Positions 1 to 64,000 of a stretch of 64,000 nucleotides of DNA are shown here, one piece after another. The DNA is taken from assembly GCF_057098645.1 (NCBI RefSeq), contig NZ_CM169472.1. One strand, given 5' to 3'. The position numbers were made by a program, and so were the translations under genes. The notes beneath the pieces are model-generated. The model searched no databases, was not told the DNA's origin, and saw nothing but the letters and a program-made list of their open reading frames with translations. Numbering within the stretch: position 1 is the first letter of the stretch; each line of letters opens with the position of its first letter.

Positions 1-1
1 C

Positions 2-289
2 TACTGGACGCACCCAGAATACGCCAACCTGTTTGGGGATAGAGAGGCAATTTCAGCTGATGAGTTCAGATCTTTCTGCAAGCAGCATGGCATTGAATCA
101 TCAATTGTTGAAATGGAAAACGACAACAATCAAACGGTAATTGACGCGTATTTTGAAGATGGGAATCCAAACATCAGTGGATGGGAGCCAAGCATGCCAG
201 ATGGAAAAGGATGGTTTGTCGGTTCGATTCACGATACAGAAGACGGTCCGATCTGCGTTTGGTTCAGGAATGTAGATAAGGCCGCATAG
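2..289 (+). CDS. Phage early-region protein, C-terminal fragment (5' end outside window)
   Basis: Open frame from the window edge to TAG at 287..289 (about 95 codons), same strand as the downstream phage operon. No start codon in window. Confidence 0.35.
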   Translation, partial: YWTHPEYANLFGDREAISADEFRSFCKQHGIESSIVEMENDNNQTVIDAYFEDGNPNISGWEPSMPDGKGWFVGSIHDTEDGPICVWFRNVDKAA

Positions 290-352
290 TCGGCCTTTAT
301 TTTTGGCATAAACAAGAGAATAAACACTGCACTGAATTATTTGAGGTGAGAT

Positions 353-823
353 ATGACAAAATCATGGAGCGTACCTTTTCCTGAATCAGAAACTGAACAT
401 GATGGAATGCCTGTTTTCTGGAGATTCCAAGCGACAGTTGAAGAAGATGGAATCAAAATATTCGCACTTCAATATATAGCTTTTCATCAGACAGAGCATT
501 ATGCATGGTTGGTTCCTTCGCATTGGATTGTTAATTTTAAACCAGCACCAAATCAGTGGTTACAGGAATGGAAACAAAGGAGAAATAGATATGCAATTAA
601 GAAAGTAGCAAAAAATGCAGAAAGATCTTTTGCATTCCCGACGAAGAAACTTGCCATTGAAAGTTTATTGCGCCGGAAGAAATACCATTTGATGAGAATC
701 AAACAAGATTTGGCTGTTGTATCAACTCTTGTTGATGGGATGAAGAATATTGATACATCAACACCAGATATTGAATATAACTTTGGACACAACCAAGAAA
801 CAGAAAATTGGGTGTTTTATTAG
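353..823 (+). CDS. Hypothetical phage protein (156 aa), function unknown
   Basis: ORF with a GAGGTGA Shine-Dalgarno-like sequence just upstream of the ATG. AT-rich codon usage typical of phage accessory genes. No family recognised. Confidence 0.55.
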   Translation: MTKSWSVPFPESETEHDGMPVFWRFQATVEEDGIKIFALQYIAFHQTEHYAWLVPSHWIVNFKPAPNQWLQEWKQRRNRYAIKKVAKNAERSFAFPTKKLAIESLLRRKKYHLMRIKQDLAVVSTLVDGMKNIDTSTPDIEYNFGHNQETENWVFY

Positions 824-973
824 TACGAATAAGCACTGTATATTCATTCCAACGAGTGAATACACGGAGCAATGTCGCTCGTAACTAAACAGGAGCCGAC
901 TTGTTCTGATTATTGGAAATCTTCTTTGCCATCCAATGTGAGGGCGTTTTTTTATCTATGAGGATATGAATAG

Positions 974-1342
974 ATGTCAAACATCAAAAAATACATCATT
1001 GATTACGACTGGAAAGCATCAATAGAAATTGAAATCGACCATGACGTAATGACAGAGGAAAAACTTCACCAGATTAATAATTTCTGGTCAGACTCTGAAT
1101 ACCGACTCAATAAACACGGCGCTGTATTAAATGCTGTATTAATCATGCTGGCGCAACATGCTCTGCTTATAGCAATTTCGAAAGACTTAAATGCATATGG
1201 TGTTGTTTGTGAGTTCGACTGGGATGATGGAAATGGTCAGAAAGGATGGCCTCCAATGGATGGTAGTGAAGGAATAAGAATTACCGATATCGATACATCA
1301 GGAATATTTGATTCAGATGATATGACTATCAAGGCCGCCTGA
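974..1342 (+). CDS. ea10: Lambda Ea10-like protein
   Basis: 122-aa translation matches my recollection of lambda Ea10 and sits immediately upstream of cIII, as in lambda. Confidence 0.7.
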   Translation: MSNIKKYIIDYDWKASIEIEIDHDVMTEEKLHQINNFWSDSEYRLNKHGAVLNAVLIMLAQHALLIAISKDLNAYGVVCEFDWDDGNGQKGWPPMDGSEGIRITDIDTSGIFDSDDMTIKAA

Positions 1343-1414
1343 GTGCGGTTTTACCGCATACCAATAACGCTTCACTCGAGGCGTTTTTCGTTATGTATAA
1401 ATAAGGAGCACACC

Positions 1415-1579
1415 ATGCAATATGCCATTGCAGGGTGGCCTGTTGCTGGCTGCCCTTCCGAATCTTTACTTGAACGAATCACCCGTAAATTACGTGACGG
1501 ATGGAAACGACTTATCGACATACTTAATCAGCCAGGAGTCCCCAAAAATGGATCAAATACTTATGGCTATCCAGACTAA
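1415..1579 (+). CDS. cIII: CIII (FtsH inhibitor, stabilises CII)
   Basis: 54-aa translation [54 protein letters not shown], recognised as lambda CIII. Internal ATG at 1415 with AAGGAG RBS upstream. Confidence 0.8.
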   Translation: MQYAIAGWPVAGCPSESLLERITRKLRDGWKRLIDILNQPGVPKNGSNTYGYPD

Positions 1580-1691
1580 ATTCACTATCGCCACTTTTAT
1601 TGGCGATGAAAAGATGTTTCGTGAGGCCGTCGACGCTTATAAAAAATGGATATTAATACTGAAACTGAGATCAGGCAAAAGCATTCACTAA
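1548..1691 (+). CDS. kil: Kil (host-killing / cell division inhibitor)
   Basis: 47-aa translation [47 protein letters not shown], lambda Kil-like. Overlaps the cIII 3' end in another frame as in lambda. Confidence 0.75.
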
Positions 1692-1766
1692 TCCCCTTTC
1701 CTGTTTTCCTAATCAGCCTGGCATTTCGCGGGCGATATTTTCACAGCCATTTTCAGGAGTTCAGCC

Positions 1767-2063
1767 ATGAACGCTTATTACATTCAGGATCGTCTTGAGG
1801 CTCAGAGTTGGGCGCGTCACTACCAGCAGATCGCCCGTGAAGAGAAAGAGGCAGAACTGGCAGACGACATGGAAAAAGGCCTGCCCCAGCACCTGTTTGA
1901 ATCGCTATGCATCGATCATTTGCAACGCCACGGGGCCAGCAAAAAAGCCATTACCCGTGCGTTTGATGACGATGTTGAGTTTCAGGAGCGCATGGCAGAA
2001 CACATCCGGTACATGGTTGAAACCATTGCTCACCACCAGGTTGATATTGATTCAGAGGTATAA
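1767..2063 (+). CDS. gam: Gam (RecBCD inhibitor), 98-aa form
   Basis: Translation [39 protein letters not shown]... recognised as lambda Gam. Directly upstream of bet. Confidence 0.9.
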
Positions 2064-2068
2064 AACGG

Positions 2069-2854
2069 ATGAGTACAGCACTCGCAACGCTGGCTGGGAA
2101 GCTGGCTGAACGTGTCGGCATGGATTCTGTCGACCCACAGGAACTGATCACCACTCTTCGCCAGACGGCATTTAAAGGTGATGCCAGCGATGCGCAGTTC
2201 ATCGCATTGTTGATCGTCGCCAACCAGTACGGCCTTAATCCGTGGACGAAAGAAATTTACGCCTTCCCTGATAAGCAGAACGGCATCGTTCCGGTGGTGG
2301 GCGTTGATGGCTGGTCCCGCATCATCAATGAAAACCAGCAGTTTGATGGCATGGACTTTGAGCAGGACAATGAATCATGTACATGCAGGATTTACCGCAA
2401 GGACCGTAATCATCCGATCTGCGTTACCGAATGGATGGATGAATGCCGCCGCGAACCATTCAAAACCCGCGAAGGCAGAGAAATCACCGGACCGTGGCAG
2501 TCGCATCCCAAACGGATGTTACGGCATAAATCCATGATTCAGTGTGCCCGTCTCGCCTTCGGATTTGCTGGTATCTATGACAAGGATGAAGCCGAGCGCA
2601 TTGTCGAAAATACTGCATACACTGCAGAACGTCAGCTGGAACGCGACATCACTCCGGTTAACGATGAAACCATGCAGGAGATTAACACTCTGCTAATCGC
2701 CCTGGATAAAACATGGGATGACGACTTATTGCCGCTCTGTTCCCAGATATTTCGCCGCGACATTCGCGCATCGTCAGAACTGACACAGGCCGAAGCAGTG
2801 AAAGCTCTTGGATTCCTGAAACAGAAAGCCACTGAGCAGAAGGTGGCAGCATGA
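2069..2854 (+). CDS. bet: Bet (Red beta single-strand annealing protein)
   Basis: 261-aa translation [48 protein letters not shown]... recognised as lambda Bet. Confidence 0.92.
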
Positions 2855-3531
2855 CACCGGACATTATCCTGCAGCGTACCGGGATCGACGTGAGAGCTGT
2901 CGAACAGGGGGATGATGCATGGCACAAATTACGGCTCGGCGTCATCACCGCTTCAGAAGTTCACAACGTGATAGCAAAGCCCCGCTCAGGAAAGAAGTGG
3001 CCTGACATGAAAATGTCCTACTTCCACACCCTGCTGGCTGAGGTTTGCACCGGTGTGGCTCCGGAAGTTAATGCTAAGGCGCTGGCCTGGGGAAAACAGT
3101 ACGAGAACGACGCCAGAACCCTGTTTGAATTCACTTCCGGCGTGAATGTTACTGAATCCCCGATCATCTATCGCGACGAAAGTATGCGTACCGCCTGCTC
3201 TCCGGATGGATTATGCAGTGACGGCAACGGCCTTGAGCTGAAATGTCCGTTTACCTCCCGGGATTTCATGAAATTCCGGCTCGGTGGTTTCGAGGCCATA
3301 AAATCAGCTTACATGGCCCAGGTGCAATTCAGCATGTGGGTGACTCGAAAAGATGCCTGGTACTTTGCCAACTATGACCCGCGCATGAAGCGTGAAGGCC
3401 TGCATTATGTCGTGGTCGAGCGGGATGAAAAATACATGGCTGGTTTTGACGAGATGGTGCCGGAGTTCATCGAAAAAATGGACGAGGCACTGGCTGAAAT
3501 TGGTTTTGTATTTGGGGAGCAATGGCGATGA
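2851..3531 (+). CDS. exo: Exo (Red alpha 5'-3' exonuclease)
   Basis: 226-aa translation [40 protein letters not shown]... recognised as lambda Exo. Start overlaps the bet stop (ATGA). Confidence 0.92.
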
Positions 3532-3710
3532 AGCATCCTCACGATAATATCCGGGTAGGCGCGATCACTTTCGTCTACTCCGTTACAAAGCGAGGCTGGG
3601 TATTTCCCGGCCTTTCTGTTATCCGAAATCCGCTGAAAGCCCAGCGGCTGGCTGAGGAGATAAATAATAAACGAGGGGCTGTATGCACAAAGCATCTCCT
3701 GTTGAGTTAA
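3522..3710 (+). CDS. Small phage ORF (62 aa), lambda orf61/orf63/orf60a-region equivalent
   Basis: Start overlaps the exo 3' end. Position matches the small ORFs downstream of exo in lambda. No function known. Confidence 0.45.
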
Positions 3711-3874
3711 GAACGAGCATTGAGATTGCACATAGCCTTGCTCAAATTGGAGTCAGGTTTGTGCCAATACCAGTAGAAACAGACGAAGAATTTCATACGT
3801 TAGCCGCATCCCTTTCACAAAAGCTGGAAATGATGGTGGCGAAAGCAGAAGCAGATGAGAGAGACCAGGTATGA
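3683..3874 (+). CDS. Small phage ORF (63 aa)
   Basis: Overlaps the preceding ORF, which is typical phage gene packing. Acidic C-terminus. Confidence 0.45.
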   Translation: MHKASPVELRTSIEIAHSLAQIGVRFVPIPVETDEEFHTLAASLSQKLEMMVAKAEADERDQV

Positions 3875-3954
3875 CAACCACTGAATGCATTTTTCTGGCA
3901 GCGGGCTTCATATTCTGTGTGCTTATGCTTGCCGACATGGGACTTGTTCAATGA
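3871..3954 (+). CDS. Putative 27-aa hydrophobic micropeptide
   Basis: ATG at 3871 overlaps the upstream stop (ATGA). Translation MTTTECIFLAAGFIFCVLMLADMGLVQ is one predicted transmembrane helix. Its stop overlaps the next ATG (3951). Confidence 0.3.
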   Translation: MTTTECIFLAAGFIFCVLMLADMGLVQ

Positions 3955-4166
3955 CACCTCAGCAAGAAAACGCCCTTCGCAGTATTGCCCGTCAGGCTAA
4001 TTCTGAAATCAAAAAAGCCAGACAGCAGTTTCCGGATAAAAACGTCGATGACATTTGCCGTAGCGTACTGAAGAAGCACCGCGAAACGGTAACGCTGATG
4101 GGATTCACACCGACTCACTTAAGTCTGGCAATCGGTATGTTAAACGGCGTCTTTAAGGAACGGTGA
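3951..4166 (+). CDS. Small phage ORF (71 aa)
   Basis: Internal ATG of ORF 3885..4166, chosen because it is translationally coupled to the upstream micropeptide. Translation MTPQQENALRSIARQANSEIKKARQQF... Confidence 0.4.
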   Translation: MTPQQENALRSIARQANSEIKKARQQFPDKNVDDICRSVLKKHRETVTLMGFTPTHLSLAIGMLNGVFKER

Positions 4167-4264
4167 ACATGAAAAGCAAAATCATCAGGGAGCTACAGGC
4201 TCCTTTTTTATTATTCGCATTCACCCTCAAGCGTATTAACCAACAATTCAGGGATTAATGAAAG

Positions 4265-4486
4265 ATGGCAGATATCATTGATTCAGCATCAGAAATTGAA
4301 GAATTACAGCGCAATACAGCAATAAAAATGCGTCGCCTGAACTACCAGACTGTATCCGCAACTCATTGTTGTGAGTGTGGCGATCCGATAGATGAACGAA
4401 GACGCCTGGCAGTTCAGGGTTGTCGGACTTGTGCAAGTTGCCAGGAGGATCTGGAGCTTATCAGTAAACAGAGAGGTTCGAAGTGA
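4265..4486 (+). CDS. TraR/DksA-family C4 zinc-finger protein (lambda orf73-like)
   Basis: 73 aa with CxxC...CxxC (CCECGDPIDERRRLAVQGCRTCASC), the DksA/TraR zinc-ribbon signature. Confidence 0.7.
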   Translation: MADIIDSASEIEELQRNTAIKMRRLNYQTVSATHCCECGDPIDERRRLAVQGCRTCASCQEDLELISKQRGSK

Positions 4487-5169
4487 GCGAAATTAATTAT
4501 CAGGCACTGCGTGAAAAGGCAGAGAAAGCAACTAAAGGAAGCTACATCGTAGGGCATACATCTGTTAACCAGCACGGCAATTTAACAGGAGTTTTTGTTT
4601 GCCAAAAATGGAAAGGAGAACCCGGTGGTGTGATTGCGGAATGTCATGTTAACTGCCTGGTTGAAACAGATGTTCAGGCTTATGCAAACGCTGAATTTAT
4701 TGCTGCTTTTAATCCAAATGTTGCGCTGGCACTACTGGATGAACGGGAAAGAAACCAGCAATACATCAAACGCCGCGACCAGGAGAACGAGGAGATTGCG
4801 CTTACGGTTGGGAAGCTGCGCGTTGAGCTGGAAGCCGCAGAGAAGCGCAACGCAAAATTACAAAGCGAGAATGCATACATCCGCAACCGGTACAAAGAAC
4901 TGGACCTGTTAATCGGGAAAAACATTCTGGTCATGCAGGCTGCCATTATCGAATGGCAATCGACTGGCGACGCTAAAAGCGGACTGGCATGGATTTATAA
5001 CACACTGTTTGGCCCAGGCGAATTGCCGGACGAATCTGAGAAAGATGCTCAGGCCTACTTTAATCGCAAATATGCACCGATTGACGAAAAGCTTATGGCG
5101 CTTCACAAGTGGTTTTGGGAACAAAGTGAAGCCGAGCGCGCCGCTGGCATTTGCATCAAAGGAGAGTGA
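4483..5169 (+). CDS. Ea22-like coiled-coil accessory protein (228 aa)
   Basis: Central heptad-rich segment (ALTVGKLRVELEAAEKRNAKLQSENAYIRNRYKELD). Position between exo and xis as for lambda ea22. Function unknown. Confidence 0.5.
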   Translation: MSEINYQALREKAEKATKGSYIVGHTSVNQHGNLTGVFVCQKWKGEPGGVIAECHVNCLVETDVQAYANAEFIAAFNPNVALALLDERERNQQYIKRRDQENEEIALTVGKLRVELEAAEKRNAKLQSENAYIRNRYKELDLLIGKNILVMQAAIIEWQSTGDAKSGLAWIYNTLFGPGELPDESEKDAQAYFNRKYAPIDEKLMALHKWFWEQSEAERAAGICIKGE

Positions 5170-5170
5170 T

Positions 5171-5674
5171 ATGACCACTATTACCAAAGAGCGACTACTG
5201 ACAATCAAGCAGTGGCGCGAAACATACGGACCTGGTAGCAACGTTGTACTGCCAGCAGAAGAAGCGGAAGAACTGGCACGAATTGCTCTGGCATCGCTGG
5301 AAGCAAAACCAATAGCGTGGGAATGCGGCGAAAACATAATCCTGTTTAATCCTGACACAGTTGAAGCATACGCAAAACGTGCGGAGATATCACCTAAACC
5401 ACTATATGCCGCGCCGCCAGTTCCGGTAACTCCGGATGGTTGGATAAGCTGTAGTGAGCAAATGCCAGAAATGGGAGAGCGACAATGCTATGTGTTAGCG
5501 GCTGACTTTAAAAACAACTACCCGCCAAACATCCCCAACACTCAGGTCGGCGTATATGGCGACTGGTTTAATGATGGCAATCCCACTTGGGATGACGGTG
5601 ATGGCGAAGACCTGTATCTCAAAGAGGTAACCCACTGGATGCCGCTACCGGAACCGCCGCAGGAGGTGAAGTGA
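5171..5674 (+). CDS. DUF551-like phage protein (167 aa)
   Basis: Internal ATG at 5171 immediately after the Ea22-like stop, preceded by AAAGGAGAG. C-terminal W/D/G-rich region (GDWFNDGNPTWDDGDGEDLYLKEVTHWMPLP) resembles DUF551 proteins common in prophage accessory regions. Confidence 0.55.
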   Translation: MTTITKERLLTIKQWRETYGPGSNVVLPAEEAEELARIALASLEAKPIAWECGENIILFNPDTVEAYAKRAEISPKPLYAAPPVPVTPDGWISCSEQMPEMGERQCYVLAADFKNNYPPNIPNTQVGVYGDWFNDGNPTWDDGDGEDLYLKEVTHWMPLPEPPQEVK

Positions 5675-5757
5675 TGAATTGGCCTGAAGCATTCACCGCT
5701 GTAGGAGTTGCAATAGCGGTGGCATTTATTCTGTATTCGCTTTTCCGCTGGGGATAA
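5674..5757 (+). CDS. Putative 27-aa hydrophobic micropeptide
   Basis: ATG overlaps the upstream TGA (5672..5674), with AGGAGGTGA RBS. Translation MNWPEAFTAVGVAIAVAFILYSLFRWG is one predicted transmembrane helix. Confidence 0.3.
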   Translation: MNWPEAFTAVGVAIAVAFILYSLFRWG

Positions 5758-5761
5758 AGGA

Positions 5762-6004
5762 ATGTTCGCTCTGATTCAACGTGGTCAGATATACACCGAT
5801 AGCGCCGGCTATCCGATAAAAATTCTTCGCTGCATAAACAACACTGTGTTGTACAGAAGAATGGATGGGCGAACACAGTCGGTAAAAATAAACGATTTTA
5901 ATGAACTGTTTGAACGGATTGATCACCAGGAATACCGACAAATTCTGGCAGAAACAGAGCAGGAAGCTCATCTGAAAAAATTACGAGCCATGAAAAGGAA
6001 GTAA
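5762..6004 (+). CDS. Hypothetical phage protein (80 aa)
   Basis: ORF begins 5 nt after the micropeptide stop, same operon orientation. No family recognised. Confidence 0.45.
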   Translation: MFALIQRGQIYTDSAGYPIKILRCINNTVLYRRMDGRTQSVKINDFNELFERIDHQEYRQILAETEQEAHLKKLRAMKRK

Positions 6005-6007
6005 AGA

Positions 6008-6142
6008 ATGAATAAAGCATTTGAACGATGGGTCCACCAGCGTTACGGCAATCGCTATGACCTGACGCGAGGTGGTGACGGTTTCTACTGTCGTGAAGTT
6101 GTGAAGCGAATGTTTGAAGTGTGGTGCCACTGCCGTGGATGA
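6008..6142 (+). CDS. Putative 44-aa Cys/His-rich small protein
   Basis: ATG 4 nt after the preceding stop. Translation MNKAFERWVHQRYGNRYDLTRGGDGFYCREVVKRMFEVWCHCRG. Not in the supplied ORF track, which has a 60-aa cut-off. Confidence 0.3.
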   Translation: MNKAFERWVHQRYGNRYDLTRGGDGFYCREVVKRMFEVWCHCRG

Positions 6143-6160
6143 AAATTTTATGAGGTTGGC

Positions 6161-6415
6161 ATGCAGACAATCATCTATCAGATAACCCCCAGCAAATGGT
6201 GTACGGAGAGAGTCCTCATTGCATCAACAGGGCTAAAGCCTGGCACCATCGAGCGAGCCAGAAGAAAGTCATGGATGCAGGGAAAAGAATACCGCCATTA
6301 CGCTGTAGAAGGTGATCCGGGGCATTACAGTGAATGCCTGTACAACATCGAAGAAATTATGCGATGGATCGAAAACCAGAAACAACCAGGTGCCAAAAAT
6401 GCAAGTTCCGGTTAA
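6161..6415 (+). CDS. xis: Excisionase-like DNA-binding protein
   Basis: 84-aa basic protein immediately upstream of int, as expected for a phage Xis. Assignment is by position and composition, not by strong sequence recognition. Confidence 0.5.
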   Translation: MQTIIYQITPSKWCTERVLIASTGLKPGTIERARRKSWMQGKEYRHYAVEGDPGHYSECLYNIEEIMRWIENQKQPGAKNASSG

Positions 6416-6448
6416 CCTGTTAATGCTCCTGGACGTCTGGGAGGTTTT

Positions 6449-7735
6449 ATGAGTAACGCATCATACCCGACAGGCGTTGAAAACCATGGAGGATCACTCC
6501 GTATATGGTTTCACTATAATGGCAAACGTGTCAGAGAAAACCTCGGTGTTCCTGACACCGCCAAAAACCGGAAGATCGCTGGTGAGCTTCGCACTTCTGT
6601 TTGTTTTGCAATCAGAATGGGGAGTTTCGACTACGCCGCGCAGTTCCCTAATTCCCCTAACCTGAAACACTTTGGTCTGGGAAAAAGAGAGATAACCGTT
6701 AAGGCACTTTCGGAAAAATGGTTGGACCTTAAGAAAATTGAGATTTGTACGAATGCACTTAACCGTTACCAGTCAGTAATTAAAAACATGTTACCAATGT
6801 TAGGTGAAAAAAAACTGGTTTCATCCATAACAAAAGAGGATTTACTTTTCGTAAGGAGAGATTTGTTGACCGGTTACCAAAAGCTTTCTAATGGAAAGAC
6901 TTCTTCCATAAAAGGGCGCTCAGTGGTCACGGTAAACTACTATATGACAACCATAGCTGGAATGTTTCAATTTGCAACAGATAATGGTTATACCTCAGGA
7001 AACCCATTTAACGGTCTGGCTCCCTTAAAAAAGTCCAAGGTAAAACCAGATCCTCTCACCCGTGACGAATTTATTCGTTTTATTGAGGCTTGCCGTCATC
7101 AACAAACAAAAAACCTGTGGATTCTCGCTGTATACACGGGTATTCGTCACGGGGAGTTGGTATCGCTGGCATGGGAAGATATAGACCTTAAAGCAAGGAC
7201 TATAACCATCCGTAGAAATTATACAAAACTTGGCGAATTCACTCCACCAAAAACCGATGCTGGCACCGGAAGGACAATTCATCTGGTTCAACCAGCTATT
7301 GATGCTCTTAAAAGCCAAGCGGAAATGACCATGCTTGGAAAGCAACATTCTGTAGAGGTAAAGCAGAGGGAATATGGGAGAACTGCTGTGCATAAATGTA
7401 CTTTTGTTTTTAGCCCTCAGGTAATAAAACAGCAGCTGTTGTCTGGACCTCACTACAAAGTTGACTCCATCAGGGAGTCATGGACAAGTATCTTAAAACG
7501 CGCAGGTCTGAGACACAGAAAATCGTACCAATCCAGGCATACTTATGCATGCTGGTCACTTGCCGCTGGAGCTAATCCTAGTTTTATCGCAAGCCAGATG
7601 GGCCACACAAACGCACAAATGGTATTCAATGTTTACGGAGCATGGATGAAAGACAACAATCACGAACAGATAGAACTCCTTAACAAAAGACTATCTGAAA
7701 GTGTCCCATGTATGCCCCATAAGAAAGTGGGGTAA
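6449..7735 (+). CDS. int: Phage integrase, tyrosine recombinase family
   Basis: 428 aa. C-terminal catalytic region with conserved Arg/His and terminal Tyr (RHTYACW...GHTNAQMVFNVYGAW). Last phage gene before the host junction. Confidence 0.9.
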   Translation: MSNASYPTGVENHGGSLRIWFHYNGKRVRENLGVPDTAKNRKIAGELRTSVCFAIRMGSFDYAAQFPNSPNLKHFGLGKREITVKALSEKWLDLKKIEICTNALNRYQSVIKNMLPMLGEKKLVSSITKEDLLFVRRDLLTGYQKLSNGKTSSIKGRSVVTVNYYMTTIAGMFQFATDNGYTSGNPFNGLAPLKKSKVKPDPLTRDEFIRFIEACRHQQTKNLWILAVYTGIRHGELVSLAWEDIDLKARTITIRRNYTKLGEFTPPKTDAGTGRTIHLVQPAIDALKSQAEMTMLGKQHSVEVKQREYGRTAVHKCTFVFSPQVIKQQLLSGPHYKVDSIRESWTSILKRAGLRHRKSYQSRHTYACWSLAAGANPSFIASQMGHTNAQMVFNVYGAWMKDNNHEQIELLNKRLSESVPCMPHKKVG

Positions 7736-7773
7736 AATAAAAACTTGTAAAATCAGTTAGTTTACCCTTAATC

Positions 7774-8373
7774 CCTGTCACGTTACGCGCGTGGCAGAGG
7801 CGTTACGGATTGCTGAAACCGCAACGGACAGACGGCGGTCATCGGCTGTTCAACGATGCCGATATTGACCGGATCCGCGAGATCAAACGCTGGATCGACA
7901 ACGGCGTGCAGGTCAGCAAAGTTAAAATGCTGCTCAGTAATGAAAATGTTGATGTGCAGAACGGCTGGCGCGATCAGCAAGAAACATTACTGACTTACCT
8001 GCAAAGCGGCAATCTACATAGCCTGCGAACGTGGATCAAAGAGCGCGGTCAGGATTACCCCGCCCAGACACTCACCACACATCTGTTTATTCCTCTGCGC
8101 CGACGGCTTCAGTGCCAACAACCGACTCTCCAGGCGCTGCTGGCGATCCTCGACGGCGTACTGATCAACTACATCGCCATTTGTCTGGCTTCGGCACGTA
8201 AAAAACAGGGTAAAGATGCGCTGGTGGTTGGCTGGAATATTCAGGATACCACCCGTCTGTGGCTGGAGGGCTGGATTGCCAGTCAACAAGGATGGCGCAT
8301 TGATGTCCTCGCCCACTCGCTCAATCAACTACGCCCTGAACTATTCGAAGGCCGTACATTGCTGGTGCGGTGA
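7774..8373 (+). pseudogene. mlrA: mlrA (yehV) MerR-family curli regulator, 3' fragment lacking N-terminal HTH codons
   Basis: In-frame translation from about 7774 reads PVTLRAWQRRYGLLKPQRTDGGHRLFNDADIDRIREIKRW..., which matches MlrA from roughly residue 17 onward. Upstream sequence is phage (int). The ORF-track start at 7810 is a TTG. Confidence 0.8.
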
Positions 8374-8511
8374 AAATCGAACCTCCGCCCAACAGCAGCA
8401 ACTCACCAGTTGGCAAGAACAAGGCCATGATATTTTCCCACTCGGCATTTAATGATTCGTTAACAAATGCGCTTTACTGTACAATCCTTTCGTTAACATA
8501 AGGAGTGCATT

Positions 8512-8619
8512 ATGCGCATAGCTAAAATTGGGGTCATCGCCCTGTTCCTGTTTATGGCGTTAGGCGGAATTGGTGGCGTCATGCTCGCAGGTTATACCTT
8601 TATTTTGCGTGCTGGCTAA
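8512..8619 (+). CDS. yohO: Small membrane protein YohO (35 aa)
   Basis: ATG preceded by AAGGAG. Translation [35 protein letters not shown] is a single transmembrane helix. Conserved position between mlrA and yehW. Confidence 0.6.
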
Positions 8620-9331
8620 GCGCCTGCACCAGCCTTTCAAACAGGCGGTCTGCGATGATCGCCGCCAGTGCCACCAGTAACGCCCCCTGGATCACATACG
8701 CGGTATTAAATCCGCTAAGCCCGATGATGATGGGCGTACCCAGCGTGCTGGCCCCTACCGTTGAGGCGATCGTCGCCGTACCAATGTTGATAATCACCGA
8801 AGTTCGCACGCCCGCCAGAATCACCGGAGCCGCCAGCGGTAGCTCGACCTTACGCAGTCGCTGACCACGACTCATTCCCATACCTTTCGCAACTTCTGTC
8901 ACGCTGGCATCAATCGCTCCCAGCCCGGCAAGTGTCGCCTGCAGGACGGGCAGCACACCGTAAAGGATCAAGGCGATAATCGCTGGTTGCAGACCAAAGC
9001 CGATCACCGGAACGGCGATCGCCAGCACTGCGACGGGCGGAAAAGTCTGTCCAACGGCGGCAATAGTTTCCACCAGTGGGCGAAATTCCGCGCCCCACGG
9101 GCGAGTGACAGCAATTCCGGCACCAGTGCCAATGATCACCGCAAACAAACTCGAAATTCCCACCAGCCAGAAATGAGCCAGTGCCAGAGCTGCAAAACTT
9201 TCTTGCTGATAAACGGGTCGTGGCAGTTGTGGGAACAAGGCAGCAAACAGCGGCTGGCTGTAAGGCAGCCAGAAAATCAGCGCCACAAACAGAGCAATGA
9301 GCCAGAACAGCGGATCGCGCAACATCTTCAT
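8600..9331 (-). CDS. yehW: Glycine betaine/osmoprotectant ABC transporter permease
   Basis: 243-aa polytopic membrane protein, first (promoter-distal) gene of the yehZYXW cluster. Confidence 0.85.
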
Positions 9332-9335
9332 ACGC

Positions 9336-10262
9336 TTACGCCTCCACCAGCAGATCCTGAAAATGCAGCGTGCCGCAAGGCTGGCCCTGCATGTTCACCA
9401 CCGGCAGCACCTCGCATCCCCGCGCAACAAACAGAGAGAGCGCATCGCGTAGCGTCATCTCTTCTGCCAGTGCCTCACCATCTGCTCGTTCTTCGCGACG
9501 CACGTAATCCGCCACACTACGTAACGAAAGCAGGCGCACACCCAGTTCACTACGTCCAAAAAACTGGCGGACAAAATCATTCGCCGGACGAGTCAGCATC
9601 GTCAGCGGATTGCCCTGCTGCACTACTTCACCGTGATCCATCAATACCAGATGTTCTGCCATCCGTAGCGCCTCATCAATATCATGAGTGACCAGCACAA
9701 TGGTACGCCCCAGCAAACGGTGAATGCGCGTCATCTCTTGTTGCAACGCGCCGCGCGTTACCGGGTCCAGTGCGCCAAAAGGTTCATCCATTAGTAAGAC
9801 TTGCGGATCGGCAGCCAGTGCACGCGCCACTCCCACACGTTGCTGCTGACCACCGGAAAGCTGATGCGGATAACGCTCACGCAAATTTGACTCCAGCCCC
9901 AGTAGCGCCATTAATTCGTCGATACGATCGTCAATCCGCGCCCGCGACCATTTTTGTAATTGCGGCACGGTAGCGATGTTTTGCGCCACGCTCCAGTGGG
10001 GGAACAGGCCAATAGATTGAATGGCATAGCCCATCCGGCGGCGCAACTCCAGTACTGGCAGCGAGCGAATTTCTTCTCCGGCAAAGCGGATCTCTCCGCT
10101 GTCATGCTCCACCAGGCGGTTAATCATTTTCAGGGTGGTGGATTTGCCGGAGCCAGATGTGCCAATCAGCACCGAAAAACTCCCTTCCTGAAAATTGAGA
10201 TTGAGATCGTTAACGGCTTTTTGTGCGCCGAACAGTTTGCTGACATGGCTAAATTCAATCAT
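9336..10262 (-). CDS. yehX: Osmoprotectant ABC transporter ATP-binding protein
   Basis: Walker [10 protein letters not shown] and ABC signature LSGGQQQRV in the translation. Confidence 0.88.
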
Positions 10263-11412
10263 TACGTTTCACCTTCAGCAGTGCGATAAGCAAATCGAAC
10301 AGCGCGTCGGTAAGCACCGCCAGAACAATTACCGGGATCACCCCCAGCAACACTAAATCAATGGCGCTGCTTAGCAGCCCCTGGAAAACCAGCGCACCAA
10401 AACCGCCTGCGCCGATTAACGCCGCAATCACCGCCATACCTACAGTTTGCACCATCACCACCCGCAGGCTGCGCAGAAATACCGGTAACGCCAGCGGTAA
10501 CTGAACATGCAGGAAACGCTGCGCCCCGCTCATCCCCATCGCTCTGGCGCTTTCCAGCACATCGCGCGGGATCTGGTTCAAACCGACTACCACGCCGCGC
10601 ACCAGCGGCAGCAAGGCATAGAGCACCAGCGCAATCAGTGCGGGTGTCATTCCGGTTCCTGCTATGCCGAGCGTCCCCAGCCACGGAAAGGCCGTAACCA
10701 GCGCGGCAAGCGGCGCAATCAACAGGCCAAAGAGCGCCACCGAAGGCACGGTCTGAATCACATTGAGCAGAGAAAAAATTGCCCCCTGCCGAGCAGTGGA
10801 AAAGTAGCACCAGATGCCCAACGGCACACCAATCACTAACGCAGGCAGCACCGCACCAAACAGCAACGTCAGATGTTGTGCCAGCGCGTCGTCAAACACA
10901 TCCTGACGGTTGGCGTATTCTTTCATTAGTGAGAGATCGTTAAGCGTGCCGGAGTACAGCAACCACAGCGGAATAATGGCAATCTGCATATGCAACAACC
11001 AGCGCCACAGCGGATGCGTGGAGATTCGGCGGATGGCATCGCTACAGGCCAGCAATGCCAGCGCCGCAGCCAGCCAGAAACCACTGCCGAGGCTGGTACG
11101 CGCCAGCGCACTGCCATTTTGCGCCAGTTGGGTCGCCGCCTTTCCAGCTCCCCACACCAGCAATACGAAGACGAATTGCGCCAGAATGAGTGCACAAATG
11201 CTGCCTTTTTTACCGGGAATAAAACAGGCCGTCAGCCAGGCGCAACCAACGCCCACCAGCATCCAGATCGTTTGCGGCCACAGCTGCCAGAGATGACGCC
11301 CCTCACCCGAAACTAAACGATTAGGCGCGTAACTGATAAACGGCAGCGCCGCTGCGATTGCCGTCAGCAACAGCAGCAGCGCCAGAACAGGATTAATACG
11401 GAAATAAGTCAC
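10255..11412 (-). CDS. yehY: Osmoprotectant ABC transporter permease
   Basis: 385-aa polytopic membrane protein between the ATPase and the binding protein. Confidence 0.85.
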
Positions 11413-11418
11413 GGGAAA

Positions 11419-12336
11419 TTACTTCGTCCACCCTTTTTGTTTCAGGTAGTCGGCAGCCACTTTTTTGGCATCCAGTCCTTCCACAGCAATGCTGGCATTC
11501 AGTTGCTGCAATGTTTTTGCATCGAGGCTGGCGAAGACTGGCTGTAGCCACTGTGCCATTTGCGGATACTCCCTCAACACCGACTCACGCACCACTGGTG
11601 CAGGCGCGTAGATAGGTTGCACACCTTGCGGATCGCTTAAGGTTTGCAGCCCCAGCGCCGCTACCGGGCCGTCAGTGCCGTAAGCCATTGCAGCATTAAC
11701 GCCAGAGGTTTGCTGGGCAGCGGCTTTGATCGTCACCGCCGTGTCGCCACCAGCCAGTGACAGCAACTGATCCTGACCGAGCTTAAAGCCATAGGCTTTT
11801 TCAAACGCGGGTAACGCATCGGCGCGTTCGATAAACTCTGCCGAGGCTGCCAGTTTGAAGGTGCCGCCCTCTTGCAGATAACGACTCAGGTCGGCAAGCG
11901 AAGTGAGTTTATTTTTCTCTGCCACATCCTGACGCACGGCGATAGTCCAGGTGTTATTTGCAGGCGCGGGCGTCAGCCAGATTAACTTGTTGTGCTCCGA
12001 ATCGAGCTTTTTGACTTTCTCGTAACCTTGCTGCGCGTTTTTCCACGCTGCATCGTTTTCATCTTTAAAGAAGAAAGCGCCATTGCCGGTATATTCCGGA
12101 TAGATATCCAGTTCACCGGAAGTAATCGCCCCGCGCACCACAGGAGTCGTTCCGAGTTGCACTTTATTCACCGTCGGTACGCCGTGGCTTTCCAGCACCT
12201 GCAAAATGATATTGCCGAGTAGCGCACCTTCGGTATCGATTTTTGAACCGACTTTAACGGGGGAAGCCGCCTGTAGCGGCAGGCTCACGGCTGCCAACAT
12301 AACCAGTGAACCTGCCCAGAGCTTTAAGAGTGGCAT
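11419..12336 (-). CDS. osmF: Osmoprotectant (glycine betaine) periplasmic binding protein
   Basis: 305 aa with N-terminal signal peptide. Operon position ahead of yehYXW. Confidence 0.85.
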   Translation of the reverse strand: MPLLKLWAGSLVMLAAVSLPLQAASPVKVGSKIDTEGALLGNIILQVLESHGVPTVNKVQLGTTPVVRGAITSGELDIYPEYTGNGAFFFKDENDAAWKNAQQGYEKVKKLDSEHNKLIWLTPAPANNTWTIAVRQDVAEKNKLTSLADLSRYLQEGGTFKLAASAEFIERADALPAFEKAYGFKLGQDQLLSLAGGDTAVTIKAAAQQTSGVNAAMAYGTDGPVAALGLQTLSDPQGVQPIYAPAPVVRESVLREYPQMAQWLQPVFASLDAKTLQQLNASIAVEGLDAKKVAADYLKQKGWTK

Positions 12337-12465
12337 GATGCTTTCCTCATTCTTTTACTGTTGTTTTCAGCGAATTAAGAGAAAAGCATAGTTGATAATG
12401 GCGGGGTTAGCTTGAGCGGAAGGATTCAGTTGCAGAATCAGATAAATACTTAAGAGGCATATTCG

Positions 12466-12538
12466 GTCCGGCGTTTCCTGCCGGATGCGGCGCGAGCGCC
12501 TTATCCGGCCTACAAAGGGCGCAAACGTCGCGCCCTTA
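12466..12538. repeat. REP (repetitive extragenic palindrome) element
   Basis: gcctgccggatgcggcgcgagcgccttatccggcctacaa followed by a gggcgc...gcgccc palindrome in the osmF-bglX intergenic region. Confidence 0.7.
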
Positions 12539-12546
12539 CTAAAGCA

Positions 12547-14844
12547 TTACAGCAACTCAAACTCGCCTTTCTTAACGCGTGCGGAATCAGTGCCGATAAA
12601 GACATTGAACTTGCCAGGCTCGGCGTCATATTTCATCTGTTGATTCCAGAACTTCAGCGCCTCAATATCGATCGGGAAGCTGACAGTCTGAGTTTCGCCC
12701 GGTTTCAGGGTGATTTTCTCAAAGCCTTTCAGCTGTTTCACAGGGCGACTCATGGAAGCCGTCACATCCTGCAAGTACATCTGCACTACCGTGGCACCCT
12801 CGCGCTTACCGGTGTTCGTCACCTGCACGCTGGCAGTCACTTTGCCGTCACGCTTCATGGTCGGCGCAGAAAGTTTCACATCAGAGACGGTGAAAGTGGT
12901 GTAGCTCAGCCCATAGCCGAACGGATACAACGCCCCGTTAGCTTCATCAAAATAACGCGAAGTGTATTTGTTCGGCTTGTCGGCATTATACGGGCGACCG
13001 GTATTCAGATGGCTGTAGTACACCGGGATCTGCCCGACAGAACGCGGGAAGGACATTGGCAGCTTGCCGGACGGGTTGTAATCGCCAAACAATACATCGG
13101 CAATTGCATTACCGCCTTCAGTCCCCGCAAACCAGGTTTCCAGAATCGCATCAGCCTGCTGATCTTCTTTCACCAGCGCCAGCGGACGCCCGTTCATCAG
13201 CACCAGCACCAGCGGTTTACCGGTGGCTTTCAGCGCCGCAATCAAGTCACGTTGGCTTTGCGGAATAGTGATATCGGTCCGGCTGGAGGCTTCGTGCGCC
13301 ATCCCCTGTGCTTCACCGACTACAGCCACCACCACATCAGATTGTTTCGCCGTCTGCACCGCTTCATCAATCATCTCTTGCGGCGAACGCGGATCGACTT
13401 TGACCGCTTCTTCATACTGATTCAGGAAATCGATAATGCCTTTGTCACTGGTAACGTTCGCCCCTTTGGCATACAGCACTTTACCGTTTTCACCGACGGC
13501 ATTTTTAATCCCGGTCAGTACGGTCACGGATTGATCGGCAACACCGGCTGCGGACCAGCTGCCCATCACGTCACGTTTACTGTCCGCCAGTGGCCCAACC
13601 ACCGCAATGGTGGCCGATTTTTTCAGCGGTAACGTTTCGAGACGGTTTTTCAGCAACACCAAGCTTTCGCGCGCCACTTCACGCGCTTCTTTACGGTGCA
13701 GGCGGCTTTCGGCATTGGTATCCACCGGGTCAGACTCTTTCGGCCCCAAATGGCTGTATGGGTCGTTAAACAACCCCATATCATATTTAACGTTCAGTAC
13801 ATGGCGGGCAGCATCGTCCAGCTCTGCCATCGTCACTTTGCCGGATTTAATCAACCCAGGCAGATACTTCGAGTAGTACTCGTCGCTCATGCTCATGTTG
13901 ATTCCGGATTTCAGCGCCACGCGCACCGCATCTTCCGGGTCTGCCGCCGTGCCATGTTTAATCAGCTCTTTGATTGCACCGTGATCGGAAACGGTGATGC
14001 CTTTAAAGCCCCACTGGTCGCGCAGAACATCTTTCAGCAGCCAGGAATCGGAGGTGGCTGGCGTGCCGTTCAGCGAGTTCAGCGCCACCATCACCGCGCC
14101 GCTGCCTGCGTCCAGCCCCGCTTTGTACGGCGGCATATAATCATTAAACAGGCGCTGCGGACTCATATCGACGGTGTTGTACTCTTTACCGCCTTCTACC
14201 GCGCCGTATGCGGCAAAGTGTTTGACGCTGGTCATCACCGAGTAGCGATCTGCCGGGCTTTTACCCTGCATCGCTTCCACCATGGTTTTACCCATTGTTG
14301 AGGTGAGATACGTATCTTCGCCAAAACCTTCGGAAGCACGTCCCCAGCGCGGATCGCGCGAGACATCGACCATCGGTGCCCAGGTCATATTCAGGCCATC
14401 ATCTGCCGCTTCATAAGCAGAGACACGTCCGACCGTTTTCACTGCATCGAGGTTAAAAGACGAGGCCAGACCGAGGCTAATCGGGAACACCGTGCGCTGA
14501 CCGTGCAGCACGTCGTAAGCAAAGAAAAGAGGAATTTTCAGGCGGCTTAATTCCATCACCTGATCCTGCATGGCGCGGATATCCTGACGGGTTACGGTGT
14601 TGAAAATCGCCCCAACCTGACCGTCTTTGATCATCTCGCGGATCGCCTCTTTCGGGTTATCCGGGCCGACGCTGATTAAGCGCAGCTGACCAATTTTCTC
14701 ATCAACTGTCATTTTCTTAAGCAGTTCGGTGACGAACGCATCCCGCGCTTCGGGCGTTAATGGATGGTTGCCGAATAAATCATCCGCCAGTGCTGGCTGC
14801 AGGGCCAGACTCACCGCGATTCCTACTGAACATAGCCATTTCAT
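12547..14844 (-). CDS. bglX: Periplasmic beta-glucosidase (GH3 family)
   Basis: Start set at the internal ATG giving MKWLCSVGIAVSLALQPALA signal peptide (765 aa), preceded by AGGAAG. GH3 domain architecture recognised. Confidence 0.9.
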   Translation of the reverse strand: MKWLCSVGIAVSLALQPALADDLFGNHPLTPEARDAFVTELLKKMTVDEKIGQLRLISVGPDNPKEAIREMIKDGQVGAIFNTVTRQDIRAMQDQVMELSRLKIPLFFAYDVLHGQRTVFPISLGLASSFNLDAVKTVGRVSAYEAADDGLNMTWAPMVDVSRDPRWGRASEGFGEDTYLTSTMGKTMVEAMQGKSPADRYSVMTSVKHFAAYGAVEGGKEYNTVDMSPQRLFNDYMPPYKAGLDAGSGAVMVALNSLNGTPATSDSWLLKDVLRDQWGFKGITVSDHGAIKELIKHGTAADPEDAVRVALKSGINMSMSDEYYSKYLPGLIKSGKVTMAELDDAARHVLNVKYDMGLFNDPYSHLGPKESDPVDTNAESRLHRKEAREVARESLVLLKNRLETLPLKKSATIAVVGPLADSKRDVMGSWSAAGVADQSVTVLTGIKNAVGENGKVLYAKGANVTSDKGIIDFLNQYEEAVKVDPRSPQEMIDEAVQTAKQSDVVVAVVGEAQGMAHEASSRTDITIPQSQRDLIAALKATGKPLVLVLMNGRPLALVKEDQQADAILETWFAGTEGGNAIADVLFGDYNPSGKLPMSFPRSVGQIPVYYSHLNTGRPYNADKPNKYTSRYFDEANGALYPFGYGLSYTTFTVSDVKLSAPTMKRDGKVTASVQVTNTGKREGATVVQMYLQDVTASMSRPVKQLKGFEKITLKPGETQTVSFPIDIEALKFWNQQMKYDAEPGKFNVFIGTDSARVKKGEFELL

Positions 14845-15039
14845 ATGGATTTTTCTTCCTTTGTTGCCCGACGTGGCAGCGAAAATGGTGCAAAAACCGT
14901 AGTTTGCCATAAGCATGATGGAGAGAGAAAAAGAATGCTCAGTTTATTGTCTGAATTTTCAAAATATTCACTCGCTGAATTGTTATACAAGGCGCTATTC
15001 TAGTTTGTGATATTTTTTCGCCACCACAAGGAGTGGAAA

Positions 15040-16755
15040 ATGTCTTCCATGACAACAACTGATAATAAAGCCTTTTTGAATGAACTTGCTCGTCTGGTGG
15101 GTTCTTCACACCTGCTCACCGATCCCGCAAAAACGGCCCGCTATCGCAAGGGCTTCCGTTCTGGTCAGGGCGACGCGCTGGCTGTCGTTTTCCCTGGCTC
15201 ACTACTAGAATTGTGGCGGGTGCTGAAAGCCTGCGTCACCGCCGACAAAATTATTCTGATGCAGGCCGCCAATACAGGCCTGACCGAAGGATCGACGCCA
15301 AACGGTAACGATTATGATCGCGATGTCGTTATCATCAGCACCCTGCGTCTCGACAAGCTGCACGTTCTTGGCAAGGGCGAACAGGTGCTGGCCTATCCGG
15401 GCACCACGCTCTATTCGCTGGAAAAAGCCCTCAAACCGCTGGGACGCGAACCGCACTCAGTGATTGGATCATCGTGTATAGGCGCATCGGTCATCGGCGG
15501 TATTTGTAACAACTCCGGCGGCTCGCTGGTGCAACGTGGCCCGGCGTATACCGAAATGTCGTTATTCGCGCGTATAAATGAAGACGGCAAACTGACGCTG
15601 GTGAACCATCTGGGGATTGATCTGGGCGAAACGCCGGAGCAGATCCTTAGCAAGCTGGATGATGATCGCATCAAAGATGACGATGTGCGTCACGATGGTC
15701 GTCACGCCCACGATTATGACTATGTCCACCGCGTTCGTGATATTGAAGCCGACACGCCCGCACGTTATAACGCCGATCCTGATCGGTTATTTGAATCTTC
15801 TGGTTGCGCCGGGAAGCTGGCGGTCTTTGCAGTACGTCTTGATACCTTCGAAGCGGAAAAAAATCAGCAGGTGTTTTATATCGGCACCAACCAGCCGGAA
15901 GTGCTGACCGAAATCCGCCGTCATATTCTGGCTAACTTCGAAAATCTGCCGGTTGCCGGGGAATATATGCACCGGGATATCTACGATATTGCGGAAAAAT
16001 ACGGCAAAGACACCTTCCTGATGATTGATAAGTTAGGCACCGACAAGATGCCGTTCTTCTTTAATCTCAAGGGACGCACCGATGCGATGCTGGAGAAAGT
16101 GAAATTCTTCCGTCCGCATTTTACTGACCGTGCGATGCAAAAATTCGGTCACCTGTTCCCCAGCCATTTACCGCCGCGCATGAAAAACTGGCGCGATAAA
16201 TACGAGCATCATCTGCTGTTAAAAATGGCGGGCGATGGCGTGGGCGAAGCCAAATCGTGGCTGGTGGATTATTTCAAACAGGCCGAAGGCGATTTCTTTG
16301 TCTGTACGCCGGAGGAAGGCAGCAAAGCGTTTTTACACCGTTTCGCCGCTGCGGGCGCAGCAATTCGTTATCAGGCGGTGCATTCCGATGAAGTCGAAGA
16401 CATTCTGGCGTTGGATATCGCTCTGCGGCGTAACGACACCGAGTGGTATGAGCATTTACCGCCGGAGATCGACAGCCAGCTGGTGCACAAGCTCTATTAC
16501 GGCCATTTTATGTGCTATGTCTTCCATCAGGATTACATAGTGAAAAAAGGCGTGGATGTGCATGCGTTAAAAGAACAGATGCTGGAACTGCTACAGCAGC
16601 GCGGCGCGCAGTACCCTGCCGAGCATAACGTCGGTCATTTGTATAAAGCACCGGAGACGTTGCAGAAGTTCTATCGCGAGAACGATCCGACCAACAGCAT
16701 GAATCCGGGGATCGGTAAAACCAGTAAACGGAAAAACTGGCAGGAAGTGGAGTAA
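15040..16755 (+). CDS. dld: FAD-dependent D-lactate dehydrogenase (membrane-associated)
   Basis: Start at ATG 15040 after AAGGAGTGG (the ORF-track start is an upstream GTG). 571-aa translation MSSMTTTDNKAFLNELARLVG... recognised as Dld. Confidence 0.9.
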   Translation: MSSMTTTDNKAFLNELARLVGSSHLLTDPAKTARYRKGFRSGQGDALAVVFPGSLLELWRVLKACVTADKIILMQAANTGLTEGSTPNGNDYDRDVVIISTLRLDKLHVLGKGEQVLAYPGTTLYSLEKALKPLGREPHSVIGSSCIGASVIGGICNNSGGSLVQRGPAYTEMSLFARINEDGKLTLVNHLGIDLGETPEQILSKLDDDRIKDDDVRHDGRHAHDYDYVHRVRDIEADTPARYNADPDRLFESSGCAGKLAVFAVRLDTFEAEKNQQVFYIGTNQPEVLTEIRRHILANFENLPVAGEYMHRDIYDIAEKYGKDTFLMIDKLGTDKMPFFFNLKGRTDAMLEKVKFFRPHFTDRAMQKFGHLFPSHLPPRMKNWRDKYEHHLLLKMAGDGVGEAKSWLVDYFKQAEGDFFVCTPEEGSKAFLHRFAAAGAAIRYQAVHSDEVEDILALDIALRRNDTEWYEHLPPEIDSQLVHKLYYGHFMCYVFHQDYIVKKGVDVHALKEQMLELLQQRGAQYPAEHNVGHLYKAPETLQKFYRENDPTNSMNPGIGKTSKRKNWQEVE

Positions 16756-16785
16756 AAATTACGGATGGCAGAGTATCGCCATCCG
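16754..16785 (-). terminator. Hairpin terminator between convergent dld and pbpG
   Basis: Perfect stem cggatggc/gccatccg (16762..16785) with an A-run on the + strand, which is a T-run for the minus-strand pbpG transcript. Confidence 0.5.
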
Positions 16786-16792
16786 AATTCAC

Positions 16793-17725
16793 TTAATCGT
16801 TCTGTGCCGTCTGCCCCGCCGCCGCCATTTGGGCGGCTTTTTGTTTTTTATAGCTCAACGCTGCTGCCGGCACAGGCATCACTTTACCGGTTTCAATCCA
16901 GGTACGCAGGCGGCTGGCATCGGCAAAATGGGTATATTTGCCAAACGCGTCCATCACTACCAGCGCCACCGGTTTATTATTGATAACCGTACGCATCACC
17001 AGACAATGGCCCGCCGCATTGGTAAAGCCGGTTTTGGTTAACTGAATATTCCAGTTATCGCGATACACCAGATGATTAGTATTGCGGAACGGCAGCGTAT
17101 ACGTCGGATTAGAGAAGGTTGCCATATCTTCCCGGGTAGTACTTAACTGCCCGATCAACGGATATTGTTTGCTGGCAATGAGCAGTTTGGTTAAGTCACG
17201 GGCAGTTGAAACGTTATGCACCGACAATCCGGTAGGTTCAACAAAGCGCGTGTTGTTCATTCCGAGCGATTTCGCTTTCGCATTCATTGCCTTAATAAAG
17301 GCTTTGTAACCACCGGGATAATGGTGCGCAAGGCTTGCCGCCGCGCGGTTTTCTGAAGACATCAGCGCCAGCAACAGCATATCTTTACGGCTGATTTCGC
17401 TATTCAGTCGTACGCGCGAATAGACCCCTTTCATCTCCGGCGTCTGGCTGATATCCACTTTTAGTTTTTCATCCAGCGGCAGTCGTGCATCCAGCACAAC
17501 CATCGCGGTCATTAATTTGCTGATAGACGCAATCGGACGCACCAGATCCGGGTGGTTCGAATAGATCACTTTGTTGGTATTCAGATCAACAATCATCGCG
17601 CTACCGGAGGCAATTTCCGGTTGTGAAGCGGTGGTAGCGGCTGCCGTTTTCGCAACGGCCTGCGGTGCAAAAGGCACAGCCAGCATCAGGGCCAGGCTAA
17701 ATAAAGAAACTCGAAATTTCGGCAT
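16793..17725 (-). CDS. pbpG: D-alanyl-D-alanine endopeptidase (PBP7)
   Basis: Signal peptide [25 protein letters not shown] and SxxK active-site motif (SISKLMT). Confidence 0.9.
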
Positions 17726-17898
17726 GATGAGCATTCAGATAGTGGTTCACGCGCACGGGTTGCGCACCGCCGGAGTAAGGATTTACTGAGGCTAGCGACG
17801 CCATCATAACGAGCAAAAAGTGCGATCGTCAAAGGAGAATCGTGAGGAAATGCTGCATTGCTGACATTTACGCCAGCAATGCAACGTCAAAGAACTTT

Positions 17899-18486
17899 CT
17901 AGAACAAACGATAACCGTAGCCCCATAGTATAACGGTTAGGGCGAGCAGCACTTCCAGTACCAGCACGCCAATCGCCAGCGTCGAACTAGAGAAGCTAAG
18001 GCCTTCCTCTTTGTTGATATTCAGGAAGCTCGGAATACCAAGGTAAAGCAGGTAGCCGGTGTAAAACAGCGCCACCGTGCCGACCAGCGCACACAACCAG
18101 ACCAGTGGATAAAGCGCCACCAGACCGCTTAAAAACAGCGGAGTTGCAACGTAGCCCGCGAAGACCATGCAGTGCGCAAGTGACGGACGCTGCGGATAAT
18201 TACGCGCCATCCACCAGATGACCCGCCCCATCACCGCGACCCCAGCCAGCATAACGCCGTAAAACAAGACAGCCAGCGCCAGTCCGGTAAACCAGGATAA
18301 CTTCAGGATAGTGCCATCGCCAAAATTCCAGCCAATCTGTGTAGTGCCAATGAAGGCGCAAATCACCGGAATCGCCGCCATCAGCAAAACGTGGTGGGTG
18401 TAATGGTGAGAAATCGTTTCGTTTTCGCGATTAATCACCTGCATTTCACGATCGGGATGGGAAAACAGTCCCCAGACATGGCTCAT
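17899..18486 (-). CDS. yohC: Yip1-family inner membrane protein
   Basis: Polytopic membrane protein. Start set at internal ATG (MSHVWGLFSHP...), 195 aa. Confidence 0.8.
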   Translation of the reverse strand: MSHVWGLFSHPDREMQVINRENETISHHYTHHVLLMAAIPVICAFIGTTQIGWNFGDGTILKLSWFTGLALAVLFYGVMLAGVAVMGRVIWWMARNYPQRPSLAHCMVFAGYVATPLFLSGLVALYPLVWLCALVGTVALFYTGYLLYLGIPSFLNINKEEGLSFSSSTLAIGVLVLEVLLALTVILWGYGYRLF

Positions 18487-18655
18487 ACCGCCCCCTTGTT
18501 GTGAGTTCATGAACCTGACAGTTCAAGTATAAGTCAGCTTGTGATTATTTTTTGTTCGCCCATGTAATTTTCACTGTCTGATGAACGTCCTTTTTCAGCG
18601 TGAATGATTCACAGGGTGTATGCTTACTGGCAACCAAAGGGAGACAGACTGGCCT

Positions 18656-19234
18656 ATGGATCTCAATACACTTATCTCACAATATGGTTATGCCGCGCTG
18701 GTGATCGGTAGCCTGGCGGAAGGTGAAACCGTGACTTTGCTGGGAGGCGTTGCGGCGCATCAGGGGCTATTAAAGTTCCCGCTGGTGGTACTTTCTGTGG
18801 CGCTTGGCGGCATGATTGGCGACCAGGTGCTCTATCTGTGCGGGCGGCGGTTTGGCGGCAAGCTGTTACGCCGTTTCTCGAAACATCAGGATAAAATTGA
18901 GCGGGCGCAGAAACTTATCCAACGCCATCCGTATCTGTTTGTCATTGGTACGCGCTTTATGTATGGCTTTCGGGTGATTGGCCCGACGCTGATTGGTGCC
19001 AGCCAGCTGCCGCCGAAAATCTTTCTGCCGCTGAATATTCTCGGCGCATTTGCCTGGGCGTTGATTTTTACCACTATTGGTTACGCTGGTGGTCAGGTGA
19101 TTGCGCCGTGGTTGCACAATCTCGACCAGCATTTGAAGCACTGGGTCTGGTTGATTCTGGTCGTGGTTCTGGTGGTGGGCGTGCGCTGGTGGCTGAAACG
19201 ACGCGGGAAGAAAAAGCCGGATCATCAGGCGTAA
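18656..19234 (+). CDS. yohD: DedA-family inner membrane protein
   Basis: Start set at internal ATG (MDLNTLISQYGYAALVIGSLAEGE...), 192 aa, DedA-like. Confidence 0.8.
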   Translation: MDLNTLISQYGYAALVIGSLAEGETVTLLGGVAAHQGLLKFPLVVLSVALGGMIGDQVLYLCGRRFGGKLLRRFSKHQDKIERAQKLIQRHPYLFVIGTRFMYGFRVIGPTLIGASQLPPKIFLPLNILGAFAWALIFTTIGYAGGQVIAPWLHNLDQHLKHWVWLILVVVLVVGVRWWLKRRGKKKPDHQA

Positions 19235-19363
19235 AACCATTGCCCTGGATAAGGCGTTCGCGCCGCATCCGACATCCGGAGTACCATGCCTGATACGACG
19301 CTTGTGCGTCTTTTCATGCCGACCAAAATATTACCCAATGAAATATCCACGCACCTCACTGCG

Positions 19364-20125
19364 CTATTCTGGGTTGAACTGTGGATTCGCCAACATAAAG
19401 CCGCCATCCACTATCAACGACTGCCCGGTGGTGTAATTTGCGCCCTCCGAACAAAGCCACACCACCAGGCTGGCAATCTCATGCGTTGCGCCAAAACGCC
19501 GCAAGGGAATCGAAGGCTCCGCGTCGGGCTTCACGTCGCTGTCATCCATGCCATTCATTGGCGTGGCGATCGCCCCAGGCGCGACTGCGTTCACCAAAAT
19601 CTTATGCCTGACCAGCTCCAGCGCCATCGCTTTGGTTAACCCACCGAGCGCATGTTTAGCGGCTGTGTAGGCGCTGGCATCCGGCAGCGGCGTATGTTCA
19701 TGTACCGACGTAATGTTGATGATGCGACCGCCCTGCCCTTGTTTCACCATCTGACGAGCCGCAATTTGCGAGCATAAGAATGCACCATCGACATCAACGG
19801 TAAAAATCTTGCGCCACTCATCAAAAGCCATATCAAGAAACGGCGCTTTGGTCATTGCACCCGCATTATTCACCAGCACATCAATGCGCCCCAGCCGTTG
19901 AATGAGTTTCTCCAGCGCCAGTGCCCCTTCTGGTAGATTGCCGAGATCCAGCTGCACGATCTCCGCACGTACGCCGTGGCTAACTACCTCACGCGCGGTA
20001 TCTTTTGCCCCTTCTTCATCTGAGTGCCAGGTAATACCAATATCAAACCCCTGCTGCGCCAGTAATAACGCGCACTCTTTGCCGATCCCCGAATCGGAGG
20101 CGGTAATAATCGCAACCTGTGCCAT
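19364..20125 (-). CDS. yohF: Short-chain dehydrogenase/reductase (SDR)
   Basis: N-terminal Rossmann motif TASDSGIGKE. 253 aa from internal ATG. Confidence 0.85.
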   Translation of the reverse strand: MAQVAIITASDSGIGKECALLLAQQGFDIGITWHSDEEGAKDTAREVVSHGVRAEIVQLDLGNLPEGALALEKLIQRLGRIDVLVNNAGAMTKAPFLDMAFDEWRKIFTVDVDGAFLCSQIAARQMVKQGQGGRIINITSVHEHTPLPDASAYTAAKHALGGLTKAMALELVRHKILVNAVAPGAIATPMNGMDDSDVKPDAEPSIPLRRFGATHEIASLVVWLCSEGANYTTGQSLIVDGGFMLANPQFNPE

Positions 20126-20177
20126 CGAGTTCTCCACTTAACGCTGAATAAACGTTAAGTATAGAAGGCGCATATCA

Positions 20178-21614
20178 TCAGCGTTTGTAACCCCCGCCCA
20201 ACGCACCAGTGAGTTGAATGGAGGCATCCAGCCACTGCCCTTGCAATAACAGGCCATTGGCCCGCTCACGCAGCGCGGGGATTCTGGCTTCGCTGACGCG
20301 GGAACCAGCAATGATGCCCGCGTTAAAGCGCGCCTGCGCAAGACCTACCACACGCAAGGCATCGCGCTCAATTTGCGCCTGATGCTGGTTTTTCTCCGCC
20401 AGTGTCTGAACCTGACTGGCTGCCCGCGCCACGTCATTCACCGCTTCAACCACCGCTTTGTTGTAGCTGGCGATAGACAAGTTGCTTTCGGCTTTTGCGA
20501 TATCGAGATTGGCGTTAAGACGACCACTATCGAAAATGGGTAGCGTCAGGCCTGCCGTAACGCCCATTTGCTGCGCGGAATGACGGAACAGATCGCTTAA
20601 GTGCAACGCATCCTGTTGCAGGAAGGCCATCAGGTTGATGTCAGGATAAAATGCCGCTTTTGCCGCATCAATGGTGCTTAGCGATGACTCAACGTACCAG
20701 TGCGCCGCCTGCAAATCTGCCCGCCGGGCCAGTAAGGAGTACCCCAGTTCATCAGGAAGCTGGCTTGCCACTTTCGGCAACGCGACCGGTTTAAGCTTCA
20801 ATGACTTTGTCTGGTTATTTGTAAGTGCGCTTAACCGTGCCTCAATAATTTTCATTTTCCCCGCGACATCGTTGAGCTGCTGCCGGGTTTTGCTGGCATT
20901 AATATCGGTTTCCACACCTTCAACTGAAGAAGTAATCCCGTTCTGATATAGCTGGCGATCGGTCGCGATAATGGTGTTCTGCTCTTTTTCTATTTGCTGC
21001 AAGACCGTGTTTAACGCCGCCTGGGTTTGCCACTCCCAGTACAGGCGGGCTACGCTGCCAGCCAGCAATTGGCGGGTTTGCTCGCGTTCCGCCGCCCGTG
21101 CTTTAACCGTACCCAAGCGGGCAGTAACCTCCGCCCGATTCTTTCCCCAGATATCGAGATGCCAGCCCGCCGTTAAGCCAAAAGTACCGTTGGTGTACCA
21201 CGGGCCGGTCGTACCTGCGGCCGGATCGTTCAGAGCAAACGGCCCCATTAAGCCTTCTGCCGACATTTTTTGCCGCTCCATATCCGCCGAAAAGTCGATC
21301 TGCGGACCATCCTGAGTGGCAACTGCCTTCGCCTGGGCTTCAGCTAGCTGAATGCGCTGTTCAGCCACCTGCATATCCGGTGCGTTCTGTAGTGCATTGT
21401 TAATTAAGGAAGTGAGTTGATTATCGTGATACTCCAGCCACCATTGGCTGTCTGGCCAACCATTTTTCAGCGCCGTGGGTAATGCGGTGTCAACTTGTGC
21501 AGCGGGCGTTTGCTGGCTTAACGCCTGGCGGGTTTCATGCATAGGCGCACACCCGGCCAGCATCAGTAACAGCGGAAAACAGGCGATGGCTGGATAAAAG
21601 GAATCACGATTCAT
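20178..21614 (-). CDS. mdtQ: Outer-membrane efflux lipoprotein (OMF/TolC-like family), apparently intact
   Basis: Start set at ATG giving MNRDSFYPAIACFPLLLMLAGCAP with lipobox LAGC. 478-aa uninterrupted frame. Confidence 0.8.
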   Translation of the reverse strand: MNRDSFYPAIACFPLLLMLAGCAPMHETRQALSQQTPAAQVDTALPTALKNGWPDSQWWLEYHDNQLTSLINNALQNAPDMQVAEQRIQLAEAQAKAVATQDGPQIDFSADMERQKMSAEGLMGPFALNDPAAGTTGPWYTNGTFGLTAGWHLDIWGKNRAEVTARLGTVKARAAEREQTRQLLAGSVARLYWEWQTQAALNTVLQQIEKEQNTIIATDRQLYQNGITSSVEGVETDINASKTRQQLNDVAGKMKIIEARLSALTNNQTKSLKLKPVALPKVASQLPDELGYSLLARRADLQAAHWYVESSLSTIDAAKAAFYPDINLMAFLQQDALHLSDLFRHSAQQMGVTAGLTLPIFDSGRLNANLDIAKAESNLSIASYNKAVVEAVNDVARAASQVQTLAEKNQHQAQIERDALRVVGLAQARFNAGIIAGSRVSEARIPALRERANGLLLQGQWLDASIQLTGALGGGYKR

Positions 21615-21837
21615 GGGGGAATAATCAGGTAAGAAAAGGTGCGCGGAGATTACCGTGTGTTGCGATATATTTTTTAGTTTCGCGTGGCAATACATCAGTG
21701 GCAATAAAACGACATATCCAGAAAAATATACACTAAGTGAATGATATCTTCCGATTTATCTTAATCGTTTATGGATAACGGCAAAGGGCTTCGTTTTTTC
21801 CTATACTTATTCAGCACTCACAAATAAAGGAACGCCA

Positions 21838-21921
21838 ATGAAAATTATACTCTGGGCTGTATTGATTATTTTCCTGATTGGGCTACTGGTGGTGACTGGC
21901 GTATTTAAGATGATATTTTAA
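21838..21921 (+). CDS. yohP: Small membrane protein YohP (27 aa)
   Basis: ATG preceded by AAAGGAACG. Translation MKIILWAVLIIFLIGLLVVTGVFKMIF is a single transmembrane helix. Confidence 0.55.
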   Translation: MKIILWAVLIIFLIGLLVVTGVFKMIF

Positions 21922-22019
21922 AATTAATTAATGTCATCAGGTCCGAAAATAACGAGAATATTTCAGTCTCTCATCCTGTTGCGCTCCTGTCATGTGCATT
22001 GCTTCATATAATCACTGGC

Positions 22020-22235
22020 GCAAGGAGCGCGCAGGGGGCGGCCAATCGCCGCCGCCCCCTGCACCCCCGGGCTCTGGCGAACAAAATCGCCGCTGCGCGG
22101 TGCCCTCGGCTTATCCCTTACGGCTACCGGGTCGGGCGCGAGGTAACATCCCTGTAAAACGCGCCCTCAGCCCACATCCATGTGGGCTGCCCCGGCCTTC
22201 AGGGAACGCCTCGGCAATTTTGACGCCACCAAACA
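22020..22235. repeat. GC-rich structured intergenic element with multiple perfect hairpins
   Basis: Perfect 11-bp stem cagggggcggc/gccgccccctg (22032..22061) and 10-bp stem cagcccacat/atgtgggctg (22168..22189). Local GC is far above the flanks. The overlapping 86-aa Pro/Arg/Gly-rich ORF is probably not coding. Confidence 0.4.
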
Positions 22236-22293
22236 ACCGTGCGGCCTATTGATAAAGAGCTAACACATTGTCAAAAAACATCACTATGGTTTT

Positions 22294-23241
22294 TTAGAGT
22301 TTCTCGATATCAATTGCCTGAATAGCCCTTGCAATATCAGGGGAATTATTCAACACCCGAACATGCTGAAATAATTCCGTTGCTTCATCGTATTCTTTAC
22401 GCAAATAACTCAACCACTGTTTAATCCGCGCAACGTGATATAACCCGGTATCGCCCTGCTTTTCCAGACGGGTATATTTTTGCAGCAAAGCAACCACCTC
22501 CGGCCACGGCATTCGCGGTTCGTTATATTTTACCACCCGGCTCAGGTTGGGAATATTGAGCGCCCCGCGACCAATCATCACTGCGTCGCAGCCGCTGATC
22601 GCCATGCATTGTTGCGCGCTCTGCCAGTCCCAGATTTCACCGTTGGCAATCACCGGAATATTCAGCCGCTGGCGAATATCGCCAATCGCCTGCCAGTCAA
22701 TATGCTCCGCGCGGTAACCCTGCTCTTTCGTCCGCCCATGCACCACCAGCTCCGTAGCGCCAGCCTGTTGAACCGCATCGGCGATTTCAAATTTCTTCTC
22801 ACCGCTGTCCCAGCCCAGACGCACTTTCACGCTGACGGGCAAATGCGCCGGTACAGCTTCACGCATCGCTTTTGCACCCTGGTAGATGAGTTCAGGATCT
22901 TTGAGTAACGTCGCCCCGCCGCCGCTACCGTTAACCGTTTTCGACGGGCAGCCGCAATTGAGATCCACGCCCCAGGAACCTAACTCCACCGCACGGGCGG
23001 CGTTCTCTGCCAGCCATTGTGGGAACTGACCTAACAACTGCACGCGCACCAGCGTACCAGATGGTGTCCGGCTGGCGTTTTGTAGCTCAGGGCAAATGCG
23101 ATGAAAGACTTTTACCGGCAGCAGTTGATCCACCACGCGGACAAACTCGGTGATGCACAGATCGTAGTCGTTAACTTCGGTCAGCAATTCACGCACCAGA
23201 GAGTCAAGCACTCCCTCCATCGGTGCCAGTAACACACGCAT
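22294..23241 (-). CDS. dusC: tRNA-dihydrouridine(16) synthase
   Basis: TIM-barrel Dus family translation starting [22 protein letters not shown] (315 aa from internal ATG). Confidence 0.9.
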
Positions 23242-23443
23242 ATCATCACCCGCAAAAAAATGAGGCGCTATGTTAGCGCCTATGGTCAGCGGATTAAAGG
23301 TCTGCAAAGAGGGATTGCTGCAAACTGCAATCCCTCTCTATGCTTGATGTATGCCTGAGTTCGCTGCGCATTGCGTAATGCCGGGGAGCGAAAAAATAAG
23401 CGCTGATTTCTTAATGTGATCGGTAGCACGTTTTACGAATTAA

Positions 23444-24570
<1,127 letters not shown>

Positions 24571-24699
24571 AATTTGCGATGCGTCGCGCATTTTTGATGT
24601 ATGTTTCACGCGTTGCATAATTAATGAGATTCAGATCACATATAAAGCCACAACGGGTTCGTAAACTGTTATCCCATTACATGATTATGAGGCAACGCC

Positions 24700-26695
<1,996 letters not shown>

Positions 26696-26888
26696 TATTC
26701 CCCTCTCCAGTTAATTATTGAGAATAATTATTACTTCACCTGATAAGCTGCGGATATCACATTCCTAACCGCAGCTATTTGTGAATCTTTTCACAGTTTA
26801 AATTCCCCCGCACGCTTAGCCTTAATATCAGTACATTATTATTTACTAAACGCTCGCCTTAATTACCTATAGCATTAAGGAAGATCAC

Positions 26889-28127
26889 ATGCCGCAACAA
26901 AATTATCTGGATGAACTCACTCCGGCTTTTACGTCTTTACTGGCGATTAAAGAAGCCTCTCGCTGTTTATTATGTCACGACGCTCCCTGTAGTCAGGCTT
27001 GCCCGGCACAGACCGATCCGGGGAAATTTATTCGCTCAATCTACTTTCGTAATTTTAAAGGCGCTGCCGAGACAATTCGCGAAAATAATGCCCTCGGTGC
27101 CGTTTGTGCCAGAGTGTGCCCGACGGAGAAATTATGCCAAAGCGGTTGTACCCGTGCCGGTGTTGATGCTCCCATTGATATCGGCCGCTTACAGCGTTTT
27201 GTTACTGATTTTGAACAACAAACCGGAATGGAAATTTATCAGCCCGGTACTAAAACGCTCGGCAAAGTCGCGATTATTGGCGCAGGTCCTGCCGGATTGC
27301 AGGCCAGTGTGACACTGACAAACCAGGGTTATGACGTCACGATTTATGAGAAAGAAGCGCACCCCGGTGGCTGGTTGCGTAACGGTATTCCGCAATTCCG
27401 GTTACCGCAATCAGTGCTGGATGCAGAGATCGCCCGTATTGAAAAAATGGGCGTGACCATTAAGTGCAACAACGAAGTCGGTAACACACTCACCCTTGAG
27501 CAGCTGAAAGCAGAAAACCGCGCGGTACTGGTCACCGTGGGGTTATCAAGCGGTTCCGGGCTACCGCTGTTTGAGCATAGTGACGTTGAGATTGCCGTCG
27601 ACTTCTTGCAACGTGCACGACAGGCGCAAGGCGATATCAGCATTCCACAAAGCGCATTAATTATCGGCGGCGGTGATGTCGCGATGGACGTAGCCAGCAC
27701 GCTGAAAGTTCTCGGCTGTCAGGCGGTAACTTGCGTAGCGCGTGAAGAGTTAGATGAGTTTCCGGCAAGCGAAAAAGAGTTTACCAGCGCCCGGGAGCTG
27801 GGCGTTTCGATCATCGATGGATTCACGCCAGTAGCCGTGGAAGGCAATAAAGTCACGTTTAAGCATGTACGGTTATCGGGCGAACTGACGATGGTGGCAG
27901 ATAAAATTATTCTCGCCGTCGGTCAGCATGCCAGACTGGATGCCTTTGCGAAGTTAGAGCCGCAGCGTAACACCATCAAAACACAAAATTATCAGACCCG
28001 CGATCCGCAAGTCTTTGCTGCTGGCGATATTGTTGAGGGTGACAAAACCGTGGTCTATGCCGTGAAAACCGGGAAAGAAGCCGCCGAGGCGATTCATCAC
28101 TATTTAGAGGGAGCTTGCTCATGTTAA
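26889..28127 (+). CDS. preT: NAD-dependent dihydropyrimidine dehydrogenase subunit PreT
   Basis: N-terminal Fe-S cysteine cluster and GAGPAGL dinucleotide-binding motif. Confidence 0.9.
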
Positions 28128-29356
28128 CGAAAGATCTTTCGATTACTTTTTGCGGCGTGAAGTTTCCCAACCCGTTCTGCCTCTCTTCTTCGCCGGTAGG
28201 CAACTGCTATGAGATGTGTGCCAAAGCCTACGACACAGGTTGGGGCGGCGTGGTGTTTAAAACGATCGGCTTTTTTATCGCCAACGAAGTCTCGCCGCGT
28301 TTTGATCATCTGGTGAAAGAAGATACCGGTTTTATCGGCTTCAAAAATATGGAGCAGATTGCTGAACATCCGTTGGAAGAGAATCTGGCCGCCCTGCGTC
28401 GGCTGAAGGAAGATTACCCGGACAAAGTATTGATCGCTTCGATCATGGGGGAAAATGAGCAGCAATGGGAGGAGCTGGCGCGCCTGGTGCAAGAAGCTGG
28501 CGCGGATATGATCGAGTGTAACTTCTCCTGTCCGCAAATGACTTCTCATGCGATGGGTAGCGATGTCGGGCAAAGCCCGGAGCTGGTAGAAAAATATTGT
28601 CGAGCAGTGAAACGGGGTTCCACGCTGCCAATGCTGGCGAAGATGACGCCGAATATCGGTGATATGTGCGAAGTGGCGCTGGCGGCGAAGCGCGGCGGCG
28701 CAGATGGCATTGCGGCGATTAACACCGTTAAATCCATCACCAATATCGATCTTAATCAGAAAATCGGTATGCCGATCGTTAACGGAAAATCGAGTATTTC
28801 CGGATATTCCGGTAAAGCGGTAAAACCGATCGCCCTGCGCTTCATTCAGCAAATGCGCACCCATCCAGAACTGCGCGATTTCCCAATCAGCGGTATCGGC
28901 GGCATTGAAACCTGGGAGGATGCGGCGGAGTTTTTATTGCTCGGCGCAGCAACGTTACAGGTCACCACCGGCATTATGCAGTACGGCTATCGCATCGTAG
29001 AAGATATGGCGAGCGGGTTGTCGCATTATCTCGCCGATCAGGGATTTGATTCGTTGCAGGAGATGGTAGGTCTGGCGAATAACAATATTGTCCCGGCGGA
29101 AGATTTAGACCGCAGTTATATTGTCTATCCCCGTATCAATCTTGATAAATGTGTTGGCTGTGGACGCTGTTATATTTCCTGTTACGACGGCGGTCACCAG
29201 GCGATGGAATGGAGCGAGAAAACCCGCACACCGCATTGTAATACCGAGAAATGTGTGGGTTGTCTGCTTTGTGGTCACGTCTGCCCGGTGGGTTGTATTG
29301 AGCTCGGGGAAGTGAAGTTTAAGAAAGGCGAGAAAGAACACCCGGTAACGTTGTAA
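28121..29356 (+). CDS. preA: NAD-dependent dihydropyrimidine dehydrogenase subunit PreA
   Basis: Dihydroorotate-dehydrogenase-like TIM barrel plus C-terminal 2x[4Fe-4S] ferredoxin motifs ([23 protein letters not shown]). Start overlaps the preT end. Confidence 0.9.
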
Positions 29357-29365
29357 AACCAGAGA

Positions 29366-29560
29366 CGCATCCGGCATTTGGTTCCTGTCGCCGGATGCGG
29401 CTTGAACGCCTTATCCGGCCTACAAAACCATACAAATCAGTATGTTGAGCTCATTGTAGGCCGGATAAAACGCGCCAGCGTTGCATCCGGCATTTGGCTC
29501 CTGTCGCCGGATGCGGCGTGAACGCCTTATCCGGCCTACAAAACCACACAGATCATGATG
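29366..29560. repeat. BIME: cluster of 3-4 REP elements in alternating orientation
   Basis: Repeated gccggatgcggc(g/t)tgaacgccttatccggcctacaaaacc units and an inverted copy, between the convergent preA and mglC. Confidence 0.8.
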
Positions 29561-29598
29561 TTATGTGCGTTTATGACCGAATGCGGACCACAATCATT

Positions 29599-30609
29599 TC
29601 ACTTCTTACGCGCGTACTTCAGTGAATCCAGCGCTACGGCGAAGATAATAATCGCCCCTTTGATGATGTACTGCCAGTATGGGTTTACGCCGATATACGT
29701 CAGGCCATAGTTGATGACGGTAAAAATAATTACCCCGGTCACCACGCCAATCACCGTCCCCACACCGCCGCTGAACGATACACCGCCTACCACGCACGCC
29801 GCGATAGCATCCAGTTCATACATAAAGCCGAGGTTGTTGGTGGCAGAGCCGATACGTCCGGCTTCTAACATCCCGCCAAAGGCATAGAACACGCCAGACA
29901 ACGCGTAGATCATCAGCAGGTTCAGGCCGACGTTGACACCAGATACTTTTGCCGCTTCCGGGTTACCGCCAATGGCAAAAATGTTCTTACCGAAGCGGGT
30001 TTTGTTCCACAACACCCAGACGAACGCCACCGCAATCAACGCGTAGAAGGTGATGTAAGAGAGACGGAAACTCCCCAGCGCGACAAAGCCCTGAGCAAAG
30101 GTAGAGAAGCCACTGTCAAAACCAGAAATTGGCGACGCCCCGACAAAGTCGTAATAGAGCGAGTTGATGCCATAGACGATGATCATCGTGCCGAGCGTGG
30201 TAATGAACGGCGTCACGTTGAGATAAGCGATAATCAGACCGTTGATCAAACCGATCACCGCACCAATGGCACAGACAATCAGAATAACCAGCGCAATCGG
30301 CATCGTCGCCATTTCCGGGAACACTTTGTTGGCGTTATCCATGGACTGCAATAACGTCGCCGCTACTACTGCCGCCAGCCCCACCTGGCGACCTGCAGAA
30401 AGGTCGGTCCCCTGGGTGACAATTAACCCTGCCACGCCGAGCGCGATAATAATACGCACCGATGACTGGGTGAGAATATTACTTAAGTTCAACAGACTTA
30501 AAAATGTTGGGTCCTGGAAAATAATAATCGCCAGCAAAACTAAAAGAACGACGTAAATACCGCCCTCTTTCAGGTAAGTAAGAAAACTTTTCTTATTTAA
30601 CGCACTCAT
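29599..30609 (-). CDS. mglC: Galactose/methyl-galactoside ABC transporter permease
   Basis: 336-aa polytopic permease, last gene of mglBAC. Confidence 0.9.
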   Translation of the reverse strand: MSALNKKSFLTYLKEGGIYVVLLVLLAIIIFQDPTFLSLLNLSNILTQSSVRIIIALGVAGLIVTQGTDLSAGRQVGLAAVVAATLLQSMDNANKVFPEMATMPIALVILIVCAIGAVIGLINGLIIAYLNVTPFITTLGTMIIVYGINSLYYDFVGASPISGFDSGFSTFAQGFVALGSFRLSYITFYALIAVAFVWVLWNKTRFGKNIFAIGGNPEAAKVSGVNVGLNLLMIYALSGVFYAFGGMLEAGRIGSATNNLGFMYELDAIAACVVGGVSFSGGVGTVIGVVTGVIIFTVINYGLTYIGVNPYWQYIIKGAIIIFAVALDSLKYARKK

Positions 30610-30624
30610 GGGAAGCCCCTAATC

Positions 30625-32145
30625 TTAAAGGTGCAAAGACGCAAGACGCAGAATTTCGTTTTGCGTTGTTGTTTTTGTATCGACAATTCCGGAAACGAGA
30701 CCATTGCTCATGACCAGAATACGGTCTGTTATCCCTAACAACTCAGGCATTTCAGAGGAGATAATAATAATCCCCTTGCCTTTCTTCGCCAGTTCGGCAA
30801 TTAACTGATAGATCTCAAACTTCGCCCCGACATCAATACCGCGCGTCGGTTCATCGAGCATTAATATTTCTGGTTGCGTTAGTAGCCAGCGACCAATAAT
30901 CACCTTTTGCTGATTACCACCGGAGAGCGAACCAATTTGCGTCCGATGACCCGGCGTTTTTACCCGCATCGAATCAATCACCCACTGGGTATCGCTTTTC
31001 ATCCGCGAGTTATCCAGTAAACCAACTTTATTTTTGTAGTTGCGAATATTGGAAATTAACGAGTTAAAACCGATATCCAGATAGGCATAAATTCCCGTTG
31101 AGCGGCGCTCCTCAGTTACCAGTGCAAATCCGTGGTTTATGGCTTCGTTGGCATTATGGTTATTGATCTTTTTGCCGTGCAACGTAATTGTGCCAGCCGA
31201 TTTCTCGCGAATACCAAATAACGTCTCAACAATATCGGTACGTTTCGCCCCCACCAGACCGGCAATACCGAGGATCTCCCCTTTATGCAGATCAAACGAG
31301 ACATCGCGAATCGACGGCTGGCGCAGTGACGTCAGGTTACGCACCTCGAGGATGACTTCGCCCGGCTTGTTTTCTTTGTCAGGAAAACGCTGGTTAAGAG
31401 AACGCCCAACCATCATGGCGATAATCTTGTCCATCGTCAGCCCTGCCAGCGGTTCGGTGGCGATCCACTGACCGTCGCGCAATACGGTAACTTCATCACA
31501 TAACTGGAAGATTTCTTCCATTTTATGCGAGATATAAACAATACCGCAGCCGCGCTCTTTTAATTTACGAATAATAGTGAACAGATGATTGACCTCTTTT
31601 TCGGTTAACGAAGAAGTCGGTTCATCCATAATCACAATTTTCGCGTTATAGGAAAACGCTTTGGCGATTTCGATCATCTGCATTTGCGAAACAGATAATG
31701 TGCCGACGCGCGCACGCGGATCGATATCAATATCCAGTTCATCAAAAATCGCTTTGGTTTCGCGGTACATTTTGTCCTGGTCGACAAACATGCCTTTGGT
31801 GGGGTATCGCCCAAGCCACATGTTGTCCATCACCGAACGTTGTAATACCAGGTTTAACTCCTGGTGTACCATCGAAATACCATTTTCCAGTGCTTCTTTG
31901 GCCGAATGGAAATCGATCTCTTTACCCTGGAATAAAATGGTGCCGGAGTCTTTTTGATAAATACCAAACAGGCATTTTAATAATGTTGATTTTCCTGCGC
32001 CGTTTTCCCCCATTAATGCATGGATAGAATGTGGCCGGACTTTTAAATTAACGTTATCAAGTGCCTTAACACCAGGAAAAGACTTGTTGATACCGCTCAT
32101 TTCCAACAAGTATTCCCCGGAAGACGGAGTCGTTGAGCTGACCAT
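30625..32145 (-). CDS. mglA: Galactose/methyl-galactoside ABC transporter ATP-binding protein
   Basis: Duplicated ABC ATPase with Walker [13 protein letters not shown] and two ABC signatures. Confidence 0.92.
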
Positions 32146-32205
32146 ATAATTTTACCTTGTTGGCCATACAATAAGGGCGCAGTAATAGACTGCGCCCAAT
32201 CAGTC

Positions 32206-33204
32206 TTATTTCTTGCTAAATTCAGCCAGGTTGTCTTTATCTACGCCAACATAAGGTACGCGGACCACTTTGTTGTCGATTTTCCAGTTGGTGCCATCAG
32301 CCGCACCTTTACCATCGGCCAAGTTTTTCGCCAGATCAAAGGTCGCTTTCGCCTGGTTGTTAGCATCGTTCAGTACGGTGCCCGCCAGTGCACCGGATTT
32401 CACCAGCGCCAGCGCTTCTGGCAGAGCATCGACGCCAAACACCGGAATGCTGGACTTGTTGTGTGCTTTCAGTGCTTCTACCGCGCCCATTGCCATCGCA
32501 TCGTTGTTGGCGATAACCACTTCGATTTTGTTGGCGTTCGGGCCAGACAGCCAGGCGTCCATCTTATCTTTCGCCTGAGCGGTATCCCACATAGCGGTAT
32601 CTAACTGTAACTGTTCAGTTTTGATGCCTTTATCGTTCAATTCTTTAATCACGTAAGTGGTACGTGCTTCTGCATCCGGATGGCCCGGTTCACCTTTCAG
32701 CAGTACGAACTGAATCTGACCGTCTTTGTTCAGATCCCAACCCTGATTCGCCGCCCAGTGTTTAGCAATCAAATCGCCCTGAATAATGCCGGACTCTTTG
32801 GAGTCAGTGCCAACGTAGTAGGCTTTGTCGTAGCTATCCAGCGCCTTACGAGACGGTTCTTTGTTGAAGAAAACCACCGGCACGTTTTGCCCACGCGCTT
32901 TCTCAATCACCGTACCCGCAGCTGCCGGGTCAACCAGGTTGATTGCCAGTGCCTTCACCCCTTTCGCCAGCAATACGTCGATCTGATCGTTCTGCTTGGA
33001 CTGGTCATTCTGAGAATCATTCATCAGCAGCTGAACATCTGGCGCGGCTTTCGCATCTTGCTCAATAGCCTTGCGCACTACAGACATAAAGTTATCGTCG
33101 TACTTATAGATTGTTACACCAATGCGAGTTTCAGCAGCGTGTGCAGCGGCACCGAATAACATGCTGGCCATCACAGCAGACAGGGTTAACACCTTCTTAT
33201 TCAT
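32206..33204 (-). CDS. mglB: D-galactose/D-glucose periplasmic binding protein
   Basis: 332 aa with signal peptide [23 protein letters not shown]. Confidence 0.92.
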
Positions 33205-33455
33205 GGTATCTCCGGTTTTTCTTATGCAGGGTAGTGCTTGAGATAAATGCTCGGCGGGGCAGTAGAGTTAATGAAGTGTTACTGAACGCCGAAGCTCACT
33301 TTTTAAAATTCGTTCTTCCATGCCCGGTAACGCTCCAGAAAACGGCTTTAATTGTTGTTGTGACGCTATTACCTCGGTGAAAGTGATTATTCACTGTTAC
33401 ATACGGGTTACAACGTTAAAACGGTGCAATCATAGCTATCACATTGTTAAGATAC

Positions 33456-33471
33456 TGTGAAATCACTCACA
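33456..33471. promoter_or_regulatory. CRP binding site in the mglBAC promoter region
   Basis: TGTGAaatcacTCACA is a near-perfect match to the CRP consensus TGTGA-N6-TCACA, upstream of mglB and abutting a gal-operator-like sequence at the galS 3' end. Confidence 0.55.
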
Positions 33472-33483
33472 GATTGAAAGCGG

Positions 33484-34524
33484 TTACATCGCCTGATTTG
33501 TTGAGTTAGTGATCGCCGCCGCATTCTGGCGTGTTGCGACAGAATGGCGACGCACTAACGTCGGCATAAAACAGTGGCTGGCACGAGGATCAATATTGCC
33601 TGCTGCCCCCTGCAAGGCCAGTTCGGTGGCTAATTTCGCCATTGAAGCAATGGGATAACGCACGGTCGTTAATTGCGGGTCGGTGTAACGGGCGATGGGA
33701 ATATCATCGAAACCGATGATTGAGAGATGTAACGGAATCGCAATGCCATTATCTTTTAATGCTGTCAGTGCGCCAGCAGCCATATTGTCGTTATAAGCAA
33801 ATACAGCGGTAAGTTGTAGATTGCGCCCCAGCAGTTCAACCATCGCCGCCTCACCGCCCGGCATGTCCGGCGTACCAGTGCCAATCCAGCTTTCCGGCGG
33901 AATAATATCCTGCTCTTTCAACGCACTCATCCAGCCTGCTTTACGCATGGCGTCATCTTCAATGCCGTGGCTGGAAGAAAGATAACCAATACGTTGATGA
34001 CCGTTATTCAGCAACATGCGCGTCGCCATTCTGGCACCGCTGAGATTATCCAGGCAAACGCAACGATGGGCGTACCCCGGCACAATGCGGTTGATTAACA
34101 CCATACCGGGAATGTTATCCATAAATTGCGCCAGTTCATCGTCACTCAATGCTTTTGAGTGAACAATCAACGCATTACAACGCTGGCGAATTAACACCTC
34201 AATGGCGTGACGCTCTTTTTCCGCTTCATGATAGCTATTGCCGATTAGCACGTATTTCTGATGCTGCTGAGCGACCAGATCCACCGCTTTTACCAGCGCG
34301 CCGAAAAACGCATCAGAAACGTCCATCACCACCACGCCAATGGTGTCGCTAACCTGAGTTGCCAGCGCCTGGGCATTGGCGTTTGGCCGATAATCCAGCT
34401 CACTCACGGCTTTCATTACTGCTTCACGCGTGTCGGCACTGACCAGCGTGCTGTTATTGAGCACCCGGGAAACCGTTGCCACAGAGACGCCAGCCTGACG
34501 CGCTACATCACGAATGGTGATCAT
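33484..34524 (-). CDS. galS: LacI-family galactose isorepressor
   Basis: N-terminal [26 protein letters not shown] (346 aa from this ATG). Confidence 0.9.
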
Positions 34525-34665
34525 ATTCACTACCTGTTATGAGATTGCAGTAAATGACTGCTTGCTGGCGGCTATTTTGTCAGCACTGAATACAGGACTT
34601 CGTGAATCGAGTCACAGCAATGGAAACGGTTACAGCCGTTTTGTTAACGAATGTGATCCAGATCG

Positions 34666-35823
34666 TTATCTTGATGTTTTAGATATTGCCGGTCCGGCAG
34701 CACGCAAAGTTAACTGACGCCAGAGCCATTCCACCGGCCCCTGGCGGAAGTAACGCAGCCAGATAACAGAGAAGAGAATATTCGCCAGCCATACCGGAAT
34801 AACAAACGCCAGCAATTCCAGACGGTCAAACTGCATAAACAAACCGAGGTGATAAAAAAGCGTGGTACAAATCAGCGTTTGCAATAGATAGTTGGTCAGC
34901 GCCATCCGTCCGACGCAGGCGATCGCCAGCACCAGCTTAAAGCGGCTCAATTGCGGCCAGAAACCATAAAACAGCGACGCATAGCCAATCGCCTGAAACG
35001 GTGCACTCAGTTCCCGCGGCATCTGAAGTAAGAAGGCGCACCAGCGATATGCCCAGTCCAGCCGCCATTGCAGGGCGATGGCAGGAAGGTTAATGATCAC
35101 CCCAATCGCCACCAGCACAAAACCAGTACGACGATAGTGACGTAAGCTGAACTGCCCTTTCAGCCAGCCACTGCGCATCAATGCGGCACCAATGAGCATC
35201 ATCCCAGCCAGTTGCCAGCCATACTGTGCGCCCAGTGCCAATAAACTGTTCCCAACACCATCGGCACGATTACTGATCGCTTCAACGCCGCCGTGAAGCT
35301 TCCAGTATTTTTCATACAAAATAGCCGATGCATCCGGCGTCCAGGCGCGGCTGGTCTCGCTGTCGGAAATCAGCCCCAATAACAGCAAAACGCCAAGCCC
35401 CACCAGATAAAGCATGACGCCTGTATTAAACAGGCTTTTTACCGATGGCGCATCGCGCACCAGCCGCCAGCAGATTAAGCCCACCAGCCCGTAAGCCAGC
35501 AGAATATCGCCGTCCCAGAACAATAAACCGTGAATAAAGCCCAGCAAGACTAACAGCGTTAACCGCGACTGGATCCAGCGTCTGCCACGGGGCAGCAACA
35601 TTTGCAGGCCAGCACCAAACAGCAGCGCAAAAAGCGTGAGGAATTTCACCTGGCCGATGAGATCGAGAAATGCCCAGGTCCATGCATCCTGCGGCGTAAT
35701 AGCGCCGTACCAGGCGGGATTAAGATAAGCCGCCTTTGGTAGCCCAAAGGCGCTGATGTTTAATAGCAGGATCCCCAGAATGGCGACGCCGCGAACAAAA
35801 TCGAGCGTGACGTTGCGCTCCAT
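34666..35823 (-). CDS. yeiB: DUF418-family inner membrane protein
   Basis: 385-aa polytopic membrane protein upstream of folE on the same strand. Confidence 0.8.
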   Translation of the reverse strand: MERNVTLDFVRGVAILGILLLNISAFGLPKAAYLNPAWYGAITPQDAWTWAFLDLIGQVKFLTLFALLFGAGLQMLLPRGRRWIQSRLTLLVLLGFIHGLLFWDGDILLAYGLVGLICWRLVRDAPSVKSLFNTGVMLYLVGLGVLLLLGLISDSETSRAWTPDASAILYEKYWKLHGGVEAISNRADGVGNSLLALGAQYGWQLAGMMLIGAALMRSGWLKGQFSLRHYRRTGFVLVAIGVIINLPAIALQWRLDWAYRWCAFLLQMPRELSAPFQAIGYASLFYGFWPQLSRFKLVLAIACVGRMALTNYLLQTLICTTLFYHLGLFMQFDRLELLAFVIPVWLANILFSVIWLRYFRQGPVEWLWRQLTLRAAGPAISKTSR

Positions 35824-35839
35824 GGTTCCTGCCTTTTAA

Positions 35840-36508
35840 TCAGTTGTGATGACGCACAGCGCGCAGAAACTCGTGGCGCGTATTCTGACTGGATTTGAAC
35901 AATCCACCAAGAGAGGTCGTTGTCGTGGCACTGGTTGCATCGCGGATGCCACGCGCCTTCACGCAATAATGCACCGCGTCGATAGAGACAGCCACGTTAT
36001 TGGTGCCCAGCAGCGTTTGTAGCGCAATGAGAATTTGCTGCGTCAGACGTTCCTGTACCTGCGGACGCTGGGCAAAGAATTGCACGATACGGTTAATTTT
36101 TGACAGACCGATCACCGAATCTTTCGGGATATAAGCCACCGTCGCTTTGCCATCGATGGTAACAAAATGGTGTTCACAGGTACTGGTCAGAGTGATATCG
36201 CGCACGGTGACCATTTCATCGACCTTCATTTTGTTTTCAATGAGGGTGATTTTCGGGAAGTTGGCGTAATCCAGACCGGAGAAAATTTCATCGACATACA
36301 TTTTAGCGATGCGATGCGGCGTTTCCATCAAACTGTCATCAGCCAGGTCGAGATTCAGCAGCTGCATGATTTCGGTCATATGACCAGCAATAAGGCTTTT
36401 GCGCGTTTCGTTATCCATTTCATGCACGGGCGGGCGCAGCGGTGTTTCCAGTCCTCGCGCAACTAACGCTTCATGAACCAGGGCCGCTTCTTTACTGAGT
36501 GATGGCAT
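35840..36508 (-). CDS. folE: GTP cyclohydrolase I
   Basis: 222-aa translation recognised as FolE ([24 protein letters not shown]...). Confidence 0.92.
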
Positions 36509-36732
36509 TTATGATTTCTCCTGCAGGTGTGACGCCTCCGCCCTGCGTGGGGGCAAAGTTATTAAGCTGATTTACAGCCTGATTATTGTGCGTGAGGCGG
36601 CGCACATAATCCAGTATTCACAGCGATAATTATTGTAATTGCCGCTGCCTTTCATCAGCAGATGTTAAAACATCGTTATGCAAATACGGAAGTGAAAGTT
36701 ACTCACAGCACATTGAATAAACGGTATGATGA

Positions 36733-37602
<870 letters not shown>

Positions 37603-37633
37603 AAGTCCGCCCGGTTCGCCGGGCATCTTCTCA

Positions 37634-39625
37634 TCAGAAGCGATAATCCACTGCCATAAAGTAACGACGTCCGTCTTCGTTATAGCTGTAGTCGTCACGA
37701 CTGAGATCCTTGTCGCCAAGGTTCAGCACGCCTGCGCGCAGTTTGACGTCTTTAGTCACCTGCCAGGCCGCGCCGGTATTCCAGATGGTATAACCGCCCG
37801 GTGTTTTAGCCGTCGCGCTGTCGGCTCGTTTCTGCCCGGTATAGTGACCAGAAACATAGAATGACCAGTCTTCCAGCGCCAGCGGTTTCCAGTCCAGCGT
37901 ACCGTTAGCGGTATGGAACGGCAGATCGGATAGCGGTTTGTTTTCGCCGTTGCTGACATCACGACCATCGTTGTAGGTGTAGTTGAGTGACAGTTTCCAT
38001 TCATCGTTGAACGGAATTTTCAGTTCGGTTTCCACGCCCTGAATACGAGCTTTGTTAACGTTGTAGTAGCTAAATACCGGTATGCGCCGTCCGTTAGCGC
38101 CCGTCTCAAAACCGACAAAGTTTTGGTAGCCCGGTGCAGCATTGACGTCAGACGTACGGCTGATGCTGATGCGATCTTTCACATCGTTACGGAAAACGGT
38201 AACGCTGGATTCAACCCCTTCCAGCCAGCCTTCTTCACCCATGTAGTACAGCCCCAGCTCCCAACTTTCGCTGGTTTCTGGTTTCAGATCCGGGCTACCC
38301 ACAATCTTACATGCGCCACGGCAGGAATTGCTCGTCCAGTCAGGGCTAAGTTGCAACAGAGAAGGTGCTTTAAATGCCGTCGCCCAGCCCCCTTTCACCG
38401 TTACGGTGTCGGTGGCGTTATAAACCAGGTAGGCACGCGGACTCCAGTGTTCACCGTAGGTTTCATGATCGTCCATACGTACGCCGGTCGTCAGCGCCAG
38501 CGGCTCGAAGATCCGCCATTCATCTTCCACAAACAGCGCGTACTGGCTGGCAGACGTTTTGGAGCTGGTTCCCCCGGTCAGGTTCACCGCATCGCTAAGT
38601 TTGTCGTGACGCCATTCACCGCCAACCGTGAGAAACTGATTAATCGCCGTCAGCGGCAAGGTGTATTTGCCGTCGACCGTATTGCTTTCGGAAGTTATCG
38701 GGCTGCTGTTGCCAGGGTTTTTGTTCTCGACTTTCTCACCGTAGTATTTCAGTTCGCTGGTGCCGTAATCCCAACGCCCATTATGGCTGACGGAGTAGTT
38801 CTGGCGTTCCAGGCGGTTTTTGTCCAACGAGTCGGAATCACGATCCTGACGGTCGAAACCGTATCCGGCAGTAAAATCGTGATTTTGATTCGGTGTCCAG
38901 GCAAATTCGATATTGCCGTCGCGGCTGGAGAATCCTTCAATACGCGGCGTTTCTCCGGTATCGGTGGTCGTTGAGTTTTGCGGGTCATCCTTTTCACGTT
39001 TTGCCAGGCTGCCGTAAGCTTTCATTCCCAGCACACCATCAATTAATGGTCCACTGGTAAAGAACTGACCGTTATAGGTATCACCGCGATCGCGATGTTC
39101 CTGAATGGTGGTATCGACGGTAACGGTACCCGACCATTTCTGACCGATTTTTTTGGTGATGATATTCACTACACCGCCGAGCGCATCGGAACCGTACAGC
39201 GACGACATCGGGCCACGGACCACTTCAATACGTTCGATGGAATCGACCGGGATCCAGTTCAGATCGAAATCATTGTGGCGGAAGACGGCATTGCGGGAGT
39301 TAACGCGTTTACCGTCGACGAGAATCAGGGTGTAGCTGCTGTCAAGACCACGAATACTAACGCCCTTACGGTTATCCCCTTCGTTCGTCAGTTGTACGCC
39401 AGGCACTTCTTTGAGGACATCCTTCAGATTCTGTACCGGTTTTCGCTGCAGGTCTTCCTGGGTAATGACGCTGATACTGGCGGGTGCATCTTTAAGGTTT
39501 TGTTCAACGGAAGATGCAGTGACAACCATCGTTTCGCCATCATCATCGACCGCTAACACAGGCCATGCACAAGAAATAGCGGACAAACACAGCCCGACCC
39601 GTACGAAAGGGTTCAACCTAAACAT
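37634..39625 (-). CDS. cirA: TonB-dependent colicin I / catecholate siderophore receptor
   Basis: 663 aa with signal peptide, TonB-box region and C-terminal beta-barrel ending in aromatic ...DYRF. Confidence 0.92.
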
Positions 39626-39792
39626 TCCATATCTCCATGAGGTAACTACGAAAATAAAATGGGTTATCGCTCACATCTTCTTCACGTCCCCTTGCGTACG
39701 GCAGCATCGCGGTGGACTTATTTGTATGCAGGTGATCATCCCAGCAAGCCGGACCAGCCTCTGATTTGTCAGCCTTTTTTGATTGCGGCGTA

Positions 39793-39822
39793 ACGATAAT
39801 GCAAACGATAACAATTATCAAT
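39793..39822. promoter_or_regulatory. Fur box(es) in the cirA promoter
   Basis: gataatgcaaacgataacaattatca, an AT-rich GATAAT/ATTATC-type array upstream of the cirA start. Confidence 0.45.
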
Positions 39823-39870
39823 CCAAATGTTAAATTTTATATCCGCATGATTTGTCAGGGAAATGAAATT

Positions 39871-39898
39871 GAAAAAGCCCTCTCGGTTGAGAGGGCTT
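39871..39898 (-). terminator. Rho-independent terminator of lysP
   Basis: Perfect stem agccctctc/gagagggct with ggtt loop. The A-run on the + strand is a T-run on the minus-strand transcript, about 20 nt after the lysP stop. Confidence 0.7.
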
Positions 39899-39917
39899 AG
39901 CAAGGAAGGGAGGAAAC

Positions 39918-41387
39918 TTATTTCTTATCGTTCTGCGGGAACTTCATTTCGCTGTAGCGTACGAAGTGAGTTCCTTTAATCAGCTTGTAGCCGAACCAAA
40001 TAATCAGGAACAGCGGGATACCAATATACGTTGCCGCTACGCCGCCCCAGTCAATGGTATCTTTCAGGAACGCTTCGTAGTTCTGGCCCAAAGTGATAAT
40101 CAGACACAGAATGAATGCGAAGATCGGCCCCAGTGGGAAGAAACCTGAACGGTACGGCAGATCGTTAATGTCGTGTCCCTGCAATACGTAACCGCGACGG
40201 AAGCGATAGTGGCTAATGGCAATCCCCAGCCAGGCGATAAAACCGGTCATCCCGGAGGTATTCAGCAGCCACAGGTATACCGTCTGGTTGCCAAACATGG
40301 AGGTCAGGAAGCACAGACCGGCAATCACCGTCGTCGCATACAGCGCATTACGCGGCACGCCACCACGCGACAGTTTAGCGAAAATGCGCGGCGCTTTACC
40401 GTCACACGCCAGGGTGTACAGCATACGAGTAGACGCATACATACCGGAGTTACCCGCTGACAGCACCGCCGTCAGAATAACTGCGTTCATCACCGCCGCC
40501 GCAGAGAGCAGACCCGCATGCTGGAACACCAGGGTGAACGGACTGACGCTGATGTCTTTAACATCGTTACGCAGCAGGCTCGGATCGGTGTACGGAATAA
40601 TCAGGCTGATAATCAGGATCGCGAACACATAGAACAACAGGATTCGCCAGAACACCTGACGTACCGCACGTGGAATGTTTTTCGCCGGATCTTCGGACTC
40701 GCCTGCAGCAATACCGATCAGCTCGGTTCCCTGGAAAGAGAAGCCGACAATCATAGCTACGCCGATCATCGCCGCAAAACCACCAGCAAACGGCGCTTCG
40801 CCGATTGTCCAGTTGCTCCAGCCCGCAGGCTGCGCGCCTTTGAAGATACCGATAATCATCAGCACGCCAACGATGATAAAGACAATAACTGTCGTGACTT
40901 TGATCAGTGAGAACCAGTATTCCGCTTCACCAAAGCCGCGAACTGAGATGTAGTTCAGCAGGAAGATAACACCGAGGAACAACGCACTCCAGATCCAGCC
41001 CGGTGTATCCGGGAACCACCAGCTCATGACCAGCTGAGCTGCAACCAGGTCAACGGCGATAGTCACCGCCCAGTTGTACCAGTAGTTCCAGCCCAGCGCG
41101 AAGCCAAAGCCTTCTTCAACATAGTTCTGACCATAAGTGGCAAACGAACCGGAAACCGGCATATATGCAGCCAGTTCACCGAGACTGGTCATCAGGAAGT
41201 AAACCATCAGGCCAATCAACATATACGAGAGCAATGCCCCGCCCGGACCTGCCTGAGAAATCGTTGCGCCAGAGGCAACAAAAAGACCTGTACCGATGGA
41301 ACCACCAATGGCAATCATCGTCAGGTGACGCGCCTTTAATTCACGGCGTAAGCCCGGCGCTTCTGTGGTTTTAGTTTCGGAAACCAT
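39918..41387 (-). CDS. lysP: Lysine-specific permease (APC family)
   Basis: 489-aa 12-TM amino-acid permease (MVSETKTTEAPGLRRELKARHLTMIAIGGSIGTGLF...). Confidence 0.92.
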   Translation of the reverse strand: MVSETKTTEAPGLRRELKARHLTMIAIGGSIGTGLFVASGATISQAGPGGALLSYMLIGLMVYFLMTSLGELAAYMPVSGSFATYGQNYVEEGFGFALGWNYWYNWAVTIAVDLVAAQLVMSWWFPDTPGWIWSALFLGVIFLLNYISVRGFGEAEYWFSLIKVTTVIVFIIVGVLMIIGIFKGAQPAGWSNWTIGEAPFAGGFAAMIGVAMIVGFSFQGTELIGIAAGESEDPAKNIPRAVRQVFWRILLFYVFAILIISLIIPYTDPSLLRNDVKDISVSPFTLVFQHAGLLSAAAVMNAVILTAVLSAGNSGMYASTRMLYTLACDGKAPRIFAKLSRGGVPRNALYATTVIAGLCFLTSMFGNQTVYLWLLNTSGMTGFIAWLGIAISHYRFRRGYVLQGHDINDLPYRSGFFPLGPIFAFILCLIITLGQNYEAFLKDTIDWGGVAATYIGIPLFLIIWFGYKLIKGTHFVRYSEMKFPQNDKK

Positions 41388-41591
41388 ACAAAAATGCTAT
41401 CCATCTTAAAAATGAGGCGCGATTGTAGCAGACGATTGGCAATCCTTCCGGCAGAAATACACGGTTATAAGACACCTTCATGATCGCCCAGGGATTATAA
41501 GTAAAGCAGCCAATCTCTTTTCTGGCGAATGCATGCTGAGGGCGCTGCGTCACGAAATCGACACAGCACCAGCATGTTCTTGTACAGCAAC

Positions 41592-42473
41592 TTAACGCGG
41601 TACATTCGCGGGATCGCAATAGTCCAGAAAGCGCCGTAGCGCGTTGGAAAGGTGTTTTTGCCGATGATGTATACGCCACAACGTACGCATCAGGCGCGGC
41701 AGAGGGACCGCAACTTCACTTAATGTGCCTGCCTGCAATTGATCTTCAATCACACGTCGCGACAGGCAACTAATTCCCAACCCATGACGCACCGCATGTT
41801 TGATTGCCTCGGAGTTACCTAATTCCATCGCCATCTCAAACTTCGGTAAATGTGACAGCAACAGATAATCGACAATCTCCCGCGTGCCGGAACCGCGTTC
41901 ACGCAGGATCCACGGCGCAGCGGCCAGCTGTTCTAAGGTGACCGGGCCACGGGCCAACGGCGAAGTCGGTGCGGCGAAAACCACCAGCTCGTCTTCCAGC
42001 CACGGTTCAGAAATGATTTCAGTGCTGTGGCACGGTCCTTCAATAAAGCCAATATCAACGCGGAAATCCAGCACCGCTTGCATCACGTCCTGGCTATTCC
42101 CAACGCTAAGTTCAATCGGCAACTGCGGATAATCATGGCGATAACGGGCGATAACTGCAGGCAGAATGTAGTTACCGATGGTACTACTGGCATAGATACG
42201 AATCGCGCCGTTGTCTTCGCGAAACAGTTGTTCGATTTCAACCGCCTGTTCAAGCAATGCCAACGCACGCGGATAGAGCAGCCGCCCGTGTTCATTAACA
42301 ACCAGTCTTTTCCCCACGCGATCAAACAGTTGCACGCCAAGCTGCCCTTCCAGGTCGGTCAAGGCTGCGCTCACTGCTGATTGCGACAACGCCAGCATCA
42401 CCGACGCCTGGGTGGTTGATCCACTTTTCAATACTTCTGCAAAAACTTCCAACTGCCGGAGGGTGATGTGCAT
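41592..42473 (-). CDS. yeiE: LysR-family transcriptional regulator
   Basis: N-terminal LysR HTH ([35 protein letters not shown]). Divergent from yeiH. Confidence 0.88.
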
Positions 42474-42571
42474 AGTCGCTTACCACTTATAAAGATTAAT
42501 TATAAATATATAATCAATTTTATTTTTAAACCAGTTAGTCGTAACCTTATGCCCGGTTAAAGGAGAGGGTT

Positions 42572-43621
42572 ATGACGAATATCACCTTACAGAAACAACA
42601 TCGTACACTGTGGCATTTTATTCCGGGGTTAGCCCTGAGTGCAGTTATCACCGGGGTCGCCCTGTGGGGTGGTTCCATTCCCGCGGTTGCGGGTGCCGGG
42701 TTTAGTGCCCTCACCCTCGCAATCTTGTTGGGGATGGTTTTAGGCAACACCATCTATCCGCACATCTGGAAAAGCTGTGACGGTGGTGTGCTGTTTGCCA
42801 AGCAATATTTATTACGTCTGGGTATCATTCTTTATGGCTTCCGTCTGACGTTCTCGCAAATTGCCGATGTCGGTATCAGTGGGATCATCATTGACGTGTT
42901 GACGCTGTCCAGTACCTTCCTGCTGGCTTGCTTCCTGGGGCAGAAAGTGTTTGGTCTGGATAAGCACACCAGCTGGTTGATCGGTGCCGGTAGCAGTATC
43001 TGTGGTGCTGCCGCGGTACTGGCGACTGAGCCGGTAGTGAAAGCGGAAGCCAGTAAAGTAACCGTGGCTGTTGCAACCGTTGTTATCTTCGGGACCGTCG
43101 CGATTTTCCTCTACCCGGCGATATATCCGCTGATGTCTCAATGGTTTAGTCCGGAAACTTTCGGTATCTACATTGGTTCTACTGTGCACGAAGTGGCGCA
43201 GGTGGTGGCGGCAGGTCATGCCATCAGCCCAGATGCGGAAAACGCAGCAGTTATTTCCAAAATGCTGCGCGTGATGATGCTGGCTCCGTTCCTCATCCTG
43301 CTGGCGGCGCGTGTTAAACAGCTGTCTGGGGCGAACAGCGGCGAGAAAAGCAAAATCACTATTCCGTGGTTTGCCATCTTGTTCATCGTAGTTGCCATCT
43401 TTAACTCGTTCCACCTGTTACCGCAGAGCGTGGTGAACATGCTGGTAACGCTGGATACCTTCCTGCTGGCAATGGCGATGGCGGCGCTGGGTCTGACCAC
43501 TCACGTCAGCGCGCTGAAAAAAGCCGGGGCGAAACCTCTGCTGATGGCACTGGTACTGTTTGCCTGGCTGATTGTTGGTGGTGGTGCGATTAACTATGTG
43601 ATTCAAAGCGTCATCGCATAA
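42572..43621 (+). CDS. yeiH: UPF0324-family inner membrane protein
   Basis: 349-aa polytopic membrane protein, divergent from its probable regulator yeiE. Confidence 0.85.
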
Positions 43622-43694
43622 ACCACTACATCTTGCTCCTGTTAACCCGCTATCATTACCGTTTTCCTCCAGCGGGTTTAACAGGAGTCCTCGC

Positions 43695-44552
43695 ATGAAA
43701 TACATTGGAGCGCACGTTAGTGCTGCTGGCGGTCTGGCAAATGCCGCAATTCGCGCCGCCGAAATCGACGCAACCGCGTTTGCCTTGTTCACCAAAAACC
43801 AACGTCAGTGGCGTGCCGCACCGCTCACGACGCAAACCATCGATGAATTCAAAGCCGCCTGTGAAAAATATCACTACACATCGGCGCAAATTCTTCCCCA
43901 CGACAGCTATCTGATTAACCTCGGACATCCGGTCACTGAAGCTCTGGAAAAATCGCGCGATGCCTTTATAGATGAAATGCAGCGTTGCGAACAGCTGGGG
44001 CTTTCTTTGCTCAACTTCCACCCTGGCAGCCATCTGATGCAGATTTCAGAAGAGGATTGCCTTGCGCGTATTGCCGAATCCATCAACATTGCGCTGGATA
44101 AAACTCAAGGTGTGACCGCGGTGATTGAAAACACCGCCGGTCAGGGCAGTAACTTAGGGTTTAAATTCGAACATCTCGCGGCGATTATCGACGGCGTGGA
44201 AGATAAATCCCGTGTCGGCGTCTGCATTGATACCTGCCATGCTTTCGCTGCCGGGTATGATTTGCGTACTCCAGCCGAATGCGAGAAAACGTTCGCTGAT
44301 TTTGCCCGTATTGTCGGCTTTAAGTATCTGCGCGGGATGCACCTTAACGATGCGAAAAGCACCTTTGGCAGCCGCGTTGACCGCCATCATAGCCTCGGTG
44401 AAGGCAATATCGGTCATGATGCGTTCCGCTGGATCATGCAGGACGACCGTTTCGACGGCATTCCGCTGATCCTCGAAACCATCAACCCGGATATCTGGGC
44501 AGAAGAGATCGCCTGGCTGAAAGCGCAACAAACTGAAAAAGCGGTAGCCTGA
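43695..44552 (+). CDS. nfo: Endonuclease IV (AP endonuclease)
   Basis: 285-aa translation [39 protein letters not shown]... recognised as Nfo. Confidence 0.92.
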
Positions 44553-44554
44553 AG

Positions 44555-45643
44555 ATGAATAACCGGGAAAAGGAGATCCTTGCAATTTTACGGCGTAACC
44601 CGCTGATTCAGCAGAACGAAATTGCGGACATGCTGCAAATCAGCCGTTCGCGCGTTGCGGCGCATATTATGGATTTAATGCGCAAAGGCCGGATTAAAGG
44701 CAAAGGTTACATTCTCACCGAGCAGGAATACTGCGTAGTGGTGGGGGCAATCAATATGGATATTCGCGGGATGGCGGATATCCGTTACCCGCAATCGGCT
44801 TCTCATCCCGGTACAATTCATTGCTCAGCGGGCGGCGTGGGACGCAACATCGCCCACAATCTGGCGCTGTTAGGCCGCGACGTCCATTTGCTTTCAGTGA
44901 TTGGCGATGACTTTTATGGCGAAATGCTCCTGGAAGAAACGCGCCGCGCCGGCGTGAATGTCTCCGGCTGCGTTCGTTTACATGCTCAAAGCACATCGAC
45001 GTATCTGGCAATTGCCAATCGAGACGATGAAACCGTGCTGGCGATTAACGATACCCATCTGCTGGAACAGTTATCGCCGCAATTATTGAACGGGTCGCGC
45101 GATTTACTTCGTCATGCGGGCGTGGTACTGGCTGATTGCAACCTGACAGCCGAGGCGCTGGAATGGGTCTTTACCCTCGCTGATGAGATCCCGGTGTTTG
45201 TCGATACCGTTTCAGAATTCAAAGCGGGCAAAATCAAACACTGGCTGGCGCATATTCACACCCTGAAACCCACTTTACCGGAGCTGGAAATTTTATGGGG
45301 ACAGGCGATCACCAGCGATGCTGACCGTAATGCTGCAGTGAATGCGTTGCATCAGCAAGGTGTTCAGCAACTGTTTGTTTATTTGCCCGATGAGTCAGTT
45401 TATTGCAGCGAAAAGGATGGAGAACAATTTTTGCTGACCGCACCAGCGCATACGACAGTAGACAGTTTTGGTGCTGACGATGGTTTTATGGCGGGCCTGG
45501 TATATAGCTTTCTGGAAGGAAACAATTTCCGTGACAGCGCCCGTTTTGCGATGGCCTGCGCGGCAATTTCACGCGCCAGCGGCAGCTTAAACAACCCTAC
45601 CTTGTCTGCCGATAACGCGCTGTCATTAGTGCCAATGGTGTAA
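44555..45643 (+). CDS. yeiI: PfkB-family sugar/nucleoside kinase with N-terminal HTH domain
   Basis: 362 aa with N-terminal winged-helix region followed by a ribokinase-like fold. Paralogous to psuK. Confidence 0.85.
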   Translation: MNNREKEILAILRRNPLIQQNEIADMLQISRSRVAAHIMDLMRKGRIKGKGYILTEQEYCVVVGAINMDIRGMADIRYPQSASHPGTIHCSAGGVGRNIAHNLALLGRDVHLLSVIGDDFYGEMLLEETRRAGVNVSGCVRLHAQSTSTYLAIANRDDETVLAINDTHLLEQLSPQLLNGSRDLLRHAGVVLADCNLTAEALEWVFTLADEIPVFVDTVSEFKAGKIKHWLAHIHTLKPTLPELEILWGQAITSDADRNAAVNALHQQGVQQLFVYLPDESVYCSEKDGEQFLLTAPAHTTVDSFGADDGFMAGLVYSFLEGNNFRDSARFAMACAAISRASGSLNNPTLSADNALSLVPMV

Positions 45644-45648
45644 CAATG

Positions 45649-45686
45649 TTGCCGGATTCGACGCTTGACCGCATATTATCCGGCTC
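45649..45686. terminator. Hairpin between convergent yeiI and nupX
   Basis: Stem gccggat/atccggc with an acgctt-containing loop. Homologous to the hairpin 3' of psuT. Confidence 0.45.
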
Positions 45687-45698
45687 ATAAATCGCACA

Positions 45699-46949
45699 CT
45701 ACGCTAAACCAATAAAGAACCCGGCAATGGTGGCACTCATCAGGTTAGAAAGTGTCGCCGCCGCCAGCGCGCGTAAACCAAGCTGGGCGATTTCCGGCGC
45801 ACGGTGTGGCGCAACCGCAGAAAACGCCCCCACCACCACCCCGATAGAACCAAAGTTAGCGAAACCGCACAACGCGAAGGAAATAATCGCCACGGTTTTA
45901 GCATCCAGAGTGCCAGCCGTTTGCAGATAGGGTGAGAAATTGAGATAAGCGACAAATTCATTTATTGCCAGTTTCTGTCCAATCAAACTCCCGGCAAGAT
46001 TCGCATCACTCCAGTCAACACCCATCACCCACGCCAGTGGAGCCAACAGGTAACCTAAAATGGACTCCAGCGAGGCATGTTCAAAACCAAACCAGCCGCC
46101 AACGCCGCCGATAATACCGTTAATTAACGCAATGATGGCGACAAATGCCATCACCACTGTCGCCACACCTGCGGCGATTTTCAGCCCGGTCATTGCCCCT
46201 GTCGCAGCGGCTTCAATAATGCTTTTTGGCGGTGTTTCGGTGAAAGAGAGGTTATTAAAAGAAACCTGCGAAGATTCCGTAGCCGGGCTTAACAGGCGGG
46301 CAAACAAGATTCCGCCTGGGATCGCCATTAACGATGCCGCCAGCAAATATTCCACAGGTACGCCCAGTGCGGCGTAACCAATCATTGTCGAACCAGCAAT
46401 CGAGGCCATGCCACTACAAATCGCTGTAAATAATTCATTGCGATTCAGCCGATCGATAAAGGGTTTGACGATTGCCGGAATTTCGTTTTGCCCGAGGAAA
46501 ATGGTAGTGACCGCGACGAATGACTCGATCTTGCTGATATTTAATGCTTTCTGGAATATACCGCCGAGAATGCGAATTAAGATCCCCATCACACCGATGT
46601 AATAGAGAATACTCACCAGCGCGGTGACGAAGATAATTGCCGGTAACACTCTGAAACCAAAGATAAATCCTGCGCCATCAAACAGCGTGTCCATTTTCGG
46701 CCCGACCAGCGAACCGAAGATAAATGCGCTACCTGCATCGCTGTACGCCATCACTTTATGCACGCCAAAAGCGACTTTTTCAGCGACCCAACGCCCTGGC
46801 GGTAACCAAAGCATAATCCCGCCAATCACAACCTGTAACACTAACGCCGCGCCAACGGTACGCAGGCTGATCTTCTTCTTGTTTACTGACAGTAAAAACG
46901 CAATCGTCAGCAATACCACCATTCCCAGAACACTTCTCATGACATCCAT
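45699..46949 (-). CDS. nupX: Concentrative nucleoside transporter (CNT family)
   Basis: 416-aa polytopic transporter, highly similar to psuT in this window. Confidence 0.9.
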   Translation of the reverse strand: MDVMRSVLGMVVLLTIAFLLSVNKKKISLRTVGAALVLQVVIGGIMLWLPPGRWVAEKVAFGVHKVMAYSDAGSAFIFGSLVGPKMDTLFDGAGFIFGFRVLPAIIFVTALVSILYYIGVMGILIRILGGIFQKALNISKIESFVAVTTIFLGQNEIPAIVKPFIDRLNRNELFTAICSGMASIAGSTMIGYAALGVPVEYLLAASLMAIPGGILFARLLSPATESSQVSFNNLSFTETPPKSIIEAAATGAMTGLKIAAGVATVVMAFVAIIALINGIIGGVGGWFGFEHASLESILGYLLAPLAWVMGVDWSDANLAGSLIGQKLAINEFVAYLNFSPYLQTAGTLDAKTVAIISFALCGFANFGSIGVVVGAFSAVAPHRAPEIAQLGLRALAAATLSNLMSATIAGFFIGLA

Positions 46950-47048
46950 AGTTATTATCTCTTCATGTCATATTGGGCGACGGCTTTCTGCCCCTCAGAA
47001 ATAGCCGGGCCTGCATCTTGCGATACTGACCCGGCTTGTTATCAACAC

Positions 47049-47990
47049 TTAATGGGTTTTGATGTAGCCGCGCACGCACTCTTCGACTAAGCCCCAGAAC
47101 CAGTCGGTATCAATAGTGATGCCGACTTTGGTATTAGCGGGCTTGCCAAGAACGCCCAGCTCGTCGCAGACGGTACGCCCATAGCAAGGGCCACTGTTGA
47201 CGTCCACTTCGACGTACATCTCCTGGGTTTTAATGCGATCAGGGTTAATCAGATAACCGATGCAGGTGGCGTCGTGCACCGGGCCGCCAGCCAGGCCGTA
47301 GTTTTCGAACTGGGTTTTGAGAGTGAAGTTCATGATGTCGCTGAACAGCTCTCCGGCAGGGCCGCCTGCCCTTTCCATTCGTGCAATCACGTCCGGGGTG
47401 CAAACGGTCTGGTTGGTGAGATCGAGGCCCATCATCACTAATGGAACGCCAGAGGTGAACACCACGCGTGCGGCTTCCGGGTCAGCAAAGATGTTGAACT
47501 CGGCAGATGGCGTGAAGTTGCCTGTACCGTAAGCGCCGCCCATTAGCACAATTTCACGGATTTTGGGCAGGATCGCGGGTTGCATACGCATTGCCACCGC
47601 GATATTTGAAAGCGGACCAACCGGCACCAGAGTGATATCGCCATCGCTTGCCATCAGGGTATCAATGATGTATTTCACCGCATGAGTGCTTTCTGCCTGG
47701 CGGGTCAGCGGCTCGAATACCGGGCCATCCAGTCCGGTTTCACCGTGAATATTATCGGCAACGATTTGTTGACGCATAATGGGCTGCGGCATCCCCGCAT
47801 AAACCGGAACATTAATCTCCAGTTTCTGGCAAACATTCAGGCCATTAATTAATGTTTTATCAAGCGTCTGATTACCCGCTACAATAGTGATGCCTAATAA
47901 ATCTATTGCCGGATGTTTCGCTGCCATCATCATTGCAATAGCATCATCATGACCCGGATCACAATCCAGAATAATTTTTCTCTTTTCCAT
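47049..47990 (-). CDS. rihB: Pyrimidine-specific ribonucleoside hydrolase
   Basis: N-terminal nucleoside hydrolase signature DCDPGHDDA. 313 aa. Confidence 0.9.
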
Positions 47991-48158
47991 TGTTTATTTC
48001 CTCTGTTTCCAGTTGCGTTATTTTTTCTACAGCAAAGAAATTTCGATCGGGCGGATGATTGAATCTTAACAACAGCGTACGTATGCTAAATATGAGAAAT
48101 CTCATAGCGGATAAACATCGTGAAAGAAATCCACAATAATGATCTTAAGCAGCAATTG

Positions 48159-48818
48159 ATGAGTGAATCCGCGTTTAAGGATTGCTTTTTAACGGATGTT
48201 TCAGCCGATACGCGGCTGTTTCATTTTTTAGCGCGTGACTACATTGTGCAGGAAGGGCAACAGCCGTCCTGGCTGTATTACCTGACGCGAGGCCGCGCCA
48301 GGCTTTACGCCACGCTAGCTAATGGTCGCGTGTCGCTGATCGATTTCTTTGCTGCCCCCTGTTTTATTGGCGAGATTGAGTTAATCGATAAAGACCATGA
48401 ACCGCGTGCAGTACAGGCGATTGAAGAGTGTTGGTGCCTTGCGCTCCCTATGAAACATTACCGTCCGCTGTTATTAAACGACACCCTATTTTTACGAAAA
48501 CTTTGCGTCACCTTAAGTCATAAAAATTATCGTAATATTGTTTCTTTAACTCAGAATCAATCATTTCCGTTAGTGAATCGCCTGGCAGCATTTATATTAC
48601 TCTCACAAGAAGGTGATCTTTATCACGAAAAGCATACGCAAGCGGCAGAGTATTTAGGCGTTTCTTATCGACATCTTTTATATGTTCTCGCGCAATTCAT
48701 TCACGACGGTTTATTAATTAAAAGCAAGAAAGGATATCTCATTAAAAACAGAAAGCAGTTGTCAGGGTTGGCGCTGGAGATGGACCCGGAGAATAAATTC
48801 TCCGGGATGATGCAGTAA
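48159..48818 (+). CDS. yeiL: CRP/FNR-family transcriptional regulator
   Basis: cNMP-binding-like N-terminus and C-terminal HTH. Start ambiguous: GTG at 48120 (ORF track) or ATG at 48159. Confidence 0.75.
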
Positions 48819-48837
48819 AAATTATTTGCAATAGCGC

Positions 48838-48881
48838 GATTGCCGGATGCAACGCTTAATAAGCGAGTACATCCGGCAATG
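48838..48881. terminator. Hairpin between convergent yeiL and psuT
   Basis: Perfect 10-bp stem ttgccggatg/catccggcaa. Homologous to the hairpin 3' of nupX. Confidence 0.45.
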
Positions 48882-48885
48882 AAAC

Positions 48886-50136
48886 TCAAGCTAAACCAAT
48901 AAAGAACCCGGCAATGGTCGCGCTCATCAGGTTGGAAAGCGTTGCTGCTGCCAGCGCCCGTAAACCAAGCTGGGCGATTTCCGGAGCACGTTTTGGCGAA
49001 ATAGCCGAAAATGCCCCAACGACAACACCGATAGAACCAAAGTTAGCAAAACCACAAAGCGCAAAGGAGATAATCGCAATGGTTTTCACTTCCAGCGTGC
49101 CGCCCGTTTGCAGGTATGGGGAGAAACTCAGGTAAGCGACGAATTCGTTAATCGCCAGTTTCTGCCCAATCAGGCTACCCGCAAGGTTGGCATCACTCCA
49201 GTCCACACCCATGATCCACGCCAGCGGTGCCAGCACATAGCCAAAAATACTTTCCAGAGAGGCATTGGCAAAACCAAACCAGCCGCCAATTCCGCCAATA
49301 ATGCCATTAATCAGCGCAATAATTGCGACAAACGCCATGACCACCGTCGCCACACCGGCGGCGATTTTCAACCCGGTCATCGCACCGCTCGCCGCCGCTT
49401 CGATAAAGCTTTTTGGCGGCGTTTCGCTGAACGACAGATTTTCAAACGTGACCTGCGAAGGCTCGGTTGCCGGACTAAGAATACGTGCAAACAAAATACC
49501 GCCGGGGATCGCCATCAGCGATGCCGCCAACAGGTAGTCAATTGGTACGCCCATTCCGGCATAACCAATCATCATCGAACCCGCAATGGACGCCATCCCG
49601 CTACAAATAGCCGTAAACAACTCGTTGCGATTCATGCGATCGATAAACGGTTTAACGATCGCCGGGATCTCATTTTGCCCGAGGAAAATAGTGGTAACCG
49701 CAACAAAAGATTCGATTTTGCTGATGTTGAGGGCTTTCTGGAAAATGCTGCCAAGGATGCGAATCAGCAGCCCCATCACGCCAATGTAGTACAGCAGACT
49801 AATGAGCGCAGTGACGAAGATAATCGCCGGGAGTACGCGAAAGGCGAAGATAAAGCCTGCGCCATCAAACAGGACATCCATTTTCGGCCCGACCAATGAA
49901 CCAAAAATAAAGGCACTGCCGGCGTCACTGTAAGACATCACTTTATGAACGCCTAATGCCGCCTGTTCTACTGCCCATTTTCCCGGCGGAAAATAGAGCA
50001 TGATGCCACCAATAGCGATTTGCAGCAGCAGTGCGGCTCCAACCGTGCGCAAACTGATGCTCTTTTTATTTACCGACAACAGAAATGCTATTGCCAGTAA
50101 CACCACCATCCCCACAACACTTCTCATTATATCCAT
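48886..50136 (-). CDS. psuT: Putative pseudouridine/nucleoside transporter (CNT family)
   Basis: 416 aa, paralogue of nupX. First gene downstream of psuG/psuK on the same strand. Confidence 0.88.
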   Translation of the reverse strand: MDIMRSVVGMVVLLAIAFLLSVNKKSISLRTVGAALLLQIAIGGIMLYFPPGKWAVEQAALGVHKVMSYSDAGSAFIFGSLVGPKMDVLFDGAGFIFAFRVLPAIIFVTALISLLYYIGVMGLLIRILGSIFQKALNISKIESFVAVTTIFLGQNEIPAIVKPFIDRMNRNELFTAICSGMASIAGSMMIGYAGMGVPIDYLLAASLMAIPGGILFARILSPATEPSQVTFENLSFSETPPKSFIEAAASGAMTGLKIAAGVATVVMAFVAIIALINGIIGGIGGWFGFANASLESIFGYVLAPLAWIMGVDWSDANLAGSLIGQKLAINEFVAYLSFSPYLQTGGTLEVKTIAIISFALCGFANFGSIGVVVGAFSAISPKRAPEIAQLGLRALAAATLSNLMSATIAGFFIGLA

Positions 50137-50229
50137 AATGATTTTCCCTTCATGCCAGTAAACCCGGCGTCAGCGCCAGGTTTCGGTATGTATGATCAGT
50201 ACGGGCGACGGCTTTCTGCCCGTCAGAAA

Positions 50230-51168
50230 TTAACCCGCGAGACGCTGATATTCTTTGGCAATTTCGCTCGCCAGAATGGCGTTGTTGAACACCAGCTGGA
50301 TGTTGGATTTCAGGCTGTCACCGCCGGTCAGCTCAGCAACGCGCGCCAGCAGGAATGGCGTACTTTCTTTACCAATAACACCCTGCGCTTCAGCTTCAGC
50401 TACCGCCTGATCGATCGCCGCATTGATAGTGTGTTCCGGCATAGCAAACTGTTGCGGGATCGGGTTCGCTACCACGAGGCCACCGTTCAGCCCGCTTTGC
50501 CATTTCACCGCCATTGCACGGGCAATTTCGCTGGCGCTGTCGAGACGAATGCTGACGTCAAACGGGCTGGTGCGGCAGAAAAACGCAGGCAGCGCTTTAG
50601 TCTGATAGCCAATTAACGGCACACCGAAGGTTTCTAAATACTCAGTGGTTAATCCTAAATCGAGAATAGATTTCGCCCCGGCACAAACAACGGTGACATT
50701 AGTATTTGCCAGTTCTTGCAAATCGGCAGAAATATCGAAGGTATGTTCCGCCCCGCGATGCACACCACCAATTCCCCCGGTGGCAAATACTTTAATTCCG
50801 GCAAGCGCCGCAATAATCATCGTTGAAGCCACAGTGGTTGCGCCATTTTTTCCGGCGGCAACAACAAAAGGTAAATCGCGACGACTAACTTTGGTCACGT
50901 TATGCCCTTCACGACCCAGTAATTCAATTTCTTCTTTGCTTAAACCCACTTTCATCACGCCGCCAATAATGGCGATAGTGGCAGGTACTGCGCCCTGTTT
51001 ACGAATAGTTTCTTCTACTTCAATTGCGGTCTGGGCATTTTGTGGGAACGGCATCCCGTGAGAAATAATGGTCGATTCCAGCGCCACAACCGGTTTTTTG
51101 TTTTTTAAAGCGTCCTGCACTTCCGGGGAAATTTGTAATAATTCAGGGGAAATTTTTAATTCAGACAT
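50230..51168 (-). CDS. psuG: Pseudouridine-5'-phosphate glycosidase
   Basis: 312-aa translation MSELKISPELLQISPEVQDALKNKKPVVALESTIISHGMP... recognised as the IndA/PsuG family. Confidence 0.9.
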   Translation of the reverse strand: MSELKISPELLQISPEVQDALKNKKPVVALESTIISHGMPFPQNAQTAIEVEETIRKQGAVPATIAIIGGVMKVGLSKEEIELLGREGHNVTKVSRRDLPFVVAAGKNGATTVASTMIIAALAGIKVFATGGIGGVHRGAEHTFDISADLQELANTNVTVVCAGAKSILDLGLTTEYLETFGVPLIGYQTKALPAFFCRTSPFDVSIRLDSASEIARAMAVKWQSGLNGGLVVANPIPQQFAMPEHTINAAIDQAVAEAEAQGVIGKESTPFLLARVAELTGGDSLKSNIQLVFNNAILASEIAKEYQRLAG

Positions 51169-52097
51169 TCTGCGTTCTCCACTAACGATATAACGTTGGC
51201 AATCGATAAATCGGGGTTATTGGTGTATTCACAGGAGAGCGCCATTGACGAACATCCCTGTGCGAAACGAACAGATTCGGCAAACGGCATTCCGTCTACC
51301 CAACACGAAGCAAGTCCCGCCATCATGGCATCGCCCGCTCCGGTAACATTAATAACATTGGTTTTGATCGAGCCAGACCAGCCACTTTCACCGCTGATTT
51401 CACTGTAATAAACGCCATCGCCGCCCATGCTCAATACCAGTCGGTTCAGGCCATGTTGATGGAACCAGGCAGCAACTTTTGCCACATCTTCACGCCCTGA
51501 CAGCGCAATCCCACTCAGGGTTTCCGCTTCAAGGCGGTTTGGCTTCAGAGTGTGGATCTGATTTAGACGGTCGCGCACTTTGACACATTTCCACGCTGAA
51601 ACCGGATCGACAAATACGGGTACGTTGGCAGCATTATCCAGAATCCATGCCAGTGCCTCTTCACTGATATTACAGTCCGCGACAATGACCTTTGCCCTCT
51701 GAATAAATTCACGGTGCTGTGCGAGATATTCAGCTGTAATAGCGTTGCTAATATTCATGTCATTTATAGCAACCAGCATTTCACCGGTATTATCGAGTAA
51801 TGATAAATAGCTCGACGTATTTTCTCCCGGCACAATCAGGCATTTATCGACATAAACGCCAGATTGATTGGTTTGCGTTAGCAGCGATTGTCCATAAAAA
51901 TCACTGCCTACGGCGCTCAGTAGCCAGGCTTTATTACCCAGCAACGCCAGGTTTTGTGCAATATTGCGCCCTACCCCACCAGGCGTAAATTTTATTTTAC
52001 CTGGATTTGAATCCGCATAATTTAATGATTCATGTGAATATCCGGCGACATCAATATTCGCCGAGCCTATAATTACGACATAATCCTTTTCGCGCAT
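51156..52097 (-). CDS. psuK: Pseudouridine kinase (PfkB family)
   Basis: Ribokinase-like fold with C-terminal GAGDA motif. Overlaps the psuG start. Confidence 0.9.
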   Translation of the reverse strand: MREKDYVVIIGSANIDVAGYSHESLNYADSNPGKIKFTPGGVGRNIAQNLALLGNKAWLLSAVGSDFYGQSLLTQTNQSGVYVDKCLIVPGENTSSYLSLLDNTGEMLVAINDMNISNAITAEYLAQHREFIQRAKVIVADCNISEEALAWILDNAANVPVFVDPVSAWKCVKVRDRLNQIHTLKPNRLEAETLSGIALSGREDVAKVAAWFHQHGLNRLVLSMGGDGVYYSEISGESGWSGSIKTNVINVTGAGDAMMAGLASCWVDGMPFAESVRFAQGCSSMALSCEYTNNPDLSIANVISLVENAECLN

Positions 52098-52336
52098 AGC
52101 ACGTCCTCTGGTAAAAAATTACCAACCCTGTCAATCCACAAGAATATAGATACTGCAAAGACGGTTTAAACATGTGTTCATATTTAAACATGTGCTCATA
52201 GTATGCATGTTTTACGTAAAGTAAATTGCCGCCAGAGAGGCAAAGCGGGCAGATTTGAGCAGGCTCACAAAATGCGATTAAATGCCTGAATTACAAAAGC
52301 GAGGAATTTGTGACGGGATGCACAGAACATGAACAC

Positions 52337-52363
52337 TAAAAAAGGGCAGAAAAGAATCTGCCC
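52337..52363 (-). terminator. Rho-independent terminator downstream of fruA
   Basis: Stem gggcaga/tctgccc with a 6-A run on the + strand (T-run on the minus transcript). A second hairpin lies at 52483..52507. Confidence 0.5.
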
Positions 52364-52520
52364 TTGAGGAAATAACCTTAGTGTTTGATGAACGTTTCAG
52401 GTTTCTACTGAAAGATAAAACCATTTAAATTCATAAAATTACATTCACAAACCGGTCATTCTCTTTGCGCTCATCCAATGATACAGGGCAGTAAATTTCT
52501 GCCCTGTAACACACCTTTTA

Positions 52521-54212
52521 TTACGCGGCTTTCACTACTGCGTCCACTTCCGGACGTTTCAGGAAGGCATAGGCCAAACCCGCCACCAGCGTACCGGCAA
52601 TAATTGCTACCAGGTAACCCAGTACCGGCGTAATAGCGCCAGGGATCAGCAGAACAAACAGACCACCGTGCGGTGCCATCAGTTTCGCACCAATCGCCAT
52701 TGAGATTGCGCCAGTCAGCGCCCCACCAACGATACAACACGGCAGCACACGCATCGGATCACGAGCAGCAAACGGAATTGCACCTTCCGAAATAAAGCAC
52801 AGACCAAGAACCAGAGCGGCTTTGCCACCTTCCTGCTGCGCTTTGTCGAATTTGCGACGCGCCACCATTGTTGCCAGACCCATTGCCAGCGGTGGCACCA
52901 TACCTGCCGCCATAATCGCCGCCATCGGGCCATAGGTTTGAGTACTCAGCAGACCCACACCGAATGCGTACGCTGCTTTATTTACCGGACCGCCCATGTC
53001 AGTACACATCATGCCACCGAGGATCGCCCCCAGCAGAACCGCATTCGCAGTCCCCATGGTCTGCAGCCAGTGAGTCAACCCTTCGAGAATGCCAGCAACC
53101 GGTTTACCGATCAGGTAGATCATCGCCAGACCGACCACCAGACTGGAAATTAGCGGAATGATCAGGATCGGTTTCAGCGCCTCCATACTCTGTGGCAGTT
53201 TCAGTTGCGTACTGATTAACTTCGCAATGTAACCAGCCAGGAAGCCCGCAATAATACCGCCAATGAAGCCAGAACCGGTGCTGACCGCCAGCATACCGCC
53301 AATCAGACCCGGCGTGAGACCCGGACGATCGGCAATGGAGAAGGCAATGTAACCTGCCAGTACCGGCACCATCAGCGCAAAGGCTGAACCACCACCAATC
53401 TGCATCAGCGCCGCTGCCAACGTACCCGGCTCTTTAAACGCTTCGATACCAAAAGCAAAAGAAAGCGCGATACACAGACCACCTGCTACGACCATCGGCA
53501 GCATGTAAGAGACGCCCGTCAGCAAGTGACGGTATGCGCCTGCACTCTCTTTCTTACCTTCAGAGGTCGCCGTTTGAGCTTTGCCCGCCGGTTCATACGG
53601 CGTTGCTTCAGCAACCGCTTTATCCAGTTCCTGCGCGGTTTTCTTCAGCGCCAGACCGGTAGAGGTACGATACATCGGTTTACCAGCAAATTTCGCCAGA
53701 TCCACTTCGATATCTGCCGCCACAATCACCAGATCCGCTGCGGCTACTTCTTCGGGGGTGATTGCATTACCCGCACCAACAGAACCACGGGTTTCAACTT
53801 TCACCCACCAGCCACGTTTTTTCGCTTCGGTTTCAATGGCTTCAGCCGCCATAAAGGTGTGTGCTACGCCAGTCGGGCAAGCAGTCACCGCAACTACGCG
53901 TTTCGGACCGCTGGCGGCAACCGGTGCTGTCGCAGCGACCGGCGCAGTGTAAGGTTTCGCATGGCCTTTGGCTTCACTCAGGAACAGCTCAGGGTGCGCA
54001 ACTGCCCGGGAAATATCGCCCAGCCAGACATTTTTACCGTTCAGCGCGCTGTCATTCGGGATGGAATCACCGAGAACAATCGCCATTTCTGCGTCGTTCG
54101 GATTGTCGATGATTTCCAGTTTTGCTTTTCGCGCCGCCGCGCCCAGCAGGGTCTTCGCCATATAGGCGCGTGCCTGACCGAGATTAGCGTCAATAATCAG
54201 CAGCGTTTTCAT
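52521..54212 (-). CDS. fruA: PTS fructose-specific EIIB'BC component
   Basis: 563 aa with N-terminal IIB-like domains and C-terminal polytopic IIC domain. Confidence 0.92.
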   Translation of the reverse strand: MKTLLIIDANLGQARAYMAKTLLGAAARKAKLEIIDNPNDAEMAIVLGDSIPNDSALNGKNVWLGDISRAVAHPELFLSEAKGHAKPYTAPVAATAPVAASGPKRVVAVTACPTGVAHTFMAAEAIETEAKKRGWWVKVETRGSVGAGNAITPEEVAAADLVIVAADIEVDLAKFAGKPMYRTSTGLALKKTAQELDKAVAEATPYEPAGKAQTATSEGKKESAGAYRHLLTGVSYMLPMVVAGGLCIALSFAFGIEAFKEPGTLAAALMQIGGGSAFALMVPVLAGYIAFSIADRPGLTPGLIGGMLAVSTGSGFIGGIIAGFLAGYIAKLISTQLKLPQSMEALKPILIIPLISSLVVGLAMIYLIGKPVAGILEGLTHWLQTMGTANAVLLGAILGGMMCTDMGGPVNKAAYAFGVGLLSTQTYGPMAAIMAAGMVPPLAMGLATMVARRKFDKAQQEGGKAALVLGLCFISEGAIPFAARDPMRVLPCCIVGGALTGAISMAIGAKLMAPHGGLFVLLIPGAITPVLGYLVAIIAGTLVAGLAYAFLKRPEVDAVVKAA

Positions 54213-54228
54213 TATGCCTCTCCTGCTG

Positions 54229-55167
54229 TCAGTTAAAAGGTTGTAAGTCGACGCGCGCCATCATTGCGGCCAACTGCGGACGATCGGTAATACCCACATT
54301 GCTTTGACTTACCGCCAGGGCTGCAACAGCAGTCGCCAGACGCAGTGTGTGTTCACTGGATTCACGCATTAGCAAGCCATAAATCAGGCCACCAACCATA
54401 GAATCCCCTGCGCCAACGGTGCTTACGACATCGACTGACGGTGGTTTGGCGATCCATTCGCCGGAGGCATTAACCCAAAGCGCGCCTTCGGCACCCAGTG
54501 AAATAACGACATGCGCAATACCTTGTTCACGCAGCGCATGCGCAGCTTCAATCACATCTTTCATTTCAGGCAGTTTACGGCCTGCCCAGATTTCCAGCTC
54601 GCGGCGGTTAGGTTTCACCAGCCACGGTGCCGCTTTCAAACCTGCTACTAACGCTTCACGGCTACTATCAAAGATAATGCAAGGGCACTGACTACGCAGG
54701 CGAGTCATCCAGTCGGTGAACGCTTCCGGGCTGACGCCTGACGGTAAGCTTCCGCTGACACAGACCATATCGAACTGACCGAGCCAGCTCAGAGAATCAG
54801 TCACAAAGCGTTCCCAGTCGGCGGGAGTGACTTCAAAACCCGAGAAGTTGAAGTCGGTCACTTCGCCGTCTTTTTCCGTCAGCTTAACGTTAATTCGGGT
54901 GCGCCCCTGTACAACCTGGAAACGGTTGGCAATGCCCAGCTCGCTGAACAGTTGCTGAAAACCATCCTGATTGTCTTTACCCAGGAAGCCGCCAACGGTG
55001 ACATCAATTCCCAGGTCTTTTAATACTTTGGCCACGTTGATGCCTTTACCCGCCGCATGCAGACCGGTGGTTTTCACCAGGTTCACTTCGCCGCGTTCAA
55101 TTTCCGGGCAGAAACCAACAAGGTCATAAGCCGGATTAAGGGTGATAGTAGCAACACGTCTGCTCAT
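54229..55167 (-). CDS. fruK: 1-phosphofructokinase
   Basis: 312-aa PfkB-family kinase between fruB and fruA. Confidence 0.92.
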   Translation of the reverse strand: MSRRVATITLNPAYDLVGFCPEIERGEVNLVKTTGLHAAGKGINVAKVLKDLGIDVTVGGFLGKDNQDGFQQLFSELGIANRFQVVQGRTRINVKLTEKDGEVTDFNFSGFEVTPADWERFVTDSLSWLGQFDMVCVSGSLPSGVSPEAFTDWMTRLRSQCPCIIFDSSREALVAGLKAAPWLVKPNRRELEIWAGRKLPEMKDVIEAAHALREQGIAHVVISLGAEGALWVNASGEWIAKPPSVDVVSTVGAGDSMVGGLIYGLLMRESSEHTLRLATAVAALAVSQSNVGITDRPQLAAMMARVDLQPFN

Positions 55168-56297
55168 TATGCGCCCTCCCCAAGACCAGCAGCGATAGCG
55201 TCGCCGATTGCTTTCAGCGCCTGTTCAGCATCTGCACCCTGGGCGGTAAAGCGTAGGCGATGACCTTTCTTAACGCCAAGTGCCACAACTTTCATCAGAC
55301 TACGTCCGTTTGCCGGTTTGCCGGTGCCATCAAGATTTGTCACGGTAATATCACTGTTAAATTGTTTAATGGTATTGACCAGCATGGTACCTGGACGAGC
55401 ATGCAAGCCGTGTTCATTGCGCACCACAAACTCCGCGCTTAACACGTCGTCGGTCGGCGCATCATCGCTGGTCAGCAGCGCCAGCAACGTTGCCGCATCC
55501 GCTTTCAGCAAGCGGTCAGCTTTATTGTCGAGCAACAAATCAGCGAGACGCTTAAGAACCGCAATGGGCTGATCGTCATTCATCGCCACACTCACCAGCA
55601 TGGCTGCCGTTTCGCCGTCCACATCAAAAGCATTTGCCGCACGGCTTACCGCAATCGCGCTACGCAGATTGCCTTCGGCGCTATCGCTCAGCCAGATACC
55701 CTGTCCGAGATTCAGCGGTTGTTCATTGATGGCTTTGGTGACGAAAGAGGCGTCAACTGCCCCCGCCTCTTTCAGACGCGCAGCGTTCAGCGCCTGAAGA
55801 GTCAGCAGATCGCTGGCGACGATATCCAGCGTCAGCATTTCGTTGTCGAGCTTCAACTGCTCACTCTGCTTTTCGCCCATCAGCAATGCGCGAAGTTCTT
55901 CTGCTGTTGTTGCTGACTTCAGTTGTTCAGCAACGGAATCATCGCTCAGTACGTGGGTCAGCTGGCGTAGCAGGCCCAGATGCTCATCCGAGCTGGCAGC
56001 AATACCGATCGCTACGTACGCTACCTGACCGTCACCCCAGGTGACGCCTTCCGGGAACTGAAATACCTGAACGCCGGTTTTCAGCACCTGATCGCGGGTG
56101 TCGGTAGTGCCGTGTGGAATAGCAATACCATTGCCGAGGAACGTTGAGGTTTGCTGTTCGCGCGCCAGCATGCCATTGACGTAGCCTTCTGCTACATTAC
56201 CGGCCTGCACCAGCGCCGCAGCGACCTGGCGAATCGCCTCTTCTTTGTCTCCGGCCTTTTCGCCCGGATGGATGTCCTGTACGGATAACTGGAACAT
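55167..56297 (-). CDS. fruB: PTS fructose-specific EIIA/FPr (HPr-like) multidomain protein
   Basis: 376 aa with C-terminal HPr-like domain carrying the phospho-His motif GLHARPG. Confidence 0.92.
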
Positions 56298-56311
56298 AGT
56301 TCTCCTCTCCT

Positions 56312-56332
56312 GCTGAATTGAAACGATTCAGC
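56312..56332. promoter_or_regulatory. Cra (FruR) operator, promoter-proximal
   Basis: Palindrome gctgaattgaaacgattcagc 15 nt upstream of the fruB start codon. Confidence 0.55.
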
Positions 56333-56385
56333 TTCTATGAGAAAAAAAGCGCCAACCTGGCTTAGGGTTAAAGACAAGATCGCGC

Positions 56386-56397
56386 TGAAACGTTTCA
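56386..56397. promoter_or_regulatory. Cra (FruR) operator, distal
   Basis: Perfect palindrome TGAAACGTTTCA in the fruBKA upstream region. Confidence 0.6.
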
Positions 56398-56664
56398 AGA
56401 AAGCATAATACTTCTGTTTCAGCACGCAAGGAAAGCCGTAAAGTTATGAGCAAAAGTTTGATGTGCTGCACAATTTTTTGTCATTTTTCCGAATTGCTGA
56501 TGGGAAAATCCGTTATCAGCAATTTCATTTCAGCAGCGTCAGCAGCCAATCAGCAACAGTGAAATGGCATTTTGATTATTCGTGGCGCTTTTGATTTCGC
56601 TGTCTGTTTATTTTCTGACAAGCAGCGTAAACTCCGCGTCTTCCTCTTCCAGTGATCGACCAGC

Positions 56665-57846
56665 ATGCATAACTCCCCCGCAGTCTCCAGCGCGAAATCG
56701 TTTGACCTGACCTCGACGGCGTTTTTAATCGTTGCCTTTCTCACCGGTATTGCGGGCGCTCTGCAAACCCCGACACTCAGTATTTTTCTTACCGATGAAG
56801 TACATGCCCGTCCGGCGATGGTGGGATTCTTCTTTACCGGCAGCGCTGTCATTGGGATTCTGGTGAGTCAGTTTCTCGCCGGGCGCTCTGATAAGCGCGG
56901 CGATCGCAAATCGCTGATTGTCTTTTGCTGCCTGTTAGGCGTGCTGGCCTGCACCCTTTTTGCCTGGAATCGCAACTACTTTGTTTTGCTATTCGTTGGC
57001 GTCTTTCTTAGCAGCTTTGGCTCGACCGCTAACCCGCAAATGTTTGCCCTTGCCCGTGAACATGCCGACAAAACCGGACGTGAGGCGGTGATGTTCAGCT
57101 CTTTTTTACGCGCTCAGGTTTCACTGGCATGGGTCATTGGCCCACCGCTGGCTTATGCCTTAGCGATGGGTTTCAGCTTTACGGTAATGTATCTGAGCGC
57201 AGCGGTAGCGTTTATTGTTTGCGGCGTGATGGTGTGGCTGTTTTTACCGTCGATGCAAAAAGAGCTTCCGCTGGCGACCGGCACGGTTGAAGCGCCGCGC
57301 CGTAACCGTCGCGATACGCTGCTGCTGTTTGTCATTTGTACATTGATGTGGGGCTCGAACAGTCTGTACATCATCAACATGCCGCTATTTATAATCAACG
57401 AACTGCATCTTCCCGAGAAACTGGCCGGTGTGATGATGGGGACCGCCGCCGGGCTGGAAATCCCGACCATGTTGATTGCCGGATATTTTGCCAAACGTCT
57501 GGGTAAGCGTTTCTTAATGCGCGTTGCTGCCGTGGGTGGCGTCTGTTTTTACGCAGGAATGCTGATGGCGCATTCACCTGCCATTCTGTTGGGCTTGCAG
57601 CTGCTAAATGCTATTTTTATTGGCATTCTGGGCGGCATCGGGATGCTCTATTTTCAGGATTTGATGCCCGGTCAGGCAGGTTCAGCCACCACGCTCTATA
57701 CCAACACGTCGCGCGTGGGCTGGATCATCGCAGGATCTGTAGCGGGCATCGTCGCCGAGATCTGGAATTATCACGCTGTGTTCTGGTTTGCGATGGTGAT
57801 GATTATCGCCACTCTGTTTTGCTTACTGCGGATTAAAGATGTTTAA
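56665..57846 (+). CDS. setB: MFS sugar efflux transporter
   Basis: 393-aa 12-TM MFS transporter, divergent from fruBKA. Confidence 0.88.
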
Positions 57847-58097
57847 GGCGCGGTCAGCATTTCCAGATCGATAAGCCAGGTCATTGCCTGCTGACGCGAG
57901 TTACCGCACATTTCAGCGCTGGCTTGTAAGCCTGCACAGACTTTCGGCCGCAGTGGCGAGGTGAAAATTTTACAGCGTTGCTGTTCATCAAGCTGAATGC
58001 AGGGCGTATTGGCGGGCTTGCCATCTGGCATGCCGGGAATAGGGCTGGAAATTGAAGGGGCAGTGCAACACGCCCCGCAACCCGGACGGCATTCCAT
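57843..58097 (-). CDS. yeiW: Cysteine-rich small protein (84 aa)
   Basis: Internal ATG giving [26 protein letters not shown]... with 8 Cys. The ORF track extends it to 128 aa, so the start is ambiguous. Confidence 0.55.
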
Positions 58098-58251
58098 ACG
58101 TTGTTCTCTTAAGGTTAACCACCGGATTGATGAGCGCGCACAGTACCACCTTTTTTGCACCAGCAAAAGTGCGAATACCACTTGCCCGAAAGGCCCGTCG
58201 CGAGTACTTTGTCGCGATATTTTTGACATTTTCGACTACAGGAATTTTTCG

Positions 58252-58824
58252 ATGCCAAGAGCGAACGAAATTAAAAAAGGTATGGTACTGAATTACAACG
58301 GCAAACTGCTGCTGGTTAAGGACATTGATATTCAGTCGCCCACTGCCCGCGGTGCCGCTACGCTGTACAAAATGCGTTTTTCTGATGTCCGTACCGGGCT
58401 GAAAGTAGAAGAGCGTTTCAAAGGAGATGATATCGTTGACACCGTGACGCTGACCCGCCGTTACGTTGACTTCTCCTATGTCGATGGCAACGAATATGTC
58501 TTTATGGATAAAGAAGACTATACCCCGTATACCTTCACCAAAGATCAGATTGAAGAAGAGTTGCTGTTTATGCCAGAGGGCGGCATGCCGGACATGCAGG
58601 TGCTGACCTGGGACGGTCAACTGCTGGCGCTTGAGCTGCCGCAGACCGTTGATCTGGAAATCGTTGAAACTGCACCAGGCATCAAAGGGGCATCTGCCAG
58701 CGCCCGTAACAAACCGGCGACATTGAGCACTGGTCTGGTGATTCAGGTACCAGAATACTTAAGCCCGGGCGAAAAAATTCGTATCCATATCGAAGAACGC
58801 CGTTATATGGGGCGTGCTGACTAA
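58252..58824 (+). CDS. yeiP: Elongation factor P paralogue
   Basis: 190-aa translation [30 protein letters not shown]... is EF-P-like. ATG at 58252 fits the known length. Confidence 0.88.
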
Positions 58825-58844
58825 CTTCAGCCGCATGCAGAAAA

Positions 58845-58870
58845 GGGATAGCTCAGGCTGTCCCTTTTTT
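58845..58870 (+). terminator. Rho-independent terminator of yeiP
   Basis: Stem gggatagc/gctgtccc (one mismatch) followed by TTTTTT about 20 nt after the stop. Confidence 0.5.
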
Positions 58871-59046
58871 AATTTATTATACCAATCTTCTATTTTGCGC
58901 TTCCTGAACACCTTACGCCCGCAATATTCACTCGTTGATTGATCGCCCTCACACTTCATCACATTAACAATCCAGACCAATTTCAATTGCTGTCATATAA
59001 CTTTACACTGTCATTGTTAATTAATCGTTACTAAGACGTGACTCCT

Positions 59047-60513
59047 ATGAATACAATCGCCTCCGTTACGCTCCCGCATCATGTACACGCTCCACGCTAC
59101 GATCGCCAGCAGTTGCAATCACGTATCGTTCATTTTGGCTTTGGAGCCTTTCACCGCGCACATCAGGCGTTACTGACCGATCGTGTGCTGAATGCCCAGG
59201 GCGGCGACTGGGGGATCTGTGAAATCAGCTTGTTCAGCGGTGATCAACTGATGAGCCAGCTCCGCGCACAGAACCATTTATATACCGTGCTGGAGAAAGG
59301 GGCGGACGGCAATCAGGCGATAATTGTCGGTGCCGTTCACGAATGCCTGAATGCAAAACTGGATTCCTTAGCGGCAATTATTGAGAAGTTTTGCGAGCCA
59401 CAGGTGGCAATTGTTTCCCTGACGATTACCGAAAAAGGCTATTGTATTGACCCTGCCACCGGTGCACTCGACACCAGCAATCCGCGGATTATTCACGATC
59501 TACAAACCCCTGAAGAACCTCACTCCGCGCCAGGTATTCTCGTCGAAGCACTGAAACGCCGCCGTGAGCGCGGCCTTACACCGTTTACCGTGCTCTCCTG
59601 CGACAATATTCCCGACAATGGCCATGTGGTGAAAAACGCGGTGCTGGGAATGGCAGAAAAACGTTCGCCAGAACTCGCCGGGTGGATAAAAGAACACGTC
59701 AGTTTTCCGGGAACCATGGTCGACCGCATTGTTCCGGCTGCAACCGACGAATCACTGGCAGAAATCAGCCAGCATCTGGGGGTGAATGATCCCTGCGCGA
59801 TTAGCTGCGAACCGTTTATCCAGTGGGTGGTGGAAGATAACTTCGTCGCTGGGCGTCCTGCCTGGGAAGTCGCAGGTGTACAAATGGTGAATGATGTCCT
59901 GCCATGGGAAGAGATGAAGCTGCGTATGCTTAATGGCAGCCACTCTTTTCTCGCTTATCTGGGTTACCTCTCAGGATTCGCCCATATCAGTGATTGCATG
60001 CAGGATCGCGCATTTCGCCATGCCGCCAGAACATTAATGCTGAATGAGCAAGCGCCGACACTGCGAATTAAAGATGTCGATTTAACACAATATGCGGATA
60101 AGTTAATTGCACGTTTTGCTAACCCGGCGCTGAAACATAAGACCTGGCAAATCGCAATGGATGGCAGCCAGAAATTACCGCAACGCATGCTGGCAGGTAT
60201 TCGCATACATCTGGGGCGCGAAACGGACTGGTCGTTGCTGGCATTAGGCGTTGCAGGCTGGATGCGTTACGTCAGCGGCGTTGATGATGCCGGAAATGCC
60301 ATTGATGTTCGCGATCCGCTTAGCGATAAAATTCGCGAACTTGTTGCGGGCAGCAGCAGTGAACAACGCGTAACCGCCCTGCTTTCCCTGCGTGAAGTTT
60401 TCGGTGATGATCTGCCAGATAACCCGCATTTTGTGCAGGCCATCGAACAAGCCTGGCAACAAATCGTACAATTCGGCGCACATCAGGCGCTATTAAACAC
60501 CCTCAAAATTTAA
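59047..60513 (+). CDS. yeiQ: Mannitol-dehydrogenase-family oxidoreductase
   Basis: 488 aa from ATG 59047 (ORF track starts at an upstream GTG). Long-chain polyol dehydrogenase fold (HFGFGAFHRAHQA). Confidence 0.88.
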   Translation: MNTIASVTLPHHVHAPRYDRQQLQSRIVHFGFGAFHRAHQALLTDRVLNAQGGDWGICEISLFSGDQLMSQLRAQNHLYTVLEKGADGNQAIIVGAVHECLNAKLDSLAAIIEKFCEPQVAIVSLTITEKGYCIDPATGALDTSNPRIIHDLQTPEEPHSAPGILVEALKRRRERGLTPFTVLSCDNIPDNGHVVKNAVLGMAEKRSPELAGWIKEHVSFPGTMVDRIVPAATDESLAEISQHLGVNDPCAISCEPFIQWVVEDNFVAGRPAWEVAGVQMVNDVLPWEEMKLRMLNGSHSFLAYLGYLSGFAHISDCMQDRAFRHAARTLMLNEQAPTLRIKDVDLTQYADKLIARFANPALKHKTWQIAMDGSQKLPQRMLAGIRIHLGRETDWSLLALGVAGWMRYVSGVDDAGNAIDVRDPLSDKIRELVAGSSSEQRVTALLSLREVFGDDLPDNPHFVQAIEQAWQQIVQFGAHQALLNTLKI

Positions 60514-60630
60514 CGATTTCTGCGGTTAAAGCGGATGAAGCTCGCCTTCGTCCGCTCTCCCCTTCTCTTTTCTGCCGTTTTTAGCCAGGATTAACGCTCA
60601 GTTAACTTATCAGAGTATTGCGGAGCCGTT

Positions 60631-61617
60631 GTGACCAGGACCAACCTCATCACCGGTTTTCTCGGCAGCGGGAAAACTACGTCGATTCTTCATCTGTTAG
60701 CCCATAAAGATCCCAACGAAAAATGGGCGGTACTGGTTAATGAATTTGGGGAAGTCGGAATTGATGGTGCTTTGCTCGCCGATAGCGGCGCATTGCTGAA
60801 AGAGATCCCCGGCGGCTGCATGTGCTGCGTTAATGGTTTACCCATGCAGGTAGGGTTGAATACCTTACTGCGTCAGGGAAAACCAGACCGCTTGTTGATA
60901 GAGCCGACCGGGCTGGGCCATCCGAAACAGATCCTCGATCTCTTAACCGCACCAGTCTATGAACCGTGGATAGATCTACGCGCCACGTTGTGCATTCTCG
61001 ATCCACGCCTGCTGCTGGACGAAAAAAGCGCCAGCAATGAAAACTTCCGTGACCAGCTGGCTGCCGCAGACATCATTGTCGCCAATAAATCCGACCGTGC
61101 GACACCTGAAAGCGAGCAAGCGCTACAGCGCTGGTGGCAGCAAAATGGTGGCGATCGGCAATTAATTCACAGTGAGCATGGGAAAGTTGACGGTCATCTT
61201 CTGGATTTGTCGCGTCGCAATTTAGCCGAGTTGCCCGCCAGCGCCGCGCATTCTCATCAGCATGTCGTGAAAAAAGGGTTAGCAGCGTTAAGCCTGCCAG
61301 AGCATCAACGCTGGCGTCGCAGTCTGAACAGCGGGCAAGGATATCAGGCCTGCGGCTGGATATTCGACGCTGATACGGTATTCGACACCATTGGCATTCT
61401 GGAATGGGCGCGACTTGCACCGGTGGAACGCGTCAAAGGCGTGCTGCGTATTCCCGAAGGGCTGGTGCGAATCAACCGTCAGGGCGATGACCTGCACATT
61501 GAAACGCAAAACGTTGCGCCACCGGACAGCCGTATTGAGCTGATTTCCAGCAGCGAAGCTGACTGGAATGCCTTGCAGAGCGCGCTGTTGAAGCTTCGTT
61601 TAGCGACTACCGCGTAA
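60631..61617 (+). CDS. yeiR: CobW/G3E-family metal-binding GTPase
   Basis: GTG start. P-loop GFLGSGKTT and the CobW-type GCMCC motif. Confidence 0.88.
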   Translation: MTRTNLITGFLGSGKTTSILHLLAHKDPNEKWAVLVNEFGEVGIDGALLADSGALLKEIPGGCMCCVNGLPMQVGLNTLLRQGKPDRLLIEPTGLGHPKQILDLLTAPVYEPWIDLRATLCILDPRLLLDEKSASNENFRDQLAAADIIVANKSDRATPESEQALQRWWQQNGGDRQLIHSEHGKVDGHLLDLSRRNLAELPASAAHSHQHVVKKGLAALSLPEHQRWRRSLNSGQGYQACGWIFDADTVFDTIGILEWARLAPVERVKGVLRIPEGLVRINRQGDDLHIETQNVAPPDSRIELISSSEADWNALQSALLKLRLATTA

Positions 61618-61655
61618 GGTTGCCTGCGTTTTTCAGTAAGATAATTAGAGAAAAT

Positions 61656-62369
61656 ATGATTAAAAATTTGCCGCAAATAGTGTTGTTGAATATTGTCGGC
61701 CTCGCGCTGTTTCTTTCCTGGTATATTCCCGTTAATCATGGATTCTGGTTGCCGATTGATGCGGATATTTTTTATTTCTTTAATCAGAAACTGGTCGAAA
61801 GTAAGGCCTTTTTATGGCTGGTTGCATTGACCAACAATCGCGCTTTCGACGGTTGTTCACTGCTGGCGATGGGAATGTTGATGCTGAGTTTCTGGCTGAA
61901 AGAAAACGCTCCAGGCAGACGACGTATCGTGATTATTGGTCTGGTCATGCTATTAACTGCAGTGGTATTAAACCAGCTGGGTCAGGCATTAATTCCTGTA
62001 AAACGGGCCAGCCCAACATTGACTTTTACCGATATTAACCGCGTCAGCGAACTGCTCTCTGTCCCCACGAAAGATGCCTCACGAGATAGCTTTCCCGGCG
62101 ATCACGGCATGATGCTGCTTATTTTTTCGGCATTCATGTGGCGTTATTTCGGCAAAGTTGCAGGTCTTATCGCCCTTATTATTTTTGTGGTTTTTGCGTT
62201 TCCCAGAGTAATGATTGGCGCACACTGGTTTACTGACATCATTGTCGGTTCGATGACCGTGATATTGATCGGTTTGCCCTGGGTGTTGCTGACGCCATTA
62301 AGTGATCGATTAATCACCTTTTTTGACAAATCACTACCGGGAAAAAACAAACATTTCCAAAACAAATAA
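61656..62369 (+). CDS. lpxT: Lipid A 1-diphosphate synthase (PAP2 family)
   Basis: 237 aa from ATG 61656. Polytopic membrane protein with PAP2-like motifs. Confidence 0.85.
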   Translation: MIKNLPQIVLLNIVGLALFLSWYIPVNHGFWLPIDADIFYFFNQKLVESKAFLWLVALTNNRAFDGCSLLAMGMLMLSFWLKENAPGRRRIVIIGLVMLLTAVVLNQLGQALIPVKRASPTLTFTDINRVSELLSVPTKDASRDSFPGDHGMMLLIFSAFMWRYFGKVAGLIALIIFVVFAFPRVMIGAHWFTDIIVGSMTVILIGLPWVLLTPLSDRLITFFDKSLPGKNKHFQNK

Positions 62370-62780
62370 CTCACAGTAATTAACATCATCAGGTTTATTT
62401 TTATAGTGAGGATAATCCTGATGATGCGCACCGTGCTTTCATCTATCGAACGCAAAAATCATTCTCTAAGTAAATGAATGGATTGCATGCGTTTCACTCA
62501 ATCGTACTTTAATTGACCAATCCCGCTTATTAACTTTCTGTATCACTTTTTCTTATAAAAAATCATGTAAAACCGCTCGCCAAGACCGCACCAATCGGGT
62601 AATCTCGAACTCGTTTTGCCTCGGCGGTAGATTATCCTCACAGCATATAATTTTGTGCGTTAGTCCACAGATTTGGCCTTAAGGAATTGTTTCAACATGC
62701 CCAGGTAATTAGTCTCGTGTCGCTTGGCATTTTTTTATAACGATATTTGTCGTTAAGGACTTCAAGGGAAAACAAACAAC

Positions 62781-63347
62781 ATGGTCAAATCTCAACCGAT
62801 TTTGAGATATATCTTGCGCGGGATCCCCGCGATTGCAGTAGCGGTTCTGCTTTCTGCATGTAGTGCAAATAACACCGCAAAGAATATGCATCCTGAGACA
62901 CGTGCAGTGGGTAGTGAAACATCATCACTGCAAGCTTCTCAGGATGAATTTGAAAACCTGGTTCGTAATGTCGACGTAAAATCGCGAATTATGGATCAGT
63001 ATGCTGACTGGAAAGGCGTACGCTATCGTCTGGGCGGCAGCACTAAAAAAGGTATCGATTGTTCTGGTTTCGTACAGCGTACATTCCGTGAGCAATTTGG
63101 CTTAGAACTTCCGCGTTCAACTTACGAACAGCAGGAAATGGGTAAATCTGTTTCTCGCAGTAATTTGCGTACGGGTGATTTAGTTCTGTTCCGTGCCGGT
63201 TCAACAGGACGCCATGTCGGTATTTATATCGGCAACAATCAGTTTGTCCATGCTTCCACCAGCAGTGGTGTTATTATTTCCAGCATGAATGAACCGTACT
63301 GGAAGAAGCGTTACAACGAAGCACGCCGGGTTCTCAGCCGCAGCTAA
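62781..63347 (+). CDS. mepS: NlpC/P60 murein DD-endopeptidase lipoprotein
   Basis: Lipobox LSACS and catalytic Cys region DCSGFV. 188 aa. Confidence 0.92.
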
Positions 63348-63393
63348 TAAACCGTTTGGATGCAATCCCTTGGCTATCCTGACGAGTTAACTG

Positions 63394-63424
63394 AAAGCAC
63401 TGCTTAGGCAGTGCTTTTTTGTTT
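63394..63424 (+). terminator. Rho-independent terminator of mepS
   Basis: Stem aaagcactgc/gcagtgcttt with ttag loop, followed by a T-run. Confidence 0.75.
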
Positions 63425-63527
63425 TCATTCATCAGAGAAAATGATGTTTCCGCGTCTTGATCCAGGCTATAGTCCGGTCATTGTTATCTTTTAAATGTTG
63501 TCGTAATTTCAGGAAATTAACGGAATC

Positions 63528-64000
63528 ATGTTCATACGCGCTCCCAATTCTGGACGTAAGCTCCTGCTTACCTGCATTGTTGCAGGCGTGATGATTGCGA
63601 TACTGGTGAGCTGCCTTCAGTTTTTGGTGGCCTGGCATAAGCACGAAGTCAAATACGACACACTGATTACCGACGTACAAAAGTATCTCGATACCTATTT
63701 TGCCGACCTGAAATCCACTACTGACCGGCTTCAGCCGCTGACCTTAGATACCTGCCAGCAAGCTAACCCCGAACTGACCGCCCGCGCGGCGTTTAGCATG
63801 AATGTCCGAACGTTTGTGCTGGTGAAAGATAAAAAAACATTCTGTTCATCTGCGACCGGTGAGATGGACATTCCACTCAATGAATTGATTCCGGCGCTCG
63901 ACATTAATAAAAATGTCGATATGGCGATCTTACCCGGCACGCCGATGGTGCCGAACAAACCCGCAATCGTCATCTGGTATCGCAACCCTTTGCTGAAAAA
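63528..64000 (+). CDS. rtn: Rtn protein, N-terminal fragment (continues beyond window)
   Basis: ATG at 63528. Translation MFIRAPNSGRKLLLTCIVAGVMIAILVSCLQFLVAWHK... runs open to the window end. Confidence 0.8.
   Translation, partial: MFIRAPNSGRKLLLTCIVAGVMIAILVSCLQFLVAWHKHEVKYDTLITDVQKYLDTYFADLKSTTDRLQPLTLDTCQQANPELTARAAFSMNVRTFVLVKDKKTFCSSATGEMDIPLNELIPALDINKNVDMAILPGTPMVPNKPAIVIWYRNPLLK

Follow-up and report, generated by a model that had tools for sequence, protein, structure and literature searches.

The 64,000-nucleotide window analyzed here (contig NZ_CM169472.1 of assembly GCF_057098645.1) contains an intact mdtQ gene, which is almost certainly the ordinary wild-type allele, and the K-12 copy of the same gene is disrupted by the loss of a single A. 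An earlier note on this DNA had proposed that this strain may keep an outer membrane channel that K-12 lost. This proposal was supported, in that the full-length gene is present here and absent from K-12. The strain is not special in this respect, as possession of the full-length gene appears to be the norm of the species. That mdtQ occurs as an intact gene and, in K-12, as a pseudogene is already known and documented; intact mdtQ is annotated in thousands of RefSeq genomes, and its presence here carries little weight as a discovery. The coordinates of the gene and of the features around it are collected in Table 1.

Table 1. Features of the mdtQ locus in the window (positions are those of the whole window).
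Feature	Position	Strand	Basis or remark
mdtQ (formerly yohG) coding sequence, intact, 478 codons plus stop	20178..21614	-	ORF, translation, profile matches
Predicted lipoprotein signal peptide MNRDSFYPAIACFPLLLMLAGC, codons 1-22	21549..21614	-	Lipobox regular expression
Predicted lipobox L19-A20-G21-C22 of MdtQ	21549-21560	-	Sequence
A5 run (T5 on the + strand), gene nt 148-152, codons 50-51; A4 in K-12	21463..21467	-	Alignment with b2139
Synonymous difference, gene nt 499, codon 167; T here, C in K-12	21116	-	Alignment
Synonymous difference, gene nt 1425, codon 475; T here, G in K-12	20190	-	Alignment
Divergent mdtQ-yohP intergenic region	21615..21837	.	Sequence
yohP, 27-amino-acid small membrane protein	21838-21921	+	Divergent from mdtQ
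G+C-rich noncoding dispersed repeat, the TRIP1c element described in PMC10888264	~21978-22250		Between yohP and dusC

Integrity of the mdtQ coding sequence

The mdtQ open reading frame lies on the minus strand, which the earlier note had left unstated, and begins with an ATG at 21614 and ends in a stop codon at 20178-20180 (1,437 nt, 478 amino acids plus stop). The list of open reading frames and a direct translation both gave zero internal stops, bearing out the claim of an uninterrupted frame; the probability of a 478-codon open frame arising by chance is about 1e-10. The maximal open reading frame extends upstream as far as a TTG at 21704. The start that yields 478 residues is the one chosen by RefSeq, and it gives the protein a canonical N-terminal lipoprotein signal peptide. 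The nucleotide sequence of the gene is 100% identical to that of the annotated mdtQ of strain MS15047 (WP_001078139.1), and the protein accession of mdtQ in strain RM12761 (O145:H28) is likewise WP_001078139.1. A cryptic frameshift, raised in the earlier note as something that careful realignment might reveal, was looked for and rejected, because the protein covers all 478 positions of the MdtQ model (NF008524) and the gene is identical in nucleotide sequence to its MS15047 counterpart.

We then analyzed the N terminus of MdtQ by applying the lipobox regular expression [LVI][ASTVI][GAS]C to the first 40 residues, and obtained a single match, at residue 19. The signal LLLMLAGC, already pointed out in the earlier note, was found at residues 15-22. 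The residue at position +2 after the lipobox cysteine is an alanine, and the aspartate that serves as an inner membrane retention signal is absent.

Family membership and predicted function

MdtQ scored 1024.4 bits against the NCBIfam MdtQ equivalog NF008524 (cutoff, 650), with residues 1-478 aligned to profile positions 1-478 of 478. It also scored 274 bits against the NodT subfamily model TIGR01845 (cutoff, 210.05; residues 16-475) and matched the Pfam OEP family PF02321 with an E value of 1.7e-30. The OEP match comprised two stretches, the better of which joined residues 69-266 to profile positions 3-187 of 187, and two tandem OEP repeats, the hallmark of outer membrane factors (OMFs), are present in the protein. 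Consistent with the definition of the NodT lipoprotein subfamily, MdtQ has a predicted lipobox cysteine (LAGC, residues 19-22) and no aspartate at position +2. The scores for the MdtP, CusC, AdeK, AdeC, TdeA, and TolC models were all under the curated cutoffs. An identity as MdtP was rejected (NF007390, 356.2 bits versus a cutoff of 597), MdtP being a paralog, and so was membership in the TolC subfamily of type I secretion (TIGR01844, 54.2 bits versus a cutoff of 225.15), which is of the same fold class.

We propose that the MdtQ precursor would be exported and then lipidated on Cys22 via the lipoprotein pathway, and that the alanine at position +2, in place of an aspartate, would lead to its sorting to the outer membrane. 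There, MdtQ would be expected to assemble into a homotrimer, like VceC, OprM, CusC, and CmeC, with a 12-stranded beta-barrel forming the pore and a long alpha-helical tunnel reaching through the periplasm. By docking onto an adaptor in the periplasm and a pump in the inner membrane, the tunnel would allow substrates to be expelled.

The genes around mdtQ are arranged in the order yohF-mdtQ-yohP-dusC, where yohF encodes an SDR oxidoreductase and yohP and dusC are divergent from mdtQ. The same neighbors were found in MG1655, W3110, BW25113, MS15047, RM12761, and 8 other strains. The genes directly beside mdtQ include neither an adaptor nor a pump gene, and no adaptor/pump pair was found within about 10 kb of it on either side. 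Indeed, the only transporter genes in this interval are those of the YehWXY/OsmF ABC importer and of the putative exporter yohJK, which do not qualify as such a pair. With neither kind of gene beside mdtQ, any partner of the protein must be encoded elsewhere. TolC is also encoded apart from its pumps, and still works. In the mechanism proposed above, mdtQ would thus be an orphan gene whose partner pump, if there is one, would be supplied by another locus.

The orphan position of mdtQ also bears on what the channel may carry. It is possible, if doubtful, that MdtQ is an outer membrane channel that does not serve drugs but acts as an exit duct for type I secretion or for the export of metabolites or metals. 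No pump adjoins the gene, and the designation mdt rests on small susceptibility shifts in W3110, a strain in which mdtQ was already frameshifted. Such a role fits less well with the profile scores, as the best family is that of the drug- and metal-efflux OMFs (NodT) and the score in the TolC subfamily was under the cutoff; moreover, it contests the substrate alone and not the mechanism. Returning to MdtQ as an efflux OMF, we consider it unlikely, though worth stating, that wild E. coli has in this protein a working second general exit duct that partners pumps or partly substitutes for TolC. If this were true, a TolC-independent route of efflux or secretion would have been overlooked in natural and pathogenic strains, including O145:H28-like Shiga-toxigenic E. 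coli (STEC).

Conservation of mdtQ and selection on the intact gene

To place the window allele among those of the species, we surveyed 5,426 complete E. coli genomes. At least 80% of the length of the mdtQ locus is retained in no fewer than 5,392 of them. Eight alleles with identities ranging from 99.6% down to 97.4%, among them those of O157, O111, ST131 strain JJ1886, and ATCC 25922, were all annotated as intact and 1,437 bp long (8/8). Across the divergent alleles, dN/dS calculated by the method of Nei and Gojobori was 0.035-0.098, with dS values of up to about 0.10, and 57 of the 80 polymorphic sites fell at third codon positions. The low dN/dS, the excess of third-position changes, and the intactness of divergent alleles indicate that mdtQ is under strong purifying selection; judging from these genomes, an intact mdtQ appears to be the norm in nearly all E. 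coli, with K-12 as the exception. A 2025 review also considers mdtQ to be core to E. coli despite its label as a pseudogene in K-12 (PMC11762307).

These data bear directly on the possibility that the intact gene is effectively silent, that is, a cryptic relic whose loss from K-12 was neutral and from which the strain of the window gains nothing. We consider this very unlikely, even if several observations are compatible with it. The mdtQ promoter must fall within the divergent mdtQ-yohP intergenic region, and a promoter and terminator scan yielded no convincing match and none above those obtained in shuffled sequence. The sole sigma-70-like match on the minus strand, at 21937-21910, lies inside or just past yohP. 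Directly 5' of the mdtQ ATG (…CCTGATTATTCCCCC-ATG), no purine-rich Shine-Dalgarno-like sequence was found. K-12 grows normally in spite of lacking a functional mdtQ. According to the same 2025 review, the promoter has had no experimental confirmation and the function of the protein has not been elucidated (PMC11762307). In Salmonella Typhi and Paratyphi A, mdtQ has been truncated occasionally and independently, most isolates being intact (PMC9241588), and the recurrence of these truncations indicates that mdtQ is not required in some niches. Nevertheless, the constraint measured here, in a gene that is kept by nearly all genomes and whose frame is open in every divergent allele examined, is not what would be expected of a silent gene, and the K-12 pseudogene illustrates the outcome once constraint is lost. 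Taken together, the intactness of the gene and the purifying selection acting on it suggest that the MdtQ encoded in the window is functional.

A single lost nucleotide in K-12

In agreement with the statement in the earlier note that the K-12 gene is a disrupted pseudogene, mdtQ of MG1655 (b2139) is annotated as a pseudogene of 1,436 bp, and the genes of W3110 and BW25113 are annotated as "frameshifted." The three alleles are identical to each other, so that all three strains carry the frameshift and none of them has an intact gene. The phrase "the mdtQ pseudogene" also appears in a recent study, for the gene adjacent to yohP in K-12 (PMC12719787). The b2139 locus occupies the same position as mdtQ of the window and has nearly the same haplotype. 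EcoGene-style annotation marks b2139 as a pseudogene as well, and the locus was historically split into yohG and yohH.

The alignment to the K-12 locus that the earlier note had suggested revealed the lesion. Over 1,437 positions, the window gene and b2139 differ at 3 nucleotides, 2 of these differences being synonymous and the third being the loss of one A from the A5 run (Table 1). As a result, the K-12 gene reads …L49 K50, continues with M-V-G…, and terminates after 69 amino acids, giving a product that retains the signal peptide and lacks both OEP repeats. The frame 3' of the lesion is still fully open in K-12, and restoring one A to this allele yields a protein identical to the window MdtQ at 478 of 478 residues. 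Since the remainder of the frame is open and the repair of a single A suffices, the inactivation is single, recent, and trivially revertible. The K-12 laboratory lineage lost mdtQ by one recent -1 frameshift (A5 to A4), which leaves a 69-amino-acid stub. Restoration of the frame in K-12 by phase variation or by transcriptional slippage at the A run was set aside as unlikely, because a run of 4-5 nt is far shorter than the known slippery tracts.

We next determined how the two alleles are distributed among the 5,426 complete genomes. The A4 allele of K-12, searched as an 80-mer, had exact matches in 355 genomes, and the A5 allele of the window, searched as an 81-mer, in 3,046. Among the matches listed, all nonexact full-length matches to the K-12 query span 81 nt and hence correspond to A5 with additional single-nucleotide polymorphisms. 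The strain background of 60 of the 355 A4 carriers was inspected individually, and all 60 were laboratory derivatives of K-12, including MG1655 variants, C600, J53, DH5alpha, DH1, RR1, NCM3722, AG100, HST04, and ER strains; no natural isolate was found among these 60. From this sample of 60 of the 355 carriers, the A4 lesion appears to be specific to the K-12 laboratory lineage. An artefact of sequencing or annotation, in which case the K-12 gene would really be intact and the strains alike, might be suspected of a lesion in an A run, as homopolymer-length errors are frequent in some sequencing technologies, but it is effectively refuted by the recurrence of the same A4 allele in 355 independently assembled complete genomes (MG1655, W3110, BW25113, C600, DH5alpha, DH1, J53, NCM3722, and AG100 among them), by a run length of just 4-5 nt, and by the absence of A4 from all sampled non-K-12 genomes.

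Consequences for published mdtQ phenotypes

The absence of a single A makes K-12 a natural mdtQ knockout, and data obtained in K-12 are therefore uninformative on the role of MdtQ. Nearly the whole of E. coli efflux genetics comes from this background, in which mdtQ is broken. Altered responses to puromycin, acriflavine, and tetraphenylarsonium are the only mdtQ-null phenotypes cited, with Sulavik et al. 2001 named as their source (PMC11762307), and the data of Sulavik et al. are described in a citing paper as having been obtained in W3110 (PMC8865010). Going by these citing accounts, the phenotypes quoted for "mdtQ mutants" came from a strain that was already mutant, and since W3110 mdtQ was frameshifted beforehand, they cannot report the loss of the full-length channel. 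Expression or transport data for intact MdtQ were not found in the literature searched. The study of this protein calls for a non-K-12 strain or for a K-12 allele repaired by the addition of a single A.

Features flanking mdtQ and the wider window

The small protein YohP, encoded divergently from mdtQ, was reported in 2025 to lower the membrane potential and to set off the stringent response (PMC12719787). In strain 88-3493, a longer yohP is annotated (147 bp), and the match of this strain to the locus falls 3 bases short of the query. In ATCC 25922, yohF is annotated as a pseudogene owing to an internal stop and mdtQ is intact, which is the reverse of the situation in K-12. The decay of yohF next to an intact mdtQ indicates that lineage-specific decay of single genes occurs at this locus. 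The TRIP1c repeat is placed 363 bp from the start of mdtQ, on the upstream side, and 43 bp past the stop of dusC, and its 273-bp stretch occurs in a median of 3 copies per E. coli genome, with a maximum of 8. Recombination between TRIP1 copies has led to chromosomal rearrangements beside yohG/mdtQ in about 2% of genomes (PMC10888264).

The 25 kb around mdtQ matched best to genomes of O145:H28 STEC. Positions 8001-33000 of the window (25,000 nt) span 25,004 nt in RM12761 (NZ_CP007133.1), without being base-for-base identical, and the position of mdtQ is shifted by 5 nt against the coordinates of the RM12761 record, both of which imply a few small intergenic indels. Further away from mdtQ, at about 880-7767, we observed the right end of a lambdoid prophage, running from yfdP/yfdQ/yfdR to xisR, with an excisionase and a tyrosine integrase that ends near 7730. 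The prophage adjoins mlrA (yehV), and homology to K-12 starts only at nt 44 of mlrA (window position 7768), indicating that the prophage integrated in the 5' end of this gene, where Stx-type prophages of STEC classically integrate. In RM12761, mlrA is annotated as a shortened gene of 702 bp, versus 732 bp in K-12. MlrA is an activator of curli and csgD expression, and the prophage insertion in mlrA may have an effect on biofilm regulation.

Comparison with known outer membrane factors

The closest solved structure to MdtQ is that of VceC (1yc9), with an E value of 1e-39 over residues 51-477, and further matches were to the solved trimeric efflux channels OprM, CmeC, SilC, CusC, OprN, MtrE, and OprJ. 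Homology to VceC, OprM (1wp1), CmeC (4mt4), CusC (3pik), and SilC (9rmm), with E values of 1e-39 to 1e-21, extends over nearly the full length and includes both OEP repeats, although the solved channels are distant homologs of MdtQ (phmmer E values of 1e-39 to 1e-16). The alignments of CusC and SilC begin at residue 15 of MdtQ. OprM, CusC, and SilC are N-terminally lipidated, as is predicted for MdtQ, and the lipidation of OprM and CusC is well established. Unlike these channels, whose cognate pumps are known and encoded adjacent to them, MdtQ has neither a solved structure nor a known partner.

Within E. coli, mdtQ is one of four TolC-type OMF genes, together with tolC, cusC, and mdtP. MdtP represents the closest paralog family (356 bits over MdtQ residues 17-477) and is also an OMF lipoprotein of the NodT type. 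However, mdtP shares its operon with adaptor and pump genes (the putative MdtNOP system), whereas mdtQ stands alone. TolC is not a lipoprotein. MdtQ, formerly YohG, is counted in the literature among the three TolC homologs of E. coli, and its sequence identity to TolC is 12% (PMC11762307). Finally, the protein encoded in the window is the same, with no difference, as the one known as MdtQ (YohG) and grouped in NF008524, for example as WP_001078139.1 and, in O157, as the ortholog with UniProt accession Q8X659.

Follow-up and report, generated by a model that had tools for sequence, protein, structure and literature searches.

The window (the whole 64-kb stretch of DNA analysed) carries the convergent genes yohP (21838-21921, plus strand) and dusC (22294-23307, minus strand), and between their 3' ends lies a short element that stands out by its base composition. 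G+C content across 22000-22249 is 0.62-0.70 in 100-nt segments, against 0.34-0.44 on both sides, and the interval 22013-22236 contains 67.4% G+C, compared with 51% in the 1-kb flanks, and the 64 kb has no richer stretch of 224 nt elsewhere (the maximum, 0.679, starts at 22021). A first-pass annotation of this DNA had described a very GC-rich, multi-hairpin element between the two genes, and all the features that it listed are in place and exceed chance expectation. Its first perfect hairpin, given as an 11-bp stem at 22032-22061, has a G/C stem of 12 bp (22031-22042/22051-22062, 100% complementary) with an 8-nt loop (hairpin H1, 22031-22062), while its second was correctly described as a perfect 10-bp stem (22168-22177/22180-22189, 100% complementary; hairpin 22168-22189, minus strand, loop region ACAUGGAUGU). 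The extent proposed there, 22020-22235, located the element properly but fell short of the full repeat, which runs from 21978 to 22250.

Comparison by BLAST with Escherichia coli K-12 MG1655 reveals the identity of the element. Window positions 21940-22300 are identical to MG1655 2,229,084-2,229,444 at 361 of 361 positions, and because identity across the surrounding 18 kb is 99.6% and not complete, the window derives from a close relative of K-12 and not from MG1655 itself. The name 'replication risk sequence' (RRS) was introduced by Pham, Cox, Goodman and colleagues in 2023/2024 (PMC10287960, PMC10592627), and RRS-dusC was defined as the segment that Pham et al. deleted, lying between 58 and 281 bp beyond the end of dusC (PMC10287960, PMC10592627). 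With the dusC stop codon at 22294-22296, this experimentally defined interval corresponds to 22013-22236 of the window, between yohP and dusC, on the minus ('RRS-G4') strand; it measures 224 nt here, and the published MG1655 RRS-dusC 222 bp. The same DNA belongs to the TRIP1 repeat, described by Rudd in 1999 and re-surveyed by Li et al. in 2024 (PMC10888264). The latter authors sited TRIP1c (273 bp) 43-44 bp downstream of the stop codon of yohI, the older name of dusC (PMC10888264). This placement, together with homology to MG1655 TRIP1a (94.1% over 272 nt) and TRIP1b that begins at GTTGCGCTCC, position 21978, sets the full TRIP1c repeat at 21978-22250, with RRS-dusC inside it. Two published oligonucleotide sequences match exactly as well: primer RRS-1R at 22132-22150, and the G-quadruplex-forming (G4) 20-mer GGGGGTGCAGGGGGCGGCGG (PMC10592627) at 22049-22068 on the minus strand, where it overlaps H1. 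The 20-mer has no other match in the 64-kb window even with three mismatches allowed, and none in shuffled sequence.

Element, position, strand, G4 motif and lysO partner thus all agree with RRS-dusC/TRIP1c, with no difference within the element, and we are highly confident that the GC-rich hairpin cluster at 22020-22235 is RRS-dusC, which makes up the middle of the TRIP1c repeat. The element is genuine and of importance, and it is already known from the literature, not a discovery of this work. The first-pass annotation did not recognise the published element, whose demonstrated role is that of a DNA-level trigger of replication gaps (PMC10287960, PMC10592627). Its recognition guards against reporting a new repeat, mobile element or small gene at this locus, and RRS is among the very few non-coding, non-origin sequences of the E. 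coli chromosome reported to be conditionally essential. New in this analysis are a structural map of the whole family, a relationship to the TwoAYGGAY motif and the quantification of natural inversions, all of which we present as leads and not as established results.

Folded as single-stranded DNA, the G-rich minus strand of 22013-22236 reaches -71.7 kcal/mol (z = -6.79) and the plus strand -66.9 kcal/mol (z = -5.52), and none of 200 dinucleotide shuffles attained the real fold energy on either strand. We aligned 15 long copies, which represent six Escherichia lineages as well as two Pseudocitrobacter species, and obtained a consensus fold of 76 pairs with 98.5% of cells paired. Eight of these pairs show compensatory changes, against 1.7 in shuffles (0/500 reached eight) and 0-2 in slid controls. 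When the Klebsiella and Citrobacter cores were added, compensatory changes were present in 26 of the 51 core pairs, with 95.9% of cells paired (0/500 shuffles), with the caveat that this alignment had been fitted to the model. Compensatory changes occur in every helix, and the covariation check proposed in the first-pass annotation for its two stems is positive for both.

Three modules are common to all members when read on the G-rich strand: a 165-nt three-way junction, a 12-bp hairpin with one G-run at its start and another just ahead of it, and a terminal stem around an AT-rich loop. The three-way junction (22073-22238, minus strand), supported by covariation, by a covariance model and by an Rfam match (the latter two described below), consists of a long closing stem and two hairpins in a TwoAYGGAY-like arrangement. 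The arms of the closing stem lie at 22082-22097 and 22207-22222 (16 nt, 81% complementary), and compensatory changes affect 9 of the 20 pairs in the closing helix. The ACAUGGAUGU hairpin shows three compensatory double changes in copies L091 and L082, its loop CATGGATG being invariant, and is eliminated by a 25-nt deletion in copy L092. The second hairpin (22133-22165, minus strand, from the Rfam scan and the consensus fold), with a GGGCGCG/CGCGCCC stem and loop region ACAGGGAUGU, carries a compensatory G-C to A-T change in the same two copies, L091 and L082, and its loop reads AGGGAU or AGGGAC. In the G-run hairpin H1, two compensatory C-G to A-T changes are found in Escherichia sp. E1V33. 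A natural variant of the G-run tract reads GGGGGAGGAGG. The terminal stem, helix 2 of the consensus fold, pairs GCGCTCCT with AGGAGCGC (21981-21988 with 22023-22030; feature 21981-22030) around its AT-rich loop. In Citrobacter, and in an element that neighbours the Pseudocitrobacter copies, the arms of both the G-run hairpin and the terminal stem are wholly different in sequence with pairing kept: H1 retains a 12-bp stem, and the terminal stem has an equivalent, CGTTCAC...GTGAACG, whose pairing was read from the sequences by eye, the folds there covering the first 70 nt. This covariation-supported map of the family (three-way junction with conserved GGA loops, G-run hairpin, terminal stem) may be of help to those who study RRS.

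The copy-number search that the first-pass annotation had called for bears out its suggestion of a distinct class of intergenic repeat. By BLAST, the element occurs in 5,425 of 5,426 complete E. coli genomes, at 1-10 places per genome (median 3); within the 64-kb window neither BLAST (word size 7) nor the covariance model R1 found a further copy. The partner copy in MG1655, TRIP1a or RRS-lysO (915,025-915,246, outside the window), lies upstream of lysO in the opposite orientation and is 94.1% identical over 272 nt, with differences at 4 of 224 core positions and 10 of 35 in the left arm. At dusC the minus strand bears the G4 motif, at lysO the plus strand, and with dif at 1,590,750-1,590,777 the two near-identical copies stand in mirror orientation across dif and roughly equidistant from it (638.5 kb for dusC, 675.6 kb for lysO). 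A further copy, TRIP1b downstream of putP, lacks a 125-bp internal segment, a deletion reported by Li et al. (2024; PMC10888264), and a short variant at the lysO locus was aligned with the present element as well. The segment missing from such short forms is flanked by 18-nt direct repeats (22065-22082 and 22190-22207, spacing 125; feature 22065-22207).

Orientation differs widely among natural strains. At yohP-dusC the K-12-type allele is present in 3,309 of 5,426 genomes and an inverted allele, a 270-290-bp element with unrelated spacers, in 2,000 (~37%), O157:H7 included, so that about 98% of genomes carry one of two full-length alleles at this locus. At lysO-aqpZ, 4,029 genomes have the K-12-type allele and 895 the inverted one. 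For E. whittamii and Escherichia sp. E1V33, the inversion is confined to the dusC copy. Li et al. (2024; PMC10888264) likewise counted how often TRIP1a and TRIP1c lie in forward or reverse orientation, and in the parts of that paper and of the RRS papers that we consulted the natural orientation counts are not tied to the lagging-strand model. TRIP1 mediates inversions and other rearrangements between its copies (Li et al. 2024, PMC10888264). On logical grounds, the orientation polymorphism cannot stem from one inversion event between the pair, since such an event would swap the inner flanks yet leave each copy oriented as before towards its outer flank.

Beyond E. coli, we scanned one genome per species for the exact invariant 19-mer CRGCRATTTTRACGCCACC, a search too strict for the relatives in Klebsiella and Citrobacter. 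It returned 98 stretches, of which 15 loci match the element by BLAST, the other 83 being unrelated. The 15 loci belong to Escherichia, to Pseudocitrobacter and to short, low-coverage contigs filed under other taxa, which look like E. coli contamination. BLAST against PLSDB added Klebsiella cores with 82-85% identity (K. pneumoniae, K. aerogenes and K. variicola) and a Citrobacter freundii core with 77%, on large, chromosome-like PLSDB records and at unrelated loci. In Escherichia the element is located at yohP-dusC, lysO-aqpZ, putP-efeU and alx-sstT; elsewhere it is found at mdlB-glnK (Pseudocitrobacter), near selD, bioA and sitD (Klebsiella) and at torD-yeiP (Citrobacter). Because the Klebsiella and Citrobacter relatives sit at other loci, positional conservation across enterobacteria is not reproduced.

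Whereas the identity, position, strand, structure and conservation of the element are observed directly here, its mode of action is drawn from the published work. The element acts as DNA and not as a gene: as the replication fork unwinds it, the G-rich minus strand would fold, combining a G-quadruplex-prone tract, the 12-bp G/C hairpin and the 165-nt three-way junction. The lagging-strand polymerase halts at this point and resumes downstream, the outcome being a transient single-stranded gap of up to ~2 kb that SSB and RecA fill. The element lies at 2.229 Mb in MG1655, between dif and oriC, which we take to be at ~3.93 Mb, and the fork would therefore travel towards lower coordinates, making the minus strand the lagging-strand template. 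A plus-strand G-C skew of -0.027 for the window is consistent with this assignment. Given the mirror orientation of the two copies and the fork direction in each replichore, the G-rich strand would be the lagging-strand template at both loci, and the published statement on the G4 strand at both RRS is the same (PMC10592627).

Polymerase block and gap formation have been demonstrated experimentally. First, RecA and SSB accumulate on the lagging-strand template over a distance of ~1.4-2.5 kb starting at each RRS, and their peaks are lost when that RRS is deleted (PMC10287960), and the post-replication gaps at RRS reach 2 kb (PMC10287960, PMC10592627). Second, on the G-rich strand the G4 site presents a block to Pol I, Pol II and Pol IV (PMC10592627). 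Third, insertion of an RRS at an ectopic site creates a new gap and peak there, and an inverted RRS gives no RecA/SSB peak (PMC10592627). A single-molecule preprint of 2026 reports a gap at essentially every passage of the replisome when the G4 strand is the lagging template, and fewer in the other orientation. Lastly, deletion of both RRS was obtained only with a compensating amplification of ~200 kb or with inverted or ectopic copies present, and supercoiling patterns are altered in the double-deletion strains (PMC10592627). The RRS authors propose that the gaps at the dusC and lysO copies, which bracket the terminus region in mirror orientation, may serve as topological relief valves in termination and segregation. 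They also draw a parallel with the pilE-associated G-quadruplex of Neisseria gonorrhoeae (PMC10592627), where a G4 DNA tract likewise triggers a strand-specific gap with a programmed outcome, although the pilE element bears no sequence relationship to RRS and drives pilin antigenic variation, not terminus topology.

Several observations stand against the RRS model. The functional evidence comes entirely from one group of laboratories and from K-12. One of the G-runs is sequestered by the 12-bp hairpin, so that either the G-quadruplex or the hairpins may cause the block. Orientation is not conserved, as the 2,000 of 5,426 genomes inverted at dusC and the 895 at lysO attest, and the 19-mer scan (one genome per species) matched just Escherichia and Pseudocitrobacter. 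Presence is variable, with deletion forms and rearrangements, and a selfish repeat would behave likewise.

The last point leads to the alternative that fares best, namely that the element is a decaying selfish repeat, formerly mobile or spread by recombination, with no selected function, and that the gaps are a side effect of its stable structure. Its occupation of different loci in Escherichia, Pseudocitrobacter, Klebsiella and Citrobacter would fit such a history, as would a locus that hosts both orientations with non-homologous spacers, a copy number ranging from 1 to 10 places per genome, forms shortened by 125 bp or by 25 bp, the existence of head-to-head pairs and the inversions between copies that the element causes. 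We nevertheless consider this reading unlikely, for the element is near-universal in E. coli (absent from a single complete genome), its core is far more conserved than its arms (4/224 against 10/35 differences between the two K-12 copies), every helix is maintained across genera by compensatory changes, and a clean double deletion was unobtainable (PMC10592627). Nor were the usual marks of transposition seen. The ends of the element are joined only by a 5-bp TGTTG/CAACA pairing, no flanking target-site duplication was recognised in the aligned copies, no empty-site allele turned up for comparison among genomes of which about 98% carry a full-length dusC-locus allele, and no associated transposase was recognised; the idea of a miniature mobile element, raised in the first-pass annotation, thus finds no support in these criteria.

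A second alternative arises from the resemblance of the core to a known motif. In a permissive Rfam scan, TwoAYGGAY (RF01731; Weinberg et al. 2010) matches 22085-22236 on the minus strand over model positions 1-168 with 30.9 bits (E = 0.015), below the gathering threshold of 43 bits, and all long copies align full-length to this model at 26-31 bits, likewise under the threshold. RRS and TwoAYGGAY have in common a long closing stem and, side by side, two hairpins with loops of the form A-Y/G-GGA-Y and AG between them. The terminal loops of RRS agree in part with the name-giving motif: loop 1, AUGGAU, fits AYGGAY, and loop 2, AGGGAU or AGGGAC, has G in place of the first Y, as do some Psychromonas seed sequences. 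In the portion of the TwoAYGGAY material that we consulted, the motif is multi-copy in some gamma-proteobacteria, Psychromonas among them, and some Psychromonas members carry AGGGAU and AGGGAC loops. RRS differs from TwoAYGGAY in its additional G-run hairpin and terminal stem, in its score (30.9 against 43 bits) and in that its activity has been shown on DNA, whereas TwoAYGGAY is listed in Rfam as an RNA of unknown function.

The two can also be linked through Pseudocitrobacter. In two species of this genus a second element, separated from the TRIP1 copy by ~45 nt and lying on the other strand, scores 49.2 bits with RF01731, above the threshold of 43. Our covariance model R1, built from 13 RRS cores, matches the element in the window at 200.6 bits, and over its full length it also matches these Pseudocitrobacter TwoAYGGAY neighbours, with 42.7 bits (E = 6e-9) in one case and 39.5 bits (E = 5e-8) in the other, in a search of 786 kb. 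A comparable head-to-head pair is found in C. freundii. The bona fide TwoAYGGAY element of Pseudocitrobacter has one partial BLAST match in E. coli and otherwise none; none of six E. coli/Salmonella accessions was present in the part of the original TwoAYGGAY alignment that was examined, and among the papers listed by a full-text literature search on 'TwoAYGGAY' none concerned RRS or TRIP1. We therefore regard the RRS core as a probable, if divergent, relative of TwoAYGGAY, and as a non-member by Rfam's own criterion. Going further, we suggest tentatively, as a possibility somewhat against the odds, that the TwoAYGGAY class has its enterobacterial branch in the RRS/TRIP1 core, in which case the orphan motif may be gap-programming DNA or RRS may have an RNA or CsrA side. 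Should this be so, the TwoAYGGAY 'RNA' of gut metagenomes, Clostridia and gamma-proteobacteria may be strand-specific, structure-forming DNA that programmes replication gaps; alternatively, an RNA-level or CsrA-related side of RRS may have been overlooked.

The corresponding rival reading is that the element is mainly a structured RNA of the TwoAYGGAY class, made from the G-rich strand by read-through of dusC, whose loops bind a protein such as CsrA and which acts as an sRNA, a sponge or a 3'-UTR element. Beside the full-length alignments and the R1 matches just described, the loops are conserved and the stems covary; from covariation one cannot tell whether it is RNA or single-stranded DNA that folds. 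G-T wobble pairs outnumber A-C mismatches on the G-rich strand (29 against 10 cells), a weak indication in favour of this strand since the model was built on it. As for the protein, the loop regions ACAUGGAUGU and ACAGGGAUGU resemble the SELEX consensus of CsrA, RUACARGGAUGU, one loop agreeing at 11 of 12 positions and the other at 9 of 10 of the ACARGGAUGU core. Two occurrences of the pattern ACANGGATGT fall within the element, the expectation for the whole window being 0.35, and RRS has, in the manner of the CsrA-binding hairpins of CsrB and CsrC, two GGA loops 28 nt apart, a likeness of sequence. That the loops of TwoAYGGAY itself fit the CsrA-binding motif was pointed out by Gardner and Eldai, who proposed CsrA binding.

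Against these points, the RF01731 score stays under the Rfam threshold, and a promoter and terminator scan gave no site in a sense that would yield such an RNA. The sense strand is that of dusC here, at the second K-12 copy it runs antisense to aqpZ and lysO, and the element is naturally inverted in a large share of genomes, which a cis-regulatory RNA would not tolerate. In the body of the gene tables of the CsrA study by Potts et al. (2017), taken without their column headers, the entries for dusC and ybjE are 'No' throughout the four yes/no columns and not significant. Effects at the DNA level, by contrast, have been demonstrated directly. A mainly RNA-based function therefore appears distinctly improbable to us; the structured RNA that the first-pass annotation had offered as one option is a minority possibility, with a core that resembles an Rfam family and an orientation relative to the neighbouring genes that is not conserved.

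A REP or BIME origin was rejected. REP and BIME are likewise GC-rich, palindromic intergenic repeats, but they number in the hundreds (~300 BIMEs) against a median of three places per genome for TRIP1, which at ~270 bp with a multi-branch fold also lacks the REP consensus. The model of the REP-derived naRNA4 matches the window at 29459-29536 and not at the element, in keeping with the view already taken in the first-pass annotation that this is no REP sequence.

The least tenable reading, for which we see practically no chance, is that the element encodes the 86-aa Pro/Arg/Gly-rich protein of an ORF at 21992-22252 (plus strand): this ORF does begin with ATG, and long stop-free stretches exist in all copies, as 67% G+C predicts, but half of the other copies (7 of 14) lose the start context to a stop (TAA) at codon 3 (ATG NNN TAA), indels of 1, 2, 11 and 25 nt shift the frame between copies, variable sites fall 24/20/33 on the three codon positions with no third-position excess, and in none of the RefSeq genomes listed does the match coincide with an annotated CDS. 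With the ORF not conserved among copies and its substitutions not codon-like, a protein-coding gene is rejected, and the ORF is, as the first-pass annotation supposed, a by-product of GC richness.

Returning to RRS-dusC as a strand-specific replication-gap element, a further point against the model comes from E. coli E69 and the cattle strain 135. In these strains the dusC copy and the lysO copy are both inverted, so that the G4 strand would be the leading-strand template at both loci, a configuration in which the RRS authors observed no RecA/SSB peak (PMC10592627). Natural strains of this kind provide a ready test of whether the G4 strand has to be the lagging-strand template. The protein accessions of DusC, MdtQ and the monooxygenase are the same in strain 135 and in an O157:H7 genome.

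The entire intergenic region between yohP and dusC exists as a second allele in ~37% of complete E. coli genomes. When this allele (L050 1150-1640, L038 8000-8480, L071 5980-6450, L107 13880-14266 and also L105, all stretches of other records) is compared with window 21925-22297, the RRS/TRIP1 element is found inverted, between spacers that are unrelated to those of the window. The final codons of dusC are altered as well, such that the protein ends in …IDKLR* versus …IEKL* in the window. The inverted-element allele is also found in E. whittamii and in Escherichia sp. E1V33.

Two deletion forms were observed. At the dusC locus of Escherichia sp. MOD1-EC7003 (L092 5696-5836), RRS-dusC is of the K-12 type apart from a 25-nt deletion through which the AUGGAU hairpin is lost, a structure-loss variant occurring in nature. 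The lysO locus of NZ_CP148327.1 carries the short form of the repeat, with 125 bp deleted. Cores of the RRS/TRIP1 family also occur as head-to-head pairs, separated by 45-80 nt, in Pseudocitrobacter faecalis, P. vendiensis and Citrobacter freundii (L012 1964-2336, L060 5416-5788 and L110 2491-2900). The second core of these pairs is the more divergent; that of Pseudocitrobacter scores above the Rfam threshold for TwoAYGGAY.

NZ_CP148327.1 is a 42-kb record labelled as a plasmid, and holds the chromosomal segment hcr-hcp-lysO-aqpZ-ybjD. Several other element-bearing 'plasmids' in PLSDB, of 0.3-4.9 Mb, likewise look like pieces of chromosome. Repeat-containing, E. coli-like sequence of putP, lysO or dusC was further found under unrelated taxa, namely in two very short contigs of low coverage labelled Pseudobutyrivibrio (L009, 432 bp) and Bacillus sp. 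(L082, 583 bp), and in a 2.8-kb MAG contig labelled 'Proteobacteria' (L010), all three of which probably represent contamination. In the Bacillus-labelled contig the repeat connects sequence upstream of lysO with putP sequence, and the contig is therefore either chimeric or a recombinant junction.

A perfect TATAAT hexamer lies at window 22007-22012 (+), inside the AT-rich loop that the terminal stem encloses, and a promoter scan found no matching -35 element for it. Most copies retain a related ATATAA or ATATAT.

Elsewhere in the window, Rfam returned a match to the lambda cIII thermoregulator at 1402-1460 (+; 88.5 bits), which suggests lambdoid prophage sequence at the window start. At 17730-17810 (-), which its position places upstream of pbpG, the Peptidase-S11 RNA motif was matched with 72.8 bits, and the intergenic region between preA and mglC holds a match to the REP-derived naRNA4 at 29459-29536 (-; 85.8 bits).

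Follow-up and report, generated by a model that had tools for sequence, protein, structure and literature searches.

A BIME between preA and mglC of Escherichia coli That Probably Serves as a 3′-UTR Exonuclease Barrier, with Termination Left to Rho

Introduction

What, if anything, does an array of REP sequences do for its host when it fills the gap between two operons that run toward each other? REPs carry a conserved GTAG 5′ of the stem foot (PMC3333891). In BIME-2, Y and Z2 units are joined by a short S linker and occur in tandem copies; in BIME-1, the linker between Y and Z1 is the long L, to which IHF often binds (PMC3333891). The number of tandem BIMEs varies between strains, and cleavage and recombination at BIMEs by TnpA-REP have been proposed as a mechanism (PMC3333891). 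Here we put the question to the gap between preA and mglC in a 64,000-nucleotide stretch of DNA (contig NZ_CM169472.1, assembly GCF_057098645.1), which we call the window and which supplies all coordinates that are not given as K-12 positions. The locus bears on the proposal that between-strain REP variation tunes gene expression. It is also a natural test case within a single convergent pair: Citrobacter has a predicted bidirectional terminator of the classical kind, about half of E. coli strains have a two-unit BIME, and the other half have a collapsed hairpin.

Results and Discussion

The Locus and Its Flanking Genes

The host of the window is E. coli. For positions 29250-29700 (451 bp), sequence comparison gives 100% identity to E. 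coli O145 RM9872 and 98.4% identity to genomes of the K-12 type; the genes on either side of the array are preA and mglC in the RefSeq annotation of both O145 RM9872 and K-12. The two genes converge on an intergenic gap of 242 bp (29357-29598), which has the same length in K-12. The array described below belongs to the 3′ untranslated regions of the plus-strand operon preTA and of the minus-strand operon mglBAC alike. K-12 positions were converted as window = MG1655 − 2207144, anchored on the preA stop codon and on an exact 61-nt match. The transcript, Rho and gyrase data used here are K-12 data; the K-12 array is 98.4% identical to that of the O145-like strain, and the 61 nt around the RNA 3′ end are identical. 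RefSeq annotation of K-12 carries no repeat feature in the gap. We rejected an independent gene at this position: a promoter scan of the gap gave no promoter, and two TTG-start open reading frames of 47 and 43 amino acids inside the array are composed of REP sequence and are unsupported.

Anatomy of the Array

The array (29359-29562) occupies 84% of the preA/mglC gap. Direct reading of the sequence, a repeat finder and consensus searches all give three full REPs and one truncated REP head in strictly alternating orientation (−, +, −, +). The linkers between them measure 13, 32 and 13 nt, and the arrangement is that of a BIME in the generic sense (Table 1). The three full units are imperfect palindromes of 34-37 nt, within the 30-40 nt of a REP, with an internal AA/GC-type mismatch in the stem, and each bears the GTAG tetranucleotide or its CTAC complement. 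The whole array lies between the stop codons of preA and mglC and is thus extragenic, and its sequence is repeated in the genome: the query matched at least 174,618 places in 5,425 genomes, with a median of at least 35 per genome. Within the 64-kb window, the 34-nt Y consensus has 4 matches with at most 3 mismatches against 0.00 expected, and folding of the gap against shuffled controls gave z = −7.3 and −7.95 on the two strands.

At a larger scale, the array consists of a 116-bp unit in two copies, detected by the pairwise repeat finder as a direct repeat of 29359-29446 and 29475-29562 with 90% identity; Tandem Repeats Finder, for which the unit amounts to only ∼1.8 copies, gave no report for the array. 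The second copy of the unit ends in a diverged copy of the tail-to-tail linker (29540-29562, 23 nt, repeating the start of the long linker), and the long linker itself (29424-29455) is single-copy, found at 1 place per genome. A by-eye search of the remaining tail gave CCGAATGCGG at 29577-29586 as a possible, weakly called remnant of a REP head. The initial annotation had described three to four alternating REPs filling a convergent gap; its coordinates fall within 7 nt of the repeat boundaries, and the array is plainly a multi-unit one and not the single hairpin that would have spoken against it.

Table 1. Features of the preA/mglC gap and adjoining sequence in the window
Feature	Position	Strand	Basis and remarks
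Homologue of weak in vitro Rho-binding peak (with NusG), K-12 2236464-2236532, 3 nt from REP156	29320..29388	+ (preA sense)	bioRxiv 10.64898/2026.03.23.713779
preA stop codon (TAA)	29354..29356	+	ORF 28115..29356, translation ending ...EKEHPVTL*; RefSeq annotation of identical locus
Truncated Z-type REP, head half GCATCCGGCA (29367-29376) only; start of first 116-bp unit	29359..29376	−	Direct repeat D1; TGCCGGATGC on minus strand at 29367-29376
Head-to-head short linker (S-type), copy 1, TTTGGTTCCTGTC, 13 nt	29377..29389	.	Aligns to linker of Rfam naRNA4 model
Homologue of K-12 Term-seq 3′ end, 4 nt past foot of Y REP 1	29386	−	61-nt context matches window 29376-29436 exactly
Y-type REP 1, CTAC end 29420-29423 (GTAG on minus strand)	29390..29423	+	1 mismatch to GCCGGATGCGGCGTGAACGCCTTATCCGGCCTAC; hairpin folds on both strands
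Tail-to-tail long linker, 32 nt, BIME-1 L-like; candidate IHF-like site 29435-29447	29424..29455	.	∼74% to yaaX-yaaA L linker over 31 nt
Full Z-type REP, opposite orientation, GTAG 29456-29459 on plus strand	29456..29492	+	Repeat finder and consensus searches; aligns to second hairpin of naRNA4
Y-linker-Z unit homologous to 77-nt REP325 unit (naRNA4), mgl-sense strand	29459..29536	−	Rfam RF02564
Head-to-head short linker (S-type), copy 2, TTTGGCTCCTGTC, 13 nt	29493..29505	.	Sequence, repeat finder, naRNA4 alignment
Y-type REP 2, CTAC 29536-29539	29506..29539	+	0 mismatches to consensus
59-nt tail of array, reaching mglC stop	29540..29598	.	Single-copy in genome; present in 2851/5426 genomes
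mglC stop codon (TGA)	29599..29601	−	ORF 29599..30609, translation ...LKYARKK*; annotation

Identity and Class

The element is already known. The K-12 catalogue lists it as "REP156, Convergent, 2236684-2236535, preA, mglC" (supplementary table, bioRxiv 10.64898/2026.03.23.713779), which converts to 29391-29540 in the window, one base off the boundaries 29390-29539 of the three full REPs, and Y REP 1 is the first unit of REP156 (2236535-2236684). The BIME table of the Topo-seq study holds the array as well, as a 149-bp entry whose distances to the neighboring REPs are 3798 and 13111 bp, against 3798 and 13112 bp in the window. Rfam adds a match to RF02564 (naRNA4), a model that describes the Y-linker-Z2 unit of REP325 (PMC4550694); the match scores 85.8 bits against a gathering score of 59.5, covers model positions 1-77 in full and lies on the minus strand at 29459-29536. 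Weak Rfam matches to mir-2796, mir-80 and Cardiovirus CRE (E = 0.3-1) were set aside as palindrome noise.

The features seen are those of BIME-2, namely Y units, a short head-to-head linker, two tandem units and a gapless alignment of the hairpins to the Y-linker-Z2 of naRNA4. The Z unit of the array has the same length and loop as the Z1 of the K-12 BIME-1 and may be of either the Z2 or the Z1 type. BIME-2 elements are also described by a tail-to-tail flanking motif of type s, l or r (Bachellier et al.); the 32-nt linker of this array resembles L and could be the "l" motif. From its sequence, the element has a BIME-2 core and could be either a BIME-2 or an "atypical" chimeric BIME, a choice that turns on the Z2/Z1 and "l"/L distinctions. 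Membership in BIME-1 was considered and rejected, as the array is tandem, S linkers are present and the match to an IHF site is at chance level. TnpA-REP acts on a REP with a 5′ GTAG and a stem mismatch, together with an inverted REP or a linker with a CT cleavage site (PMC3333891), and all of these sequence requirements are present in the Y and Z units. Under either classification, the array is an ordinary E. coli BIME, catalogued before as REP156.

Variation among E. coli Strains

To see how the locus varies, we compared five probes with 5,426 complete E. coli genomes. The single-copy tail of the long form was found in 2,851 genomes, and at least 80% of the 451-bp query in 2,875; a collapsed 70-bp allele was found in 2,556. 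The inner long linker, which marks two units, occurs in its K-12/O145 version in 1,833 genomes and in a diverged version, carried by strains such as 536, in 1,035. The long form thus accounts for ∼52% and the collapsed 70-bp form for 47% of the genomes, and about half of all E. coli genomes carry two units. One-unit alleles are rare (at most ∼80 genomes), and a handful of genomes have 2-3 copies of the inner linker; these counts are bounds because one-unit and ≥3-unit alleles have no unique junction. The long form is present in K-12, BL21, O157:H7, Nissle and 536 and the short form in ATCC 8739 and E2865, with each form occurring in more than one lineage. REP copy number at this site therefore varies across strains through long, one-unit and collapsed alleles, a comparison that the initial annotation had put forward. 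Because the full array is missing in 47% of genomes, it is dispensable, and any benefit that it brings must be modest.

Two alleles carry traces of how they arose. In the one-unit allele that we examined (OkiPb01693), the SNPs of unit 1 are joined to the tail of unit 2: recombination within the REP that the units share has removed exactly 116 bp. The 70-bp short allele has the order head, linker, head, AGC, head, and keeps only the outer REP heads. Its mglC-side end matches the arrays of two divergent Escherichia genomes and not the long E. coli form, so that the short allele looks like the product of another ancestral array that lost the interior of a Y-linker-Z palindrome. A 12-bp hairpin remains in its predicted fold and could do the same job as the array.

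Other Repeats and RNA Motifs in the Window

The window holds further repeats. The shorter REP copies that the initial annotation had recorded elsewhere are single REPs at 12480-12513 (2 mismatches) and 25592-25625 (3 mismatches, with a degenerate GTAG end). Beside the former lies a separate 8-bp G+C hairpin at 12516-12539 (AAGGGCGC-AAACGTC-GCGCCCTT), and the earlier span of 12466-12538 had merged the two. A degenerate REP-like palindrome pair, GGATAAGGCGTTCGCGCCGCATCCGACA ... GCCTGATACGACGCTTGTGCGTC, is present at 19243-19320, although the initial annotation had left it out, and corresponds by its spacing to an 83-bp entry of the K-12 BIME table. In the convergent gap between yeiI and nupX, a single degenerate REP lies at 45650-45690, where K-12-type genomes are 51 bp longer and the K-12 table has a 90-bp BIME-1; the length difference indicates a second REP copy-number polymorphism in the window. 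A short palindrome of two REP heads, TGCCGGATGCAACGCTTAATAAGCGAGTACATCCGGCA, lacks a GTAG end and lies at 48841-48878, and it resembles the collapsed preA/mglC short allele.

Two RNA motifs were also found with Rfam. A lambda phage cIII thermoregulator element at 1402-1460 (+) scores 88.5 bits (gathering score 50), which places the start of the window within a lambdoid prophage. A Peptidase-S11 RNA motif at 17730-17810 (−) scores 72.8 bits against 34.8 and is presumably the leader of a D-alanyl-D-alanine peptidase gene.

The Locus in Other Species

A pattern scan for the C-terminus of MglC, with one genome per species, returned at least 120 loci. Among the matches listed, the convergent preA-mglC arrangement is confined to Escherichia, Citrobacter and a single Pseudocitrobacter metagenome-assembled genome; Salmonella and E. 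fergusonii are absent among the matches listed. In five Citrobacter genomes, the gap is 56-60 bp long and contains one G+C stem of 10 bp with an A-run on one side and a T-run on the other; none of the five has a REP. This gap has the features of an intrinsic terminator on both strands, and we predict that it is a bidirectional intrinsic terminator.

Within Escherichia, the REP mosaic differs in each lineage. The gap measures 197 bp in E. albertii, 152 bp in Escherichia genome E69 and 280 bp, with five REPs, in Escherichia genome SCPM-O-B-8794. In the last of these, the TAG that stops preA falls on the GTAG of the first REP, such that the coding sequence ends inside the repeat; this full-length REP is the homologue of the truncated REP at 29359-29376. 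We considered and rejected an origin of the preA stop codon from the GTAG of a REP. Citrobacter preA, with no REP beside it, already ends in TTG TAA, and the overlap in SCPM-O-B-8794 is therefore a juxtaposition. In the Pseudocitrobacter genome, the gap is 614 bp long and may hold an additional coding sequence; beyond it lies an inverted pair that is REP-like but belongs to another sequence family (GCCAGATGGCGC...CTTATCTGGCCTAC / GTAGGCCGGGTAAGCGC...).

RNA 3′ End and Termination

Published K-12 data locate RNA ends on the mgl-sense strand, for RNA that may come from the mgl promoter or from an internal one. The dominant minus-strand (mgl-sense) RNA 3′ end in Term-seq is at MG1655 2236530 (Adams et al. 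2021, Supplementary file 1), and a transcript 3′ end of the kind sought at the REP hairpins is thus found at the foot of Y REP 1 (29386 in the window). An RNA that ends there closes the Y REP 1 hairpin at its terminal base in the predicted fold. Further along the same strand, antisense to preA, a Rho termination region was mapped at 2236028 (Rho score 7.46, p = 3e-13), with upstream/downstream reads of 322/12 in untreated cells and 259/72 with bicyclomycin (Adams et al. 2021, K-12). The same study records a further minus-strand 3′ end at 2236360. The Rho region lies ∼500 nt beyond the array, and since minus-strand RNA traverses the array to reach it, the array is not a tight transcriptional barrier. 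The suggestion in the initial annotation that such an array insulates neighboring operons finds little support at this locus in the K-12 Term-seq and bicyclomycin data. We note that the weak in vitro Rho-binding peak listed in Table 1 spans the preA stop codon.

Intrinsic termination finds no counterpart in the gap. A terminator scan gave one weak match, inside the Z REP, which equals the expectation from shuffled sequence, and no T-run follows any REP hairpin in the array. In a published model, PNPase or RNase II trims Rho-terminated transcripts to a stable hairpin without a U-tract, and REP hairpins protect against this trimming (PMC6061677); a 3′ end at the foot of a REP is what this trimming model expects. 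In addition, REP325 is reported to be a partly Rho-dependent terminator that stabilizes the mRNA upstream, and convergent gene pairs with REPs have higher expression (bioRxiv 2026).

Two other K-12 3′ ends on the minus strand fall outside the BIME (Adams et al. 2021). One is internal to mglC, at ∼30116 (K-12 2237260), and is marked as a putative internal sRNA, "mglC int". The other is a strong primary 3′ end after mglB, at ∼32170 (K-12 2239314), with a hairpin between mglB and mglA.

A Proposed Role for the Array

Taken together, the explanation that we favor, and that we consider probable, is that a BIME of selfish origin now serves as an exonuclease barrier in the 3′ UTR, with termination left to Rho and with a copy number that has been changed by recombination. 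The REPs, once transcribed, would form stable hairpins, rich in G+C and lacking a U-tract. Polymerase arriving from mgl would pass the array and be stopped by Rho several hundred nucleotides on, in antisense preA, and 3′-to-5′ exonucleases would then trim the RNA to the foot of the last REP hairpin, which would become the stable 3′ end. The array would in this way hold back exonucleases and, with the help of Rho, attenuate transcription in part, and would be neither a self-sufficient terminator nor a site for gyrase or IHF. We infer the trimming, the stabilizing effect that would come with it and any effect on preA. At the level of DNA, the array would be a selfish-type repeat of the kind handled by TnpA-REP (RAYT), with recombination between its own repeats altering the number of copies.

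Alternative Readings

The array may instead have no host function at all, being a neutral or selfish repeat in a tolerant gap, with an RNA 3′ end that is incidental to any stable hairpin. We regard this reading as doubtful, though it is a serious possibility. Presence and absence are near 50:50 across E. coli, the architecture changes from one Escherichia lineage to the next, the rest of the genome holds no conserved copies of the linkers, and proliferation of REPs and BIMEs by TnpA-REP is established in vitro (PMC3333891). On the other hand, every Escherichia genome that we examined is without the Citrobacter terminator yet keeps a REP-derived hairpin, even in the collapsed allele, and this persistence suggests that a hairpin is needed at the preA/mglC position. 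The dominance of the hairpin 3′ end in Term-seq likewise argues against a repeat that does nothing.

A more far-reaching scenario would give the alleles themselves a role. Here, insertion of a REP or BIME at the base of Escherichia would have displaced a bidirectional terminator and switched both operons to Rho with hairpin-protected ends, and the ∼52:47 split of the alleles over several phylogroups would represent a maintained regulatory polymorphism that tunes expression of the galactose-transporter genes mglBAC and/or the pyrimidine-reductase genes preTA together with antisense read-through into preA. We think this unlikely, and offer it as a speculation.

The initial annotation had named IHF as a possible ligand of such arrays. 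The long tail-to-tail linker could bind IHF as in BIME-1 (RIB/RIP) and bend the DNA between the REPs in an architectural role, an idea prompted by resemblance to known L linkers, which frequently have an IHF site (PMC3333891). Over 31 nt, the linker shares ∼74% identity with its L counterpart in the K-12 yaaX-yaaA BIME-1, and at the homologous position (29435-29447), it contains AATCAGTATGTTG, which is 1 mismatch from WATCAANNNNTTR and is the sole such match in the gap. However, matches of this quality to WATCAANNNNTTR are expected by chance 0.28 times per 242 bp, the array is tandem and has S linkers, unlike the single-copy BIME-1, and our literature search found no published ChIP data for the preA/mglC locus. 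An IHF site at this position strikes us as improbable.

A role in translation fares somewhat worse. In this reading, ribosomes terminating on preA would be stalled by the truncated REP that follows the stop codon, and less PreA would be made, in keeping with a rule by which translation falls when a REP lies within 15 nt of a stop codon (Liang, Rudd and Deutscher 2015, as cited in PMC12306157). The half-REP begins 10 nt past the preA stop codon, and a 13-nt inverted repeat (29363-29375 / 29390-29402) begins 6 nt past it. In the predicted folds, however, the segment next to the stop codon forms no REP-like hairpin, and the Y REP folds on itself, 34 nt past the stop; REP156 as annotated begins 35 nt past the preA stop. 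Stalling at this REP is accordingly a poor prospect.

The initial annotation had proposed that such arrays can bind gyrase. A preferred DNA gyrase binding and cleavage site between preA and mglC would absorb the positive supercoils of the converging units and provide topological insulation, and two points invite the idea: the BIME-2 class is enriched in gyrase cleavage sites, mainly at Y REPs (PMC6379681), and this array has two Y REPs with convergent operons on either side. Cleavage of BIME-2 is, however, confined to a subset of elements, and the interval of the array in Topo-seq (2240991-2241140, 149 bp, W3110 Mu SGS) has 0 cleavage sites in the four conditions used, namely ciprofloxacin, rifampicin with ciprofloxacin, microcin B17 and oxolinic acid. 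The K-12 data thus contradict gyrase action at this array, which we hold to be very unlikely.

Finally, we give almost no credence to release of the Y-linker-Z unit from the mgl 3′ UTR as a naRNA4-like small RNA that binds HU and condenses the nucleoid, for which there is the full-length Rfam match of 85.8 bits on the mgl-sense strand and a report that naRNA4 binds HU and bridges cruciforms (PMC4550694), but the naRNA/HU role is disputed in the literature, the Rfam model fits any Y-S-Z BIME unit, and no processed RNA from the preA/mglC locus is documented.

Significance

The locus matters little beyond annotation, since it is a catalogued element of a well-studied class and its behavior in K-12 fits that of REPs as 3′-UTR hairpins that define Rho-terminated ends. 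Its value lies in the alleles, with which any gain that a BIME brings over a plain hairpin or an intrinsic terminator could be measured directly.

Comparison with Known Systems

The closest relative is REP156 of K-12 MG1655, which has the identical locus, the 242-bp gap, the three full REPs and the truncated head; the two are one element in different strains, set apart by a few SNPs such as those in the second short linker and the mglC-adjacent tail. With REP325/naRNA4, the BIME-2 of yjdM/yjdN, the array shares the 77-78-nt unit of Y hairpin, short linker and Z hairpin as well as the tandem arrangement and the location in a 3′ UTR. In REP325, 6 nearly identical units give 12 hairpins and the flanking genes are in tandem, whereas the preA/mglC array counts 3.5 hairpins, its two units share 90% identity, a long L-like spacer separates them, and the genes on its flanks converge. 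From BIME-1 (RIB/RIP) elements such as that of K-12 yaaX-yaaA, it has in common a Y REP, a long tail-to-tail linker (∼74% over 31 nt, including the position of the IHF site) and a Z-type REP. BIME-1 is single-copy at each locus, has Z1 and is without an S linker, whereas at preA/mglC the module sits in a tandem array that includes S linkers, and its IHF core has a different mismatch.

The Citrobacter terminator occupies the same position between the same convergent genes and likewise presents a G+C-rich hairpin that serves both strands. Termination in Citrobacter would be factor-independent, whereas the Escherichia arrays are without U-tracts. The REP mRNA stabilizers of the malE-malF type differ in that at preA/mglC we infer the effect; they share with this array a stable hairpin free of a U-tract, at whose foot the RNA ends, with termination by Rho farther downstream.

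Follow-up and report, generated by a model that had tools for sequence, protein, structure and literature searches.

The 64-kb stretch of DNA that we analysed (hereafter the window) carries a series of genes that all lie on the minus strand, in the order mglC (29599-30609), mglA (30625-32145), mglB (32206..33204) and galS (33484..34524), then yeiB and folE. The mglB gene, which is the first gene of mglBAC, a galactose/glucose transporter operon, codes for a periplasmic galactose/glucose-binding protein of 332 amino acids. The galS gene (b2151 in K-12, 2240628-2241668) codes for a LacI/GalR-family isorepressor of 346 amino acids, and its open reading frame ends ...NQAM* with the TAA stop codon at 33486-33484 on the minus strand. 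E. coli is the source of the window, as a 1.2-kb query around the galS-mglB boundary matches 5425 of the 5426 complete E. coli genomes, with O145 strains giving the best matches at 99.9% identity. Annotations in 5425 of the 5426 genomes likewise assign galS and mglB to these positions, and the gene names galS and mglBAC used in the initial annotation of this DNA are therefore right. Window coordinates are converted to K-12 coordinates (NC_000913.3) by adding 2,207,144.

The mglBp/mglO locus is already known, and it is curated and experimentally supported. The window holds the same locus as K-12 mglBp, and its operator is the GalR ChIP site described there (Hogg 1991; Weickert and Adhya 1993; Notley-McRobb and Ferenci 1999, cited in PMC5110547, PMC2763269, PMC7863352). 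What we describe below on the motifs, on how they are arranged and conserved, and on the restricted distribution of the galS overlap comes from our own analysis, and the transcription start, GalR occupancy and in vivo function are taken from the literature, in which the start-site, ChIP and mutation data derive from K-12 derivatives.

Promoter and operator elements between galS and mglB

Upstream of mglB is a CRP site whose core reads TGTGAGTGATTTCACA on the minus strand and spans 33456..33471, where the initial annotation had proposed such a site; the plus strand reads TGTGAAATCACTCACA exactly there. The core is perfect, matching TGTGA-N6-TCACA at 10 of 10 core positions, and exact copies of this pattern occur twice in the 64-kb window, compared to 0.04 expected from shuffled sequences. 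The full 22-bp site extends from 33453 to 33474, such that it has 1 bp in common with an adjacent GalS/GalR operator at 33474-33489. The distance from the CRP core to this operator is only 2 nt.

The operator, mglO, has the sequence ATGTAACCGCTTTCAA (33474..33489, minus strand) and forms a 16-bp dyad. The sequence originally pointed out, gtaaccgctttcaat, is indeed the reverse complement of 33473-33487, but the description of it as an operator half-site was too modest, since the minus strand carries at 33489-33474 the whole hyphenated dyad composed of ATGTAACC and GCTTTCAA. This complete operator departs from the consensus GTGNAANCGNTTNCAC at two positions, 1 and 16, and it agrees with the dyad GTGNAANC.GNTTNCAC at positions 3 (G), 5 (A), 9 (G) and 15 (A), which are the genetically critical ones (PMC5110547). 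As had also been claimed, the operator runs into the last codons of galS: its positions 1-6, ATG TAA, are Met346 and the stop codon at 33486-33484.

On its own, a consensus match of this quality is not above chance, as five matches with two or fewer mismatches occur in the 64 kb and 3.39 are expected. Four of the five, however, fall within the 2.3-kb galS-mglB region. These are mglO at 33474, a match inside mglB (32388-32403), one internal to galS (34467-34482) and one upstream of galS (34620-34635), and all four appear in published lists of GalR operators; those at 33474, 34467 and 34620 also figure among sites that were derived from GalR ChIP-chip data (PMC5110547). The significance of mglO therefore goes beyond its consensus match, given the CRP core located 2 nt away, the clustering of published GalR operators in the galS-mglB region, and the near-total conservation of the operator in all loci that we compared (see below).

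The start of mglBAC transcription has been mapped in K-12 (Kim et al. 2012) to NC_000913.2 position 2238588, giving an untranslated region of 218 nt (PMC3415461 supplement). In the window this start corresponds to a G at 33422 on the minus strand, and the upstream sequence reported by these authors, CTGTGAGTGATTTCACAGTATCTTAACAATGTGATAGCTATGATTGCACCG (-50..+1), is identical to that of the window. Relative to this +1, the CRP core occupies -49..-34 with its centre at -41.5, and the operator occupies -67..-52 with its centre at -59.5. The published start is thus not distant from the CRP site, but lies 41.5 bp downstream of its centre (Kim et al. 2012, PMC3415461). The galS stop codon maps to -64..-62, inside the operator, and the proposal that the 3' end of galS sits inside the promoter regulated by its own product holds when judged against the published start.

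Upstream of +1 is a -10 hexamer, TATGAT (33429..33434, minus strand; -12..-7), which retains 99.6% identity across species. There is no recognisable -35 element, as the sequence at 17-bp spacing, CAGTAT, matches at only one of six positions. A generic scan of the window for two-hexamer sigma-70 promoters made no call at the mglB promoter, a miss that is expected of an activator-dependent promoter lacking a -35 element. Collectively, the CRP core, its centre at -41.5 from the K-12 start, and a good -10 element without a -35 element fit the pattern of a class II CRP-dependent sigma-70 promoter. Another sigma-70-like match, TTGTAA-16-AATAAT at 33413-33386, was set aside because it coincides with none of the mapped 5' ends (Kim et al. 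2012, PMC3415461). The same map does include a second 5' end at +79 (33344), with nine reads compared to six at +1 (PMC3415461). By these read counts, some mglB transcripts owe their 5' end to processing at +79 or to a downstream promoter.

Published experiments bear directly on both protein-binding sites. GalR occupies the operator in vivo, with a ChIP-chip peak at K-12 2240625 and an inferred site, TTGAAAGCGGTTACA, at K-12 2240618-2240633, which is about 33474-33489 in the window (PMC5110547). In glucose-limited chemostats, a G-to-T operator mutation at NC_000913.2 2,238,647 recurs and sweeps, and it renders mglBAC expression semi-constitutive. Conversion between the two K-12 sequence versions (.2 to.3; offset 1978) places this mutation at window position 33481, which is the critical operator position 9 and lies 3 bp past the end of galS. 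A second selected mutation, at 2,238,630 (.2), is described as residing in the CRP activator site, and it does map inside that site (33464). The selected mutations at both operator and CRP site up-regulate mglBAC under glucose limitation. GalR ChIP-chip and adaptive mutations thus show that the operator and the CRP site both work in vivo. Furthermore, mglBAC is one of the gal-regulon operons that are controlled by cAMP-CRP and show no transcription in vitro without regulators (PMC4073488).

The overlap with galS can also be read from these published data, since the operator at K-12 2240618-2240633 intersects the galS coding sequence at 2240628-2241668, and it is implied by the published description of the operator mutation as lying '3 bp from the end of mglD'.

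Conservation of the regulatory sites and probable history of the galS stop codon

We compared 81 Enterobacteriaceae loci, comprising 80 species-level mglB loci that we fetched and the window itself, and in each we located the mglB start codon, the first in-frame galS stop codon, the CRP core and the operator. The CRP core has no mismatches in any of the 81 loci, the operator reads ATGTAACCGnTTyCAA in all 81, and the offset from the start of the operator to the CRP site is 18 bp in every one. Per-column identity to the window sequence, computed over the 80 aligned sequences, is 100% for the CRP half-sites and 95.8% for the operator. Only position 10 of the operator, which is an N in the consensus, varies (36%), and the other 15 of its 16 positions are at least 96% identical. 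The flanking segments are far less constrained: identity is 77% over the last ~70 nt of conserved galS coding sequence, 47% over the Escherichia-specific tail codons (33490-33504), 58% from -6 to +10, and 62% over leader positions +11..+69. To judge from these alignments, the pattern is a textbook phylogenetic footprint of a control region bound by two proteins. The invariant spacing suggests, in addition, that a geometric requirement may operate here, whether CRP is excluded sterically or the repressor makes a fixed contact with CRP or RNA polymerase. The conservation does not depend on galS itself, as Yersinia pestis is without galS and yet retains a highly similar mglBAC regulatory region (PMC3119520).

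In contrast to the regulatory sites, the galS stop codon wanders. The stop codon overlaps the operator by 6 bp (a gap of -6) in only 6 of the 81 loci, namely the window, four other Escherichia and Cedecea sulfonylureivorans. The two elements abut in Cedecea davisae (gap 0), and 9, 11 or 12 nt separate them in 73 loci; in the one remaining locus the galS frame is disrupted. In most genera GalS ends in ...ITN*, ...ITNL* or ...ITNS*. The Escherichia protein instead ends in ...ITN-STNQAM*, encoded in the same number of bases, with SANHAM and STNQTM in other Escherichia species, and the last six residues, STNQAM, constitute an extension specific to Escherichia.

The simplest history consistent with this distribution is that the ancestral galS stop codon was lost in the Escherichia lineage. 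The reading frame would then have run on for five to six codons to the next in-frame stop, which happens to be the TAA of the invariant TGTAAC operator half-site. The promoter motifs supply stop codons in all three frames, through the TAA of the operator, the TGA of the CRP site (TGTGA) and the TAA of CTTAAC at -27..-25. The overlap would thereby be a by-product of stop-codon loss and of tight gene packing, with galS located immediately upstream and co-oriented. Because the operator is just as invariant in loci where it lies outside the galS coding sequence, it is the operator that constrains the galS tail and not the reverse. On this comparative evidence, the overlap appears to be a recent, lineage-specific accident rather than a conserved design.

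The mglB leader

The 5' untranslated region of mglB (33205..33421, minus strand; 218 nt with +1) contains a GGAG Shine-Dalgarno sequence at 33213-33210. The window strain carries a few leader substitutions relative to K-12, for example around +45..+65, and its promoter is no different. Within the leader, a near-invariant block with the consensus TATGTAACGGTGATTAATCACTTT extends from about +20 to +44 (33403-33379), and this block holds another copy of ATGTAAC as well as a GTGA-N4-TCAC palindrome.

A search against Rfam covering 32900-34900 gave no matches at E<=1. The E. coli sequence from +1 to +75 folds as a long hairpin (-16.3 kcal/mol, z about -2.6), and a conserved RNA structure in this segment was rejected after RNAalifold returned no consensus structure for 78 species. 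A candidate upstream open reading frame of 17 codons (ATG at 33321, MEERILKSELRRSVTLH, preceded by GGAG) was likewise discarded. Its ATG occurs in Escherichia only and reads ACG, AAG or ACA in 76 of 80 sequences, and neither frame nor length is kept.

An abundant 3' end recorded by Term-seq at K-12 2240498 corresponds to 33354 (+69) in the window, with a Rho score of 0.44 ('No') and an intrinsic-terminator score of 1.47 (<3) (PMC7815308). Because the authors' scores support neither Rho-dependent nor intrinsic termination at this end, processing is its probable origin. The leader is also a probable target of the small RNA Spot 42, which represses mglB by base pairing in Salmonella, as demonstrated with compensatory mutations (PMC5207318). 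We noted a candidate Spot 42 site, UACCCUGC (33233-33226), that can pair with nucleotides 1-8 of Spot 42 (K-12 sequence) and lies within an invariant stretch a short way ahead of the Shine-Dalgarno sequence. The duplex predicted between full-length Spot 42 and the leader (-50.4) is no better than those of shuffled sequences (-48.4 +/- 5.0) and is uninformative. There is a small chance that the +69 leader RNA, the +20..+44 block and galS read-through transcripts together form an undescribed regulatory element of mglBAC.

Models for repression and the role of the galS overlap

Taken together, these observations make it very probable that we are dealing with the canonical control region of mglBAC, consisting of a CRP-dependent class II promoter, a single abutting operator and an incidental overlap with galS. 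In such a system, cAMP-CRP bound at -41.5 would recruit RNA polymerase to a sigma-70 promoter that lacks a -35 element. When galactose is absent, GalS (mainly) or GalR would occupy the operator and prevent CRP-dependent initiation. Galactose would release the repressor and permit transcription from 33422 to yield the 218-nt leader, on which Spot 42 and Hfq may add post-transcriptional repression. For the repression step itself, we infer steric or anti-activation interference with CRP or RNA polymerase in preference to looping. According to a secondary citation, GalS acts to 'prevent open complex formation'.

The arrangement has a close parallel in galETKM P1, where a 16-bp GalR/GalS operator likewise directly precedes a class II CRP site (-41.5). 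The gal sequence consists of the operator OE, 3 nt, and then a 16-bp CRP core, and 5391 E. coli genomes carry it at 100% identity. The gal operator OE is located at -60.5 (PMC5110547), whereas mglO is at -59.5, with a spacer of 2 nt and not 3, and the CRP core of mgl is perfect where that of gal is poor. Moreover, mgl differs from galETKM in being without an overlapping second promoter (P2) and without an established internal operator or HU-dependent loop. GalR/GalS operators within coding sequence are found elsewhere and involve the same double use of nucleotides as codons and as a binding site. Those operators, however, reside in the 5' coding region of the regulated gene itself, whereas mglO shares only 6 bp with the 3' end of the regulator gene that precedes the operon.

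The placement of mglO also recalls lacI and O3, where the gene for a LacI-family repressor is situated upstream of, and co-oriented with, its target operon and carries its own operator at its 3' end. LacI bound at O3 acts as a roadblock that gives rise to truncated lacI mRNA and SsrA-tagged protein (PMC3711431), and by this precedent GalS or GalR at mglO might block galS transcription to give a stop-less, tmRNA-tagged product and a similar form of autoregulation. The geometry is suitable, since the operator covers the stop codon, and a polymerase stalled at the repressor would leave it untranscribed. In other genera, where 9-12 nt separate the two, a stalled polymerase might still halt before the stop codon. 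Furthermore, a search of the minus strand from the galS stop codon to the mgl promoter gave no intrinsic terminator, and transcription of galS must therefore continue into the operator.

Other observations lead us to consider a roadblock unlikely. Term-seq tables covering three growth conditions assign no 3' end to galS (non-stop mRNAs are unstable), and galS already has operators of its own, upstream of the gene and within it. The restriction of the overlap to Escherichia and one Cedecea, and the fast evolution of the tail it encodes, argue against selection on the overlap. The overlapping site of mgl differs from lac O3 in being the sole, primary operator and not an auxiliary partner in a loop, and in overlapping the gene in certain lineages only. 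Dimeric GalS or GalR acting at a single mgl operator would not be expected to benefit from stabilisation by a loop of the O1-O3 type.

Still less likely, in our estimation, is that repression proceeds by looping between mglO and a second operator, in the manner of OE and OI of galETK. Potential partners are the match inside mglB, a leader half-site at about +21, and the galS operators about 1 kb upstream. The three consensus matches among these are indeed listed as GalR operators or 3C partners, but the ChIP-chip table gives one inferred site for mglB (PMC5110547). The leader partner corresponds to the conserved ATGTAAC copy; this, however, is only a half-site that on inspection departs from the 16-mer at six positions. 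Strong derepression follows from a single point mutation in mglO, which also speaks against a looped complex. GalS is not known to form tetramers, and we count this against looping as well.

Finally, the notion that both motifs match by chance, or that they act on galS (at its 3' end, for instance) and not on mglBAC, can draw on an operator consensus no rarer than chance and on a table in the GalR paper that, from coordinate overlap, labels the operator 'OE (galS)' or galS/b2151 (PMC5110547), but it is effectively refuted by the rarity of a perfect CRP core, the invariance of motifs and spacing in 81 of 81 loci, a start exactly 41.5 bp downstream, ChIP occupancy, mutations at both sites that raise mglBAC expression, and the retention of the sites in Yersinia pestis.

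Given that the mglBAC promoter, its CRP site and mglO are already curated, our observations carry little weight as a discovery. If a roadblock does operate at mglO, GalS synthesis would be tied to the occupancy of the mgl operator, and galS would be a second LacI-family repressor gene with a roadblock in the style of lacI and O3. Our small addition concerns evolution. Across Enterobacteriaceae the operator and CRP site are frozen, as is their 18-bp spacing, while the galS stop codon wanders, which makes this locus a clean example of a regulatory site that dictates the C-terminus of a neighbouring protein.

Conserved sequences in the mgl promoter and leader

The mglB leader contains a block on the minus strand, consensus TATGTAACGGTGATTAATCACTTT, which occupies positions 33379-33403 of the window (+20 to +44 relative to the mglB start site). 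Across 78 species, this block is near-invariant compared to an identity of approximately 60% in the surrounding sequence, and it carries both an additional ATGTAAC copy of the GalS/GalR operator half-site and a GTGA-N4-TCAC palindrome. Consensus-structure prediction on the same 78 species revealed no conserved RNA fold for the block, and an Rfam search covering it (32900-34900, E<=1) returned no matches. The block may function as DNA bound by a regulator, or it may act at the level of RNA.

A second near-invariant sequence, CTTAACAAT (33443-33451, minus strand; -29 to -21), follows the CRP site and precedes the -10 hexamer. It is almost unchanged across species, and yet it does not correspond to a recognised promoter element at such spacing. 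The TTAACA within it resembles a -35 element, but only 10 bp separate this hexamer from the -10.

Further downstream, an invariant block directly upstream of the mglB Shine-Dalgarno sequence contains UACCCUGC (33226-33233, minus strand), which is complementary to nucleotides 1-8 of Spot 42 when one G-U pair is included. Spot 42 represses mglB in Salmonella (PMC5207318), and UACCCUGC is likely the site through which that repression is exerted. The leader also holds a 17-codon ORF, MEERILKSELRRSVTLH (33321-33268, minus strand), with GGAG located 11 nucleotides upstream. This ORF is specific to Escherichia, and a conserved uORF was ruled out at this location, as ACG, AAG or ACA replaces the start codon in 76 of the 80 sequences from other species.

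RNA ends within the leader

Term-seq data include an abundant RNA 3′ end (92,000 reads) at position 33354 on the minus strand, or +69 of the leader, which is neither Rho-dependent nor intrinsic (PMC7815308). Only 10 nucleotides downstream, a published transcription start site map places a 5′ end at 33344 on the same strand, or +79 (PMC3415461). Together, these two ends suggest either endonucleolytic processing within AACAAC/AAUUAAAGCC or the presence of a stable leader RNA of about 69 nucleotides. The 3′ end also resides 130 nucleotides beyond the galS stop codon, and galS mRNA could likewise terminate there.

Variant loci in Citrobacter amalonaticus

Two Citrobacter amalonaticus loci depart from the common arrangement. 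In strain S646 (L023:2040-2501), an insertion of approximately 194 bp extends the mglB leader to 412 nucleotides, versus 218 nucleotides in the window, and we presume that the inserted sequence (GGTGAGCGAGCGCAGTCAACGCACCTGTAAGTTGAAGTATGACGAG) is akin to an ERIC/IRU repeat. In strain AUH_CA_2023_1 (locus L010), the galS frame is broken about 350 nucleotides before the operator by a frame change followed by a premature stop, and this interruption reflects either a galS pseudogene or a frameshift introduced during assembly.

Additional GalR/GalS and CRP matches

Three further matches to the operator consensus were found: ATGGAAACGGTTACAG upstream of galS (34620-34635), GGGAAACCGTTGCCAC within galS (34467-34482) and GTGCACCGGATTTCAC within mglB (32388-32403). 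All three appear in a published list of GalR operators, and the first two are also among the sites inferred from ChIP-chip in that work (PMC5110547).

Besides the mgl core, the window contains a single perfect CRP core, TGTGAATCTTTTCACA, at 26780-26795 (K-12 2233924-2233939) in the yeiS-preT intergenic region. The preT start lies approximately 94 bp downstream, and this candidate CRP site may serve the preTA (dihydropyrimidine dehydrogenase) operon.

Follow-up and report, generated by a model that had tools for sequence, protein, structure and literature searches.

The lysP-cirA junction of Escherichia coli: a conserved terminator, Fur-controlled cirA promoters and a candidate hotspot for an 86-bp promoter deletion

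The 292-bp spacer between lysP and cirA (39626..39917 of the window, i.e. the whole stretch of 64,000 nucleotides analysed here) very probably represents the head-to-tail junction of two independent minus-strand transcription units, with the Fur-controlled cirA promoters located behind the lysP terminator. The gene order, the strands, the hairpin, the promoter and Fur matches and the conservation were computed here, and the footprint, the transcription starts and the regulation by small RNAs (sRNAs) are taken from published papers. Descriptions of the cirA promoters, of their Fur operator and of lysP as a monocistronic unit go back to the late 1980s, and this arrangement as such is already known and nothing new. 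The item worth passing on is a repeat-bounded deletion that removes the cirA promoters.

In the mechanism that we propose, lysP transcripts would stop at a Rho-independent terminator, and ~40 bp past it two overlapping sigma-70 promoters, P1 and P2, would lie under a ~43-bp operator composed of overlapping GATAAT-like hexamers. In the presence of iron, Fe2+-Fur bound to the operator would keep RNA polymerase off both promoters. In its absence, P1 and P2 would fire and yield an mRNA with a leader of 160-173 nt, and RyhB/Hfq and OmrA/B would then tune the translation of that mRNA. As we infer it, the terminator would also shield cirA, with an efficiency likewise deduced, from lysine-regulated lysP transcription, and any transcription leaking from lysP would run in the sense direction. 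The locus would thus offer a clean example of a structure-conserved terminator insulating an iron-regulated promoter from an amino-acid-regulated upstream gene.

Gene order and the lysP terminator

The RefSeq annotation gives the genes in the order yeiE, lysP, cirA, all in one direction. The two genes that flank the spacer, as defined by the list of open reading frames (ORFs) and the RefSeq annotation (100%-identical genomes and K-12 for lysP), and the terminator, as defined by a terminator scan, RNA folding and species comparison, are as follows.

39918..41387, minus strand: lysP coding sequence (CDS), lysine-specific permease of 489 aa
39865..39898, minus strand: lysP intrinsic (Rho-independent) terminator
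37634..39625, minus strand: cirA CDS, TonB-dependent catecholate siderophore, colicin Ia/Ib and microcin receptor of 663 aa

Read along the minus strand, the elements therefore succeed one another as lysP, terminator, P1/P2 with the Fur operator, a 172-nt leader and cirA. The original prediction had named three elements correctly, namely the region upstream of cirA, the operator for Fur and the terminator of lysP, and it had rightly put no more than ~50 bp between box and hairpin (39820 to 39871, about 50 bp). It had, however, described the cirA promoter as back-to-back with the lysP terminator, when ORFs and RefSeq annotation place the two genes head-to-tail, both on the minus strand. This orientation bears on its further claim that lysP read-through would run antisense into the cirA promoter: since the minus strand carries both genes and also the terminator T-run, read-through enters that promoter as sense transcription. 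The idea of antisense interference stems from a mistaken strand assignment.

The 701 bp around the spacer are 100% identical to several E. coli O145:H28 genomes, and of the 5426 complete genomes of E. coli, 5425 have this stretch as a single chromosomal copy. Between the lysP stop and the cirA ATG, alignment with K-12 MG1655 revealed four substitutions and one 1-nt indel, none of which affects the promoters, the operator or the terminator stem. One difference, T/C, is in the terminator tail, and three substitutions and the 1-nt deletion are in the leader.

We scanned one genome per GTDB species for CirA, which yielded 80 loci. In 63 of these (Enterobacterales), lysP is found upstream of cirA on the same strand, including in Escherichia, Salmonella, Klebsiella, Enterobacter, Citrobacter, Kluyvera, Kosakonia and Buttiauxella. 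The spacer measures 190-520 bp in nearly all loci and about 2.2 kb in two Erwiniaceae loci (L065 and L067). One record, L030 (CACSKA010000001.1), titled 'Chryseobacterium sp. 18061', harbours an enterobacterial lysP-cirA locus, with LysP 93% and CirA 80% identical to the E. coli proteins. A sister record from the same project carries the name Citrobacter, and the organism label of L030 is probably wrong.

The co-directional order holds in all 63 species loci in which lysP is the neighbour. It speaks against a model in which the two genes face each other or lie back to back, with polymerases escaping from lysP colliding with the cirA promoter or transcribing antisense to it, so that iron control would be compounded by transcriptional interference. 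The sole point in favour of that model is that the elements are about 50 bp apart. Since both genes and the terminator T-run are on the minus strand, with no T-run after the stem on the plus strand, and since the promoter scan found no promoter-like site on the plus strand of the spacer, it is almost certainly wrong.

The terminator stem-loop (39898..39875) comprises a perfect 10-bp stem with six G-C pairs, whose arms are AAGCCCTCTC and GAGAGGGCTT at 39875..39884 and 39889..39898, respectively, and a 4-nt loop, in agreement with the strong hairpin predicted at 39871..39898. The U-rich tail TTTCAATTTC (39874..39865), read as UUUCAAUUUC by the scan, follows directly after the stem on the minus strand. 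The terminator begins 19 nt past the lysP stop codon on the same strand and spans 19-53 nt past that stop. Its hairpin has a folding energy of -18.2 kcal/mol (z = -4.8), and none of 200 shuffled sequences was as stable. A hairpin followed by a T-tail was found at most 90 nt from the lysP stop in 61 of 64 species loci, compared with 5 of 1280 shuffles (0.4%); the hairpin is farther downstream or the tail weaker in the other three loci. The loop-proximal stem occurs as 17 distinct sequences in the 61 loci, with nearly all pairs of the Watson-Crick type, although the hairpins were chosen by a pairing criterion and the fair statistic is therefore the hit rate (61/64 vs 5/1280). These compensatory stem changes in a conserved terminator argue for selection on termination.

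Like canonical Rho-independent terminators between tandem units, that of lysP consists of a GC-rich 10-bp stem, a tetraloop and a U-tract just past the stop codon, and, as for canonical insulating ones, it has been kept by structure rather than by sequence. It differs from them by its U-tract, UUUUUCAAUUUC, which is interrupted after five U, making some read-through possible. A leaky terminator would allow sense read-through and hence a Fur-independent, lysine/ArgP-dependent basal expression of cirA, with bound Fur acting as a roadblock. The interrupted U-tract, the short distance between co-directional genes and the adjacency of lysP and cirA across Enterobacteriaceae are in line with this possibility, whereas the strong conservation of the terminator and the compensatory changes of its stem are not. 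Moreover, no lysP-cirA co-transcript was found in the literature searched, including the accessible portions of the SMRT-Cappable-seq and Term-seq supplements. We thus regard substantial leakage as improbable, and insulation by the terminator as the preferred reading.

Among the entries listed in the available part of the Term-seq data (PMC7815308), none is near K-12 positions 2246980-2247039, which correspond to the lysP terminator region. Rfam searches, performed with gathering thresholds over the whole window and in E-value mode over 39500..40000, returned nothing curated in the spacer. The sub-threshold matches to Phe_leader (25 bits) and suhB/mmgR (21 bits) merely overlie the terminator hairpin and were discarded.

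The cirA promoters and the Fur operator

The promoter scan revealed two overlapping, sigma-70-like promoters, with starts 13 nt apart. The operator was delineated by mapping the K-12 DNase I footprint to the window, and by consensus scores and conservation.

39805..39833, minus strand: P1, with -35 TTAACA (39833..39828), a 17-bp spacer with TG and -10 TATCGT (39810..39805)
39793..39821, minus strand: P2, with -35 TTGATA (39821..39816), a 17-bp spacer and -10 TATCGT (39798..39793)
39790..39832, no strand assigned: Fur operator

In K-12, the cirA leader is 173 nt long from p1 and 160 nt from p2 (Guillier and Gottesman, PMC2588501). Mapping of these lengths to the window through the 1-nt indel would put the P1 start at an A at ~39797 and the P2 start at an A at ~39784, each shortly 3' of one of the two -10 hexamers. 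Ideally, the P2 -10 given by the consensus scan would be 1-2 nt closer to the published start. P1, P2 and the Fur operator of K-12 cirA (cir) were described by Griggs, Tharp and Konisky in 1987 and Griggs and Konisky in 1989, as cited in PMC2189734 and PMC2588501. The locus in the window is the same, with differences that amount to trivial strain polymorphisms.

A Fur-box-like array had been predicted at 39795..39820, and its string, gataatgcaaacgataacaattatca, is found exactly there on the plus strand. It falls inside the mapped footprint, 39790..39832, which derives from a DNase footprint of cir in K-12 (NC_000913.2 2244957-2244999; Chen et al., given second-hand in PMC2189734). The same paper gives a score of 20.7 bits to a cluster of three Fur sites in cir, the centre of which is 189 bp before the start codon (PMC2189734). 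In the window, the footprint spans ~-35 to +8 of P1 and the -35 and -10 regions of P2. Its core 7-1-7 box is TGATAATTGTTATCG (39820..39806). The Fur box overlaps the P1 -10, the P1 start and the P2 -35 and -10, and thus the core promoters. Compared with the 7-1-7 form TGATAAT-N-ATTATCA (TGATAATNATTATCA), 13 of 15 positions match at 39806..39820, one of two such sites in the window.

Scores against the 19-bp consensus GATAATGATAATCATTATC were less discriminating. The best local match is 14/19 at 39801..39819, and together with two overlapping 13/19 matches in a 6-bp phase it spans 39801..39825. No site with three or fewer mismatches exists anywhere in the 64-kb window, and about 36 sites reach 13/19, so that a match to the 19-mer alone is not beyond chance. 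Matches of 15/19 and 14/19 were also found inside the lysP CDS (40845..40893), and one of 14/19 in the folE-yeiG spacer (36625..36643). They score at least as well as the real cirA operator and are probably fortuitous, and the 19-mer score alone therefore does not identify Fur sites.

These scores, namely 14/19 for the array, nothing within three mismatches and some 36 sites at 13/19, are what might favour the array being a chance AT-rich match, with the iron control of cirA exerted elsewhere or indirectly. We find this hardly credible, given that the published DNase footprint covers exactly that stretch, that the box overlaps both promoters and that it has been kept across species far above shuffles. 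A 7-1-7 box with at least 11 of 14 matches is present in 62 of 64 lysP-cirA spacers; among 1280 shuffles, 29 reach 11 and none reaches 12. In addition, the conservation profile calculated from an alignment of 60 distinct spacers gave the Fur operator as the top conservation block of the spacer. Its peaks correspond to the U-tract, to 39841..39791 (promoters and operator), to 39675..39668 and to 39641..39626 (Shine-Dalgarno and OmrA/B site). Conservation is low elsewhere in the spacer, which holds for most of the leader as well.

Fur control of cirA by this operator thus stands as the preferred reading. Fur was reported to bind upstream of cirA, which is under dual Fur/RyhB control (Fur ChIP/in vivo data, PMC4676285), and cirA belongs to the Fur-1 iModulon (PMC10164565). 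The original prediction was to fall if cirA showed no iron response or no Fur binding; the published data favour Fur control (PMC2189734, PMC4676285, PMC10164565). The fepA-fes, fhuA, fiu and fecA promoters harbour, like that of cirA, overlapping Fur sites 6 bp apart over the -35 and -10 elements, and repression by promoter occlusion is common to cirA and the other Fur-repressed siderophore-receptor promoters. In contrast with these four, cirA has two overlapping promoters under a single operator and an unusually long leader (160-173 nt), which is a target of RyhB and OmrA/B.

The cirA leader

Four features were delineated between P1 and the start codon.

39626..39797, minus strand: cirA 5' leader, 172 nt from P1 here and 173 nt in K-12, by alignment to K-12
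39666..39683, minus strand: GAAGAAGATGTGAGCGAT, complementary to the single-stranded core of RyhB (..ATTGCTCACATTGCTTC..)
39661, minus strand: mapped RNA 3' end, K-12 position 2246805, labelled 'upstream ORF -36 cirA' in published Term-seq tables (PMC7815308)
39626..39644, minus strand: translation initiation region, TACCTCATGG, which is the published OmrA/B pairing region, with the Shine-Dalgarno GGAG at 39636..39633

The fold of the whole leader is no more stable than those of shuffled sequences (z +0.58). RyhB with Hfq activates cirA translation via the leader (PMC4148430), and OmrA and OmrB repress cirA by pairing at the translation initiation region, at -19..-10 (PMC2588501). According to the conservation profile, that region is nearly invariant between species. 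Upstream of it, TGTGAGCG (39675..39668), in the centre of GAAGAAGATGTGAGCGAT, coincides with a conservation peak. RNAduplex analyses with the sRNA seed regions placed nucleotides 33-60 of RyhB on 39666..39683, with a non-significant energy (37 of 500 shuffles were at least as good). Complementarity and conservation suggest that 39666..39683 may be the RyhB site. The OmrA/B seed regions landed in the leader away from their published site, and thermodynamic prediction alone is not decisive for sRNA pairing in this leader. Full-length RyhB, OmrA and OmrB gave meaningless long duplexes with the leader, and those runs were set aside.

The mapped RNA 3' end at 39661 is 36 nt upstream of the ATG, just before ATTTTATTTT. 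This position makes processing likelier than termination, and points to RNase E cleavage or to a leader fragment that is stable. We also scanned for CRP sites (TGTGA-N6-TCACA, with at most two mismatches). The sole match, 39660..39675, is in the leader, and the count over the window is that expected by chance; the scan yielded no site that would account for the reported effect of cAMP-CRP.

Outside the core Enterobacteriaceae, two genes on the same strand precede cirA in five loci of Winslowiella, Pantoea, Cedecea and Mixta (L065, at 222..2500, and L067, L044, L070 and L081). One codes for a membrane protein of ~360 aa and the other for an ATPase of ~262 aa that has a Walker A motif, and by eye the two look like the permease and ATPase of an iron-siderophore ABC transporter. 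In L065 and L067, the best Fur box directly follows the lysP terminator and precedes cirA by ~2.2 kb. The long leader of E. coli cirA might be a remnant left after the loss of the permease and ATPase genes.

An 86-bp deletion of the promoters and operator

A repeat search and alignments identified a perfect 11-bp direct repeat, CTGACAAATCA, whose two copies bracket P1, P2 and the Fur operator.

39848..39858, minus strand: upstream repeat copy, left boundary of the 86-bp deletion
39762..39772, minus strand: downstream repeat copy, in the cirA leader, right boundary of the deletion

The segment deleted between them is 39773..39858. A short-query search returned ~30 genomes with both flanks but without the promoter/operator segment. 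Strain 1403KP, for instance, has a spacer of 205 bp, with 86 bp missing between the repeat copies. To count the carriers of the junction AGAGGGCTTTTTCAATTCCATTTCCCTGACAAATCAGAGGCTG, we used a 61-mer query with a strict E-value. Of 5,426 complete E. coli genomes, 29 (~0.5%) contain the 61-nt deletion junction as a 100% match. Among these carriers, which come from humans, poultry, pig, dog, cat and water, are APEC O1 and an O111:H8 STEC.

In the five carriers that we examined (L085-L089), cirA is intact and codes for 663 aa, and at least three haplotypes can be told apart among these strains. Over 3.7 kb, the deletion is all that separates PM4 from K-12, APEC O1 and 1403KP are ~40 substitutions away from PM4, and TW05614 and STEC1575 form a third group. 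For both APEC O1 and TW05614, dozens of relatives whose flanks are 100% identical have retained the 86 bp, including UTI89, IHE3034 and NU14 for the former and O111 strain 11128 and many O111:H8 strains for the latter. That the deletion is found on three or more haplotypes, whose close relatives are undeleted, indicates that it arose repeatedly and recently. Among the loci examined, the upstream repeat copy is found only in E. coli sensu stricto.

A spontaneous Mcc1229-resistant mutant of O157:H7 strain PA2, called PA2.2, was reported to carry 'cirA c.-329_-244del' and to behave like a cirA knockout (PMC8853679). The frameshift alleles Gln24 and Leu35 given in that paper fit CirA only when the numbering begins at Met33. 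The reference annotation of PA2 used there evidently starts cirA at Met33, which represents a shift of 32 codons or 96 nt (the first 33 codons occupy 39527..39625). With this shift, c.-329_-244del becomes -233..-148, i.e. exactly 39858..39773 of the window, and the PA2.2 deletion consists of the same 86 bp as in the 29 natural genomes. The available text of PMC8853679 makes no mention of the 11-bp repeats or of natural carriers, and our search of the accessible literature for this promoter deletion returned no report besides that paper.

By the same published description, PA2.2 has kept the lysP terminator and 147 nt of the leader, and yet it is resistant. Sense read-through from the upstream lysP would thus give too little functional CirA. 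As the deletion spares the terminator and the leader and still confers a microcin-resistant, CirA-null-like phenotype (PMC8853679), it also counts against the leaky terminator considered above.

On balance, we lean towards the view that the cirA promoter/operator region of E. coli sensu stricto is a deletion hotspot, where slippage or recombination between the repeats would recurrently remove exactly 86 bp and silence an intact cirA gene. Colicins Ia/Ib, cefiderocol and microcins such as Mcc1229 enter the cell through CirA, as does microcin V (PMC12511343). If our view is correct, the deletion would give resistance to Cir-dependent colicins and microcins and possibly make strains less susceptible to siderophore-cephalosporins, cefiderocol among them. 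With the 86 bp gone, cirA would be directly behind the lysP terminator, and residual expression from read-through would depend on lysine rather than on iron. The practical relevance of the deletion would stem from its being recurrent and repeat-mediated, and from a promoter-only loss being invisible to gene-integrity screens: those that assess the cirA reading frame alone would miss such strains.

Elsewhere in the window, Rfam searches returned three cis-regulatory or small RNA matches far from the spacer. Two are above their gathering scores, naRNA4 (nucleoid-associated RNA) with 85.8 bits at 29459..29536 on the minus strand and the Peptidase-S11 cis-regulatory RNA with 72.8 bits at 17730..17810, also on the minus strand. 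The third, Lambda_thermo (lambda cIII thermoregulator), matches 1402..1460 on the plus strand with 88.5 bits, indicating that the start of the window is within a lambdoid prophage.

Follow-up and report, generated by a model that had tools for sequence, protein, structure and literature searches.

The locus examined here lies in a window (the whole stretch of DNA that was analysed, 64,000 nucleotides) from E. coli O145:H28 RM12761. The gene positions and strands given in an earlier note on this DNA agree with the open reading frames and the RefSeq annotation. At one end, yeiI (44,555–45,643, plus strand) encodes a winged helix-turn-helix and a PfkB kinase domain (NCBIfam PRK09954, 809 bits; Pfam HTH_24 at 1–48 and PfkB at 58–348). 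On the opposite strand and convergent with it lies nupX (45,699–46,949, minus strand), encoding a CNT-family nucleoside transporter. It is the second gene of rihB-nupX and is placed directly 3′ of its upstream partner rihB (47,049–47,990, minus strand), the gene of a pyrimidine-specific ribonucleoside hydrolase (NCBIfam PRK09955, 726 bits). The adjoining yeiL (48,120–48,818, plus strand) is divergent from rihB and encodes a CRP/FNR-family regulator (NCBIfam PRK10402, 418.6 bits; Pfam cNMP_binding and HTH_Crp_2).

Convergent with yeiL is psuT (48,886–50,136, minus strand), a second CNT-family transporter gene and the third gene of psuK-psuG-psuT. Upstream of it lie psuG (50,230–51,168, minus strand), for pseudouridine-5′-phosphate glycosidase (Pfam Indigoidine_A, 440 bits; RefSeq annotation), and psuK (51,156–52,097, minus strand), for a pseudouridine kinase of the PfkB family (NCBIfam PRK09850, 709 bits) in which the hallmark residues are present. 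Both transporters score above the curated TIGR00804 cut-off of 442 bits (NupX 499.5, PsuT 517.6) and NupX contains the three CNT domains (Pfam Nucleos_tra2_N, Gate and Nucleos_tra2_C), as expected of NupC-type members of the family. The gene set, order and annotation of the psuK-psuG-psuT (yeiC-yeiN-yeiM) operon are the same as in E. coli K-12, and the operon itself shows no difference; the K-12 set of rihB (yeiK), nupX (yeiJ) and the CRP/FNR-type regulator gene yeiL is likewise found here.

Gene units and kinases

A total of 15 enterobacterial loci were surveyed, 14 of them at the fruA–nfo site. Across these loci, yeiI is accompanied by psuK-psuG-psuT every time and never by a lone yeiL/rihB-nupX unit. 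The psuKGT genes with yeiI occur alone in E. albertii, three Citrobacter, Leclercia (L005) and K. michiganensis, and yeiL/rihB-nupX occurs alone, without yeiI, in L091, L093, L095, L099 and L011. Both are present in the E. coli order in Entomohabitans and Kluyvera, and in the reverse order in L096. A NupX-type transporter is linked to rihB in L011, L091, L093 and L095–L099, yeiL is found in all rihB-nupX loci examined, and the K-12 trio of yeiL, rihB and nupX is kept intact at eight loci of other taxa. Judged by this distribution, the real units appear to be psuKGT with yeiI, and yeiL with rihB-nupX, occurring singly or together and in either order. The gene arrangement also suggests that rihB and nupX are co-transcribed and that YeiL acts as their regulator.

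The earlier note had grouped yeiI with nupX and psuK with psuT as two "kinase plus transporter" modules, which does not hold. The kinases YeiI and PsuK share 38% protein identity against 88% for the transporters, yeiI is convergent to nupX, and it travels with psuKGT in the survey; the similar divergence, co-orientation and co-inheritance that mark a tandem module duplication are all lacking. The two kinase families are mutually closest in the NCBIfam search. Within E. coli, both yeiI and psuK show a deep allele dimorphism.

The hallmarks of pseudouridine kinases, in PsuK numbering, are Ser30, Asn143 and Lys170 at the nucleobase, Asn14 and Asp16 at the ribose, and the catalytic Asp256 (PMC9061257). 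PsuK has every residue shown to bind pseudouridine, and all of the hallmark residues are also present in YeiI and conserved across seven YeiI orthologs. In all YeiI orthologs the PfkB anion-hole motif reads GADD (G255D) instead of GAGD, and YeiI has Thr in place of Met114 (M114T). YeiI is accordingly treated as a paralog resembling the pseudouridine kinase (PUKI) family and not assigned to it as a pseudouridine kinase, and any function of this protein is a prediction from its residues. YeiI is described as uncharacterised (PMC9061257).

It is possible, though rather unlikely, that the composite arrangement is ancestral in these Enterobacteriaceae and that loci with one unit are the outcome of repeated losses, in part by nupX × psuT recombination giving chimeric transporters. 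Such an origin would fit the composite order common to E. coli, Kluyvera and Entomohabitans, and the E. albertii psuT, which is nupX-like at seven consecutive diagnostic sites (963–1023) and has a nupX-type 3′ flank. Chimeras would also explain the weakly supported backbone of the protein tree, where rihB-linked and psuG-linked transporters are not split with support (bootstraps 21–60%). However, a nupX-by-psuT crossover would leave yeiI in place, and the loci with only rihB-nupX lack it; the order is reversed in L096; and Leclercia strains have either unit alone, which fits an exchange of whole units by recombination in fruA and nfo, the core genes on either side.

Leader elements and REP repeats

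A conserved stem-loop precedes both transporter genes. The 28-nt element (direct repeat D14) lies at 46,975–47,002 (minus strand) upstream of nupX and at 50,203–50,230 (minus strand) upstream of psuT, where it abuts the psuG stop, and 27 of its 28 positions are identical. The psuT copy consists of ACGGGC, an 11-nt loop and GCCCGT. Both copies match a covariance model (36.4 bits, E 5e-6 for nupX; 42.5 bits, E 1e-7 for psuT), and covariation of the stem is seen across 22 sequences; we infer a function for this hairpin. Leaders of the psuT type contain a second hairpin (50,151–50,190, minus strand in RM12761) that is missing from the E. coli nupX leader, and the two leaders are therefore shifted by 41 nt in register. 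The rihB-nupX gap (46,950–47,048) folds at −34 kcal/mol (z −3.5). It contains a strong intercistronic hairpin 3′ of rihB (47,003–47,036, minus strand) with AUUUCU directly behind it, which may be an attenuator or a processing site.

On the 3′ side, the two hairpins described earlier are present, with GCCGGAT...ATCCGGC at 45,651–45,684 between yeiI and nupX and at 48,842–48,877 between yeiL and psuT. The nupX-side stem (45,651–45,684) folds at −17.1 kcal/mol (z −1.4) and the psuT-side stem (48,839–48,880) at −28.1 kcal/mol (z −5.2). REPs are imperfect hairpins of 35–40 nt with a 5′ GTAG, and E. coli has them in many copies (PMC3479197, from which the reference REP sequence was also taken). Both hairpins fit the consensus form of an imperfect palindrome of about 35–40 nt, are confined to extragenic spacers of 55 and 67 nt between convergent stop codons, and have dispersed copies within the 64-kb window, where six GCCGGAT..ATCCGGC palindromes occur at four separate sites against 0.00 expected by chance. 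They match each other at 31/39 positions, which does not exceed the match of either one to the unrelated REPs at 12,480, 29,390, 29,460 and 29,506 (29–31 of 38–40 positions); overall, the alignments to these canonical copies agree at 27–31 of 35–40 positions. The homology claimed for the two hairpins is thus not specific to the pair, and they appear by sequence to be ordinary genome-wide REP repeats. The further claim, that the duplication extends past the coding sequence, fails on the 3′ side, where the likeness is at the level of the REP family only, and stands on the 5′ side for the leader element, which the earlier note had not seen.

The two hairpins resemble the E. coli REP/BIME elements (palindromic units; TnpA-REP, the REP-associated tyrosine transposase) as extragenic imperfect palindromes of 34–42 nt with a common core, GCCGGATG...CATCCGGC, which recur in the window, lie between convergent genes and vary among strains in copy number and form. 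They differ from these elements in their feet. The nupX-side REP, which begins 14 nt past the nupX stop and 7 nt past the yeiI stop, has a degenerate foot, TGAG, instead of GTAG. The psuT-side element in RM12761, which begins 5 nt past the psuT stop, is a symmetric head-to-head, REP-derived palindrome without GTAG on either side that shares its left half exactly with the REP at 29,460; in K-12 the same site carries a canonical GTAG REP, and GTAG is also found there in O157 and other alleles. A BLAST search with the 44-nt variant, which detects near-full-length copies only, found the palindrome allele in 2,950 of 5,426 E. coli genomes. The flanks differ among E. coli strains, with two REPs after nupX in K-12. 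Placed between convergent gene pairs, these REPs would most likely stabilise the 3′ ends of both genes or block transcription there.

A common descent of the REPs at the two sites was also considered: homologous recombination in the conserved 3′ end of the transporter gene or in its REP would have brought yeiL/rihB-nupX together with the psu unit, and the insert would thereby be flanked on either side by one copy of the ancestral psuT REP. Several features agree with this. The nupX-yeiI spacer of E. coli, with its REP, has almost the sequence of the psuT-yeiI spacer in E. albertii; the canonical alleles after nupX (in most strains) and after K-12 psuT share one orientation and a distance of exactly 15 nt from the stop, both of which are also seen for the REP after psuT in E. 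albertii and in C. youngae; and the last ~110 nt of the transporter genes, conserved in all relatives, would serve as the recombination substrate. Yet hand counts place the K-12 psuT REP closer to the unrelated REP at 29,460 than to the nupX REP, and the 15-nt spacer matches an unrelated REP foot about equally well (9/15 vs 10/15). In Kluyvera and Entomohabitans the gene order is the same, REPs are missing and the 3′ flanks are unrelated, other genera bear unrelated hairpins there, and the REP content at both sites shifts between E. coli strains. A shared descent is accordingly regarded as unlikely, and the reading of the hairpins as ordinary REPs is preferred.

Divergence of nupX and psuT

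As the earlier note stated, both transporters are 416 aa long and are true paralogs; they lie in register at a spacing of 3,187 nt. Its description of them as near-identical over long stretches is correct for the proteins, which are identical at 367 of 416 positions (88%) with identical runs of 37, 34, 32, 28 and 25 aa, but not for the DNA, which is 78.7% identical with a longest exact match of 29 nt. Third codon positions of nupX and its own psuT are 52.5% identical, which falls inside the 45–60% span of all between-genus pairs. Synonymous sites are saturated (dN 0.076, dS 1.40), a divergence as large as that between genera; dS between E. coli and Citrobacter psuT is 1.10. The E. coli PsuT is orthologous to those of E. 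albertii (98% aa identity) and Citrobacter (95%), and the protein tree joins these two Escherichia PsuT proteins at 100% bootstrap, with E. coli NupX left outside. By these comparisons, nupX and psuT are old, long-diverged paralogs and not the product of a recent duplication. Strong purifying selection (dN/dS ~0.05) appears to keep the proteins alike, and continuing homogenisation does not. The DNA-level alignment, proposed in the earlier note, came close for the coding sequence to the outcome that the note had named as contradicting its view, namely uniformly diverged synonymous sites.

The 29-nt run is the longest identical stretch of nupX and psuT in RM12761 and is not significant in codon shuffling (P = 0.24), so this strain shows no conversion tract. 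Third-position identity in six bins from 5′ to 3′ is 41, 49, 56, 51, 56 and 64%, and the 3′ rise, about 2 standard errors over baseline, may reflect old, eroded conversion. A 137-nt identical nupX/psuT tract (P < 0.0005), with a further identical stretch of 27 nt, was detected in SCPM-O-B-8794, a draft genome of a cryptic-clade Escherichia; none of 5,426 complete genomes carries this 137-nt tract. In Escherichia, ectopic conversion thus does act now and then on the 3′ ends of these two genes without homogenising the pair, and in RM12761 it left no detectable tract.

The tufA and tufB genes of Salmonella are an example of concerted evolution by gene conversion, in which the tuf copies are kept almost identical. 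The nupX/psuT pair resembles them as two paralogs of one genome able to exchange tracts, here in one Escherichia lineage. It differs in its dS of 1.4, in a tree where the paralogs are not grouped by genome, and in the lack of a tract in RM12761; within-genome paralogs closer than orthologs, or significant tracts, are the signs of concerted evolution, and such a tract is seen only in SCPM-O-B-8794. The suggestion that the pair is kept similar by gene conversion hence does not apply to RM12761, given the dS, the shuffle test and the fully supported PsuT grouping, while conversion as such does take place in the genus.

Two probable nucleoside-salvage units between fruA and nfo

The locus is probably made up of two different nucleoside-salvage units side by side between fruA and nfo, with old paralogous transporters and hairpins that are REPs. 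In the first, psuK-psuG-psuT would provide for pseudouridine uptake, phosphorylation and C-glycoside cleavage, and yeiI, whose product joins a winged-helix DNA-binding domain to a kinase paralogous to PsuK, would be its long-standing convergent companion. In the second, located in E. coli between psuT and yeiI, the regulator gene yeiL is divergent from rihB-nupX, which would supply a pyrimidine nucleosidase and a uridine/cytidine transporter. The specificity of RihB agrees with uridine and cytidine as the substrates of NupX. The earlier note took the substrate of a yeiI-nupX module to be not established, which is true of YeiI only; for NupX, transport of uridine and cytidine was demonstrated in 2024 (PMC11241209). 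Uptake of uridine, cytidine and xanthosine by PsuT was undetected in assays (PMC11241209), and its transport of pseudouridine is suggested by gene context and engineering results.

A tandem duplication of a whole module of kinase, transporter and 3′ hairpin, with gene conversion keeping the transporter copies and flanks alike, would accommodate the in-register transporters, the mutually closest kinase families, the similar palindromes 3′ of both transporter genes and the real tract in SCPM-O-B-8794, but it is largely refuted and very improbable in view of the unequal divergence of kinases and transporters, a yeiI convergent to nupX and tied to psuKGT across genomes, the high dS with no significant tract in RM12761, paralogs that do not cluster by genome, and hairpins that are generic REPs.

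The arrangement of two adjacent salvage units is known and ordinary, and does not represent a module of kinase and transporter that was duplicated recently and is held similar by gene conversion. What is added to the known psu operon is yeiI, as its constant neighbour across genera.

Gene content and units of the region

Over its 7,543 nt, the interval matches E. coli O145:H28 strain RM12761 at 100% identity, and 5,425 of the 5,426 complete genomes of the species contain it. The ORFs, family models, and K-12 annotation are concordant on its gene content: yeiI (44555-45643, + strand), nupX (45699-46949, - strand), rihB (47049-47990, - strand), yeiL (48120-48818, + strand), psuT (48886-50136, - strand), psuG (50230-51168, - strand), and psuK (51156-52097, - strand). 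The earlier note placed its genes and both of its hairpins correctly and read the region as duplicated kinase-transporter modules with co-duplicated 3' hairpins and a likeness that may be maintained by gene conversion. For the RM12761 sequence, this reading is mostly wrong, and rihB and yeiL, which it did not mention, are central to the nature of the region. What lies here is the already known and annotated yeiI-nupX-rihB-yeiL-psuTGK stretch of E. coli together with two repetitive extragenic palindromes (REPs), and thus little changes in the picture of the locus itself.

The grouping of the genes emerges from 15 enterobacterial loci outside E. coli among the matches listed, a set in which the absence of a species is uninformative; all but one of these loci are located between fruA and nfo. 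The psuK-psuG-psuT genes (psuKGT) with a convergent yeiI form one unit, carried by E. albertii, three Citrobacter, Leclercia (L005), and K. michiganensis. The other unit, yeiL divergent from rihB-nupX, occurs alone and without yeiI in Leclercia (L091), L093, and Buttiauxella (L095), as well as at other or unknown sites in K. spallanzanii and Superficieibacter. Both units are present in the E. coli order in Entomohabitans and Kluyvera and in the reverse order in L096, where yeiI adjoins psuT rather than nupX. Only psuK-psuG-psuT, with the kinase fused to a winged helix and no separate yeiI within 10 kb, is found in Klebsiella sp. BIGb0407 (L010). Among the listed loci, every yeiI lies with psuKGT and none with a rihB-nupX unit that stands alone, and the YeiI and PsuK kinases are only 38% identical, which argues against a yeiI-nupX module paralogous to the psu genes. 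That yeiI and nupX are neighbours in E. coli is a by-product of the rihB-nupX unit sitting between psuT and yeiI.

The two units may have been joined by insertion or by recombination in a REP or 3' end, or they may have been co-resident ancestrally and lost later in some lineages; the rihB-linked and psuG-linked transporters are not separated in the protein tree (bootstraps of 21-60%). Two of the comparison assemblies carry unexpected labels. L096 (GCA_046366295.1) is labelled Enterobacter hormaechei, but at the protein level both of its transporters share 97-99% identity with their Leclercia counterparts. L093 (GCA_005727875.1) is labelled Salmonella enterica, a label that may be doubtful given the form of the region in Salmonella. 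One or both assemblies may be mislabelled.

Divergence of the transporters and the repeats behind them

The two transporters are indeed paralogous. NupX and PsuT (416 aa each) are identical at 367 of 416 residues without gaps, with identity runs of up to 37 residues, and their genes align in register at an offset of 3187 nt. The DNA is 78.7% identical (88%, 95%, and 52.5% at codon positions 1, 2, and 3), and the identity tracts reach 29 nt at most, a length compatible with chance in a codon-shuffle test (P = 0.24). With a dN of 0.076 and a dS of 1.40 (dN/dS 0.054), the two genes of RM12761 are at least as diverged at synonymous sites as psuT between E. coli and Citrobacter (dS 1.10). The third-position identity of nupX with its own psuT (53%) falls inside the 45-60% range of all between-genus comparisons, and along six bins (41, 49, 56, 51, 56, and 64%) the rise toward the 3' end is weak, about two standard errors over baseline. 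A neighbour-joining tree unites the PsuT proteins of E. coli and E. albertii with 100% bootstrap support and leaves E. coli NupX outside. The proposed maintenance of the likeness by conversion is therefore not borne out by the dS and the short exact run.

A conversion tract was found in SCPM-O-B-8794, a draft genome that is probably of a cryptic Escherichia clade, as its core genes are ~93-95% identical to those of E. coli. In the last part of its nupX, a 137-nt run and a further 27 nt are identical to its own psuT; the 137-nt run (P < 0.0005) spans 19 diagnostic sites in a row and contains variants peculiar to this strain. A search for this allele in complete E. coli genomes returned none (best match 89.7%), so the tract rests on one draft assembly. 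Conversion between nupX and psuT is possible but rare, and the genes are not kept alike by it. Two other candidates were considered. A nupX-like run (963-1023) in the psuT of strains MS145 and AVS0226 was rejected, since E. albertii has the same run and it is thus an inherited allele class. An apparent swap of stop codon and spacer between K-12 nupX and the psuT of the window (26/28) was downgraded, because a comparable foot (GTTTCCTGCCGGATG) is found on the unrelated REP at 12480, and the two REPs diverge after ~10 nt.

The hairpins that follow the transporters lie in the 55-nt spacer between the convergent stops of yeiI and nupX and in the 67-nt spacer between those of yeiL and psuT. In E. 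coli, REPs are defined as imperfect hairpins of 35-40 nt that carry GTAG at their 5' foot and have a high copy number (PMC3479197). The 64-kb window contains six matches to the pattern GCCGGAT-N(8-30)-ATCCGGC, where none is expected, and the four other matches are textbook REPs, which served as family controls: a single canonical REP at 12480-12509 and three REPs in alternating orientation (BIME) at 29390-29535. Aligned with one another, the two hairpins agree at 31 of 39 positions, no better than each matches the unrelated REPs of the window, and over its left half the psuT hairpin does not differ from the REP at 29460. Their likeness thus reflects common membership of a repeat family and is not evidence for the suggested duplication beyond the stop codons. 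The corresponding flanks in Kluyvera, Entomohabitans, Klebsiella, and Leclercia carry unrelated lineage-specific hairpins. No repeat features are listed for the stretch in the K-12 RefSeq annotation, which is uninformative on REP status, and a promoter and terminator scan at the 3' ends gave nothing over shuffled expectation.

Both spacers vary among strains. The yeiI-nupX spacer holds two inverted REPs in 106 nt in K-12 (L001 3790-3895) and one REP in 55 nt in the window (45644-45698), and a third form is seen in SCPM-O-B-8794. On the 3' side of psuT, a canonical GTAG REP is found in K-12 and other strains (in K-12 at L001 7016-7085, 15 nt past the stop), and ~54% of E. coli genomes, RM12761 among them, carry a palindrome without GTAG. 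In the window (48839-48880), this is a symmetric head-to-head palindrome without a GTAG foot, 5 nt past the stop, which could have arisen by deletion inside an inverted REP pair or by template switching. When the 44-nt psuT hairpin was compared by BLAST with all E. coli genomes, a search in which only near-full-length copies pass at that database size, 2950 genomes carried the RM12761 allele, a figure that is an allele frequency and not a REP copy count. A REP within ~15 nt of a stop codon has been reported to reduce translation.

A conserved leader stem-loop and the putative role of YeiI

Upstream of both transporter genes is a 28-nt element (46975-47002 and 50203-50230, - strand) that is identical at 27 of 28 positions and conserved far better than the synonymous sites, which are saturated. 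Its 6-bp stem (ACGGGC/GCCCGT) closes an 11-nt loop (AGNNNGCSGTC). Among 22 sequences representing nine or more named genera, 94.7% of cells are paired, against 34-54% in slid controls, with the inner four pairs partly imposed by the extraction pattern and the two outer pairs free of it. Double changes occur at three of the six pairs, and both compensatory and wobble (G-U) pairs are present, the latter favouring an RNA over a DNA operator. A covariance model detected only the two copies in the window and no further leader copies in the 1.5 Mb searched around more distant CNT homologs, and an Rfam scan of 43500-53000 (E <= 1) gave three chance-level matches, none at the hairpins or leaders. Within the loci searched, the stem-loop is limited to the NupX/PsuT subfamily of Enterobacteriaceae. 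Other hairpins are found nearby. A strong one lies between rihB and nupX (47003-47036, - strand), followed by AUUUCU, and the psuT leader has a second, different hairpin (50151-50190, - strand) that lacks a counterpart in the E. coli nupX leader and so shifts the register by 41 nt. Each could be an attenuator or a processing site within its own operon.

YeiI is uncharacterised (PMC9061257). It combines a winged helix at the N terminus with a PfkB domain and retains Asn14, Asp16, Ser30, Tyr97, Asn112, Asn143, Lys170, Lys185, and Asp256, the pseudouridine-binding and catalytic residues of PsuK (PMC9061257). In 7/7 YeiI orthologs, Met114 is replaced by Thr and the GAGD motif by GADD. In Klebsiella sp. 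BIGb0407 (L010 7817-8935), a winged-helix-fused kinase with PsuK-type residues occupies the psuK position of the operon. YeiI may sense or phosphorylate pseudouridine or a close analogue and regulate the psu unit; the winged helix, the pocket resembling that of a pseudouridine kinase, and the altered GADD motif would fit a pseudouridine-sensing regulator. The joint proposal that the leader stem-loop is an undescribed cis-regulatory RNA and YeiI a pseudouridine-sensing psu regulator rather than a second kinase is tentative, and we regard it as rather unlikely to hold in full.

Variation within E. coli and transporter function

Two allele classes each of yeiI and psuK, ~20% apart in DNA and with almost no intermediates, segregate in E. 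coli, as noted at 44555-45643 and 51156-52097 of the window and in AVS0226 (L002) and three further strains (L087-L089). The minority class accounts for 2,061 of 5,423 records (~38%) for yeiI and 1,202 of 5,413 (~22%) for psuK and shares 91-92% identity with E. albertii, whereas the identity of the majority class with the SCPM lineage is 91-93%. A 10%-divergent class of psuT and psuG occurs in the same strains. Introgression may account for this pattern, as may an old, shared polymorphism. nupX is a remnant or missing in ~18% of E. coli records, where psuT is the best nupX match (~995/5,432); a large minority of strains can thus do without the gene. The nupX identity is intermediate in 28 records. 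In AVS0226, an internal deletion has cut nupX to a short remnant (L002 2692-2757). In strain CUPS04 (L090 3001-4803), a deletion from within yeiI into psuK has removed nupX, rihB, yeiL, psuT, and psuG.

RihB, a cytidine/uridine hydrolase, agrees with NupX in substrates. The substrate of the supposed nupX module had been called not established; NupX is reported to transport uridine and cytidine with modest efficiency in a nupC mutant, and no uptake of uridine, cytidine, or xanthosine was detected for PsuT (PMC11241209). Pseudouridine transport by PsuT is putative, drawn from operon context and improved titres after psuT deletion.

These results correct how the region is to be approached. Similarity of REP hairpins is unfit as evidence of a duplication reaching flanking DNA; yeiI is to be studied with the pseudouridine operon and not with nupX; and nupX belongs with rihB and yeiL, its substrates having already been measured. 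The swappable two-unit fruA-nfo locus, the conserved leader hairpin, and the 20%-divergent yeiI and psuK allele classes are experimental starting points for studying how the salvage of pseudouridine and pyrimidine nucleosides is regulated in E. coli.
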